Below are positions 1 to 53,627 of a stretch of 53,627 nucleotides of DNA, one piece after another. Made by a program: the position numbers and the translations under genes. The stretch lies in the IMG/VR virus record IMGVR_UViG_3300033407_000965, positions 1 to 53,627 of that record; one strand, written 5' to 3'. The notes under the pieces were generated by a model. That model was not told the origin of the DNA. It made no database searches and worked only from the letters and a program-made list of their open reading frames with translations. Positions within the stretch are counted from its first letter, which is position 1. Each line of letters starts with the position of its first letter. This DNA is from a virus (Duplodnaviria; Caudoviricetes).

Positions 1-168
1 ATGATCGCCGGAGTGCTCTTGGGGTTCGGTGTCGGGTTTGCAGCGGCGTGGCTCTACTTCCGGCGCCAGCGGCTGCTGCGGACGCGGAAGGAATGGTATG
101 CCGATCCGGCGGTGGCGTCGCGCTTCGGGCCCGATCCGGACCCGAACGGCTGGAGCTATTACGAATGA
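1..168 (+). CDS. Small membrane protein, 55 aa (MIAGVLLGFGVGFAAAWLYFRRQR...)
   Basis: ATG at 1, TGA 166-168 overlapping the next ATG (ATGA); hydrophobic N-terminal helix followed by basic residues; below the ORF-track cutoff. Confidence 0.6.
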   Translation: MIAGVLLGFGVGFAAAWLYFRRQRLLRTRKEWYADPAVASRFGPDPDPNGWSYYE

Positions 169-449
169 TCGGGTGGCTGACATTCCTGGCGGAGCTCGCC
201 TCGGCGGTCTATGGGCTGCTGTCCCTCGTTCTGTTCGGGAAGTTCTACTGGGAGACCCAGGCCCGTTACGGCGAGTGGCGGAACGTCGGCCGTCGTTTTC
301 GCCAATGGCTCGGTGACTACGCGCCGATCCCGTACAAGCGCTGCCGCGGCTGCGGCGGGTGGTTCCTGAACTTTCGGATCGTCGGCGCCGTCCGGTGGGG
401 GATCCCGAGGTATTGCAGCGAGGAGTGCTCCAGGAGGGCTGGTCCATGA
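165..449 (+). CDS. Membrane-anchored Zn-finger protein
   Basis: N-terminal TM-like segment, then CRGC...YCSEEC; GGAG upstream; ATGA coupling at both ends. Confidence 0.65.
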   Translation: MIGWLTFLAELASAVYGLLSLVLFGKFYWETQARYGEWRNVGRRFRQWLGDYAPIPYKRCRGCGGWFLNFRIVGAVRWGIPRYCSEECSRRAGP

Positions 450-691
450 TCGACCGCGGTGAGCTGCTGGTGCGCGGCGTGCGGCTCGACGGGAGCGTCG
501 GGGCGATCGACGTCCTGGATCTCGACGAGACGTCGTTTCGCCGGTGGGTGGTGGGCAAGCTGGTGGAGATGCGGGCGCCGGGGCTGCAGCACATAAAGCC
601 TGGCGCGGGCCAGCCACTGCTGCGGGAGCGGAAACCCGAGATCGTCAAGCCCGTACGGCAACCGCTCAAGCCGGAAACGGAGCCAAGCTGA
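446..691 (+). CDS. Hypothetical phage protein
   Basis: GGAGG RBS, ATG 446, stop overlaps next start (TGATG). Confidence 0.65.
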   Translation: MIDRGELLVRGVRLDGSVGAIDVLDLDETSFRRWVVGKLVEMRAPGLQHIKPGAGQPLLRERKPEIVKPVRQPLKPETEPS

Positions 692-1557
692 TGCCCGGAC
701 CGCACACCTTCCTTGGCAGCATCGACCAGAACTTCAACACCCCGGGCAACTGGGACACCAACCTCGTGCCCCAGACGGACGACGACTTCATGCTCAACCA
801 CCGGGCCGAAAAGCCCCTCATCGCCGGCATGGACCAGAGCGGCAAGGACTTCGGGCGGGTGACGGTGTCGGAGGGCTACAACCAGAAATTCGCCGACGCG
901 GCGACGCCCTTCATCTTCGGCACGCTCAGCGACTTGTACTTCGCGGGGCGCGGGCTGGGGGCGTGGCTGGCCGGGACGGTGACCCGGGCCCACGTCTCGG
1001 CCCCGAACGCCTCCCTCACCACGTTGGTGCTGGACTGCGCTGTGACTGATCTGGTGGTGCGCAGCGGCATCGTGCAGCTCACGGGCAGCAAGGCGATGGC
1101 CGGCGGCGGGCGGATCCATGTCGGCGCCGTCGGATCGGGGGAGGACTTCTACGAGGCGGCGCAGCTGATCGTGGCCGACACGTTCAACCTGACGACCGCG
1201 GCGCTGGCCCTGTCCGGCGGACGGGTGCAGTGCTCGGCGAACGTCGGCGGGCGGATCGACGTGAGCGGCGGGGAGTTTCTGGCGGAGGACTCGGCGGCGG
1301 TCACGCTGCTGCAAATGCTGGGCGGAAAGTTCCGCTGGCGGGGCGACGGCACGATCACCGCCGCCCACATCGCCGGCGACGCCCTCTTCGACGCCACCGA
1401 GTTCGACCTGGTCAAGACGCTCACCGACCTGGACATGTACGACGACGCGGTAGTGGACCTGTCCGCGGGCTACAACCTGACGGTGAGCAACGGCATTAGG
1501 GTCCACGGGAAGAACGCCCCCAGAATGCCGCAGGGTACGGTGTACAGCTTCGCGTGA
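691..1557 (+). CDS. Beta-helix/adhesin-like virion protein
   Basis: Starts MPGPHTFLGSIDQNFNTPGNWDTNLVP; repetitive G/T/V-rich beta-strand pattern; coding-like codon bias. Confidence 0.65.
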   Translation: MPGPHTFLGSIDQNFNTPGNWDTNLVPQTDDDFMLNHRAEKPLIAGMDQSGKDFGRVTVSEGYNQKFADAATPFIFGTLSDLYFAGRGLGAWLAGTVTRAHVSAPNASLTTLVLDCAVTDLVVRSGIVQLTGSKAMAGGGRIHVGAVGSGEDFYEAAQLIVADTFNLTTAALALSGGRVQCSANVGGRIDVSGGEFLAEDSAAVTLLQMLGGKFRWRGDGTITAAHIAGDALFDATEFDLVKTLTDLDMYDDAVVDLSAGYNLTVSNGIRVHGKNAPRMPQGTVYSFA

Positions 1558-1940
1558 TGCAGGAGAGAGGGATGCTTCGACCGCAGCGCCGGACGGGCAC
1601 GGGACACATGGACGAGACCTTCGTCCTGACCGAGCTGCCGTTCTGGCCGGTTTTCGTGCGGGGTCATTTCACCGACCTCGGTGGCGCCGGTGCGGGGCGG
1701 GCGGACGTGACCTTCGCGGTGACGTCGGGCGTCCACGCGAGGTATGACACGCAGCTCTTCGTGGTCGAGCAGCGGGGGCTGGGGCGGGACCTGAACTTCC
1801 GCCTGCCCAAGGAAGAGCGGGACGAGTGGCTCCTGCAAGGCGGCGACGGCCTGCGGGTGACGTGGACCAACCCCTACCCCGGAGTCCTGGAGTGGGGCCT
1901 CGAGGTGGAGCTGGAGTATGCGGACATCGCGGTTCAATGA
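1554..1940 (+). CDS. Hypothetical beta-rich phage protein
   Basis: Coupled to previous stop; ends LRVTWTNP...WGLEVELEY. Confidence 0.6.
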   Translation: MMQERGMLRPQRRTGTGHMDETFVLTELPFWPVFVRGHFTDLGGAGAGRADVTFAVTSGVHARYDTQLFVVEQRGLGRDLNFRLPKEERDEWLLQGGDGLRVTWTNPYPGVLEWGLEVELEYADIAVQ

Positions 1941-2313
1941 TGTGGCGGCCAGCGTGTCGCCCAGCGCGTTGGAGCGGGTCGAGGCCTGGTTCGGCCTGCC
2001 GGTGTTTTTGAACGAATACTGCGGCGTGGCGGGAACGCGCCGCCGGTCCTGGCGTGAGCGTCTTTTCGGCCGGCCGTGGCGGCCGTGGCGGCGGCTGGCC
2101 GACACGTTCGAGCCGCGCATTGTCACGATCCGCGGGACGTGCGTGGTCATGCACCCCGACCTCTGGCCGCAGGTCGTGGCGAGGGCGCAGCGCAATGGAC
2201 CGGCAAGCGGCGACGGGGCCAAGCACCCCCACACCCCTGGGGCCGGTCCCCCCGGAGGCCCCGTCGCCCGCCTTGAACAACGGGAGGGACACAATGGTCG
2301 TTCTGCATTGTGA
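1918..2313 (+). CDS. Hypothetical protein
   Basis: Fills the operon gap; start uncertain. Confidence 0.45.
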   Translation: MRTSRFNDVAASVSPSALERVEAWFGLPVFLNEYCGVAGTRRRSWRERLFGRPWRPWRRLADTFEPRIVTIRGTCVVMHPDLWPQVVARAQRNGPASGDGAKHPHTPGAGPPGGPVARLEQREGHNGRSAL

Positions 2314-2506
2314 GCCGATCGGGCACGTGGTGCTGCACAGCCACGAGCCGCAGCGGGTGGTCGTACGCTTCTCGCGCCCCATCAACTTCTGGGGATTCTC
2401 CGCGGAGGAGGCGCGAACGATCGCCGGCGATCTGCTGGAGCACGCGGACCTGGTGGACGGCAGCGTGCCCTGTTCGGGGCGGGAGGCGAGCCATGCCGCG
2501 CATTGA
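2294..2506 (+). CDS. Hypothetical phage protein (MVVLHCEPIG...FSAEEARTIAGDLLEHAD)
   Basis: GGAGGG RBS before ATG 2294. Confidence 0.6.
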   Translation: MVVLHCEPIGHVVLHSHEPQRVVVRFSRPINFWGFSAEEARTIAGDLLEHADLVDGSVPCSGREASHAAH

Positions 2507-2696
2507 CACACGCGACGACAACGGGCGGGTGGGACGCAGCGCCGGCGAGGTCACCTACCGCCCGGCCGCGCTCGACGACTGGGAGGGCGGAGCGGATCCC
2601 GGCCAGGCGGGCGACGCACTGGATGTGCTCGCGTCGCGGGGGCGCGGGGTGTGGGTGGTGCCGTTCCTGGCGGACGGGAGCGCGGTGGCCATATGA
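2493..2696 (+). CDS. Small protein with a tail-fibre-like repeat motif (TYRPAALDDWEGGADPG..DALDVLA)
   Basis: GGAGG RBS; stop overlaps next ATG. Confidence 0.55.
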   Translation: MPRIDTRDDNGRVGRSAGEVTYRPAALDDWEGGADPGQAGDALDVLASRGRGVWVVPFLADGSAVAI

Positions 2697-3157
2697 GCGT
2701 GCGGCTCTACTGGTCTCCGGTGGTTGACGATCCCGACGGGGGGGGCCGAGTGCTCAAGCTCGCGACCCTGCTGTCGGGTAAACGTCGGGCGCAGTGGTAC
2801 TGCGAGCGTCGGGGCGGCGAGCTGGCGGACGGCGCTCTGGCGGCGGTGTTCGCGGAGGACTTCGGTCCCGTGGATGCCGACCCGGAATGCCTCCGCCTGA
2901 GTCCCGACCTGTTTGCCGGCGACCGCCGTGAGGTGCGGCAGCGAATGTACGACTGCTGGTCGCGGCTGCGGGAGTGGACAAAAACGCGGACGGTAGGCGG
3001 CCTGGGCCTCGCGCTCGAGGCCAACTGGGCGCTCGTGTTGCTTGCCCTCGACGTGGCGGCAGACGGGGTGACGGCTGGCACGTCGGTGTACGAGCTGTTG
3101 CGCTTGGTGCTTGAAAGGACCGCTGCGGCAGACCTGCGCAGGCACTTGGGTGAGTGA
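2693..3157 (+). CDS. Hypothetical phage protein
   Basis: ATGA coupling at start, TGATG at end. Confidence 0.6.
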   Translation: MSVRLYWSPVVDDPDGGGRVLKLATLLSGKRRAQWYCERRGGELADGALAAVFAEDFGPVDADPECLRLSPDLFAGDRREVRQRMYDCWSRLREWTKTRTVGGLGLALEANWALVLLALDVAADGVTAGTSVYELLRLVLERTAAADLRRHLGE

Positions 3158-3780
3158 TGGCGATTCTGGACCAGGACAGCTTCGACCGCGCCGACGAAAG
3201 CCTCGACGCCGGATCCTGGGCGGAGCGCAATGGCTCCGACTGGTCCATCGTCTCCAACCGGGCGACCTGCCCGGCGGGTACGACCCCGAGCGCCGCGCGG
3301 CGGACGGTCTCGGACTATGCCACCGCCGACTACAAGGTGTCTTCTCCATGTGGTCAGAATTCGGGCAATCCGCGCCCAGGGGTCAAAGGCCGCGCCGTCG
3401 CCACCAACGGCGACGATGATTACTACTGGGCGCGGATCCGTGCCTCGGCCGATGCTTTCGAGTTCGGCTACCGTTCGGCGGGGGGAATGACCACGCTGGC
3501 CTCGGGCTCCATCGCCCTGGACTTCAACACCGACTACACCGTGCGCCTCGAGATGGAGGGCACCACGATCCGCATGTTCGTGGACGACACGCAATACGGC
3601 GGCGACCAGACGGACAGCACGCTCTCGGCCGCCGGGGTGGGCGGACTGCATTTGAGCAACGGCGACAACGACTTCGGATGGGCGAGCTTCCTGGTGGAGG
3701 ACTTCGGGGGCGGGGCGCCGGCGTTCGACGCGGCTTTGATCGAGGATGAAACGCGGCTCGTCGATGCGGCGCCGCGGTAG
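3157..3780 (+). CDS. Concanavalin-A/lectin-like beta-sandwich protein, probable virion appendage
   Basis: DSFDRAD...LDAGSW N-terminus; YTVRLEMEGTTIRMFVDD; TDSTLSAAGVGGL. Confidence 0.65.
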   Translation: MAILDQDSFDRADESLDAGSWAERNGSDWSIVSNRATCPAGTTPSAARRTVSDYATADYKVSSPCGQNSGNPRPGVKGRAVATNGDDDYYWARIRASADAFEFGYRSAGGMTTLASGSIALDFNTDYTVRLEMEGTTIRMFVDDTQYGGDQTDSTLSAAGVGGLHLSNGDNDFGWASFLVEDFGGGAPAFDAALIEDETRLVDAAPR

Positions 3781-3801
3781 GCCTTTGGAAGGAGCTCAGG
3801 G

Positions 3802-4095
3802 ATGCAGCAGACCAAGTTTCGGATCGAGAAGACCTGGCCGGACCGGGAGTGCAACGAACGGCGGGAGAGACTGGCCGATGGCCAGGAGCACGTGGTGGCC
3901 AACACGGTGTACGTGGAGTTTCTGGTCAGCGCCGCGGTCGAGTTCCCGGTGGAGACGGACCTGAACCGCACGCCGGCGGAGCGGGCCGAGGCGACCGCGG
4001 AGAACCGCAAGGGGGCCCTGGACCAGCTCCGCAGCGACATCGGGGCGTTGAACTGGGCGGGCCGGGAGCCGGTGTACCACGGGCCGGGGGCGTGA
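3802..4095 (+). CDS. Hypothetical phage protein
   Basis: AAGGAG RBS, ATG 3802. Confidence 0.6.
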   Translation: MQQTKFRIEKTWPDRECNERRERLADGQEHVVANTVYVEFLVSAAVEFPVETDLNRTPAERAEATAENRKGALDQLRSDIGALNWAGREPVYHGPGA

Positions 4096-4141
4096 CGAGG
4101 AAGCCGGCGACCGCGACGCCGCAAGGTAAAGGAGTCGAATC

Positions 4142-4594
4142 ATGCGAGGTTGCTACACGAACGTGGCCCAGTTCTCCCTGTCGGCGGCCAAGACGCTGAT
4201 GTACATCACCGGGCCCGCGGCGGAGAACGTGCGGGTTCTGTCGGCCCGGGTCACGAACGCGGACAACGAGACCAACGAGCAGCTGGACGTCGGCTGGCGG
4301 AAGGTCTCTGCGTTGGGCACCCCGACGGCGACGACGATCACGCCGTCGAAGCACGAGAGCGGGGACCAGGCGGCGGGGTCGACGGTCAAGGCGAACGTGA
4401 CCGCGGCGGAGCCGACGTACGGCACGGAGGTGCACGCCCGGCGGGGCGTGCCGTCGATCCCGGGGTATCGCTACGAGCCGACCGAGCGGGAGGAGCTGGT
4501 CATCGGGCCGGCCGAGACGTGGGGGCTGTACAACTACGGCGCGCCGGCGGCGATCACGGTGAACGTGGAAGTCGTCATGCGAGAGGAAGGCTGA
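4142..4594 (+). CDS. Beta-rich virion/decoration-type protein
   Basis: AAGGAG RBS; T/A/V-rich; C-terminal pattern similar in style to 24590..25042. Confidence 0.65.
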   Translation: MRGCYTNVAQFSLSAAKTLMYITGPAAENVRVLSARVTNADNETNEQLDVGWRKVSALGTPTATTITPSKHESGDQAAGSTVKANVTAAEPTYGTEVHARRGVPSIPGYRYEPTEREELVIGPAETWGLYNYGAPAAITVNVEVVMREEG

Positions 4595-5421
4595 TGCAGC
4601 GACCCCTGCGCGGCGCGCGGCGCAGACGTCGAGGCGAGGAAGCTTTCGACGTGCTGCGGATCCCGACGCCGGTGCCGCCGCTGCTCATCGTGGATGAGGC
4701 TCGGCGAAGGCCTCGGCGGCGGGCGGGCGTGGGGGTGGACGGCGCCGAGCTGGTCACGCTGCACGAGCGGCCGCGGCTGGCGGTGGAGCTTCTCGACGGA
4801 CCCGGGCGTGGGTCAGAGGCTCGGCGGGTGCCGGCGCGGGGCGGAGGCGATCTTGCGATCGAGCTGTTCGAGCCCCCGCCGGCGCCGCCGGCCTTCGCGG
4901 CGGAACTGTCGGGCGACGCGCGGCGGCGGCCGGCGCCGGTGACGGTTGGGGGCCGCGTGGATATCGAGAACCCCGACCTGTGGCCGCCGCCGCCCGCGCC
5001 TCCGCCGCTGGACGTTGCGATCCTCGGCGACGGGCCGTTGCGGCGGGCGCCGGTGGCGATCGGGCCGCGGCGTTTCCCAACGCTGGGCGAGGAGCACCCA
5101 CGGTTCGCCCTGGGGGTCCTGTGGGCCGATCTCTCGCCGGTTCGCTGGCTGCACGTGGCCAGCGAGTGGGTGGGCGTCTCCTGGACGTTCTATGCGGTGT
5201 TGTGGGCGACGGTCGGGACGGTGTTCGTTCGGCTGTGGGACGAGACCGCGGGGGCGGAGGTGAGCGGGTCGGTGCTGTCGTCGGCTTCGGCGACGCCGGT
5301 GGAGCTGGAGTCGGGCCCGCTGACGCTGTCGGACGGGCACGTGTATCGGGGACAGAAGGGACAGGCCGGATCGGACGCCGGCTTTTGTGGGGCAGCGTTT
5401 CTGAAGTTCAAGGGTGCATAG
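4594..5421 (+). CDS. Pro/Arg-rich protein with C-terminal beta-sandwich domain
   Basis: TGATG coupling; PPPAPP repeats then VFVRLWDETAGAEVSGSVLSS domain. Confidence 0.6.
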   Translation: MQRPLRGARRRRRGEEAFDVLRIPTPVPPLLIVDEARRRPRRRAGVGVDGAELVTLHERPRLAVELLDGPGRGSEARRVPARGGGDLAIELFEPPPAPPAFAAELSGDARRRPAPVTVGGRVDIENPDLWPPPPAPPPLDVAILGDGPLRRAPVAIGPRRFPTLGEEHPRFALGVLWADLSPVRWLHVASEWVGVSWTFYAVLWATVGTVFVRLWDETAGAEVSGSVLSSASATPVELESGPLTLSDGHVYRGQKGQAGSDAGFCGAAFLKFKGA

Positions 5422-5436
5422 TGGGAGGATCAGGCA

Positions 5437-5844
5437 TTGAAGTTGTTGCGTGAGTTCACGACTCCCAGCGGCATGCGGGTCGGGATCCCGCTGGTGCATG
5501 TGATGGGCGTCGAGCAGAAGCAGCAGGCGACGGTGGTGCACGTGGCCAAGGGCCACAGCACGCAGTCGTTCCACCTCAAGGAGCGGTTCGAGGACGTGGT
5601 CAAGGCGATCGACCAGGCCTGGGAGGAAGGGTCGGTGTCGCTTCTGACCGCGATCGTCGGCGGCGAGCACCTCAGCGCGTTCGAGGCGCGGGTCGCACAG
5701 AACGTGGAGGCGGCGGTGCTCAGCGGCAAGCTGGCGGAGCTGATGGACCAGCGGGCGGAGTCGCTGCGGCGCACGCTGCTGGATGACATCATCGGCGAGC
5801 TGAGCGGCGGGGACGAGAAGAAGCCGCCGGGCAAGAAGAGATAG
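5437..5844 (+). CDS. Hypothetical protein
   Basis: GGAGG RBS, TTG start, strong codon bias. Confidence 0.65.
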   Translation: MKLLREFTTPSGMRVGIPLVHVMGVEQKQQATVVHVAKGHSTQSFHLKERFEDVVKAIDQAWEEGSVSLLTAIVGGEHLSAFEARVAQNVEAAVLSGKLAELMDQRAESLRRTLLDDIIGELSGGDEKKPPGKKR

Positions 5845-6096
5845 GCAAGACGCCCCAGGCCGGCCCCGTCGCTAGGGAGAGCACCCGCAGGGTTGCTGAT
5901 CAGCGCGAGGCTTTGCGGGGCCGCCCGTCGTAGGTGGCGGAGCGGGGTCGGCCGAGCTTTTGGAATGGACATAGCCGGTGTCGGTGTGAGCCGGGGCGCG
6001 GGGCTGCGTAGGCCTCGCCAGCCGGGAAAACGCGGCCGGCGGATGCGCGCTTGGTCAGCCTGGGGGAGGCTGGGGGCGCGCGCGGAGGAGCAGAGC

Positions 6097-6987
6097 GTGA
6101 AGCGGGTGGCAACGATCGGGAGCCTGATTGCGGCGGGCTGTCTCTTGGTGTCCGTGCCGGAGCTGGTGTTGATGGCGACCCGGGCTCAGGAGCCGGCGGG
6201 AAGCGGCGCTGGGCGAGCGCTGGTGCCGTGGGTGGAGTGCAACACGGCCGCGCACGTCGAGAACACGGTGGCCGGGTTGCTCGTGTGGCGGCGGACGGTC
6301 GATACCGCGATCGTCTCGACGACGCCGGGCGGGGCGGAGTTGCTCAAGAGGGTGCGCGACGCGGCGCCGGGCATTCGGCTGGTGCCGGGCCTCAAAACCT
6401 TCAGGCTCCTACCGGACTTCGACGACGCGGACGGGTGGCGCAGGGTCGGCGAGGAGGTCAAGGCGATCCGCTCCGACCTCGGCGGCGACGCCTTCCTGTT
6501 CGAGCACGAGCACGCGGTGCGCGGCCTGTGGGGTGACGATGGGTTCGAGCCGCAGACGCTGGACCTGGACGCGTTCCGGGCGGCGCTTGTGGCGGCGGAC
6601 CTGCCGGCGGGGGTCACCTACTACTGGTACCCGTCGGTGCCCTCGCGGAGCGGGCAGGTGCAGGCGCTGGCGAGGACGCTCTGCGTGATCGTCGCCGACG
6701 TGCTCGGCGACGTGGTGTGGATCGACAACGCGAGCGTCAACGGGCCCCTGGCCGCGGCCTACGAGCCGAGCGTGCGGGCGGGGCAGATGATTCGCGGGCT
6801 GGGGCGGTCGGCGGGGCTGCTCTACTTCTACGGGCCGGGCTCCGCCTGGTGGGACGACGTGGAGCTGATGGCGGCGCTGGAGCGCGGTCACGAGGGCTAC
6901 GGGACCTTGCTGATCTACACCGGCCAGACGCGGTTTGCGGAGGCCGCCCGGTCGCTGAGCGACGTGTGGGCACGAAACGGACGCTGA
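6097..6987 (+). CDS. Secreted alpha/beta protein, possibly a glycoside-hydrolase-like TIM barrel
   Basis: GGAGGAG RBS then GTG; signal-peptide-like MKRVATIGSLIAAGCLLVSV; alternating beta/alpha pattern with FLFEHE. Confidence 0.55.
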   Translation: MKRVATIGSLIAAGCLLVSVPELVLMATRAQEPAGSGAGRALVPWVECNTAAHVENTVAGLLVWRRTVDTAIVSTTPGGAELLKRVRDAAPGIRLVPGLKTFRLLPDFDDADGWRRVGEEVKAIRSDLGGDAFLFEHEHAVRGLWGDDGFEPQTLDLDAFRAALVAADLPAGVTYYWYPSVPSRSGQVQALARTLCVIVADVLGDVVWIDNASVNGPLAAAYEPSVRAGQMIRGLGRSAGLLYFYGPGSAWWDDVELMAALERGHEGYGTLLIYTGQTRFAEAARSLSDVWARNGR

Positions 6988-6989
6988 CG

Positions 6990-7448
6990 ATGGCGAAGCA
7001 GACGCGGCGGCACAAGGCGAAACGCAAGCGGCCGGCGACCGCTGCGGTGCTTGAGGAGCAGCGGGCGCATCGCTGGCTGCACGACAAGGACGTGCCGATC
7101 CGGCAGATCGCGCGCGGGGTGCTGGGCGACGTCCGGGTGCTGGGCGATCGGGCGGACGAGTTGCCGCTGAGGGCCGCGGAGGAGCTGCTCGTGGCGTTCG
7201 TGACGGAAAGCCTGCGAAGCAAGAGCCCCAAACAGCGGTTCCGGGGCGCCCGGCTGCTGACCCGCCTGCGCGATCAGCGAAACGCGTTGCGGTTCAAGGA
7301 GTTCGAGTTGGTGCAGGCGGCGATGGAGGCGCACCTGGCGGAGGTGGTGGCGCGGTGGCAGGCGACGGTGGATGCCCAGGGGGCTCAGCCGACCCTGGAC
7401 GACCTGAACCGCGAGGCGGAACGCGGGACCCGGGGAGTGGAGGATTGA
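6990..7448 (+). CDS. Helical hypothetical protein with basic N-terminus
   Basis: ATG 6990 directly after previous stop; MAKQTRRHKAKRKRP. Confidence 0.6.
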   Translation: MAKQTRRHKAKRKRPATAAVLEEQRAHRWLHDKDVPIRQIARGVLGDVRVLGDRADELPLRAAEELLVAFVTESLRSKSPKQRFRGARLLTRLRDQRNALRFKEFELVQAAMEAHLAEVVARWQATVDAQGAQPTLDDLNREAERGTRGVED

Positions 7449-7449
7449 G

Positions 7450-8591
7450 GTGGCGACGAAGAGCAAGGGCGCGAACAAAGGCACAAAGGGCAAAGCGAAG
7501 AAGCAGGCGGAGCGGACAAAAGCGTCAATGCCGGTCCCGCTGGTGATCCGTGAGGGTCACCGTCTGTTGATCGACGGCGCGCAGACCCGCGTAGTGCTGG
7601 AGACCAACTTCGACCTTCCGCACAACGCGACCTACCTGAACGCGTGGGGGTCGCCGCCGGGCACGTACCGGGCGAAGGAATTCGCTTGGTACGACCACTT
7701 TGAGATGTGCCTCGAGCGAGCGATGTGGGGTGCCGGATTGCCGAAGAAGCGTCCGGCCGAGCGGCGGACGCGGGAAGTGCCCGAGGTGCCGCTGGTGTGC
7801 ACGGCGATGCAGGACGGCTCGTTCCGGGTCGAGGCCGGCGACGACTTCATGCTCATCGGCGACAAGACCAAGGACGCGGCTGTAGAGGCGTGGCTCATCG
7901 GGCTGGTGATGAGGCGGGTCAAAGAGTGGATCGTCGCCCCGCCCGCGCGCCAGGCGGAGAAGGGGAAGAAGCGGCCGCGAGCGGCGAAGCCGACGAAGGG
8001 GGGAAACAACAAAGGCACAAAGGCACGGAGGCACGGAGGCACGGAGGCACAAAGGGCAAAGCGAAGAAGCACACGGTGCGGAGCTCGACGTTCCTGAATC
8101 CGGCGCTCGGCGTTGAGAACGATGAGCAAGGGTTGGCCACTACACCGGGAACGAAGCGGCCGTCGACACGCGGCGCTGGTCAGCGAGACGCAGCGACGAA
8201 GGGGATCAGTGTCGAGCAGGCCAAGTCGCTGCGGCCGGGAGATCTGGTCACCTGGAACCATGACCGGCTCGGGCCGATCAAGGCGACGGTCACCAAAGCG
8301 CCCAGCGGCGAGTCGTTTCGGGCAGCGGGCGGGGGCCAGAAGGCGAAGGTGCACCTCGAGCCGTCGGTCAAGATCGACGGCCGAGTAGGCGGGACAGGAA
8401 GCGCCGGCCCGCCGCCGTCGGATCATCCGCGCTGGGTGACGATTGGACGGATCGTGGCGATCAAGACGCAGAAGAGGGAAGGGAAGCAGGGACCAAGCAA
8501 GGTTCACCCGGCGAAACCACCGGCGGAAAGCGAGACGCCGGCGGAAGCGGGGTTCGATCCGGACGAGGACGACGTGGAGGCTGGACGGTGA
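7450..8591 (+). pseudogene. Lys-rich phage protein split by an 8-bp repeat frameshift (ORF 7450..8097 plus the downstream frame ending at 8591)
   Basis: Coding-like sequence switches frame exactly at five 8-bp units (8011-8050); removing one unit joins both parts. Confidence 0.7.
8011..8050 (+). repeat. 8-bp tandem array (AAAGGCAC)2(GGAGGCAC)3
   Basis: Read directly; the same flanks (AAC...AAAGGGCAAAGCGAAGAAGCA) occur with a single unit at 7474-7505. Confidence 0.95.
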
Positions 8592-8878
8592 CGGCGGCGG
8601 CCCGGGCAGGCTCGGCGGCGGTCGCCGCGGTACAGGCGCGCCTGCCGGCGGCGTTGCTGGGGGTTTACCGACGCGACTACCACAAGCCGGTGGACGGACT
8701 GCGGATCCCGGCGGTGCACCAGGTCGAGCCGGTGATCTACGACCTGGTCGAGCGGTGGTACGTGTGCCTCGGCGGCGTGCTGGCACTGACGGCGCCGCGG
8801 AACTGTTCGCTGGCGGAGGTGCAGCGCGACGTGCATGCACTGCTGGTCGCAGAGGGCTACCGGAGGGAGCCGACATGA
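8588..8878 (+). CDS. Hypothetical phage protein
   Basis: GGAGG RBS, GTGA and ATGA coupling. Confidence 0.55.
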   Translation: MTAAARAGSAAVAAVQARLPAALLGVYRRDYHKPVDGLRIPAVHQVEPVIYDLVERWYVCLGGVLALTAPRNCSLAEVQRDVHALLVAEGYRREPT

Positions 8879-9117
8879 AGGCAGCGAGCGTGAAGCTCCG
8901 CGGGCGGCGAGGTGTTCGTGCCGCCGGGTTCCGGTGGGTCGGGTGCCCCCGCCCGCGGGCGAGCCTCCTGGCGGAGGCTGTGGAGCTCAAGGCCGGTGCG
9001 GTGTGGCGGCACTACTTGATCCGGCGGCGGTTCTACCGCATGTGGCGGATCGAGGCCTCGCGCAAGCGCGAGGTGTGGCAGGTGTTGGCCGGAGAGAAAC
9101 GTTATGCAGACGCGTAG
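8875..9117 (+). CDS. Basic hypothetical protein
   Basis: GGAG RBS, ATG 8875. Confidence 0.5.
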   Translation: MKAASVKLRGRRGVRAAGFRWVGCPRPRASLLAEAVELKAGAVWRHYLIRRRFYRMWRIEASRKREVWQVLAGEKRYADA

Positions 9118-9580
9118 CGACGGCGACGGACCCGAACAAAACCCCCAGGGCAACGCAACGGAAGATTCATTCTCGGACGTCGTGATGAGACGGTGTGTCT
9201 GTGAGTTGCGGGCCCGTGGGCCCCCGGCGCGGCTGACGCTGATCGCGGAATGCATGAGCCTTGCGCTTCGGACCGCGATCGAGGTGCCTTGGTCGGACTT
9301 CCCCCGGTTCCGCAAGGTGCAGGCGATGAGGGGCGCGTTCCGCCGGTGGCTCAACAAAGCGGGAATTGGGCAGCAGTTTGTGATGCACCTGGCGGCGGAC
9401 GGCAAGTCGGCCTACGTGCTGCGCGTTGCCGCCGGCGGCGGGGTCGCCCCCGGCCAAGTCGACGCCGAAGATTCGGATCTGACCTGTCTGGCGGCGCAGA
9501 ACCGGGGGCTGTCCGACGAGGCCGTTGTCTTCCTGGCCACGTGCGCGGTTTCCCTGGCGAGGAGGCTGGAACATGGCTGA
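9104..9580 (+). CDS. Hypothetical protein
   Basis: GGAG RBS; fills operon. Confidence 0.5.
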   Translation: MQTRSDGDGPEQNPQGNATEDSFSDVVMRRCVCELRARGPPARLTLIAECMSLALRTAIEVPWSDFPRFRKVQAMRGAFRRWLNKAGIGQQFVMHLAADGKSAYVLRVAAGGGVAPGQVDAEDSDLTCLAAQNRGLSDEAVVFLATCAVSLARRLEHG

Positions 9581-9839
9581 CGGGGCGAGCGTCGGCGAGC
9601 TCGCGGACCGCATGCTGCGGCTGCTGAAGGCGACGGCGGAGACGGTCAGGCCCTGCCGGGAGTGCGGCGAGGTGCTCTACTTCGTGCGTGGGCGGACGGG
9701 GAGGTTGCTGCCCATGACCGAAACCGGGCTCAACCACTTCGCCGATTGCCCGGCGGCGGAGCGGTTTTGCAGGGAGCGATCGCGGACGAAGCGGTTTCGC
9801 GAGGGAAGCCGGGGGGAGGAAATGGAGACCGATCGATGA
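9573..9839 (+). CDS. Phage Zn-finger protein
   Basis: CRECGEVLYFVRGRTGRLLPM...NHFADCP pattern; GGAGG RBS. Confidence 0.7.
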   Translation: MADGASVGELADRMLRLLKATAETVRPCRECGEVLYFVRGRTGRLLPMTETGLNHFADCPAAERFCRERSRTKRFREGSRGEEMETDR

Positions 9840-10069
9840 CGCGAAACCGGGCGACGGCGGAAGAGGTTCTGGACACGCTCGCGGAGCTGACGCCGAGCGA
9901 GGTGCGGGACGTGCTCGACGGCTTGGGTTTGGGTGAAGCGACGGTCACGCGGGAAGAAGTCGGCCCGTCGAGGCTAGGGTACTTCCAGGAGACCGAGCGG
10001 AGTGCGACGGAGGTGGCGGTGGAGGCCCTGCGCATACGCCCGCGCAAACCCGCTCGAGTGAGGGCGTGA
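9836..10069 (+). CDS. Hypothetical protein
   Basis: ATGA coupling, GGAG RBS. Confidence 0.55.
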   Translation: MTRNRATAEEVLDTLAELTPSEVRDVLDGLGLGEATVTREEVGPSRLGYFQETERSATEVAVEALRIRPRKPARVRA

Positions 10070-10533
10070 ACCGGCGTTGTCGTGTGTGCGGATGTACGGA
10101 CGCGCGGCCTTGCGCGGTCGGCTGCGCCTGGCTGACCGCGGACCTCTGCACGGCGTGCGCGTGGATGGAGCCGCTGCTCGCGGAGGAGCGCGACGCGCTG
10201 GCCGAGGCGGGCGGGATCGCGGTCGGGTCGCTGGGCGCGTGGAGTCTGGCGGTCGCGCCGGCGTCAGTTACGAGTTTGAACGATGATGAGAACGATGATG
10301 AGGCGGGCGGGATCACGGTGCTGATATGGGTGCCGCATGCGGTGTCCACCGCGGGGCTGTTCACGCTGGGGCCGCCGGCGATGAGCCTGGGGCTGGGTGT
10401 CGGCGTCATCGCCAACCGTCTGCAGGACGTTGGGATCCCCTGGGAGCCGCCGGCGGACGATTGGGACGCGATGAAGGCCGGGATGATGTTGGCCAGCGAG
10501 CCGGCGGAGGAGGTGGCGGCGAAATGGGCATGA
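10066..10533 (+). CDS. Phage protein with N-terminal Cys-rich Zn finger
   Basis: CRVCGCTDARPCAVGCAWLTADLCTAC. Confidence 0.7.
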   Translation: MNRRCRVCGCTDARPCAVGCAWLTADLCTACAWMEPLLAEERDALAEAGGIAVGSLGAWSLAVAPASVTSLNDDENDDEAGGITVLIWVPHAVSTAGLFTLGPPAMSLGLGVGVIANRLQDVGIPWEPPADDWDAMKAGMMLASEPAEEVAAKWA

Positions 10534-11024
10534 CGCGGGAGGAGGTGCGGGCGGTGGTCATGGGGTGCATTCGGGAGATGCGCTGGAGAATGCAGCTCCA
10601 GCAGTGGGAGATCGACGTCGAGTATACGCGGCTGGAGGATGCTGGTGACCGCTGCACCATCGCGGACTGCAGTGTGACCCCCGGCTATCAACACGCCTTG
10701 GTGCGCATCGACCCGGAGCATTGCACCGACCCGGCGGGGGTGCAGCGGGCGCTGCGGCATGAGCTGCTCCACATCCTGCACGCCGATTTCATCACCGTCT
10801 TCGAGACCGCGGCGGAGGCGCTGCCGGCGGACGTGGAGCGTTGCGTACGCCACGTCTTCCACGTCGCCAAGGAATCCTTCGTCCGGCGAATCGAGAACCT
10901 GCTGGACTACGGCCTGGGCGAGTCACCGCAGCGCATGGCCAGGCCCATCGTGCCCGGCGAATACCCGAACGCGGTCCCGGTGACGGAGACGACGGCGGCC
11001 GACGAGACGGAGGCCAGTGGATGA
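10530..11024 (+). CDS. Zincin-like metallopeptidase domain protein
   Basis: HExxH motif in ALRHELLHILH, preceded by LQQWEIDV...ALVRID. Confidence 0.7.
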   Translation: MTREEVRAVVMGCIREMRWRMQLQQWEIDVEYTRLEDAGDRCTIADCSVTPGYQHALVRIDPEHCTDPAGVQRALRHELLHILHADFITVFETAAEALPADVERCVRHVFHVAKESFVRRIENLLDYGLGESPQRMARPIVPGEYPNAVPVTETTAADETEASG

Positions 11025-11230
11025 CGGAGCAGGAAAGGGACGAAGGGACGAAGGGACAGGGGGATCCTGCGGCGGCGCTGGCTGCGGAGCTGCGATGTCT
11101 GGCCGACATGCTCGAGGCCGACCCCCGGGGGGCGTGTGCGTTCGTGGTCGGGGTGGTGGAGCGGTTGGCCCGGCGGGCGACGTATGCCGCGGGAACTGAG
11201 CACGGAGAAAACGCGGAGGGCGGGGCATGA
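11021..11230 (+). CDS. Small hypothetical protein with an in-frame 8-bp repeat triplet near the N-terminus
   Basis: GGAGG RBS, ATGA coupling at both ends. Confidence 0.55.
   Translation: MTEQERDEGTKGQGDPAAALAAELRCLADMLEADPRGACAFVVGVVERLARRATYAAGTEHGENAEGGA
11034..11057 (+). repeat. 8-bp tandem array AAAGGGAC(GAAGGGAC)2
   Basis: Read directly; 24 bp, frame-neutral. Confidence 0.9.
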
Positions 11231-11445
11231 AAGGAGTCACGGCGGTGAAATCGGAAAAGGACTGGAAGGCCGAGAACGACGCCAACACGATCGCGGAGGC
11301 GGAGGCCATCAAGGCCGACAAGGAGCGGCTGGCCGGGGCGAAGAAAGCGGCCGCGAAAATGGCCAAGGAGCAGCGGGCCAGGGCCGACGGCTTGACCAAG
11401 CTCGCCGGGCGCAGGTCGGGTCGCGGTCGCTCGCGAAAACGCTGA
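11227..11445 (+). CDS. Small basic helical phage protein (EKDWKAENDANTIAEAEAIKADKERLAGAKK)
   Basis: RBS and ATGA coupling; directly upstream of terminase. Confidence 0.7.
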   Translation: MKGVTAVKSEKDWKAENDANTIAEAEAIKADKERLAGAKKAAAKMAKEQRARADGLTKLAGRRSGRGRSRKR

Positions 11446-11448
11446 TGC

Positions 11449-13149
11449 GTGAAGGTCCGGCTACCCAAACTCACCAAGCGGCAGCGCGAGCAGGTCCGCC
11501 GCCGGCGGGGATTGGACGCGGCGCAGCTGGATGAGTACCGGCGCTGCGCGCCCACGCGCGGGGCCTCGGGCTTCTTCTACTGGCTCCAGCACTTCTGCGT
11601 CATCTACGACTACGAGAAGAAGCGGCCGGTCAAGTTCGATCCCTTCGCCGGCCAGCGGCGCTTGATCCCCGACCTGGCCACGGGCGTGTGGCTGGTGATC
11701 CTGAAGGGGCGCCAGCTTGGGGTTACCTGGCTGATCGCGGCCTGGGCCCTGTACAACATCACGTTCCGAAGCACGTACAACGTCTCGGTGGTCTTTCAGC
11801 AGCTCGAGTACGCGTACGACTTCATCTGGCGCATCAAGTACATGTACGAGCGGCTGCCCCAGTGGCAGCGGAAGGCGATCACCGACTCGAACAAGCGTAC
11901 CCTCGGCTGGCGGGCGGACGGCAGCGATTGCCGCGTGCGGGCGTTCGCCGGTTCCCCGCGGGCCGGCCGGTCGCTGACCGGGGACTTGATCGTGCTGGAC
12001 GAGGCCAGCCGGATCCCGTACCTCGCGGACGTCATGCAGGCCCTCGAGCCGACGATCGAGGTCGGCAGCGGCCAGTTCATCCAGCTTTCGACGTCGGCCG
12101 GGCCGCAGGGGATCTTCTACGAGGTCTGGCAGGAGACGTACGGGGACTACGGCGAGCTGCTGGACGAGCGGGGCGTCGGGCCCTCGGGCTTCAAGCCGGT
12201 GTTCCTGCACTGGTCGGAGCGGCGGGGCCGGGACCACGAATGGTACGCCCGCGAGAAACGCCGCCTGGACCGCATCAGCCCGGTGGCGATGAAGCAGGAG
12301 CATCCCGACAACCCGCAGGAGGCGTTCGAGTTCGCCGCGGGGCGGGTGTATCCCCTGTTCACGCGCGAGCGCTGCATCGGCGACATCGAGATCCCGACGA
12401 CGGGCGAGCGCTACCGGGCGATCGACTGGGGTCAGTCGGCGTCGGCCCAAGTGTGCTTGTGGCTCGCGCATGTGCCTGGCCCGCCGGGGGTTCTCGTGTC
12501 GCCGAAGTGCCCCAACACGATCCGGGAGTTTTTCGCGTACCGCTACGACGACGAGCGCCCGGGCGAGGTCCTCAAAGTCGACGATCACTGCCCGGACGCG
12601 GTGCGCTACGCGGTGGTCACCTTCCGGCTGACCGGGCTGGTCTACGTGTATCGGGAGCTCTACATCAAGGATTCCGTGGCCCGCGGCTGGAACCCCATGA
12701 CCGAAATCGCGGAGATCCACGAGCTGTCCGGGTGGGAGCGGGCGGAGCCCAAGGAGAGCTACGCCTCGTGGGTGCGGGGCCGCCGCGGGGAGGCCTTCGA
12801 GGGGACCGTGGCAGACCGTTCCTGGCCGAAGATGATCGCCCTGTTCAACCTCCACGACCTCTACGTGCGGCCCCACGAGCCGATCCGTGGGAAAAAAGGC
12901 AAGAAGGGGCTGTTGACAGACCCGCCGCTGCGCGAGACAAAGGAGGGGATACGGCTGGTCAGCGCCTTGATCGAGGGGAGTGCGTGCCTGGACAGGTTGG
13001 TGGACGTGACGCGTGATGCGCAGGCGCTGACGCTACTGGCCGACCACGAGGGCCGGTCGACCCCGGGCGTGTCGCACAGTCTCAGTCACACCGCTCTGCT
13101 CGCCGCAGCGAAGCGACTCCGCAAGGCCAAGGCAAGGAGGACGCCATGA
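11449..13149 (+). CDS. terL: Terminase large subunit
   Basis: Walker A ILKGRQLGVTW, Walker B LIVLDEA, coupling motif LSTS, nuclease motifs AIDWG and DDHCPDAVRY. Confidence 0.93.
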   Translation: MKVRLPKLTKRQREQVRRRRGLDAAQLDEYRRCAPTRGASGFFYWLQHFCVIYDYEKKRPVKFDPFAGQRRLIPDLATGVWLVILKGRQLGVTWLIAAWALYNITFRSTYNVSVVFQQLEYAYDFIWRIKYMYERLPQWQRKAITDSNKRTLGWRADGSDCRVRAFAGSPRAGRSLTGDLIVLDEASRIPYLADVMQALEPTIEVGSGQFIQLSTSAGPQGIFYEVWQETYGDYGELLDERGVGPSGFKPVFLHWSERRGRDHEWYAREKRRLDRISPVAMKQEHPDNPQEAFEFAAGRVYPLFTRERCIGDIEIPTTGERYRAIDWGQSASAQVCLWLAHVPGPPGVLVSPKCPNTIREFFAYRYDDERPGEVLKVDDHCPDAVRYAVVTFRLTGLVYVYRELYIKDSVARGWNPMTEIAEIHELSGWERAEPKESYASWVRGRRGEAFEGTVADRSWPKMIALFNLHDLYVRPHEPIRGKKGKKGLLTDPPLRETKEGIRLVSALIEGSACLDRLVDVTRDAQALTLLADHEGRSTPGVSHSLSHTALLAAAKRLRKAKARRTP

Positions 13150-13364
13150 ACGTCGAGGACCAGATCCGCGGGCTCAGCCAGCGCCTCGGGGCGGTGGAAC
13201 ACGAGCTCATGCACCTGCGGGCGGCTGTGAACCTTCAGGCCCCGCCACGCCATCTGGCGGACGGCAGTGACTTGCCGGAAGCCGCGGCCACCGGGCCCGA
13301 GCCTCGTACGCAGACCGCGCGTCCCGTGCCTCCTGGGCCGCCGCATCCTCCGCGCGAAGCCTGA
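13146..13364 (+). CDS. Small coiled-coil/Pro-rich protein
   Basis: AAGGAGG RBS, ATGA coupling. Confidence 0.6.
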   Translation: MNVEDQIRGLSQRLGAVEHELMHLRAAVNLQAPPRHLADGSDLPEAAATGPEPRTQTARPVPPGPPHPPREA

Positions 13365-13471
13365 CCCGACATGGTCGGCTGAGGCCGGCCTGTCTCTCCG
13401 CGATCGACTCTCCCGCCTGAGTGACGGCAGGCAGCCCCGAACGCTCCGCGTTCGGATGGAGCCTGTGCAGC

Positions 13472-13894
13472 ATGGGCAACATGGCCCCGCAGCGTAACGA
13501 GGCCTGGCGCAAGGTGATGGACGCCGCGACGCTGAGCGAGGAGAAGTTCAGCGACGCGTTCAAGGTCGCCTTCGCCCTTGAGGGCGATAAGCCTCGACCG
13601 GGATCCATCGGTTTCGAGTGCCGGGTCCAGGTGGCCGGCGGCACCACGGACGACACCGAGGTGCGCGTCTACTCCTGCCCCGACGGCGACCCCGACCTGC
13701 GCAGCAGCGTGGCCGAGGACGCCCGGCTGCTGGCCACGGCGGTCAAGGATCCCCTCCTCGCGAACTTCTGGTGCGACTGGCAGACGGTGGTGAGCGGGGC
13801 GCAGATCAGCCTCAAACCGACTGGAGCGACCGTGGACATGGTGGGAACGATCTGGATCCGCCGCTTCTGGATGGGCAACCCGGCGAGGATGTAG
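13472..13894 (+). CDS. Hypothetical beta-rich virion protein
   Basis: GGAG RBS upstream; coding-like codon bias; start 13472 or 13481. Confidence 0.6.
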   Translation: MGNMAPQRNEAWRKVMDAATLSEEKFSDAFKVAFALEGDKPRPGSIGFECRVQVAGGTTDDTEVRVYSCPDGDPDLRSSVAEDARLLATAVKDPLLANFWCDWQTVVSGAQISLKPTGATVDMVGTIWIRRFWMGNPARM

Positions 13895-13896
13895 CG

Positions 13897-14649
13897 ATGC
13901 GGTATCCGCCCAGCTTGAGGCCGAGCACGCGATCACCGGGTGCGGTGCGCCTGGCGCACCGCCTGTTCGCCCGGCCGTCGCTGCGTCTGGCGCTGGTGGG
14001 CTCGGCCTGGAGCGGGGAGCGGCCGACGCGCTGGATCAACTACGCAGCGCTCCGCCGGCGCAACGGCGACTGCACGATCAGTGGCACACCGGGTCCGTGG
14101 CAGATCGGCCGCTGGGGGCGATACGTGAACCTGCTGTCGGCCTCCGCCGGCCAGGTCCTCACGCAATTCGGGGTCAGCGGCTGGGAGCAGGGCACCTTCA
14201 TCGGCCTCATCCGCCAGCCGACGCCGGGCACGACGGCCTGGATCGCCACCGACTCCGACGCCGTGTTCGACGAGAGCATCCGCTGGTATGCGGACAACAG
14301 CGCGGACCAGTACACAGTGCAGTTTCCCAACGTTGTTTCGCTGACGGTCAGCAGTGCCGGCGGGACGGTGGTGTGGAACGAGTGGGTGATGGTTCAGGTG
14401 TCCTGGGGCCTCAACAGTTCCTTATTTGAGCTGCTGGGGACGCGGATGTGGCGGGATGGCGTGTTGATCGCGGACGACCCCAGCGCCGTCGCGCCGCGAG
14501 CGACGACCGCGAAGCTGAAGCTCGCCTCGGCGCCCGGCGTTCCCAGCTCCGCCAATTTGGACGTGGCTTTCTTCGGGGTGTGGCGGGAAATGCTCGGCGG
14601 GTGGGCGAGCCGGGCATTGATGGCCGGACGATCACGTGTGGCGGCTTGA
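13897..14649 (+). CDS. LamG/concanavalin-A-like domain virion protein
   Basis: VVWNEWVMVQVSW...TRMWRDGVL...FFGVWREML pattern. Confidence 0.65.
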   Translation: MRYPPSLRPSTRSPGAVRLAHRLFARPSLRLALVGSAWSGERPTRWINYAALRRRNGDCTISGTPGPWQIGRWGRYVNLLSASAGQVLTQFGVSGWEQGTFIGLIRQPTPGTTAWIATDSDAVFDESIRWYADNSADQYTVQFPNVVSLTVSSAGGTVVWNEWVMVQVSWGLNSSLFELLGTRMWRDGVLIADDPSAVAPRATTAKLKLASAPGVPSSANLDVAFFGVWREMLGGWASRALMAGRSRVAA

Positions 14650-14665
14650 GTTGGGGTTCCCACTG

Positions 14666-14935
14666 ATGAAGTCGGCGATGGCTGTGGCGGTAGGGATGCT
14701 GGTCGCACAGGCAGGCAAGGAGGCCGTCGTGCCCCCGACGACGTGGACGGACTTTGTCGACCTGGGCGTGACCGGAGGCATGGTGGCGGTGGTCTACCTC
14801 TTCCTCAGGGCGTTCCAGACCCACAACGCCAAGCTCGAAGCCGTGCTGGAGCACAACACGATTGCACTGCGGGAAAACTCCAGGGCCCTCGGTGCGATCA
14901 CCGAGGTGTGCCGGGAGCTCAACCAACGGAGGTGA
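14666..14935 (+). CDS. Holin-like small membrane protein (TM plus coiled coil)
   Basis: DLGVTGGMVAVVYLFLR TM followed by HNTIALRENSRAL coiled coil, a BhlA-like layout. Confidence 0.55.
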   Translation: MKSAMAVAVGMLVAQAGKEAVVPPTTWTDFVDLGVTGGMVAVVYLFLRAFQTHNAKLEAVLEHNTIALRENSRALGAITEVCRELNQRR

Positions 14936-14939
14936 GTCG

Positions 14940-15167
14940 ATGCGTGGACGATGGTTTCGCGTTTGGGTGCTGTTTATGCTGTGCCTGCCGGCCGCGGGAT
15001 GCAGTGGGACGTTCCCGGAGATGAACCTGACCCTCGGCGAGGTCACGTACAGCAAGGAGCAAGGACTTGCCGCGAAGGCCGCCGAGCTCGAAGTCAAGCC
15101 GGGTGGCTCGGTCGCGTTCGGGGCGGCGGCCAAGCCCTGCGCTCAGCCCGGGGAACCTGGTTCCTGA
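14940..15167 (+). CDS. Small lipoprotein, possible spanin
   Basis: Signal peptide with lipobox-like LPAAG|C; GGAGG RBS; follows the holin-like gene. Confidence 0.6.
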   Translation: MRGRWFRVWVLFMLCLPAAGCSGTFPEMNLTLGEVTYSKEQGLAAKAAELEVKPGGSVAFGAAAKPCAQPGEPGS

Positions 15168-15289
15168 CGGGTGGGGGCGTTGGTCCTGGCTGAAGCGGCT
15201 GAACCATCTGGCGAGCGTTTGCGAAGAGGCCAATCCGCAGCGCGCCGCGGAGCTGAGGCGGTGGGCGGCGGCGGTGAAGGAGGAGTGCG

Positions 15290-15433
15290 ATGCCCAGAGT
15301 CGGCAAGAGGAAGTTTTCCTACACCAAGCGGGGCCGCAAGGCGGCCAAACGCTATGCCCGAGCGACCGACGGGAAGATGGTGGAGGAGAAGAAGAAGAAG
15401 GGCGGCAACGGTAGTAGCCGCATGAACGGGTAG
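15290..15433 (+). CDS. 47-aa highly basic phage microprotein (MPRVGKRKFSYTKRGRKAAKRYARATDGKM...)
   Basis: AAGGAGGAG RBS, ATG 15290, TAG 15431-15433; not in the ORF track. Confidence 0.75.
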   Translation: MPRVGKRKFSYTKRGRKAAKRYARATDGKMVEEKKKKGGNGSSRMNG

Positions 15434-15499
15434 CAGGAGCTGGCCGCCCGGAATCGCGGCCGGGCGGCATGCGGCGCGCGTCACCGCGCTGCGCCAGTG

Positions 15500-15535
15500 A
15501 CGGGGCGCGGCCTTGATCGGTTCGCGCCCCGTTTT
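15500..15535 (+). terminator. Hairpin with short U tract directly upstream of the portal RBS
   Basis: ACGGGGCGCG (15500-15509) pairs with CGCGCCCCGT (15523-15532), followed by TTT. Confidence 0.4.
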
Positions 15536-15547
15536 CGTGGAGGCGAC

Positions 15548-17797
15548 GTGGTCCGGGATCGACGCGGTGATGTGGGTGACGCCAAGCCGATCTACGAGAT
15601 CGACTGGCGCAAGCCGGAGGCGATCCCGGACGTGGACCTCGTGGCCCTCGTCGAGACGCAGTACCGCGCCGGCAAGCAGCGCCGCTACGGCTGGGAGGCG
15701 CAGGCCGCGGAGCAGCTCGCCTGGGCGCGCGGCAACCAGCACCTGGTCTGGTCGCACGACGTGCGAGACCTGGTGCGGGAGGTGTTCGAGGAGAAGCCGC
15801 TGGAGTTTCGCAATCCGGTGGTGATTCCGAAGCTCAAGGGGGTCGTGCTCGGGTATCTGGGGATGACCATCGGGCACGCCCGGCCGAGCTGGATCGTGCA
15901 GCCGGCGACGCGGGACGACGACGACGTGGCCTCTGCGAACGTGTTGGGCAAGGTGCTGCACTGGTACTGGACCAAGGGCGGTGACCGAGGAACGCTGATG
16001 AAGTTGATCGACGGGCTGTGGATGGTCTTCTGCACCGGCGTGGTGTTCGCCAAGCCGACGTGGGACCCCACCCTCGGCGAGACCGACCGCTTCACCGCGG
16101 AAACGCTTCTCTCCGCGGGCGAGACGGTGGAGTCGGACAGTCAGCGGAAGAAGCTGTTGGACCGCTTCCGGCAGTATGTCCGGGGCTTTGGGCGGAAGAT
16201 GAGCGACGAGCAGGAGGACCTGGAGCTGCCGCGGGGCGACCTGGTGGTCGACTTCATTTCGGGGTTCGACATCACCGAGCCGCGGAACGTCCAGAACGTC
16301 AACGGCGCGCCGTGGATGATGGAGTCGCGGTTCCGATCCATCGAGCACCTGACCGAGCGTTACGGCGAAGCCGCGGACGAGGTCCAGCCGGACGAGGACA
16401 GCGAGGCCTACGACGCCCGCCGGCAGGAGCAGTACCGCGGCTGGCGGGATTACACCGGCAACGAGCCGGACGCGGTGCCCAGCGAGGAGGCTTTGACCCA
16501 CGAGTTCTGGCGGCCGCGGTCGCGCAGCGCGCCGGTCGGGGCGAAAATCGTGGTCGCCGACGGCAAGGTGCTCCACAAGGGGCCGCACCCCTACCTGCAC
16601 GGGCGGCTGCCGTTCATTCGGATCACCGAAATGCCCGACCCGGAGCACTTTAGGCCGGGCTGCTCCGTGCGCGACGCGATGTCGCTCCAGCGGGCCAAGA
16701 ATCATCAACGCAGCCAGCTCCACGGGCACCTCGAAACGACCGTCGATCCGAGGATCCTGGTCGAGAAGGAAGCGGGCATCCCGGACGACGCCTTCCTCAA
16801 GGGCCCGCGGCTGATCCCCTGCAAGGACAAGGACGCGGTCAGGGCCTGGGAGCCGCCCCATCCCCCGGCGTACATGGGCGACCTCGACCGGATGAACGAC
16901 CGCGACTTCGAGGACGTCACCGGGCTGCATCGGTCCAGCTACGGCGACACCGAGTTCGCTGGGCAGAGCGGCCGACACGCCCAGATGCTCCGGGAGGGGG
17001 ACGCCCGCCGGCTGTCGGTGGTGCGGCTCGGGCTGGAGCTTTCGATGGCCGCGGCCGGCCAGCAGATGGCGTGGCTGCTGTGGGAGTTCGTCAGCGTCGA
17101 GCGGAGCCTGACCATCACCGGCCCCAGCCGTCGGAGCGAGGTCGTGACGTTCAAAGGTCGCGAGGGCCTGAGCAGGAACGCGCCGTTCGGTCCGCACGAG
17201 TTCAACGTGGAGGTGCAGCTGGGCACCGAGCCGGACATGAACACCGTGCTGGGCAAGATCGAGCTGCTCAGCCGGTACAGGATCATCAACCCGGAGCGCG
17301 AGCAGGACCGGCTGATGGTGATGCGCTGGCTGGGTGAGCAGGTGCCCTCGGAGACAGACGAGGCGGCGAGCCACCGCGTGCTGGCCAGCGACGAGAACCG
17401 CCGCATGGCCCAGGGCGAAGCGCTGCGCGCCAACTACGGGGATGACGACCCCGTGCACCTGGAGGAGCACCTCCAGTTCACGACCACACCGGACTACCGG
17501 CGGGCCGCGGCGGGCAACACGGACGTCGAGCTCATCATGCAGATGCACCTGCGGCACCACATGGTACAGCGGGCGGACAAGGAGTTTCGGCCGATGGCGA
17601 TCGCCAAGGCGGTCCAGGCTCGGCTGGTGAGGGAATACGGGCTGGTCAGCGGCGGGAGCGCCCCCCAAGGGACCGGGGCGGCGGGAGCGACGCCGCGGCC
17701 GGCGGGCGGTCCCATGGCGCCCGGGCCCGGTGGCGCGGGAGGCGGCGGCAACGGCCGCATTGTCCCGCGGGCGCCGGCGGGCGCGAGGAGATTCTGA
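15548..17797 (+). CDS. Portal protein (P22/podovirus-like)
   Basis: About 750 aa between terminase and scaffold; VQPATRDDDDVASA, PYLHGRLPF, EDVTGLH...G...SG motifs; GGAGG RBS before GTG 15548. Confidence 0.88.
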   Translation: MVRDRRGDVGDAKPIYEIDWRKPEAIPDVDLVALVETQYRAGKQRRYGWEAQAAEQLAWARGNQHLVWSHDVRDLVREVFEEKPLEFRNPVVIPKLKGVVLGYLGMTIGHARPSWIVQPATRDDDDVASANVLGKVLHWYWTKGGDRGTLMKLIDGLWMVFCTGVVFAKPTWDPTLGETDRFTAETLLSAGETVESDSQRKKLLDRFRQYVRGFGRKMSDEQEDLELPRGDLVVDFISGFDITEPRNVQNVNGAPWMMESRFRSIEHLTERYGEAADEVQPDEDSEAYDARRQEQYRGWRDYTGNEPDAVPSEEALTHEFWRPRSRSAPVGAKIVVADGKVLHKGPHPYLHGRLPFIRITEMPDPEHFRPGCSVRDAMSLQRAKNHQRSQLHGHLETTVDPRILVEKEAGIPDDAFLKGPRLIPCKDKDAVRAWEPPHPPAYMGDLDRMNDRDFEDVTGLHRSSYGDTEFAGQSGRHAQMLREGDARRLSVVRLGLELSMAAAGQQMAWLLWEFVSVERSLTITGPSRRSEVVTFKGREGLSRNAPFGPHEFNVEVQLGTEPDMNTVLGKIELLSRYRIINPEREQDRLMVMRWLGEQVPSETDEAASHRVLASDENRRMAQGEALRANYGDDDPVHLEEHLQFTTTPDYRRAAAGNTDVELIMQMHLRHHMVQRADKEFRPMAIAKAVQARLVREYGLVSGGSAPQGTGAAGATPRPAGGPMAPGPGGAGGGGNGRIVPRAPAGARRF

Positions 17798-17800
17798 GCC

Positions 17801-18688
17801 ATGAGTATTGTTTGGTGGCTGATCGGGGCGTTGCTCGTGGCGGGGCTGTTGAGCTTCGCGGACGAGGGCGGCGGCGCGGGCGATGCTGGCGGAGAGGCGG
17901 AGGGTGACGCGGACGACGAGGGCGGTGACGGCGGTGACGGTGGTGACGGCGAGCTGGCGCCGACCGAGGACGAAAAGAAGCTGCTGGCGGCCATGCGGGC
18001 GCGGCGGCTGCCGCCGCAGCAGGTGCTCTACCGTGCGGCCCGCGACTACCAGCGGGAACAGGCCGAGCAGGGGGCCAAGGGCGGCGGGGCGAAGAGCGGC
18101 GCCGGCGACGACGGCGGCGGTGGGGGGAGCGACGACAAGAGCATTGCGACACTGGCGGACGTGCGCCGCGAAATCCACGAGACCGTCAAGAGCCTGGAGC
18201 GGCAGCAGAGCAAGGCCCAGGCCAACGCGGACATGCAGAAGATCGTCCAGGCGGAGATCGAACGGCACGAACGCTTCAGGGGCGCGTCGGAACGCAAGAG
18301 ACGGCAGATCGAGGCGGAAGCCTACGACCTGCTGGGCGAGGATCCGCGGCTCGCCAGCATGACGGTCAAGGAGTTCAACAGCGCCCTGGGGGCCGCGACC
18401 CGCAAGGCGATGGAGGCGGAGATGAAGGACAGCGAGACGCTGCGGGGCGCGGGACAGAGCAAGGAGGAGCTGGAGACGAGGCTGAAGGCGGCGGCCGGGG
18501 CCGCAGACTCCGCGGCGGGCGCGCGGCGCAGCGCCGGACCCGGGGAGACCCGATCCAGCCGCACGGTGGACCCGGAGAACCTGCAGTTCGGACCGGACGC
18601 CACCAAGTGGCCGACGGAGGCGGAGGTGCTCGCCGAGCAGGCCCGCGCCGCCGAGGCTCTGCAACGAAAACAGCGGGCGGCGGGGTAG
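17801..18688 (+). CDS. Capsid scaffolding protein
   Basis: Between portal and capsid; acidic Gly-rich N-region followed by coiled coils. Confidence 0.7.
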   Translation: MSIVWWLIGALLVAGLLSFADEGGGAGDAGGEAEGDADDEGGDGGDGGDGELAPTEDEKKLLAAMRARRLPPQQVLYRAARDYQREQAEQGAKGGGAKSGAGDDGGGGGSDDKSIATLADVRREIHETVKSLERQQSKAQANADMQKIVQAEIERHERFRGASERKRRQIEAEAYDLLGEDPRLASMTVKEFNSALGAATRKAMEAEMKDSETLRGAGQSKEELETRLKAAAGAADSAAGARRSAGPGETRSSRTVDPENLQFGPDATKWPTEAEVLAEQARAAEALQRKQRAAG

Positions 18689-18832
18689 CCGCCGGCGATA
18701 CGGCCCGCCGCGGGTAGGCCGCCCGCGGTATGGCGCAGTCGAGCAAGGCGCCAGGCAGCCTGGTCGGCTGTCGCCGGGCCCTACACTCAGGAATTGGAGC
18801 GCCTGGGCTCCGAACGACGGAGGTTCGGAGTC

Positions 18833-20092
18833 ATGCCAGCCAACCGGCAGAATCAGTCAGACCTCTTGCGCAAGGTCTACCTGCCCTACATGCGGGTGCA
18901 GTTCAACCTCAAGAGCATCCTGCTCCAGAGGCTGATGCGCAACACGGAGCAGTATTCCGAGGGCGAGGAGCTGTCGCTGCCGCTGCACGTCGGGCAGTCC
19001 GGCGGGTGGGGCTGGAACAGTGCCGGCAAGCTGCCGGCGGCCAGCCACCAGAAGGTCAAGCGCCACAAGTACAACTACCACCGAATGTACGGCCGCATCG
19101 AGATCGACGGGCCGCACGTGGAGGGGGCGAAGAAGTCCTACGCCGCCGAACGGAGGCCGTACGACTTCGAGACCAAGAACCTTATCAAGCAGATGCGCCA
19201 CGGCCTCAACCACGATCTCTTCGGCAGCGGGTCCGGCTCGGTGGCGAGCGTGGGGTCCGCAGCGAGCGCCACGCAGTTCACCGTCGGGCCGGCGGGGGCC
19301 CCCGACGTCCGCGGGCTGGTCGACGGGATGCGTATCGACGTACTGGACACCGCAACCGGGGCGGTCAACGGGGGGGTGAGCAACGCCGAGATCCGCTTCA
19401 ACTGGAAGACCGGGGTGGTCACCCTCAAGGATGGCGCGGTCTTCGCCGACTTCGGCGACGTGAACGCGAACCCCGGCAACTACACCGTGTACCGCGCGGG
19501 CTCGCGCAATGATGCGCTGATGGGTCTGGCCGGGATCATCAGCGAGATCAATCCGCCGACCGGGCCACTGGGCGGCGTCGACCGAACCGACCCCGACAAC
19601 GCCTTCTGGACCGCCAACGTCTTCGGCAACGGCGGCGCCCCGCGGGTGCCGGACCTGGTTTACGTGGACGAGGCGGTCAACGTGGTCGAGCAGCGGGCGA
19701 GCGTGAGCACCTCCCTGATCCTGTGCTCCCACGCGGTGTGGACGATTCTCGCCGACCAACTGGTCCAGGACAAGCGGTACGCCGGTACCCAGACGACGCT
19801 CAACGGCTGGTGCCGGGCGCTGATGTTCCCGGGGCCCAACGGCGACATCCCCATCGTGCGCGACAAGCACTGCCCGCGGGACAAGATGTTCGGACTCGCG
19901 GAGGAGGCGTTCACGCTCTACCAGAACGACGAGGGCAAGTGGATGGACCAGGACGGCTCCATCCTCCACCGTGTCGAAGGCATGCACGCCTATGAGGCGG
20001 CCTGGTTCCGCTTCCTCCAGCTGTGCTGCGACGCGCCGAACGGGCAGTGGGTGATTGAGGACCTTGACACCGCGCTGCCGATCGCGGCGTAG
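18833..20092 (+). CDS. Major capsid protein
   Basis: 419 aa after scaffold; LLRKVYLP...GEELSLPLHVG, LMGLAGII...GGVDRT, IPIVRDKHCP motifs typical of HK97-fold coat proteins. Confidence 0.88.
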   Translation: MPANRQNQSDLLRKVYLPYMRVQFNLKSILLQRLMRNTEQYSEGEELSLPLHVGQSGGWGWNSAGKLPAASHQKVKRHKYNYHRMYGRIEIDGPHVEGAKKSYAAERRPYDFETKNLIKQMRHGLNHDLFGSGSGSVASVGSAASATQFTVGPAGAPDVRGLVDGMRIDVLDTATGAVNGGVSNAEIRFNWKTGVVTLKDGAVFADFGDVNANPGNYTVYRAGSRNDALMGLAGIISEINPPTGPLGGVDRTDPDNAFWTANVFGNGGAPRVPDLVYVDEAVNVVEQRASVSTSLILCSHAVWTILADQLVQDKRYAGTQTTLNGWCRALMFPGPNGDIPIVRDKHCPRDKMFGLAEEAFTLYQNDEGKWMDQDGSILHRVEGMHAYEAAWFRFLQLCCDAPNGQWVIEDLDTALPIAA

Positions 20093-20155
20093 CGGCGCAG
20101 ACGGACGAACGCCACGGGCCGCCTTGGGCGCCCGTAAACGAAAGGAGTTTTGACC

Positions 20156-20746
20156 GTGACGGTTTCAGACGCAGGCATGGAATGGAAGCTGGGGAAGAAG
20201 ACCTTGTGGGCCCGTTTCGCGCACTCGATCGCCGCGGCCGGGACGTCGCTCGGGGCCGGCGGGCAGATCGCCGAGCTTTCGGCCGGCGCCTCGGAAGTGC
20301 ACGGGGCCTCGATGGATACGGCCGACGAGGTTTACTTTCTGGTGGACCCCAAGGGCGAGGACCTGGGCGACGCCGACCTGACCAAGGACCTGTCGCTCGA
20401 GCTGCTGTTCGAATCCGCCGGCGGCGACCAGGACACCGGGGTCATCTGGGGCGCGGACATCAAGGGGATCGCGGCGGTGGAGGCGATCGGGGACACCAAG
20501 GTGGCCGCCGACGGCACCATCGCGTTCGACGCCATGACCATTGACGCACCGAGCAAGCTGAACCTCACCCCGCGGCGGGGCTTCAAGCTCGCCTCCGGGG
20601 CGCTGGCGGCGGACCAGCTGATCGGCTTGGCGGTGACCCTGACGAGCCGCGGGGACGCCTCCGCCGACGAGATCCGGCTCATTGCGGCGCGGCTCTACTT
20701 CGAGCGGCAGGCGTGCAGCCCGAGCCGCGTGCGCGAGACGTTGTAA
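20156..20746 (+). CDS. Virion structural/decoration protein
   Basis: AAGGAG RBS; directly downstream of capsid; beta-rich. Confidence 0.65.
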   Translation: MTVSDAGMEWKLGKKTLWARFAHSIAAAGTSLGAGGQIAELSAGASEVHGASMDTADEVYFLVDPKGEDLGDADLTKDLSLELLFESAGGDQDTGVIWGADIKGIAAVEAIGDTKVAADGTIAFDAMTIDAPSKLNLTPRRGFKLASGALAADQLIGLAVTLTSRGDASADEIRLIAARLYFERQACSPSRVRETL

Positions 20747-20838
20747 GGCCGTAAGTTACGCCGTTACTGCGGCGACAACCGCCGCCCGGTGCACTCGGGG
20801 CGTGACCGCCCCGACCATCGGCGGCCAAGGAGAAACCG

Positions 20839-21741
20839 ATGCCCATCGGAAGCAGGCAGATTAGCCGGCGGGGGCTGTCGCCCTCGGTCATCAAAGGTGC
20901 GTTCCACGACAACCCCTGGGGCCGGACGCTGTACGTCCAGAGCACCCACACCCGGGCGAGCGACGACTACCGGGCGGGGCAGGACTTCCGCCACCCGCTC
21001 AAAACGATCGCCCGGGCCATCGCCCTGGCCCAGCCGTACGACCTGATCGTCGTGGGGCCGGGCCACGCGGAGTCGGTCATTGCCGCGGACGGTCTGAACT
21101 TCTCGGTCGCCAACGTGCGGGTGGTGGGGCTGGGCCACGCGGGGCAACGGCCCACGATCACCTTCACCACCGCGACCACGGCGCGGGCCAAGGTGTCGGC
21201 GGCCGGCGTCACGATCGAGAACCTGGTGCTCGCCTGCGGGGTGGACAGCCTGGCGGAGATGCTGCTGGTCGATGCCGCCGACTGCACGCTGCGCGACGTG
21301 CACGTCGCGCACGACGCCACCAACCAGGCGGTGCTGGCGATCAACGTCACCAGCAACGGCGACTATCTGCTGGTCGAGGGGCTCACCGCGGCGCAGGCTG
21401 CGGCGGGGGCGACGGCCTGCATCAGCCTCAACGGGTGCGACCGGGCCACCATCCAAAAGTGCCGGATCTACGGCGACTACTCGGCGGCCTGCATCCGCAG
21501 CACGGGCGTGGCGGTGACGCAAGTGCGGATCGACGAGTGTCACCTCGAGAGCCTCAACGCGGCCGACGCCTGCATCGTGATGCTGGCCGCCTCCACGGGG
21601 TGGATCAGCCGCAACATGTGCCGGATCGCGACGGACGTCCAGACGACGTGGATCTCCGGGGCCAACTGCCAGCTTTCCGAGAACTACGGGGTCAACGACA
21701 ACGGTGAGACCGGCAAGCTGATCGGCACGGCGTCGATCTAA
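20839..21741 (+). CDS. Right-handed beta-helix (pectin-lyase-like) virion protein
   Basis: LYVQS...HPLKTIARAIALA...DLIVVGPGHAE, then repeated parallel beta-helix coils. Confidence 0.8.
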   Translation: MPIGSRQISRRGLSPSVIKGAFHDNPWGRTLYVQSTHTRASDDYRAGQDFRHPLKTIARAIALAQPYDLIVVGPGHAESVIAADGLNFSVANVRVVGLGHAGQRPTITFTTATTARAKVSAAGVTIENLVLACGVDSLAEMLLVDAADCTLRDVHVAHDATNQAVLAINVTSNGDYLLVEGLTAAQAAAGATACISLNGCDRATIQKCRIYGDYSAACIRSTGVAVTQVRIDECHLESLNAADACIVMLAASTGWISRNMCRIATDVQTTWISGANCQLSENYGVNDNGETGKLIGTASI

Positions 21742-21758
21742 GGGCGGTGGAGCCTGCG

Positions 21759-22445
21759 ATGAAGCTCGACGAACTGCGCCGCCGAACGCTGGAGTACCTC
21801 GACGATCCCAAAGGGGACCGCTGGGCGGAAAACGGCGACTACACGTCGCTGGACATCCTGATCGACGACGCCATCGACGAGCTCGTGGCCGAGACGGCGC
21901 TGACCGGAAAGCTCTGGAACGTCGCCCCGACCTTCTTCACCTTCACGGTGACCTCCGCCCAGCAGGCCTACGTGCTCGAGGACGGGTCGCTGCCCGAGGA
22001 CCAGAAGGTGCGCAAGATCATCGAGGTGGAGCGAACCGACGTGGCCCGGCCGTACACCCACACGCTCATCCCATTCTCCGAACGCAACCGCGGGGTGACC
22101 GACCCACATTACCCGACGCTCTCGTCGGGGACACGCTCGGCGCTCTCCGCCTATCGCCGCAGTGATGGGCGGTGGGTCGTCGCGTTCGTGGACAAGCAGC
22201 CGGACCCGCAGACGATCCGGGTGTGGTACGAGCCCTGCCGCAGGAAGCTGGTCGATGCCGCGGAGGAGCCCATGCAGGTGCCGCGATCCTGGCACAAGCT
22301 CATTCCGGTCGCGGCGGCGGTGCTTGGGAAGATCACCACCAACCGCGACCCCTCGGGCCTGCTGATCATTCGCGAGCGCTGGCTGCATCAGATGCGGATG
22401 GACCTGGACGACCTGACCAGCGCGACGCGGAGCCGGGCGATCTGA
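21759..22445 (+). CDS. Head-tail adaptor (podovirus tail tubular protein A-like)
   Basis: MKLDELRRRTLEYLDD...LDILIDDAIDEL; PMQVPRSWHKLIPVAAA; position. Confidence 0.7.
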   Translation: MKLDELRRRTLEYLDDPKGDRWAENGDYTSLDILIDDAIDELVAETALTGKLWNVAPTFFTFTVTSAQQAYVLEDGSLPEDQKVRKIIEVERTDVARPYTHTLIPFSERNRGVTDPHYPTLSSGTRSALSAYRRSDGRWVVAFVDKQPDPQTIRVWYEPCRRKLVDAAEEPMQVPRSWHKLIPVAAAVLGKITTNRDPSGLLIIRERWLHQMRMDLDDLTSATRSRAI

Positions 22446-24577
22446 TGCCCAACGAGCTGAGCCAGTTCATGGGGCCCTTTCTGGGGCTGAACACGAGCTT
22501 CAACGCCCGCAACGTGGATGCGCGTTTCGCCATCGAGGCGGACAACGTCCTGCTTTCGGACGGTGCGGTCCGCCCGCGTTGGCCGTTTCGCACGCTGAAG
22601 CAGAATCTGCGGCTCTTCGACAATCCCTTTGCCGAGGAGTGGGTTGTTTCGCTGTTTCAGTGGCAGTCCCCGCTGGTCGGGCTGGTCACGCTCTACAAGA
22701 GCGTCGTGCTGTTCGCCGGCGCCCTGTACACCCTGATGGGCGCACTGCGCGCCGACGGCACGACGCAGATCCTGTGGATTGACACTCGGTCGCCTTTGGC
22801 GGTCAAGCAGGTCGCGGTCGTGCCGACCTGGGTCGTGCACAACGAACGGGTGTATGTACTGGATGCGGGCGGTCTGTCCCCGCGCGAGGGAAGACTCATC
22901 AGCACGGACGGCACGCCGGAGGGCACCGCTCTCGTCGGCCTCGATACGCCGCGCGGACTAGTCATCAGGGAGGCAGACGCGGAAGCGGCGCCGGCGGGCG
23001 TTGTAGGGCTGGGCCCGCAGTACTATGCGTACGCATTTACCCTGGCAGACAAGTCGCGGGGCGTGGAAAGCAACGCGCAAACGCGTGGGACGGAACCGCA
23101 CGGGGGCAGTCTCCTTGAATTCGACGGCGCTCCGTTCGCGGGCAGTGGCGGAATGGTCGTCCGGTTCGTGTTCGATCCGGGGGCTATCCAGCCCAACGAA
23201 CGGGTCGACCGCATCCGCATGTACCGCAAGAACGTGACGCTGAGCCAGCCCTTCTACCGGCTGGTCGGGGACGTTGCGGTGGGGTCGGGTTCCGAACTGA
23301 TCACCTGGCGGGATCCCGGCGACAGCAACGAAGCCCTCAGCAGCGACGAGACCGGGCCGTACGCGCCGAGCAAAAACGGGGTGCCGCGCGGGGCGTCGGT
23401 CGGCGCGGTCTATCAGGGCCGAATGTTCTACAACGACACGCGGCAGGGCAATGAGAACCTTCTTCGCTTCTCGGCGGTGGACGTCCCCGACCACGTCGAC
23501 CCCGACGACTACGAGGTGCTCAGCGGGGACGAGGTCGCCGGCGTGACCGGCATGGCGGAAATGGCCGGGCAACTGGCGGTGGGCAAGCGCCGGGCGGTGT
23601 GGATCCTCAGCGGGGCGATCCTGACCCATACCAACGAGACGATCGCGACGGGTGCGCACCCGCCGGTGTCGAGCCACACCCTCTACCGCACCAAGTCCAA
23701 GGTCGGCCCGGCGACCTATCCGGGGCCGAACGGGTTCATCGTTTGCGGTCACCCGCCCGTGGTCTACTTCCCGTCGGAGAGCGGGTTCTACGGCTTCGAC
23801 GGCGTGGACGAGCGGATGGTGTCGGACGCGATCAAGCCGACGTGGGCGCGGTTCGCCCACGTGCAGGCCCTCGGGGCGCTCCCCGAGCGGTCGGACGTCG
23901 GCCAGAACCTGACCCACGCGGTGGATACGCTCAACGAGGTGCTGTACCTGTGCCTCGGTGCGCAGACGGCGGGTGAGCCCGAGGTGTTGGCGTACCACTA
24001 CGGGCTCAACCGCGGCGACGGCGTGGGCGGTTGGACAACCCTGCGCGGCGACGGCGACGCGATTCTGTGTGTGACCCGTCCGGTGGCGGAGGAGCTCAAC
24101 GGGCAGTCGTACTACAGCCCCTTGCTCGTGGCGGACGCCGCGTCCCGGGCCCTGATCGCCACCGATCGCGCGACCCTGCCCGTGCCCGCGTTCCGCTACC
24201 GAACGGGGTGGCTTCCGATTCTGGAGGGCCGTCGAGCGCACCTCTATGAGATCAAGTGGCTGCACGGACGGCCGTCGCCGGCGGACGGCGTGCCGACCGT
24301 GCCGGTGGCGACGGGCCGCGAGGTGGAGCGCGCCGGGGCGGTTACCCGCCTCCCGCGGCGGCTGCGTTTCGCGGTGGCGTTCAACGGGTTCTTCTCGGAC
24401 GAGGCCGCGACCATCCGGCCGGTGGGCACGCGGACGTTCCAGCGCCAACCCGTGCGGCGGGAGGTGACCGACGTCAGCCTCTCGGTCGCCGACGCCGGCG
24501 ATCCCAACGTGGTGTGGGACCGCGAACTGGCCCTGCTGGGCTGGGCGCTGGAGGGTGAGCCGGCCGGGGAAAGTTAA
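22445..24577 (+). CDS. Tail nozzle/stabilisation protein (P22 gp10 / T7 gp12-like beta-propeller)
   Basis: FLGLNTS N-terminus, YQGRMFY...LRFSAV, VYFPSESGFYGFDG repeats; position after adaptor. Confidence 0.75.
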   Translation: MPNELSQFMGPFLGLNTSFNARNVDARFAIEADNVLLSDGAVRPRWPFRTLKQNLRLFDNPFAEEWVVSLFQWQSPLVGLVTLYKSVVLFAGALYTLMGALRADGTTQILWIDTRSPLAVKQVAVVPTWVVHNERVYVLDAGGLSPREGRLISTDGTPEGTALVGLDTPRGLVIREADAEAAPAGVVGLGPQYYAYAFTLADKSRGVESNAQTRGTEPHGGSLLEFDGAPFAGSGGMVVRFVFDPGAIQPNERVDRIRMYRKNVTLSQPFYRLVGDVAVGSGSELITWRDPGDSNEALSSDETGPYAPSKNGVPRGASVGAVYQGRMFYNDTRQGNENLLRFSAVDVPDHVDPDDYEVLSGDEVAGVTGMAEMAGQLAVGKRRAVWILSGAILTHTNETIATGAHPPVSSHTLYRTKSKVGPATYPGPNGFIVCGHPPVVYFPSESGFYGFDGVDERMVSDAIKPTWARFAHVQALGALPERSDVGQNLTHAVDTLNEVLYLCLGAQTAGEPEVLAYHYGLNRGDGVGGWTTLRGDGDAILCVTRPVAEELNGQSYYSPLLVADAASRALIATDRATLPVPAFRYRTGWLPILEGRRAHLYEIKWLHGRPSPADGVPTVPVATGREVERAGAVTRLPRRLRFAVAFNGFFSDEAATIRPVGTRTFQRQPVRREVTDVSLSVADAGDPNVVWDRELALLGWALEGEPAGES

Positions 24578-24589
24578 GGAGCTACGCCT

Positions 24590-25042
24590 ATGGCTGCCAA
24601 ACGGTTCATGCTGCCGGTGACGGTGACCCACGACGCGAACAAGATCACGATAGCGCAGTTCCTCCAGGGGACGAACAAGCGAGGGCTCATCCACGCGGTA
24701 CGTTTGTCGCCGCTGGGGCCGACGTCGGCGACGGCGCCGCTCTACTGGCTTTTGGGGACGCAGGACGGGCCCGGCACGTCGGTGTCCGCGAACAATGACC
24801 TCATCAAGGTGCCGCCGGCGTTCGCGCAGGCCATCGAGACGACGGCGCTGAAGACGTTTAGCGGGGAACCGGCGGCCTCGACGCCGATGTTCGACGCGAT
24901 CTCGGTGCACCAGCAGTCCGCGTTCACCTGGGTGCCGCCGCTGGGTCCGGTGGTGATGGAAGCCGCCGAGCGCTGGGCGCTGTGGTACCCGGCGGGCCAG
25001 GGTGCGGTGACGGTGCGGTACGAGTTCCATCTGGAGGAGTGA
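24590..25042 (+). CDS. Virion protein (beta-rich)
   Basis: AAGGAG RBS; ends VRYEFHLEE. Confidence 0.65.
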   Translation: MAAKRFMLPVTVTHDANKITIAQFLQGTNKRGLIHAVRLSPLGPTSATAPLYWLLGTQDGPGTSVSANNDLIKVPPAFAQAIETTALKTFSGEPAASTPMFDAISVHQQSAFTWVPPLGPVVMEAAERWALWYPAGQGAVTVRYEFHLEE

Positions 25043-25043
25043 G

Positions 25044-25235
25044 GTGGGCCGCGAACAGACGCCCATTGGCCCGCCCGTGTACCTGGGCGGGATGGTGCCG
25101 GCGCCGCAAGCGGTGGTCGCGCCCTTGCCGGTGGTGACGGCACCGCCGGCGGCGCTGGCGGTGGCGCCGACGGTCGTGAGAGGAATCCCGGTACCGACCG
25201 GCAGCCCGCCGCCCCTCCCGCCGGGTGTGCTGTAA
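25044..25235 (+). CDS. Small Pro/Val-rich protein
   Basis: GGAGGAG RBS; stop overlaps next ATG (TAATG). Confidence 0.5.
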   Translation: MGREQTPIGPPVYLGGMVPAPQAVVAPLPVVTAPPAALAVAPTVVRGIPVPTGSPPPLPPGVL

Positions 25236-25405
25236 TGCCACGGAAGTTCACCAGGCACGATACGGCGGCGGCGCTCGAGGACGAGTTCGTCGAGCTGTGG
25301 CGGCGCCTCGATGCCCTCTACCAGCAGGTGGAGCGCCACGAGGGGCGCCTGGACAAGGCGGAAGAGTCGATCGAGGAGCTGGGCGAGCAGACGGAGCAGA
25401 CCTGA
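25235..25405 (+). CDS. 56-aa coiled-coil protein (MPRKFTRHDTAAALEDEFVELWRRLDALYQQVE...)
   Basis: TAATG and TGATG coupling at both ends; not in the ORF track. Confidence 0.65.
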   Translation: MPRKFTRHDTAAALEDEFVELWRRLDALYQQVERHEGRLDKAEESIEELGEQTEQT

Positions 25406-26505
25406 TGGCCCTGGCCGATGTGCTGAGCAACATTCGCGATCGCCGCCGGCAACGCGTGGCGGATCGCTGGGGCTTCAGTGTCGATGCGCAGGCGGATGGT
25501 TCGAGCACTGCGCCGGCGGCGGATCCGAACCGTCCGTCCGGTCCCTTCGACGCCGAACGCTGGTGGGACTATCCGGGGTTGAGCTTCGAAGGCGGCTGGG
25601 GTTCCAGCGGCTCGGACACGCCTCTGGGTTGGCGGGTCGATCCCTTCCAAGCCAGCCTGCCCGCGTTCCTCGATTATCCGGGATCGGGTTTCAGCGACCC
25701 GGAGTCGTGGTATCGGGCCTACCAGGGAATGCCTGATGAGCTGCGGTCGTCGTTCGAGGCCAACCAGGCCTCGGCGGCCAGCGCGTACGCCGCGCGGGAA
25801 CGAAACCGCGCGGGGGGCGTGGGCGAGCTGCGGCGGCGGATGAACGCCTTCGAGAACGCGTACGAGCTGTGGCAGGCCGACCCCTTCCGCGCCGCGGCCC
25901 TCGAGTCGCTGGAGACCCAGGCGTCCCCCGAGTACTCGTTCGTCAGCCCCCAGCAGCGGGCGGCGATGGACCTCCAGATCGCGCAGAGCCACGCCCGCAA
26001 CCAGGCGGTGGCCGAGGCCTCGGCGGCGGCCCGCGGCGTGAGCGGGGGCGGGCCGGCCGGCGGGAACGAGGCGGCGATGCGGGCGTACGCGGACACCGCG
26101 GGCCTCCTGCTGGGCGGCCAGGTCGACGCGGCGAACGCCGAGTCGCGGGCGCGGGCGGCGGACGCCCTGGGGCGGCTGAACGCCCTGTACGGGAACGTGG
26201 ACCTGGCGTACCAGGGTGGGCTCAACCAGCTGAGCGGGGGGATCGCCGACCTGAAATCCGGCGACGTGTACGAGCCGACCGACTACACGGCGTTCGCCGA
26301 GCTGGCGCACGCGATGCAGTCTTACGACGAGTCGCTGCGGTTGCAGGAGGAAGGCCTCGACGCGTTTCGAGAGCAGCAGGAGCCTGGCCTGCGCGACTTC
26401 TTATCGTTCCTCCTGGACCTCGGTGGGACCGGGCTGCCGGAGATGGCCCTCAACGCGGGGAGCGACATTCTCGACCGCTTCCGCTTCGGGAGGTGGTGGG
26501 GATAA
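25405..26505 (+). CDS. Internal virion / DNA-ejection protein
   Basis: Ala/Gly/Gln-rich helical protein with AAARGVSGGG; position after nozzle. Confidence 0.65.
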   Translation: MALADVLSNIRDRRRQRVADRWGFSVDAQADGSSTAPAADPNRPSGPFDAERWWDYPGLSFEGGWGSSGSDTPLGWRVDPFQASLPAFLDYPGSGFSDPESWYRAYQGMPDELRSSFEANQASAASAYAARERNRAGGVGELRRRMNAFENAYELWQADPFRAAALESLETQASPEYSFVSPQQRAAMDLQIAQSHARNQAVAEASAAARGVSGGGPAGGNEAAMRAYADTAGLLLGGQVDAANAESRARAADALGRLNALYGNVDLAYQGGLNQLSGGIADLKSGDVYEPTDYTAFAELAHAMQSYDESLRLQEEGLDAFREQQEPGLRDFLSFLLDLGGTGLPEMALNAGSDILDRFRFGRWWG

Positions 26506-27093
26506 ATGGCGATCATCTCTGGAGCACCGACCGGGGCAGCGGAGCGCATGGCCGCCCTCGTCTACGGCGACGCGCAGAGCCGCCGGGGGCTGGGCTTCAA
26601 CGCCCAGCTTGCGGCCCTGGCGGAGCTCAACCGCAAACGGGAAATGCTCCGTCGTTCACTGGCCGAGCGGCAGGCGGACCGGGAACGGCAGAAGGCCGCC
26701 GCGGCGGCGGAAGGTGGCGATGCTGGGGCGTGGGGCGCTGGCGCCGGTGCGGCGACGGCGCTGGTCCTGTCGCCTTTCACCGGCGGAGCGTCCCTGGCAG
26801 CGCTGCCGGCGCTGGCCGGCGCCGGCGGAGCCATCGGGGGGGCGATCGACGGGCCGCAGGGCGCGTACCAAGGCGGGCAGCTCGCCCGCGGTTTCTCGTC
26901 GCTGCAGGAGGTGTGGCCTTGGGAATTGAACGACAACTACGAGCCGATGAAGGCAACGCCACCGAGTGGCGGGAACGCGGGTGCAGGTACCGCCGGCCCG
27001 CCGGATAAGAAACCGCCCGCCGGCCCGCCGGATAAGAAACCGCCCGCCGGCCCGGGCGGCAAGAACGGCAAGAAGGACCCGTGGGGCTATTGA
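26506..27093 (+). CDS. Ejection/pilot-type protein with glycine-zipper hydrophobic segment
   Basis: GAWGAGAGAATALVLSPFTGGASLAALPALAGAGGAIGGAI. Confidence 0.7.
   Translation: MAIISGAPTGAAERMAALVYGDAQSRRGLGFNAQLAALAELNRKREMLRRSLAERQADRERQKAAAAAEGGDAGAWGAGAGAATALVLSPFTGGASLAALPALAGAGGAIGGAIDGPQGAYQGGQLARGFSSLQEVWPWELNDNYEPMKATPPSGGNAGAGTAGPPDKKPPAGPPDKKPPAGPGGKNGKKDPWGY
26990..27054 (+). repeat. 27-bp in-frame tandem repeat (AGPPDKKPP x2 plus partial)
   Basis: CCGCCGGCCCGCCGGATAAGAAACCGC twice, then 11 bp of a third copy. Confidence 0.9.
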
Positions 27094-27094
27094 C

Positions 27095-28249
27095 ATGGGC
27101 ATCGTCGATCCCGCCACCATGAAACCGTACGTTCTCGCCCGCGCGCTGCCCAAGGGCGCGGGTGAGATCGCGGCGGAGGACCCGCTCTACCGCCAGGCGA
27201 TGCTGGACGTGGCCACGGAGCGGATGACCGCGGAGGCCGACGCCGCGCGTCCGACGATGATCGGACCCGAGACGGTGCCTCGGCTGCCGGAGCGGCCGAG
27301 CTTCGGGCCGGTGATGTCGAGGCGGCAGTTCGTGCAGCAGCACTTCCCGGACGTCGTCAACCAACGGCTGGTGCCGCGGGGCACCAACCAGCGGGTGGAG
27401 CAGGCGTACGCGGAGTACGTGGCCCGCGAACAGATGGGCCGCAGCCGGGCGGCGGACACCTGGGCCTCCGACGTGGACGCCATGCTCCGCCGGGAGAACC
27501 TCATCACCCGCCGCGACGAGCTCCGCGCCCGGCGAACACAGCCGCCGTCGGCGCGCGAGGCCCTGACCGAAGGGGCGGCGGCGGCGGCCCGGGCGGCGAA
27601 TCCGAAGGACCCGATGGGCGCTTACGGGGCGTTCCAGGCCGCAGGACGAGCGCCCGCGAAACCAGCCTCCCCGGCGGCCGTGCTGAGCGACAACGCGGCA
27701 CAGGCGGCCATGCAGGCCCATCCCGAGGACCCTGGCGCGGCCTACGCCCAGTTCAAGGGGCAGGGCCGGGCGCCGAGCGAGGCGAAGGTGCTCCCGGACA
27801 AGGACATCGGGGAGGCCCTGTTCGGCATCGACGTGGGCGGGGCCCGGGTGCCGGGCATGATCGACCAGGCCCGGGAGGACCCGATCCTGGGGTTTGCCAA
27901 AATGGCACGCTGGTTCCAGGAGCGCCGGCAGGCGATGACCGGCGACCAGCGCGAGAAAGTCGCCCAGCTTGTGGACCGGATGCGGCCGACCCCGGAGACG
28001 CTGCAGCAAGCCTACGAGCAGGGCTACTTCGAGGATCCACAGGTGGTGCAGGAGCTTCTGACTGAGGACGAGGCAGGCAAGCTCGGGGCGAAGCGCTTCC
28101 TGCGCGGCCCGAGCGAGCAGGCGGTCCAGAAGGCCTACGTTCGCGCCCTGAAGCTCATCCTGACTCCGCAGCAGCAGCGGCAGATCGTGGAGGAGGCGGA
28201 GAGGCGAGGGACGAAGGGACGAAGGGACGGAGGCACGGAGGGAGGGTAG
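27095..28249 (+). CDS. Internal virion / ejection protein
   Basis: Helical A/R/Q-rich; between pilot protein and giant gene. Confidence 0.65.
   Translation: MGIVDPATMKPYVLARALPKGAGEIAAEDPLYRQAMLDVATERMTAEADAARPTMIGPETVPRLPERPSFGPVMSRRQFVQQHFPDVVNQRLVPRGTNQRVEQAYAEYVAREQMGRSRAADTWASDVDAMLRRENLITRRDELRARRTQPPSAREALTEGAAAAARAANPKDPMGAYGAFQAAGRAPAKPASPAAVLSDNAAQAAMQAHPEDPGAAYAQFKGQGRAPSEAKVLPDKDIGEALFGIDVGGARVPGMIDQAREDPILGFAKMARWFQERRQAMTGDQREKVAQLVDRMRPTPETLQQAYEQGYFEDPQVVQELLTEDEAGKLGAKRFLRGPSEQAVQKAYVRALKLILTPQQQRQIVEEAERRGTKGRRDGGTEGG
28205..28244 (+). repeat. Heterogeneous 8-bp array CGAGGGAC(GAAGGGAC)2 GGAGGCAC GGAGGGAG
   Basis: Read directly; spans the gene 3' end and supplies the RBS of the next gene. 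Confidence 0.85.
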
Positions 28250-28250
28250 C

Positions 28251-44605: not shown

Positions 44606-45954
44606 GCAGGACAGCGAAGAAACTCGCGGTCAACGGCGGTCCGCGAACGGTCTACGGCATGTTCCCCACGCCGTGGGGGCGGATCAGGAAAATGGGCCAG
44701 ATGACGGCCGACCTGGTTCGGATGTGGCCGCGTCTGGCACGTGGCAAGACGACCATCGGTGACGGGTCGAAGATCGTCAAGAGGTTCGAGGAGGCGTTCA
44801 AGGCGCTGACCGGGGCCGAGTATGCGTTGGCGATGAACAACGGGACGGCCACGTTGCACAGCGCGTACTTTAGCGTGGGCGTCGGGCCGGGCGACGAGGT
44901 CATCGTTCCGGCGTACACGTGGCACGCTTCCGCGACGCCGGTGTTGCAATGCGGCGCGACGCCGGTGTTCTGCGACATCGACCCGCGCACGTTGACGGCC
45001 GATCCGGAGGACATCGAGCGGCGGATCACGCCGCGTACGAAGGCGATCTGCGTCGTTCACGTGTGGGGCAATCCTGCGGAGATGGACCGCATCGCCGACA
45101 TCGCGCGGCGGCACAAGCTGGCGATCGTGGAAGACGCCTCGCATGCGCACGGCGCGGTATACAAGGGCAAGGCCGTCGGCATGTGGGGCGACGTGGGGTG
45201 CTTCAGCCTCAACGCCGGAAAGGCGGTGGACGGCGGGGAGGCGGGCGTGGCGATCACCAACGACCCGACGCTGTTCGACCGGATGCTGGTGTTCGGACAC
45301 TTCGGGCGGATCGCCCGCGGCCAGGCGAACGCGACGTTCGACATGGGCGACATGAGCCTGGGGCACAAGTTCCGGCCCCACCAGTTGGCGATGCAGCTTG
45401 CGTATTCGTCGCTGAAGCGCCTGCCAGGATTGAACGAACGGTGCACGCGGGCATGGGATACGCTTTGTCGAGAGATCGAGGGCGTGCCGGGTATCCGTGC
45501 CCCGCTGACGCTTCCCGGCGCGGTGCGCGGCGGGTTCCAGTCGTTCACGCTCGTTTACGAAGGCGCCTCGCACGGCGGGCTCAACACGGAACAGTTTGTT
45601 CGGGCGGTTCGCAAGGAAGGTGCGAAGCTCACCGTGGATCGGTACTCACAGGTCAACTTCACCTACGGTATGCTGCACAAGGCCCCCCTGTTCACGACAT
45701 TGCACCGCCCTGCCGTCGGCGGGCTATGCGGTGACCCGACCCGGCCCTGGGAGGAAATGGTCAACGACGTGACGCTCCCCGAGTGCGAGCGCCTTTGCCA
45801 GCAGTTGGTGAGCTTCCCGCGGCTGGACGGAGCGTCGACGAGATACGTCCGGGCCTGCGGGCGCGCGATCCGCAAGGTGCTCCTGGCAACCGTTCCGCAC
45901 GCCTCGGCCGAACGTTCCGCCATGGCACGTACGCCGGAACTCGCCCACGCCTAG
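44602..45954 (+). CDS. DegT/DnrJ/EryC1/StrS-family PLP aminotransferase
   Basis: NNGTATLH, GVGPGDEVIVP, VEDASHAHG, FSLNAGK (PLP lysine); ATGA coupling. Confidence 0.93.
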   Translation: MSRTAKKLAVNGGPRTVYGMFPTPWGRIRKMGQMTADLVRMWPRLARGKTTIGDGSKIVKRFEEAFKALTGAEYALAMNNGTATLHSAYFSVGVGPGDEVIVPAYTWHASATPVLQCGATPVFCDIDPRTLTADPEDIERRITPRTKAICVVHVWGNPAEMDRIADIARRHKLAIVEDASHAHGAVYKGKAVGMWGDVGCFSLNAGKAVDGGEAGVAITNDPTLFDRMLVFGHFGRIARGQANATFDMGDMSLGHKFRPHQLAMQLAYSSLKRLPGLNERCTRAWDTLCREIEGVPGIRAPLTLPGAVRGGFQSFTLVYEGASHGGLNTEQFVRAVRKEGAKLTVDRYSQVNFTYGMLHKAPLFTTLHRPAVGGLCGDPTRPWEEMVNDVTLPECERLCQQLVSFPRLDGASTRYVRACGRAIRKVLLATVPHASAERSAMARTPELAHA

Positions 45955-45978
45955 CCGTCTCGGGCATCGGGCGCCCGG

Positions 45979-46007
45979 GTGACGAAGCTTTCGGCGCGGC
46001 CTATACT
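45979..46007 (+). promoter_or_regulatory. Sigma70 promoter of the tRNA
   Basis: GTGACG-17 bp-TATACT, 10 bp upstream of the tRNA. Confidence 0.65.
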
Positions 46008-46017
46008 CCGGTCACGC

Positions 46018-46091
46018 GCGCCGGTAGCTCAGGTGGATAGAGCATCGGATTTCTAATCCGACGGTCGCAGGTTCGAGTCCTGCCCGGCGCA
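46018..46091 (+). tRNA. tRNA-Arg (anticodon TCT); CCA not encoded
   Basis: Cloverleaf: acceptor GCGCCGG/CCGGCGC, D arm GCTC/GAGC, anticodon arm TCGGA-TTTCTAA-TCCGA, T arm GCAGG-TTCGAGT-CCTGC. Confidence 0.96.
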
Positions 46092-46125
46092 TCGAAAAAA
46101 GCGGTTTTTCCTCGCCGTGACCGGC

Positions 46126-46158
46126 TTTGTCGTCTTTTTGTCGTCTTTTCGTCGTCAC
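46126..46158. repeat. Three tandem 11-bp repeats, candidate integrase arm-type sites
   Basis: TTTGTCGTCTT, TTTGTCGTCTT, TTCGTCGTCAC between tRNA and integrase stop. Confidence 0.65.
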
Positions 46159-47228
46159 CCGACCACCTCTCGGCATCGTTCCACGGCCGCCCGCAGGTCC
46201 GCCGCGTCCGCCCTGGCGTAGTGCTTCATCGTCGTTTCGAGGTTGGCGTGACCGGCCAGCCGCATAATCACCTTGGGCGACACGCCCGCGGCAATCCATG
46301 CGCTGATAGCGGTCCGCCGCAGGTCGTGGACGGTCAAGAGCCTGCACCCGGGCGCTTTGGTGTGCTTCAACTTGCCCTTGGGCGGTTTGCCGTCCGCCGT
46401 CGCGCGGATGCGCCGCCACTCCCGGTAGTAGTTCGGCCTCATCGACGCGAACGGCCCCGGATCCCGCATGGTCGCCATCCGCAGCTTCTCGATTGCGTTC
46501 ACCACGTGCTCGGTCAGCGGAATCTCGCGGGCGTCGTGGGTTTTGGTCTTGATGAACCGCAGGCGCGGCTCTTGCTTCTTGTCGAGATACACGCGGTCCC
46601 AGGTGAGGTTGAACAGCTCGGAACACCGCGAGCCGGTCGCCAATGACGTGATGATGAACGTCCGCCATTGCTGGCCGCACAGGGCCTCGGCATGGTGCAG
46701 TAGCGCCGCCTGTTGCTCCGGGGTCGCCGTCCGAATCACCGGCGCCTCGATCGGCTCCCAAGTCCAGCCGTCGTCGAAGGGCGTCCGCCCCGCGTACCCA
46801 CGACGTACCGCCATGCGGCAGGCCCGCTTGACGTACCTCACGTGCCGATTGATGGTCGCCGGTTTCAGGCCGTCCTTGCGAAGCTGCGCGACGTACCGCT
46901 CGACCATCGCGAACGTCACGTCTTTCGGCGAGCGCGGCCCGCATACCTCACCGAAACGGGTGAGTACCTGCCGGGCCGCCACGCGGTTCGCCTCACCCGC
47001 GATAGCGTCCACGTGGCCGTCAACGAATGCATGCCAGTCGATGCGCCGCACGTCGCGGAAGGTGCCGGCGTTCAGCTTTTCCTCCAGCAACGACGCCTCG
47101 CGTGCGGCCCGCTTGCGGTCGGTGCCGACGGCTCGATTGCGCCGTTTCCCGGTGGCGGGGTCATACCACCGCAAATGGTAGCTCGCCCTGCCGTTGTACG
47201 TCCGCCTGCAAACCGCAACGCCGCTCAT
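46155..47228 (-). CDS. int: Tyrosine recombinase / phage integrase
   Basis: Catalytic R (TGSRCSEL), K (IKTKT), HxxR (HDLRRT), H (GHAN), Y (KHY); N-terminal arm-binding region YHLRWYDP. Confidence 0.95.
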   Translation of the reverse strand: MSGVAVCRRTYNGRASYHLRWYDPATGKRRNRAVGTDRKRAAREASLLEEKLNAGTFRDVRRIDWHAFVDGHVDAIAGEANRVAARQVLTRFGEVCGPRSPKDVTFAMVERYVAQLRKDGLKPATINRHVRYVKRACRMAVRRGYAGRTPFDDGWTWEPIEAPVIRTATPEQQAALLHHAEALCGQQWRTFIITSLATGSRCSELFNLTWDRVYLDKKQEPRLRFIKTKTHDAREIPLTEHVVNAIEKLRMATMRDPGPFASMRPNYYREWRRIRATADGKPPKGKLKHTKAPGCRLLTVHDLRRTAISAWIAAGVSPKVIMRLAGHANLETTMKHYARADAADLRAAVERCREVVG

Positions 47229-47277
47229 GGCTTGGGCTCCGGTGGATTGGGTTGAACAGCGCGACACCATACCGCCA

Positions 47278-47499
47278 TCACTCTCCCGGCTGCAAACGCT
47301 CGACGAACTCGGCGACGGTCTGCGGCTTCCAATGTAACGATTTCCCGACCTTTACCGCGGGAAGTTCCCGAACCCGGTGCAGGTACTCGATGGATTTCTC
47401 GGACACGCCGAGCAATTCCGCCACTTCGGACTTGCCGAGCAGCAACCGGCCGAGTAGTTCGGCCGTCCGATCGCCGTTATGTCCCGGCGCGTCACTCAT
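47278..47499 (-). CDS. xis: Excisionase-type HTH protein
   Basis: KSEVAELLGVSEKSIEYL..RELPAVKVGK; directly upstream of integrase. Confidence 0.85.
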   Translation of the reverse strand: MSDAPGHNGDRTAELLGRLLLGKSEVAELLGVSEKSIEYLHRVRELPAVKVGKSLHWKPQTVAEFVERLQPGE

Positions 47500-47711
47500 C
47501 CTTCGTTGCCCTCATCGTCCGTATCCTCGTCGGCCTCCGTCCGCACGCCGCAGACGAAATGCGTGACCTGCGGGTCGTGCATGACGGTGCGCAAAAACTC
47601 GGCGCACAGTTGAAGCAAAAAAATCCGGCGCTCGTTGACCGACGCGCCTTGCCAGCAACGCCAGACCACGTTGTCGCTCGCGCCCGCCAGGTCGTTAGGC
47701 TCATCGATCAT
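47496..47711 (-). CDS. Hypothetical protein
   Basis: Coupled ORF in the replication operon. Confidence 0.5.
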   Translation of the reverse strand: MIDEPNDLAGASDNVVWRCWQGASVNERRIFLLQLCAEFLRTVMHDPQVTHFVCGVRTEADEDTDDEGNEG

Positions 47712-47889
47712 TTCGATTCGCTTTCCGCCATTTGTCCGCCTCGCTAAGCTCCAGGCAACGCCAGCCGTAGAGGCGCAGCATTCGTTTCAAGAGAATCTTC
47801 AGCCGGTACACCGGCGCGCGCCCCAAGCGGTCGGGGCCGCGCGGCTCGGGTTTAATGACGAGAATCAAGTTGTGTTGCGCGTCGGTCAT
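47701..47889 (-). CDS. Small hypothetical protein (…APVYRLKILLKRMLRLYGWRC)
   Basis: ATGA coupling to the helicase stop. Confidence 0.55.
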   Translation of the reverse strand: MTDAQHNLILVIKPEPRGPDRLGRAPVYRLKILLKRMLRLYGWRCLELSEADKWRKANRNDR

Positions 47890-49313
47890 CCGCACGCCTC
47901 GTCCAGGAGCCCGATACCGTGATACATAACCCGACGGGTTCGCGGATGCTTTTCGGGTAACGGTGCAAACCCGTGTTCAACCAGCGCCTCGCGGAATTCC
48001 CGCTTACTGGGCCGGTCTCGTTCGCCGGAACGCTCTGCCCACCTGGTGAACGTGTCCCACAGTTCCACGCCGTCAGCCCTGTGGGCGTCCCCGGTCAGGC
48101 AACACTCGCTAACGAACCCGGCCATAACATCGGAATCGTTGCGGTACGTCTCTGTCGCTGCAATCACCTCCGGCGGCTCGTTAAGACCGGATCGCCGCCA
48201 AGCCATCGTGCCTTCAACGATCCATCGAAGTATGCCAGCCCTCTCACGCCGCAGCTTCTCCGGCAGTTCCGTGTCCTGCTCGTGTGCGGGAATCTGAACG
48301 TTGAAGGGCCACAATCTAACCCGTCGCCATATTCCAGAGTCCGTGCCTCGGATACGGGGCCGGTGGTTCGTGGCGACAAAAAGCTTGTGCGTCGGCGCGA
48401 ACTCGAAAAAGTTCTGCCGCATGAATCTGGCCTTAACGTGGTCGCCGCCGGTCAGCCGCTTCACCATCTCCTCGTCAAGTCGGCTTCCCTGTCCGCTTTC
48501 GAGGCAGGCGACGAATCGTCTGCCGAATAGGTCTGCGAGTTCAGCCGGATGCGGTTCGTGCCGTCGCAGCATCAGCAGGCGCGGCGGGGCGACCATCGCA
48601 TAGTCACCGAGCGCGTCGAGTATCGCGCTGAGGAACGTGGACTTGCCGTTCGCACCGTTCCCCCAAAGTACGTGGAGGACGTGTTCGCGGATGTGTCCCG
48701 TGGCGGCGTACCCGACCGCGCGCTGGGCGAACAGTCGAAGTGATTCACTGGGCAGAACACGCTCCAGGAACCGGTCGAACGTCGGACACTTAGCGCCGAT
48801 GTCATACGCCACCGGACTCATCTTCGTGAGTAGGTCTTCACGGCAATGGGCGCGAAGCTGCGCCGTCCGTAAGTCGAGCACGCCGTTATCCAGGTTCAAC
48901 AGGTCGGGGCTCGTGTCCAGGTCGGAAGCGCGAACCGGAATCGGCGGTTCGCTCTCGGCCAGGCGGATCAGGTTCGTTATGTGGGCGGCCGTTTCACTTT
49001 TGAGGGCGAACGAGGCCAGCTTTCGGCGTTCGTCCGCGTCCTCGATCCGGGCCGCTTCGCGCAACACGTCCCGGATCGTCTTCTTGGCCCGGCGAAATAT
49101 CTCGCCGGTATCGTCCACTTGCCAGAGCTTTCCGCGCCAAATGAGCCAGCCTAAAGAGCTACAGAATCGCAAGTCCTTGCCGTGCTTGGCCACGAGGCGC
49201 TCGGCGAGCCCAAGCTCGGTCAGATGTTCCCCGGACCGCGGGTGTGCAGGTTCATCTACATCGAGCGGTTCGGCGCGGTAGTAGTCGGCGGAGTATTTAG
49301 GCGGCGCGCTCAA
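47886..49313 (-). CDS. P4/poxvirus-D5-family SF3 helicase (primase-associated), no primase domain recognised
   Basis: D5_N-type LLNLDNGVLDL, Walker A GNGANGKST, VKRLTGGD.VKARFM, ATNHRP, GIWRRVRLWPF. Confidence 0.92.
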   Translation of the reverse strand: MSAPPKYSADYYRAEPLDVDEPAHPRSGEHLTELGLAERLVAKHGKDLRFCSSLGWLIWRGKLWQVDDTGEIFRRAKKTIRDVLREAARIEDADERRKLASFALKSETAAHITNLIRLAESEPPIPVRASDLDTSPDLLNLDNGVLDLRTAQLRAHCREDLLTKMSPVAYDIGAKCPTFDRFLERVLPSESLRLFAQRAVGYAATGHIREHVLHVLWGNGANGKSTFLSAILDALGDYAMVAPPRLLMLRRHEPHPAELADLFGRRFVACLESGQGSRLDEEMVKRLTGGDHVKARFMRQNFFEFAPTHKLFVATNHRPRIRGTDSGIWRRVRLWPFNVQIPAHEQDTELPEKLRRERAGILRWIVEGTMAWRRSGLNEPPEVIAATETYRNDSDVMAGFVSECCLTGDAHRADGVELWDTFTRWAERSGERDRPSKREFREALVEHGFAPLPEKHPRTRRVMYHGIGLLDEACG

Positions 49314-49785
49314 CTCGTTGCCTCCGGGCCATCGGCAAGTGGCGAACCCACCAGTTCCGCAGAATCCGTCCCGCTTTCAGTCCATGCAGATGCGCCGCCC
49401 TACGCTCGCGGGCGTTTCTCTTGACGGTTGCCGCCAACTCCCACACCGAACCCTCGCGGCACTGGTCGGGTTGCCGATAGATGTCGTCGAGCAGCTCGTT
49501 CAGCTCGTCGAACGTAATCGGCTCGCCGACCATGCGGGAGACCTCCACGCAATCGGCCTTGCTCGGGAGCACGTTCTCGACGGCACAGGTGCAGGCGAAC
49601 CAGAACACGAATCGATGGGCGAGACTCCCGAAGTCGCGCTCGCAGAGCCCGGCGTCGTGGGCCGCGTTGTTGCCGCCGATCGGGTCGAGCCAGAGCGCGG
49701 CCAAGAACAAACGCTCTGCGGCAAGATGGGCGTGCCCCACCTCGCGCGTTAAGTCATTTAACTGGGCTTCTTCGTTTCGGGGCAC
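49297..49785 (-). CDS. Stand-alone DnaB N-terminal-domain-like protein
   Basis: HLAAERLFLAALWLDP, LCERDFGSLAHRFVF and ELAATVKRNARERR parallel the DnaB-N pattern (EAEQAVLGALLLD / EDFY..AHRLIF / YARIVREKALLR). Confidence 0.65.
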   Translation of the reverse strand: MPRNEEAQLNDLTREVGHAHLAAERLFLAALWLDPIGGNNAAHDAGLCERDFGSLAHRFVFWFACTCAVENVLPSKADCVEVSRMVGEPITFDELNELLDDIYRQPDQCREGSVWELAATVKRNARERRAAHLHGLKAGRILRNWWVRHLPMARRQRVERAA

Positions 49786-50335
49786 TCGTTTTTTCCGCTT
49801 TCAGGCGGGCCAGATTCTGTGCCGTGATGTGCAAATCGTCGTCCGTGGTCAGCGGGCTTCGTCTAACGAGCAATTCTCCTGATGCAAGGCGCTTGTCGAG
49901 CCGACGGCCCTTGCAACACGCCAGGGTGCAGTCGGGGTTGTGGGCGGGATCGGGGTGTTGCCAGATCCCCCGCGGCGCGTCCCTGCTTGCCGCCTGACCC
50001 TGATCCGCGTTGGACGTGAGTCGAGCATGGACCGCGCGATACGCCGCTGGGTCGATGCCCTCGCCCGGCCCGTACTCGACTGTTACCGAAACCTCGAACC
50101 GCACACCGTGGCCTAAAAGGTACGCGAACAGCTTGTCCAAGCCGATCGTGCGCTCGCCACCGAGAAACTGGCATACGGTAGGCTGGGAAACGCCTAGCTC
50201 GCGGGCGAGCGCGCTCTGGTTGATGGCGTACGGGGGACCGTTCGGTTCGATGCCGTCGTCGATGAGCGCCCTTTTCGGCGCGTAGTGCTCGACGAGGGCA
50301 TGGATTCGCGTGTAGAGGCCGTCGGGAATCTTCAT
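49754..50335 (-). CDS. XRE/Cro-family HTH regulator
   Basis: INQSALARELGVSQPTVCQFLGGERTIGLDKL. Confidence 0.75.
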   Translation of the reverse strand: MKIPDGLYTRIHALVEHYAPKRALIDDGIEPNGPPYAINQSALARELGVSQPTVCQFLGGERTIGLDKLFAYLLGHGVRFEVSVTVEYGPGEGIDPAAYRAVHARLTSNADQGQAASRDAPRGIWQHPDPAHNPDCTLACCKGRRLDKRLASGELLVRRSPLTTDDDLHITAQNLARLKAEKTSAPKRRSPVK

Positions 50336-50343
50336 GGCGTCTA

Positions 50344-50372
50344 ACTATAGGGGTGCCACTATACCCTGTCAA
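50344..50372 (-). promoter_or_regulatory. Near-consensus sigma70 promoter for the replication operon, almost leaderless
   Basis: TTGACA (50372-50367)-17 bp-TATAGT (50349-50344); ATG at 50335. Confidence 0.8.
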
Positions 50373-50454
50373 GCCCCTAATCCAAAAAATCTTCTGTGAA
50401 TTGCGTTCGTGGAACAGTCGGCTGTTGCCGGGGCGAGTCCGGCCCCCGGGGAAG

Positions 50455-50669
50455 CACCCGGCCGGGGCAGCAACCTGAGCCGGCGGCTTGCCTGACTCGA
50501 TCTCGGCCAGAATCTTCGGCCGCTCCGAAGGCGGCACCTTGCGCGGCGCGCCACGGGAAATAATGGTACTCGTACCAATGCTTCCTCGATTGAACCAAGC
50601 TGAGACACATTCTCGGCTCACCCCCAGCGCCTCCCCGACCCTCGCCTGGGTCCACCCTTGGACCTTCAT
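50455..50669 (-). pseudogene. HTH-containing gene fragment
   Basis: MKVQGWTQARVGEALGVSRECVSAWF...RKVPPSERPKILAEIESGKPPAQVAA, after which the reading degenerates across the downstream promoter. Confidence 0.45.
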
Positions 50670-50682
50670 CTCGGCCGCGAGG

Positions 50683-50785
50683 TGCGAAGGTGCGAAGCTT
50701 TGCGAAGCCTTTTCCGGTTAACCCTAAGAGTTTTGCCTCGCGAGCGCAATACGGAAGAACCTTCGCATACCTTCGCAGCTTCGCA
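50683..50785. repeat. Mirror-symmetric iteron array, candidate replication origin
   Basis: TGCGAAG at 50683, 50691, 50701 and its reverse complement CTTCGCA at 50761, 50771, 50779. Confidence 0.8.
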
Positions 50786-51314
50786 GGTAAAGGTGGGGCG
50801 GGAGGCGTCGCAGCCGCCCAGCCCAAGCCCGCCGGCCCCGATCGCTGTCGTAGTCCCTCGACGGTTGTAGCAGTCCGCCTCAAACGCGCGAACGGGCCCA
50901 GAGCCCCGGCACGCCACGTCCGATTGACAATCGGGTGGCACAACCGGCCCTGGAAGCCCTCGGACGACGATCCGGCCGTATTGCCATCCAGGCGGCCCGC
51001 CAGCCTAGCGCCACGGGCCGATCGGCCGTTTGGTGGGGTGCCGTAGGGGTCCGGGCCGTCACAGGCCGTTTATGGGCTTCCTACGGCCGTTCAGGCAAGG
51101 TCCGATATTGACCACTTTGTTGCGTTGCGCTAGGGGATTTGTTAGGGTCGCCGACCGCCTGCCCTTGAAACCGAGCCGGAAACGCCACTTTTATCGGGAC
51201 GCACTTTGTGAAACCGGCCGCGTGTTAGGGTCACCGCGGACGGCCACCGGATTCGGCCCTGGAACCCCGCCCCGGCCCCGCAAACGCGGTTTCGGGCTGC
51301 CTAACAGGTACCGA

Positions 51315-51662
51315 CTACTTGACCGGCAGCGGGACGCTAAACACCCGCACTTCCAGCGCCTCGGCCTCGGTCATCGTCGGCCGTGGACGGGGGGGCGGCC
51401 CGGCTGTCGCCGCGGGCGTCGCCGACTTCGGCATCCGACGCGCCCGCACCGCGGCTTGGACCGCCTCGCGCTCCTCGGCGGAAAGCGGCCGCATCGGCGG
51501 ATCGGAAGCGGTCAAGAATGCGTTTATCGTCGCCACCGGGTTCCCCGGACGGTCGAGCATGTCGCCGGTCAGCTCGGTGATGAGCTTCGTTCGCTTCGCG
51601 TCGGCCGCGTCGCCCACGGCAGCCGCCGCGGATCGGATCGCATTCACAATGTCATTTGCCAT
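51315..51662 (-). CDS. Hypothetical protein
   Basis: AAGGTG RBS-like sequence, ATG 51662, helical protein. Confidence 0.6.
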   Translation of the reverse strand: MANDIVNAIRSAAAAVGDAADAKRTKLITELTGDMLDRPGNPVATINAFLTASDPPMRPLSAEEREAVQAAVRARRMPKSATPAATAGPPPRPRPTMTEAEALEVRVFSVPLPVK

Positions 51663-51757
51663 GAGTCACCTTTGGAAAGAAAAACCCGGCCCCGGTCGGA
51701 CACCAAGGCCGGGTCAAGGAGCGGTCGCCCAGGACAAGGCGACCAATGGATTCAACA

Positions 51758-52312
51758 TCATAGCACACCAAACAACGCCCGCCGCGCGTTCCGTGATTGC
51801 CCCAGGGTCCGCATGTCCGACGACCATTCAATCGTGCCGACTTCAAGCGCCGCCCCATCGTCGGCGTCCAGCTCGCCGGCGTAGCCGAGCAAGCCGCCGG
51901 CCAGCTTCGCGTCACACTCCCGCACGATCCGCACACAGGTTTCGCGTGCGGCCGAATGTGCCGGGGACGCGCTGCCGCGCGCGTACGTTTCCCGGCGAAG
52001 TACGAGTGTCTGCCTGGCCAAGTCAGTCTTGCGCTCTTCGTCGGTGTCCCCAGGCGCCGGCCATTCGGTCAACGGCTCGTAGCGCGACAACAGGTCGAGC
52101 CACCGGTGGGCGGTCAATCGCCGTTCGACATACTCCGGCTGCCGGGTCGTTTTCATCCGGGCCAGCCGATCCGCCGCGGTCCAGTCCCGCCACGGGAACG
52201 TCCCTTCAAGCCGGGCAAGGTCCGCCTCGAATCTCCGGGCCACAGCATCGAGCAGCGCAACTTCTGGCGGCTTCGGCCGGCGCTTCGTCGTGGTCCGGTG
52301 CCGTCTACCCAT
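51758..52312 (-). CDS. Hypothetical helical protein
   Basis: AAGGA RBS; overlaps the upstream stop. Confidence 0.6.
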   Translation of the reverse strand: MGRRHRTTTKRRPKPPEVALLDAVARRFEADLARLEGTFPWRDWTAADRLARMKTTRQPEYVERRLTAHRWLDLLSRYEPLTEWPAPGDTDEERKTDLARQTLVLRRETYARGSASPAHSAARETCVRIVRECDAKLAGGLLGYAGELDADDGAALEVGTIEWSSDMRTLGQSRNARRALFGVL

Positions 52313-52844
52313 TTTCCTTCACCGCCAGCGGTGCGCTTTTCTTGAGGCCCTCGACGTAGGCGATCGCCTCGCACAAATGCTCATCGATCGGCCGCCGCGT
52401 GAAGCCGTCGTCCGTGAGCAAGTCGTCGATGTCGAGCCGCAGGTCGGCAAACTCAGCCTGCCCCACAGCACAAACCTCTTCCATCGCCTCGTCGGTTTCG
52501 GCTTCACAGAATCGATGCCACGCCTTCCGAATCACGGCGACCGTCTGCTCACCGCTTCTCACGCAGGCCGACGCCTTGGGGACGACGACGTATCGCTCGC
52601 CGACTTTCTCGTTGCACACCACGAGCCGGGTCGGCGCGCCGTCGCGTTCGCTTTCGATGATGAGTCGGTCGAGCCCCACGGCCCGGGCCTTGTCGCAATC
52701 GATCTTGTCGGCTTCGAGCTTGACGTGCCGCGAGATCGTGTCGTGAGCGTAGGCCGCCGCCTCGGGTCTCCAGGGCCGACGACGCTTGAAGCCTTGTGCA
52801 TTCTCTTCCCAAAACCAGGGGGTCCACTTTCGGATCGGGTACAT
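52305..52844 (-). CDS. Hypothetical protein
   Basis: GGAG RBS; operon position. Confidence 0.6.
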   Translation of the reverse strand: MYPIRKWTPWFWEENAQGFKRRRPWRPEAAAYAHDTISRHVKLEADKIDCDKARAVGLDRLIIESERDGAPTRLVVCNEKVGERYVVVPKASACVRSGEQTVAVIRKAWHRFCEAETDEAMEEVCAVGQAEFADLRLDIDDLLTDDGFTRRPIDEHLCEAIAYVEGLKKSAPLAVKENG

Positions 52845-52847
52845 GAG

Positions 52848-53273
52848 TTACTCCACTTTATGGTTGTCGGTCCGGTCACTCGTTAAGGCACTTTCACGTT
52901 TGGCCTCGGCGATCAGCACTTGCCGTTTCGCTTCGAGCATCGCCAACATTTCCGGTTGCGAGCCGGGCCGCGGTTCGCTGAAACGCTCAAAGTGGGCACG
53001 GTCGATCAGTTCCGGGTCGCCGAGCCGTTGCAGGACGCTGACGAATACCGAGAACAGCCCGTCGCGCGAGGCTTCCGCCGGCGGGGGCAGTTCCCGCGGC
53101 GCGGGCCACCACCGGTCGAACAACAGTTGAATGGCGTATCGCTTGCCGCTCAGGGCGTCGGCAATTCCCTTGCGCAGGACCGCCTCTTTGACGGTCATCT
53201 TGCAACCGGTCGGCGAGTCCTTGTTTTCGAGCAGCTCAGCGCCGATTCGTTCTAGCTCATTCGAGCAGGTCAC
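52848..53273 (-). CDS. DUF5681-like / small-terminase-like protein; start uncertain
   Basis: KMTVKEAVLRKGIADALSGKRYAIQLLFDR helical motif. Confidence 0.5.
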   Translation of the reverse strand: MTCSNELERIGAELLENKDSPTGCKMTVKEAVLRKGIADALSGKRYAIQLLFDRWWPAPRELPPPAEASRDGLFSVFVSVLQRLGDPELIDRAHFERFSEPRPGSQPEMLAMLEAKRQVLIAEAKRESALTSDRTDNHKVE

Positions 53274-53481
53274 GCGCGCTCATCCTTTTAACACACTGGT
53301 ACGGGACACCCACGGCTAGCTGAAACCGTTCGTTGAAGCGCCGCAGGTTGCCAACCCACAACTCGCGTGTGCTGAACCGTTGGCCGCATTGCAGGCACTT
53401 CCGCCGCCGCCATCGCCAGCGGAGGCGGTCCACGCTTTCGACCACGCGGTTCAACCGGCTGTCACACTTGGGGCAGTTCAT
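53257..53481 (-). CDS. Zn-ribbon regulator (Ogr/Delta-like or NrdR-N-like)
   Basis: MNCPKCDS...RVVES....RRRKCLQCGQRFSTRE without an ATP-cone domain. Confidence 0.75.
   Translation of the reverse strand: MNCPKCDSRLNRVVESVDRLRWRWRRRKCLQCGQRFSTRELWVGNLRRFNERFQLAVGVPYQCVKRMSARDLLE

Positions 53482-53627: not shown

What the first reader, a model, noticed from the sequence alone, without database searches (positions are those of the whole stretch)
7450..8591. Second gene broken exactly at an expanded 8-bp array, with the unexpanded copy preserved in the same gene
Seen: AAC-AAAGGCAC-AAAGGGCAAAGCGAAGAAGCA (NKGTKGKAKK) occurs at 7474-7505 with one unit. At 8008-8071 the same flanks enclose five units (AAAGGCAC x2, GGAGGCAC x3). 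The extra 32 bp shift the frame; 1 or 4 units restore one protein (369 or 377 aa) that continues into the domain-like SLRPGDLVTWNHDRLGPIKATVTK region. This is internal evidence that the array grew from a single seed. As at 29958, 1 or 4 units is the in-frame state.
Basis: seen in the sequence. Interest (0 to 1): 0.8.

Follow-up and report, generated by a model that had tools for sequence, protein, structure and literature searches.

The report
Prophage gene split by 8-bp repeat slippage
An unknown-function prophage gene is cut in two because a run of 8-base repeats holds one unit too many, and a copy of the same gene with one unit fewer, reading as one intact protein, exists in another public assembly.

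Summary
Positions 8011-8050 hold five octamers (AAAGGCAC x2, GGAGGCAC x3). Their flanks recur around a single unit at 7474-7505.

The window is a provirus record. Frame 1 (7450-8097, 215 aa) runs into the array. Frame 0 (8052-8591) carries the coding signal straight after it.

P0007, from another assembly, equals the window's 198-aa prefix plus its 179-aa suffix with no other residue changed. The two alleles differ only by one 8-nt unit.

The five-unit, split form is the common one. It appears in 9 contig sightings, against 1 for the intact form, and in contigs of 3 of 4 sequencing runs laid.

The protein has no relatives and no known family.

Best reading: one gene disrupted by slipped-strand gain of one unit in a hypermutable octamer repeat. 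It may be reversible, but switching is not shown.

Three related arrays lie in the same prophage, at ordinary gene junctions.

This is a new member of a known kind, of moderate interest.

The parts
7450..8097 (+). Frame-1 ORF of the five-unit allele. It encodes 215 aa: 198 native residues plus a 17-residue out-of-frame tail (EAQRAKRRSTRCGARRS), ending at TGA 8095-8097.
   Evidence: Codon log-odds are +0.56 and GC3 0.87 for 7450-8010 in this frame. The tail 8050-8094 scores -1.05 with GC3 0.40.
7474..7505 (+). N-terminal copy of the basic 'tag' (NKGTKGKAKKQ), with one AAAGGCAC unit between the same flanks.
8011..8050 (+). Octamer array: AAAGGCAC x2 plus GGAGGCAC x3. One GGAGGCAC more than in the intact allele.
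8051..8071 (+). Right flank, identical to 7485-7505. It reads KGKAKK in frame 0.
8052..8591 (+). Frame-0 continuation: 179 aa plus stop at 8589-8591. It is identical to residues 199-377 of P0007.
   Evidence: Frame-0 log-odds are +0.53 and GC3 0.93 for 8052-8096, and +0.22 with GC3 0.78 for 8076-8588.
8076..8078 (+). The only ATG/GTG/TTG codon I read in frame 0 between the array and the C-terminal half. Gene callers used it for the 171-aa P0002. No SD-like core lies within 30 nt upstream.
11034..11057 (+). Related array (AAAGGGAC, GAAGGGAC x2) in the N-terminal codons of the gene starting at ATG 11021.
28205..28244 (+). Related mixed array (GAAGGGAC and GGAGGCAC units) in the C-terminal tail of gene 26966-28249, just before GTG 28251.
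29958..29986 (+). Related array (GAAGGGAC x3.6) in the C-terminal tail of gene 28251-30005, just before SD plus ATG 29996.

Best explanation
Positions 7450-8591 are one prophage gene of unknown function. Its intact allele encodes 377 aa: a basic Lys/Gly-rich N-terminal tag, a domain of about 150 aa, a basic linker that repeats the tag, a C-terminal domain of about 100 aa, and an acidic tail.

The linker holds an imperfect octanucleotide repeat. In this window the repeat carries one extra GGAGGCAC (five units instead of four), most likely gained by slipped-strand mispairing during replication. Because 8 is not a multiple of 3, translation leaves the native frame after residue 198. It adds 17 foreign residues and stops at 8095-8097. 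The C-terminal 179 codons remain intact but have no ribosome-binding site of their own.

Shown:
- the array;
- the frame switch at the array;
- the otherwise identical four-unit allele;
- the predominance of the five-unit allele in public assemblies.

Inferred:
- slippage as the mechanism;
- the intact form as ancestral;
- reversibility (4 <-> 5 units), which would make this an ON/OFF contingency locus and not plain decay. I put adaptive switching at about one in four.
For: 1. A natural in-frame allele exists. The 90% cluster of the 215-aa protein holds 7 distinct sequences, one of them the 377-aa P0007. P0007 equals the window's prefix of 198 aa plus its suffix of 179 aa, which makes 377 with 0 other differences. 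The alleles therefore differ by one 8-nt unit only.

2. Coding signal. Frame 1 is positive up to 8010. Frame 0 is positive from 8052, including the 8 codons before GTG 8076 (+0.61, GC3 0.88). The frame-1 tail is strongly negative.

3. GTG 8076 has no GGAG/GAGG core within 30 nt. The starts at 7450, 8588, 11021, 17801, 28251 and 29996 have one at -9 to -16.

4. The five-unit form is not a one-off error.
- Five of the 7 cluster sequences carry its out-of-frame tail, on 1+5+1+1+1 = 9 contigs. One of them (P0005) also has a point substitution.
- In 3 of 4 runs laid, from different studies (X1, X4, X5), phage-matching contigs show three GGAGGCAC units with 0 mismatches.

5. Four arrays of related octamers sit in the prophage, giving 6 pattern matches against 0 expected. 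Multi-locus hypervariable octamer repeats are known in Brucella 'HOOF-Prints' (PMC1183211, passages read).
Against: - The four-unit allele rests on a single contig from one assembly. I could not fetch it, so a collapsed repeat in that assembly cannot be excluded.
- No raw reads were on offer. All 23 listed runs are kept as contigs, and 0 of 4 laid runs had a contig bridging the whole array. Within-population heterogeneity and switching are therefore untested.
- In X1 and X4 the left contig runs unbranched to 8049. This argues against an abundant four-unit subpopulation in those runs (my reading).
- The five-unit form dominates the contig sightings and appears in runs listed for 2019, 2020 and 2025. 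That fits a fixed lesion as well as a switch.
- The other three arrays sit at true gene junctions, which gives the two-cistron rival some weight.
- The 21 nt after the array are an exact copy of the N-terminal tag, so their frame-0 codon bias may be inherited and not selected in place.
- With no homologues, conservation cannot arbitrate.
Confidence: 0.72

Rival explanations
1. Two cistrons are the working arrangement. The array is a junction element between gene A (7450-8097) and gene B (GTG 8076-8591), as at the other three arrays. The 377-aa form is then a rare fusion variant or an assembly collapse.
For: - At 11034, 28205 and 29958 the related arrays coincide with real gene junctions and frame changes.
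- In other viral contigs, by eye's print-out, many such arrays lie between a stop codon and the next SD/start (for example L126, L154, L156).
- Gene callers made a 171-aa protein from GTG 8076 on 5 contigs.
- The five-unit form is the commoner one.
Against: - No SD-like core lies within 30 nt of GTG 8076. The last GGAGG ends 28 nt upstream.
- Gene A's tail after the array has non-coding codon usage (-1.05, GC3 0.40), while frame 0 looks coding from 8052, before the GTG.
- Reading, I found no stop in frame 1 and no ATG/GTG/TTG start in the approach to the array (about 7950-8010).
- An uninterrupted 377-aa ORF exists.
Confidence: 0.15
2. Programmed ribosomal frameshifting. Ribosomes shift -1 at or after the array, stimulated by the three internal GGAGG motifs, so the five-unit allele still yields the full-length protein.
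For: Three SD-like GGAGG motifs lie in the mRNA just upstream of the needed shift. From recall, internal SD-like sequences stimulate frameshifting in dnaX and prfB.
Against: - Reading, there is no X XXY YYZ slippery heptamer in frame 1 at 8040-8060. The codons are GCA CAA AGG GCA.
- No downstream structure: the fold of 8005-8150 is no more stable than shuffles (z +0.71; 150 of 200 shuffles fold at least as well).
- The needed shift is -1, whereas a hungry AGG codon would favour +1.
- An allele that needs no shift exists.
Confidence: 0.03
3. The five-unit count is a sequencing or assembly artefact and the gene is really intact.
For: Tandem repeats can be mis-assembled. Contigs of the laid runs break at 8021-8049.
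Against: - The frameshifted C-terminus recurs in 5 distinct sequences on 9 contigs from two sources, including a variant with a substitution.
- Contigs of 3 runs from 3 studies read three GGAGGCAC units without mismatch.
- The 40-nt array is shorter than typical reads.
- The contig breaks are explained by many other similar arrays in the same metagenomes. Depth in the array bin is 40-410, against about 0-20 beside it.
Confidence: 0.03

Closest known systems
SSR-driven phase-variable (contingency) genes, as in Campylobacter, Neisseria and Haemophilus. Search listing and abstracts seen: PMC11868660, PMC6321876, PMC4235727.
   Same: - An intragenic tandem repeat whose unit length is not a multiple of three.
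- Gain or loss of one unit toggles the reading frame.
- Alleles are otherwise identical.
   Different: - The unit is an imperfect octamer with only three perfect copies, not a long homopolymer or tetramer tract.
- The gene sits in a prophage of an uncultured soil/sediment bacterium and has no known function.
- Switching rate, reversibility and within-population mixtures are not shown.
Brucella HOOF-Prints, hypervariable octameric tandem repeats at eight loci (PMC1183211, passages read).
   Same: The same 8-bp repeat family occurs at several loci of one genome, with copy number differing between close relatives.
   Different: - A different unit.
- Here variation was seen at one locus (8011). 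For the product of 28251-30005, which ends in the 29958 array, both full-length members are 584 aa. The other two loci gave no look-up result.
- Here the change breaks a reading frame.
Octanucleotide SSR upstream of hmwA in Haemophilus influenzae biogroup aegyptius (PMC3309571, passage read).
   Same: An 8-nt repeat unit whose copy number varies between strains.
   Different: That repeat lies in a promoter, with 12-15 copies. This one lies inside a coding region, with 4-5 copies.
Paired octanucleotide repeat sites in Geobacter metallireducens (PMC2700814, figure-legend passages read).
   Same: Tandem octamers on opposite strands of intergenic DNA. This resembles the inverted array pairs I saw in other genomes.
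   Different: - A different consensus (GTTGCTYN).
- They are proposed regulator sites.
- No inverted partner of the arrays was found in this window.

Membership tests
SSR contingency locus (slipped-strand phase variation) | Tandem array of short identical units inside the ORF | tested here: met
   Five octamers at 8011-8050, three of them perfect GGAGGCAC.
SSR contingency locus (slipped-strand phase variation) | Unit length is not a multiple of 3, so one unit shifts the frame | tested here: met
   The unit is 8 nt. Frame 1 changes to frame 0 across the array.
SSR contingency locus (slipped-strand phase variation) | Natural alleles that differ only in unit number | tested here: met
   P0007 (377 aa) against the window: 198 + 179 residues identical, with an 8-nt difference. 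The evidence is a single contig.
SSR contingency locus (slipped-strand phase variation) | Mixed unit counts within one population; high, reversible switching | not testable with these tools
   Only Logan contigs were on offer, and none bridged the array (0 of 4 runs).
SSR contingency locus (slipped-strand phase variation) | Phenotypic ON/OFF consequence | not testable with these tools
   The protein is an ORFan with no family hit and no usable model (pLDDT 37.9).
Programmed -1 ribosomal frameshift site | Slippery heptamer X XXY YYZ in the incoming frame | tested here: not met
   The frame-1 codons at 8047-8058 are GCA CAA AGG GCA (read).
Programmed -1 ribosomal frameshift site | Downstream stimulatory RNA structure | tested here: not met
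   The fold of 8005-8150 has z +0.71 against shuffles.
Programmed -1 ribosomal frameshift site | Two-frame layout conserved among relatives | tested here: not met
   The only other allele is in frame. No other relatives were found.
Multi-locus octameric VNTR (HOOF-Print-like) | Same octamer family in tandem at several loci of one genome | tested here: met
   Four loci, giving 6 matches to three consecutive RRAGGSAC units against 0 expected.
Multi-locus octameric VNTR (HOOF-Print-like) | Copy number varies between close relatives at these loci | tested here: inconclusive
   - Variation at 8011.
- For the product of 28251-30005, which ends in the 29958 array, both full-length members are 584 aa; the other two of the 4 cluster members are fragments.
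- The proteins at 11021 and 26966 were not in the collection.

The most novel reading that the evidence does not exclude
The four purine-rich octamer arrays of this prophage may be one case of a broader, undescribed class. In this class, hypermutable RRAGGSAC-type spacers sit between stop codons and the next ribosome-binding site, or in terminal and linker codons, in phages and in Planctomycetota, Gemmatimonadota and Verrucomicrobiota genomes. Unit gain and loss would let phages fuse, split or silence neighbouring reading frames, giving a phage 'phasome'. In-frame expansions would become the Lys/Gly/Thr/Arg-rich tags seen at 7450-7510 and 7990-8075.
Probability: 0.12. Interest if true: 0.65.

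Novelty: new member of a known kind. Interest (0 to 1): 0.4.

Why it matters
Repeat-driven frame switching is a textbook adaptation tool of host-adapted pathogens. It is rarely documented in prophages of uncultured environmental bacteria, and rarely with 8-nt units.

Here a prediction made from raw sequence alone (four units give 377 aa) was matched exactly by a natural allele. That makes the locus a clean, testable case.
- Spanning reads from the listed runs could show whether the phage population mixes ON and OFF forms.
- If it does, this ORFan would be flagged as a gene under fluctuating selection.
- It would also suggest that the related arrays at other junctions of the same phage deserve the same test.

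Tried and rejected
Relatives
- Both halves and the large terminase against viral contigs gave no relative.
- P0007 against genome contigs gave none.
- A gapped locus pattern on metagenome contigs gave 0 matches.
- The word-based searches found only the protein's own cluster.
- The exhaustive search with the C-terminal half found a 51-aa fragment of itself and one weak hit, P0009. P0009 is a SpaA/Cna-B repeat protein with 33% identity over 38 residues, amplified by its repeats. I judged it spurious.

Function
- Pfam, PHROGs and NCBIfam gave no family hit; the PDB sequence search gave no match.
- AlphaFold2 without an alignment gave pLDDT 37.9, so no fold search was run.
- The ESM Atlas gave no feature hits. 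It gave low-TM structural neighbours (SH3-like for residues 251-341, HicB/UPF0150-like for 28-171) on a model of pLDDT 0.41. These are leads only.

Reads
- No RNA holder was listed.
- No contig bridged the array.
- The joints at 8050->8013 and 8054->11032 have short sides and probably come from other arrays.

Host
- A DegT-like flank protein matched five candidate genomes at 33-36% identity for the best hit in each of four, and 45% over a shorter stretch in the fifth. This was uninformative.

Is the octamer family special?
- Three consecutive RRAGGSAC units gave 36 viral loci.
- The reversed unit gave 40. It is not an independent control, because GGAGGCAC is a rotation of its own reversal. Of its 161 units, 114 were CACGGAGA or CACGGAGG.
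- A scrambled unit gave 15. The enrichment is therefore only about 2.4-fold.

Other
- Rfam found nothing at the arrays.
- A literature search for the repeat strings gave 3 papers, of which 2 were listed. Both listed ones (cell migration; HIV and complement) are irrelevant.
- Supplementary files were not asked for.

Full report
**What is in the sequence**

The window is a 53,627-bp provirus record. It holds a large terminase at 11449-13149 and a P22-like portal at 15497-17797. Host-type genes lie at 43.3-46 kb, a tRNA-Arg(TCT) at 46018-46091, and then a tyrosine integrase and a P4/D5-type primase.

The flagged region lies about 3.4 kb upstream of the terminase. One search shows the array exactly as described:
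- AAAGGCAC at 8011 and 8019;
- GGAGGCAC at 8027, 8035 and 8043;
- AAC before the array and AAAGGGCAAAGCGAAGAAGCA after it.

The same flanks enclose one AAAGGCAC at 7474-7505. TRF finds the array. The 29-nt string of unit plus flank occurs twice, against 0 expected. Alignment shows that weaker similarity extends some 10-15 nt further on both sides. So a basic Lys/Gly/Thr-rich 'tag' is present twice, once at the N-terminus and once mid-gene.

**The break**

ORF 7450-8097 (215 aa) is in frame 1. A second open frame runs to 8591 in frame 0.

I trained a codon log-odds score on confident genes of this prophage. It is positive in frame 1 up to the array (+0.56, GC3 0.87 over 7450-8010). It is positive in frame 0 from 8052 onward (+0.53, GC3 0.93 over 8052-8096; +0.22, GC3 0.78 over 8076-8588). 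The frame-1 tail after the array looks non-coding (-1.05, GC3 0.40). The native reading therefore changes frame at the array.

**The natural intact allele**

The exact-sequence look-up of the 215-aa product returned a 90% cluster of 7 distinct sequences:
- Five carry the same out-of-frame tail: P0001, P0003, P0004, P0005 and P0006, on 1+5+1+1+1 contigs. P0005 also has one substitution.
- One is the 171-aa product that gene callers made from GTG 8076 (P0002, 5 contigs).
- One, P0007, is 377 aa and sits on a single 47-kb contig.

P0007 shares its first 198 residues with the window's frame-1 ORF (to nt 8043). It shares its last 179 residues with the frame-0 reading from nt 8052. That makes 198 + 179 = 377 with no other difference. 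I could not fetch that contig, so an assembly collapse there cannot be ruled out.

**How common is each form**

All 23 listed sequencing runs are kept as contigs, not reads. I laid four of them.
- In X1 and X4, a left contig runs without mismatch to 8049 and a right contig starts at 8021.
- In X5, a contig starts at 8025.
- All three therefore read three GGAGGCAC units.
- X6 has no phage contig there.
- No contig bridges the whole array (0 of 4 runs).

Depth in the array bin is 40-410, against roughly 0-20 beside it. Many other contigs in those metagenomes therefore carry similar arrays, which also explains the contig breaks. In X1 and X4 the left contigs do not branch at 8042, where a four-unit allele would diverge. 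I see no sign of an abundant four-unit subpopulation in those runs. This is an inference from contig ends, not a read count.

**Can the C-terminal half be made on its own?**

Reading, GTG 8076 is the only ATG, GTG or TTG in frame 0 after the array. It has no GGAG/GAGG core within 30 nt. Six confident starts in this prophage have one at -9 to -16.

I found no slippery heptamer in the incoming frame. The RNA around the array folds no better than shuffles (z +0.71). Programmed frameshifting is therefore unlikely.

**What the protein is**

It is an ORFan.
- Pfam, PHROGs and NCBIfam gave no family hit, and the PDB sequence search gave no match.
- Two word-based searches of 5.8 billion proteins found only its own cluster.
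- An exhaustive HMMER search with the C-terminal half found only a fragment of itself and one repeat-amplified weak hit.
- Structure prediction failed (pLDDT 37.9).
- Atlas neighbours are low-confidence leads only.

The function is unknown. The doubled basic tag and the acidic tail suggest nucleic-acid or protein binding. That is inference only.

**Context: a family of arrays**

Three consecutive RRAGGSAC units occur at four places in the prophage, all on the + strand. This gives 6 matches against 0 expected.

The other three arrays sit at ordinary gene junctions:
- 11034 lies in the first codons after ATG 11021.
- 28205 lies in a C-terminal tail, 8 nt before GTG 28251.
- 29958 lies in a C-terminal tail, 10 nt before SD plus ATG 29996.

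For the 584-aa product that ends in the 29958 array, both full-length cluster members are 584 aa. The 55-aa downstream product is called on 7 contigs. So I do not see a second broken gene at 29958. These junction positions are the main support for the two-cistron rival.

Many are Planctomycetota, Gemmatimonadales and Verrucomicrobiota, often with several arrays per locus. Some arrays have a reverse-complement partner nearby.

In viral contigs the pattern hit 36 loci, against 15 for a scrambled unit. A reversed-unit 'control' hit 40, but it turned out to sample the same family by rotation. The unit family is therefore common and only modestly enriched.

**Verdict**

This is one gene disrupted by gain of one unit in an octamer repeat, with a natural intact allele. 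It belongs with known repeat-driven frameshift and VNTR loci:
- SSR phase variation (abstracts of PMC11868660 and PMC6321876);
- Brucella HOOF-Prints (PMC1183211, passages);
- the octanucleotide hmw repeat (PMC3309571, passage).

Whether it switches back and forth in the population is open and needs spanning reads.

Noticed in passing
L003-L122 (e.g. L040, L060, L095, L014, L023): RRAGGSAC-type octamer arrays with mixed units occur in at least 120 loci of many phyla, heavily Planctomycetota, Gemmatimonadales and Opitutales. Several arrays often share one 8-kb locus. They are usually just after a stop codon. Some are followed within about 30-60 nt by the reverse-complement array, which would form a long hairpin.
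   Followed up: partly
L159-L198 (e.g. L161, L166, L191, L192): A near-invariant motif...TCAC CACGGAGGCACGGAGACACGGAGA AA..., recurs on both strands, up to three times per contig, in many unrelated viral contigs. It looks like a conserved site and not a free-running repeat.
   Followed up: no
window 50679-50787: In the integrase/primase island right of the tRNA, tandem GAAGGTGC-like units face their reverse complement (CCTTCGCA...) across about 60 nt, between divergent ORFs.
   Followed up: no
window 46118-46156: Directly after tRNA-Arg(TCT) lies an 11-nt tandem repeat (TTTGTCGTCTT x2.8), next to the integrase gene 46155-47270(-). It is possibly an attachment or arm-type site region.
   Followed up: no
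window 29996-30260: After the 29958 array, the coding signal runs in frame 2 for the 55-aa ORF (29996-30163). It moves to frame 1 only near 30240, although the 3104-aa ORF is listed from ATG 30013. The true start of the giant gene is unclear.
   Followed up: partly
window 11017-11445: Between gene 10326-11024 and the large terminase, the coding signal changes from frame 2 (60-aa ORF 11017-11199) to frame 1 (72-aa ORF 11227-11445). This may be two small genes or a split small-terminase-like gene.
   Followed up: no
L158 9071-10786: The window's 801-aa protein (22172-24577) has a 31%-identical relative over 640 aa in another array-bearing viral contig. It was the only tblastn link (1 of 10 window proteins queried) to the 211 loci held (L003-L213).
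   Followed up: no

Follow-up and report, generated by a model that had tools for sequence, protein, structure and literature searches.

Tailed phages and herpesviruses share the large terminase subunit (TerL) gene as a hallmark. The nuclease domain of every described TerL is closed by a last strand, a short terminase hairpin and a DH..D helix that bears the third catalytic carboxylate (canonical block order A-B-C), and the last catalytic residues of canonical TerLs, like those of RuvC, lie on a C-terminal helix. TerL nucleases are described as RuvC-like (PMC5389553, available portion), and the available portion of a 2026 review (PMC13595956) describes the domain as structurally almost indistinguishable across viruses; mutational data for the SPP1 residues D266, D321, H400 and D403 are given in the accessible part of PMC3592435. 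Here we describe a phage TerL that is likely a working enzyme with a non-circularly permuted RNase-H/RuvC-like nuclease, in which the blocks run A-C-B. No description of a terminase nuclease in this order was found in the papers searched, in Pfam or in NCBIfam. The protein was compared with solved Terminase_3C/Terminase_6C-type TerLs, namely D6E (5oe8), G20c (5m1f), P74-26 (5tge), SPP1 G2P (2wc9) and P22 gp2 (4dkw).

The gene lies in a 53,627-nt stretch of IMG/VR record IMGVR_UViG_3300033407_000965 (the window), which is recorded as a provirus with a completeness rating of 100%. Its product matches PHROG phrog_2 'terminase large subunit' (E 3e-30). The frame at 11449-13149 is the real one (GC3 91.7%), in agreement with a sequence-only reading that had judged it intact. 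Genes for a portal protein and a major head protein follow downstream (Table 1) and give the gene a head-morphogenesis setting; a temperate tailed phage probably uses its product as a functional large terminase. The named genomes that encode full-length relatives are all Planctomycetota metagenome-assembled genomes, and the host is therefore probably a planctomycete. Relatives come from soil and sediment metagenomes, and the 24 runs listed as carrying the sequence include no RNA run.

Table 1 Features of the TerL gene and its neighbours in the window
Feature	Position (nt)	Strand	Details and basis
Large terminase (TerL) gene	11449..13149	+	566 aa, GTG start, stop included; ORF list
N-terminal ATPase domain, T4/Terminase_6N type, residues ~40-300	11566..12348	+	Pfam, PDB profile alignment, pLDDT >90
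Deviant Walker A, K86-G-R-Q-L-G-V-T93	11704..11727	+	Conservation in 70 sequences
Walker B and catalytic glutamate, L-I-V-L-D184-E185	11986..12003	+	ASCE-type motif
Segment A: beta1 (YRAID326WG), loop, beta2 (VCLW338LAHV)	12382..12474	+	Catalytic D326 (codon 12424-12426); DSSP strands 320-326 and 334-342
Linker P-G-P-P-G (5 residues), beta2 to transposed segment C	12475..12489	+	Translation; hhalign
Segment C (normally C-terminal): strand VLV, helix C354-PNTIREFFAY, short hairpin, catalytic helix D379-H380-C-P-D383-AVRY	12490..12624	+	D383 codon 12595-12597; Pfam, D6E and P0077 alignments
Linker R-L-T-G (4 residues), catalytic helix to beta3	12625..12636	+	Translation
Segment B: beta3 (LVYVYRE403LY), helix, SGW hairpin, beta4 (TVAD456RS), helix, beta5, long helix alphaC (KEG500IRLV)	12637..12984	+	D456 codon 12814-12816; hhalign, D6E, VIA-align
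New C-terminal helical tail, residues 513-566, basic end	12985..13146	+	Helices 523-535 and 545-564, pLDDT 63-85
Portal protein gene (context)	15497..17797	+	phrog_156 portal E 2.4e-19; Pfam P22_portal 37.6 bits, above the cutoff of 26.1
Major head protein gene (context)	18794..20092	+	phrog_14242 major head protein E 1.6e-48

The N-terminal domain is an ordinary T4/Terminase_6N-type motor domain. The T4 gp17 ATPase was recovered both as a PDB profile match (E 7.8e-22, profile 14-283) and by Foldseek with the full-length model (3cpe, E 2.3e-16). Pfam Terminase_6N (PF03237) scores 20.1 bits at residues 84-206, just below its gathering cutoff of 22, and a precomputed PF03237 match is present in many family members. 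Across 70 sequences, K86, R88 and G91 of the Walker A motif are invariant and T93 is conserved in at least 90%. The P-loop keeps a conserved lysine, placed at the first position of the motif and not before the threonine, an arrangement that we take to be akin to the lambda gpA-type P-loop. The catalytic glutamate E185 is invariant in both sets of sequences analyzed (n=70 and n=139).

In the nuclease domain, the normally terminal block follows directly on A, and B comes last. The sequence-only reading had located this normally terminal segment at about 12487-12618, and the translation bears these coordinates out, with nt 12487 the first base of G347 and nt 12618 the last of V390; ADRS and EGIRLV do come later, as it had stated, with no second DH..D motif over the 54 further residues to the protein end. 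The swap of order in its motif layout also holds, but the layout needs one correction, as a tight hairpin is normally made by LW (beta2) together with YVYRELY (beta3). It is therefore best to describe the rearrangement as a C-terminal sub-structure placed within the turn of the beta2-beta3 hairpin, which is equivalent to block B being shifted behind C. The resulting order is neither of the cyclic rotations B-C-A and C-A-B; only the sub-block B-C is rotated, and the permutation is therefore non-circular for the domain as a whole. Segment A aligns to residues 241-285 of the canonical TerL P0077 and 233-279 of the D6E chain, and segment C to residues 373-430 of the 459 in P0077. The first linker is aligned by hhalign with the canonical 'G-r-P-r' loop that precedes the same strand. 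Both junctions are tight across the family, with 2-5 residues between the HMM envelopes of A and C in 131/179 proteins and between those of C and B in 156/179. The tail (residues 506-566) shows no similarity by hhalign to segment C or to canonical TerLs (Prob 0.1-0.2).

Non-collinear matches to canonical TerLs were found by BLASTP, hhalign and HMMER, none of which left the catalytic helix as the last element of the domain, and no collinear alignment arose. With BLASTP against P0077, query residues 197-343 correspond to subject 143-287 and query 346-395 to subject 379-433, so that two blocks adjoining in the query lie 92 residues apart in the subject. When a profile of the permuted family was aligned by hhalign to a profile of nine canonical TerLs, residues 297-392 matched 241-430 across a single interruption of ~89 residues (Prob 99.8, E 9.2e-30), into which a second match, of residues 396-508 to P0077 289-370 (Prob 93.4, E 2.6e-7), fits exactly. 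In the solved D6E chain (430 residues), HMMER finds segments A, B and C at positions 233-279, 311-362 and 367-417, respectively, although the profile carries them as A, C, B; the i-E is 2.1e-5 for segment C and a weak 8 for segment B. The homology of block B to its canonical counterpart is accordingly weak when taken alone, and BLASTP returned nothing for it at E<=50. Pfam Terminase_3C (PF17288) matches residues 349-389 of 566 only, at profile positions 108-153 of 155 (16.2 bits, below the gathering cutoff of 26.7), four PHROG TerL families match residues 348-395 at or near their profile ends, and the solved TerLs 5oe8, 4dkw and 2wbn match the segment C piece at their own C-termini. Terminase_6C (PF17289) has no match in the 566-aa protein, which matches 0 NCBIfam families. 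The A-C-B order lies far beyond chance.

The same order is found by segment HMMs in 179 of 212 collected proteins, and identity of the A-C-B homologs falls to ~22% (alignment A3). A phmmer search with the nuclease part against 1.84 billion representatives recovered 162 clusters at E<=1e-3, including 107 at E<=1e-10; family sequences come from jgi, ena, lgn and ncbi, where members are labelled 'hypothetical protein'. A further profile search for permuted members (A4) gave 87 matches, mostly already in the set, and one candidate (P0164, 729 aa, 9 stretches) was discarded as low-complexity noise. Searching 50,697 phage records with the whole protein by tblastn matched 2,074 records, but in no case did the match extend over 80% of the query; among the 30 matches listed, each ends by residue 324 and spans only the ATPase part. 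The ESM Atlas gave a feature-level resemblance only, to terminase nuclease clusters (score 0.94).

The rearrangement probably arose once, in a T4-type TerL lineage, and its likely origin is a duplication of B-C followed by loss of the first B and the last C, or an equivalent transposition. No relic of a second C copy is found behind block B in the hhalign comparison of the tail, which leaves the duplication intermediate without direct support. An unlikely alternative is that the A-C-B order had several origins, or that recombination of nuclease modules spreads it, so that it would not mark one lineage. This would fit the ATPase-domain tree, which requires two changes of the permuted label and not one, and in which the canonical-order proteins L079, L080 and P0213 (order read by eye) are grouped by the best split with all 180 permuted rows. 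However, the AU test does not reject a single clade of permuted members (p 0.28), the label is strongly clustered (0/500 shuffles as low), and the junction sequences PGPPG and LTG are common across the family, all of which favour the single origin. When 10 ATPase-domain relatives from IMG/VR were searched with Pfam, a nuclease model was recognised in 1/10 (TerL_nuclease in L024).

AlphaFold2 models were built without templates for the full-length protein (pLDDT 91.3, pTM 0.86) and for the nuclease alone (pLDDT 91.9, pTM 0.81), with pLDDT of 93-98 in segment C and across both junctions. VIA-align of the nuclease model against 48,161 PDB representatives gave 5oe8_A as the best match (model 1-204 on chain 245-364, rmsd 2.3 Å), with a Z of 8.8 that is little above the 7-8 reachable by unrelated models and with 116 of ~204 residues aligned. 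Seven of the eight best representatives are TerLs or TerL nucleases (2wc9, Z 7.7; 4dkw, Z 7.6), and 113-117 residues of the A+B part fit those of solved TerL nucleases at 2.3-3.4 Å. The 5oe8_A alignment covers A and B and stops just before that chain's segment C, as do all such TerL alignments, and no representative aligned more than 128 residues of the model. At a moderate Z, the predicted model thus contains the RNase-H-like fold core. Foldseek with the nuclease-only model returned nothing at E<=1e-3 (best 3.6e-3, TMq 0.31). Since Pfam, NCBIfam and nuclease-only Foldseek recognise the domain poorly or not at all, collinear profiles and sequential structure searches can under-call it.

Mean-field DCA (180 sequences, effective 171, 206 columns) yielded 15 pairs above the maximum of four column-shuffled controls, which do not control for phylogeny. 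Among them, pairs 339-388 and 324-388 set the catalytic helix on beta2 and beta1, pairs 349-397 and 349-399 set the C strand beside beta3, and pairs 348-508, 386-500 and 366-498 set segment C on alphaC. Coevolution places segment C against beta1, beta2, beta3 and alphaC, and the covarying positions point to E403 on beta3 as a probable neighbour of the DDH motif. Segment C would then occupy its canonical spatial position, its strand beside beta3, where the last strand of canonical TerLs presumably also lies; the strand order of canonical TerL nucleases is not stated in the available portions of PMC5389553, PMC5389665 and PMC3592435.

We regard it as improbable that, within a real permutation, segment C is not canonical in cis and the active site is instead completed in trans by a domain-swapped oligomer, or that the architecture is a different one. 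Linkers of five and four residues are indeed very short, sequential aligners match A and B only, and TerLs act as ring oligomers (PMC7617512, available part). Nevertheless, the monomer model is confident across segment C and both linkers, and the coevolving pairs fit one compact domain, although coevolution does not distinguish contacts within a chain from those between chains. Five residues are also enough to bridge the first junction if the C strand adjoins beta3, as the pairs involving position 349 suggest.

Conservation bears on whether the permuted nuclease is active. Among 180 domains, the three acidic positions on beta1, beta4 and the last helix are retained almost without exception (D326 in 180/180, D383 and D456 each in 177/180), consistent with the earlier statement that the acidic residues are intact; R386 (176/180), G500 (174/180) and C354 (173/180) are similarly conserved, and H380 (153/180) and E403 (146/180) less so. 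Inteins interrupt the DDH..D catalytic motif in P0074 and P0193, where they score above Pfam cutoffs, and in P0096 and P0205, where they score below. Such elements tend to occupy essential conserved sites. A nuclease that has decayed and lost catalysis, and that serves only in a structural or DNA-binding role as in phi29-type packaging ATPases, would account for Pfam nuclease models falling below threshold and for Foldseek barely recognising the domain, and phi29 is described as retaining an inactive nuclease domain in the available portion of the 2026 review (PMC13595956). This is very unlikely here, as the three aspartates persist despite the low identity within the family, inteins have inserted in the catalytic motif, and the phage is integrated as a provirus with no sign of protein-primed unit-length genomes.

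Contigs assembled from individual runs span the region unbroken. Those of X4 and X5 cover 12200-13149 in one piece with 0 differences, those of X6 and X7 bridge the A-C junction and that of X6 the C-B junction, and no joints or indels were seen across the region in the four runs, so that misassembly was not found. Although the window is a metagenome-derived provirus record and its source sample may be among the best-matching runs, it is scarcely credible that misassembly or chimerism of one contig produced the order, given these contigs, an order shared by proteins from many datasets and sources, and a homolog divergence that excludes a single pipeline error.

The functional, non-circular permutation proposed in the sequence-only reading is therefore supported directly as to order, by the non-collinear alignments, the unbroken contigs and the family, and indirectly as to function, where catalytic conservation, inteins, the predicted fold and coevolution suggest an active enzyme. 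We propose that the last strand, the terminase hairpin and the DH..D helix have been spliced into the beta2-beta3 turn through linkers of 4-5 residues, and that the mechanism would be unchanged: the enzyme probably cuts DNA by two-metal catalysis with D326 on beta1, D456 on beta4, and D383 with H380 on the catalytic helix. The chain end has moved away from this helix; the chain instead runs through alphaC into the new basic helical tail of ~54 residues, which might, speculatively, take on the docking to the portal that is ascribed to the C-terminal tails of TerLs. A doubtful extension of this idea is that the rewiring uncoupled the portal-docking tail from the active-site helix, with the new tail anchored on alphaC, and that the nuclease 'steric block' during packaging and the headful release signal then pass through a different part of the domain.

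A large natural lineage that keeps its catalytic residues in another order would indicate that the RNase-H-like terminase fold tolerates non-circular permutation in vivo. The lineage also offers work on protein evolution a clean case, since relatives of canonical order are available. If the doubtful extension holds, an essential viral enzyme would here provide one of the few documented examples of a non-circular permutation that is viable and persists across the sequence divergence of the family. Should the relocated chain terminus alter portal docking, the family bears on the regulation of headful cleavage, and an uncoupled tail would constitute a natural experiment on the gating of terminase cleavage.

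Compared with the solved canonical TerL nucleases, the domain carries the same motifs (DxG on beta1, (A)DxS on beta4, the GI..V helix, C.N.I.E..Y and DH..DA.RY), and by motif alignment its catalytic residues correspond to the four SPP1 positions named above. It differs in that the catalytic helix is internal, ~45 residues replace the beta2-beta3 turn, and the tail follows alphaC. T4 gp17 (3cpe, 2o0h) is the best match to the ATPase domain and has the same two-domain plan (2o0j, rmsd 2.9 Å over 272 columns by Foldseek), with SRQLGKT as its Walker A versus KGRQLGVT here. The gp17 nuclease is collinear, and its VIA-align match to the model is confined to chain 371-510, ending before the C-terminal catalytic residue, which we take to be D542.

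Among TerLs of canonical order, P0077-P0082 and the P0080 family come closest in blocks A and C; they are annotated as 'terminase large subunit' in Planctomycetota and Phycisphaerales records and carry Terminase_6C, Terminase_3C or Terminase_6N Pfam matches. These proteins measure 398-459 aa, keep B between the other two blocks, and are 41-47% identical to the permuted TerL in segment C and 31-49% in the A region. A homolog search recovered 467 relatives at E<=1e-20; those listed (120) share 66-100% identity with P0080, which heads the query alignment, and the family was set aside as too redundant for a canonical coevolution comparison. More distantly, RuvC/RNase-H-like nucleases share the beta1-beta2-beta3-alpha-beta4-alpha-beta5 core and the probable two-metal chemistry, and Thermus thermophilus RuvC (4ld0) aligns to the model with a Z of 5.1.

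The 566-aa product of the ORF studied here is a large terminase (TerL), encoded in a Caudoviricetes provirus record (IMG/VR; 53,627 bases, completeness rating 100%, G+C 68%) upstream of P22-like portal and major head protein genes. PHROG family phrog_2 ("terminase large subunit") matches residues 36-344 (E 3e-30), a profile built from the family finds the T4 gp17 ATPase (E 7.8e-22), and Foldseek matches the full-length AlphaFold2 model to T4 gp17 (3cpe, E 2.3e-16). The ATPase motifs are intact: the P-loop, though deviant, has K86, R88 and G91 invariant, as is E185 following Walker B. The Walker A motif carries its invariant lysine in the first position family-wide, and a hydrophobic residue stands where T4 gp17 has its P-loop lysine (SRQLGKT); we take the motif to resemble the lambda gpA-type P-loop. 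The small ORF preceding the TerL gene has no match in PHROG or Pfam; its position would suit a small terminase or a DNA-binding partner.

Genes in the window and segments of the TerL product (residues number the 566-aa protein)
Feature	Position	Strand	Content
72-aa ORF	11227-11445	+	Lys/Ala/Arg-rich; ends 4 nt upstream of TerL start
TerL ORF	11449-13149	+	566 aa; GTG start; GC3 91.7%
Walker A	11704-11727 (residues 86-93)		KGRQLGVT
Block A	residues 312-342	+	YRAID326WG...VCLW338LAHV
Linker A-C	between blocks A and C	+	PGPPG
Block C	residues 348-392	+	VLVSPKC354PNTIREFFAYRYDDERPGEVLKVDDH380CPD383AVRYAVVTF
Linker C-B	between blocks C and B	+	RLTG
Block B	residues 397-512	+	LVYVYRE403LY ... TVAD456RS ... 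EG500IRLVSALIEGS
P22-like portal gene	15497-17797	+	downstream of TerL
Major head protein gene	18794-20092	+	downstream of TerL
3,104-aa ORF	30013-39327	+	Eco57I/N6_Mtase N6-adenine methylase (~690-880); ResIII, Helicase_C (~1373-1926)
Oxidoreductase and aminotransferase genes	43352-45954	+	GFO/IDH/MocA oxidoreductase; DegT/DnrJ/EryC1 aminotransferase (E 2.6e-75)
Primase-helicase	47889-49313	-	D5_N (E 1.5e-32) / DUF5906 / Pox_D5

Elsewhere in the window, the 3,104-aa methylase-helicase ORF lies downstream of the head genes, a position that, we presume, recalls giant DarB-like virion proteins, and the primase-helicase on the opposite strand is probably the element's replication gene. The oxidoreductase and aminotransferase, where G+C falls from ~69% to 64-66%, lie inside the provirus record and represent host flank or, alternatively, sugar-modification genes carried by the phage.

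TerL nuclease domains canonically run A-B-C, where A is beta1-beta2, B extends from beta3 to alphaC, and C comprises a strand, a helix, a hairpin and the catalytic helix. The sequence-only reading had placed the normally terminal segment between VCLWLA and LVYVYRELY, followed by ADRS and EGIRLV and no second DH..D motif; the translation bears this out, reading A-C-B with 54 further residues after block B that lack a second DH..D. In Pfam, PHROG and solved TerLs, it is the segment corresponding to block C that ordinarily closes a terminase nuclease domain. Pfam Terminase_3C covers residues 349-389 only, at profile positions 108-153 of 155, with Pfam scores under threshold; four PHROG TerL families match residues 348-395 at or near their profile ends, and the block aligns with the C-termini of the solved TerLs of D6E (chain 367-417 of 430), P22 and SPP1. 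No model for a permuted nuclease was found in NCBIfam.

Non-collinear matches to canonical TerLs were found by BLASTP, hhalign and HMMER. Against P0077, a canonical-order TerL of 459 aa, BLASTP placed query 197-343 on 143-287 and query 346-395 on 379-433, so that pieces which adjoin in the query are separated by 92 residues in the subject. When a 70-sequence family profile was compared with nine canonical TerLs by hhalign, residues 297-392 matched 241-430 across a single ~89-residue gap (Prob 99.8, E 9.2e-30), and the alternative match, residues 396-508 on 289-370, filled that gap exactly (Prob 93.4, E 2.6e-7). The loop preceding the C strand moves along with it, PGPPG-VLV being aligned to canonical G-r-P-r-L-x-I. 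A 139-sequence HMMER profile run against PDB sequences located A at chain 233-279, B at 311-362 and C at 367-417 of the solved D6E TerL, whereas the profile itself runs A, C, B; pieces A and B are weak singly (i-E 2.8 and 8).

The A-C-B order is a family trait and not an artefact. An initial homologue search returned 75 mostly full-length proteins (query coverage 54-100%, identity 28-63%), and phmmer with the nuclease part against 1.84 billion cluster representatives matched 162 clusters at E<=1e-3, of which 107 reached E<=1e-10; the majority align as one stretch across A, C and B. Segment HMMs run on 212 collected proteins assigned the permuted order to 179: 148 as A-C-B, 29 with B in two pieces, and two as A-C-C-B, where an insertion splits C. 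The remainder comprised C-B (12; A undetected or sequence truncated), B only (three fragments), A then C directly (four; B below threshold), C only (two short fragments), one low-complexity protein with no block, and canonical order, either with A and C ~90 residues apart (nine) or with C alone at the C-terminus (two). Among 99 fetched loci, the A-C-B carriers were the window itself, two contigs from IMG/VR and four MAGs of Planctomycetota; Planctomycetota MAGs provide all four full-length matches among the 18 loci returned from one-genome-per-species GTDB contigs. As a check for local misassembly, per-run contigs from public soil and sediment metagenomes were found to cross the region unbroken. 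In run X4, and likewise in X5, a single contig covers all of 12200-13149 and shows 0 differences; the A-C and C-B junctions are both crossed by X6 pieces, and A-C also by an X7 piece. The contigs of these four runs showed neither joints nor indels, although near-identical holders could be the source samples.

Over 180 aligned nuclease domains, conservation is near complete for D326 (180/180), D383 and D456 (177/180 each), R386 (176/180), G500 (174/180) and C354 (173/180), and lower for H380 (153/180) and E403 (146/180). By motif alignment, the key residues correspond to SPP1 D266, D321, H400 and D403, substitutions of which impair pac cleavage (PMC3592435). Five homologues (P0074, P0193, P0096, P0205 and P0141) carry ~180-350-aa insertions located at, or immediately behind, the DDH..D motif of segment C; that of P0074 directly follows the H. 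Those of P0074 (Intein_splicing, 40.4 bits) and P0193 (Hint_2, 33.7 bits) pass Pfam cutoffs, those of P0096 and P0205 have intein/Hint scores under them, and that of P0141 has no Pfam match.

AlphaFold2 without templates yielded confident predictions for the full length (70-sequence alignment; mean pLDDT 91.3, pTM 0.86) and for residues 308-566 (139-sequence alignment; pLDDT 91.9, pTM 0.81), with 10-residue blocks at both junctions at pLDDT 93-98. In VIA-align against the PDB, the best match to the predicted nuclease was D6E TerL (5oe8_A; rmsd 2.3 Å over 116 residues) with Z 8.8, modestly over the tool's stated background of 7-8; model 1-204 aligned to chain 245-364, stopping just short of the chain's own segment C. 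SPP1 (Z 7.7, chain 243-363), P22 (7.6), HK97 (7.0) and G20c (6.7) followed. An independent scan of 48,161 PDB representatives gave the same ranking, with TerLs or TerL nucleases as seven of the top eight and no alignment longer than 128 residues. Within this representative set, A and B of the model together therefore have the canonical core, and no chain with A-C-B connectivity was found. Foldseek with the nuclease-only model (12370-13146) returned nothing at E<=1e-3 (best 3.6e-3); this null and the moderate Z 8.8 weaken the structural case. Annotation of the permuted family by collinear profiles and by sequential structure search appears to fall short. Family members are named "hypothetical protein" in their sources.

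Mean-field DCA (180 domains, 206 columns, effective 171 sequences) recovered 15 pairs above the maximum of four column-shuffled controls, which ignore phylogeny among the domains, and 10 of the 15 involve segment C. These pair the catalytic helix with beta2 and beta1 (339-388, 324-388), the C strand with beta3 (349-397, 349-399) and segment C with alphaC (348-508, 386-500, 366-498), or are internal to the segment (348-385, 360-380, 357-381). The other five include the core-strand links 338-448 (beta2 to beta4) and 402-448 (beta3 to beta4). Slightly under threshold lie the antiparallel beta2-beta3 register (341-396, 338-402, 336-404) and the beta4-beta5 pairs 453-473 and 455-473, as expected for the core. 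With a linker of five residues, the chain leaving beta2 can get to a strand alongside beta3 and hardly to one past beta5; we therefore infer that the sheet is ordered C-3-2-1-4-5, the catalytic helix lying over beta1 and beta2 with its N-terminal end at the active site.

ATPase-domain relatives in IMG/VR form two groups, 15 loci (three genome-contig, 12 IMG/VR) with block C at the C-terminus and 66 whose block order was beyond the segment HMMs; Pfam recognised a nuclease model in one of 10 sampled from the 66. A FastTree built from 258 ATPase domains has a branch (SH-like support 71) that keeps the 180 permuted rows all together on one side, along with three probable members and, read by eye, three canonical-order TerLs. 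On 79 rows, IQ-TREE needs two changes of the permuted label, and an AU test leaves a single permuted clade unrejected (p 0.28). The one-sided grouping and the AU result make it plausible that the order arose once, in a T4-type lineage. By the simplest route, B-C would have been duplicated and the first B and last C then lost; no relic of a second C copy was found in the window's TerL. The three canonical-order TerLs on the permuted side (loci L079, 245-2152, and L080, 1956-3599, and protein P0213) join an ATPase domain that groups with the permuted clade to a canonical-order nuclease with a different, ..HDD..-type last motif, a possible exchange of modules.

Together, the non-circular permutation of this terminase nuclease domain is real and conserved, and judged by sequence and model the permuted nuclease is very probably functional. 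The original reading of a functional non-circular permutation stands, on non-collinear alignments, a family of 179/212 proteins and catalytic aspartates kept in 177-180 of 180 domains. A search of open-access papers and preprints turned up no account of a TerL nuclease in permuted order, its "permutation" matches concerning genome ends; a 2026 terminase-structure review calls nuclease domains practically indistinguishable and holds no word starting "permut" (PMC13595956). The protein shares with ordinary TerLs its ATPase, its catalytic residues and, putatively, a RuvC-like two-metal mechanism, as outlined for such enzymes (PMC5389553, PMC7617512). Unlike them, it has the block order A-C-B, an internal catalytic helix and short terminase hairpin, and a new helical, basic tail of ~54 residues behind alphaC. 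Docking on the portal and a part in gating the nuclease have been proposed for the C-terminal tails of TerLs (PMC5389665), so the relocated chain terminus may, speculatively, matter.
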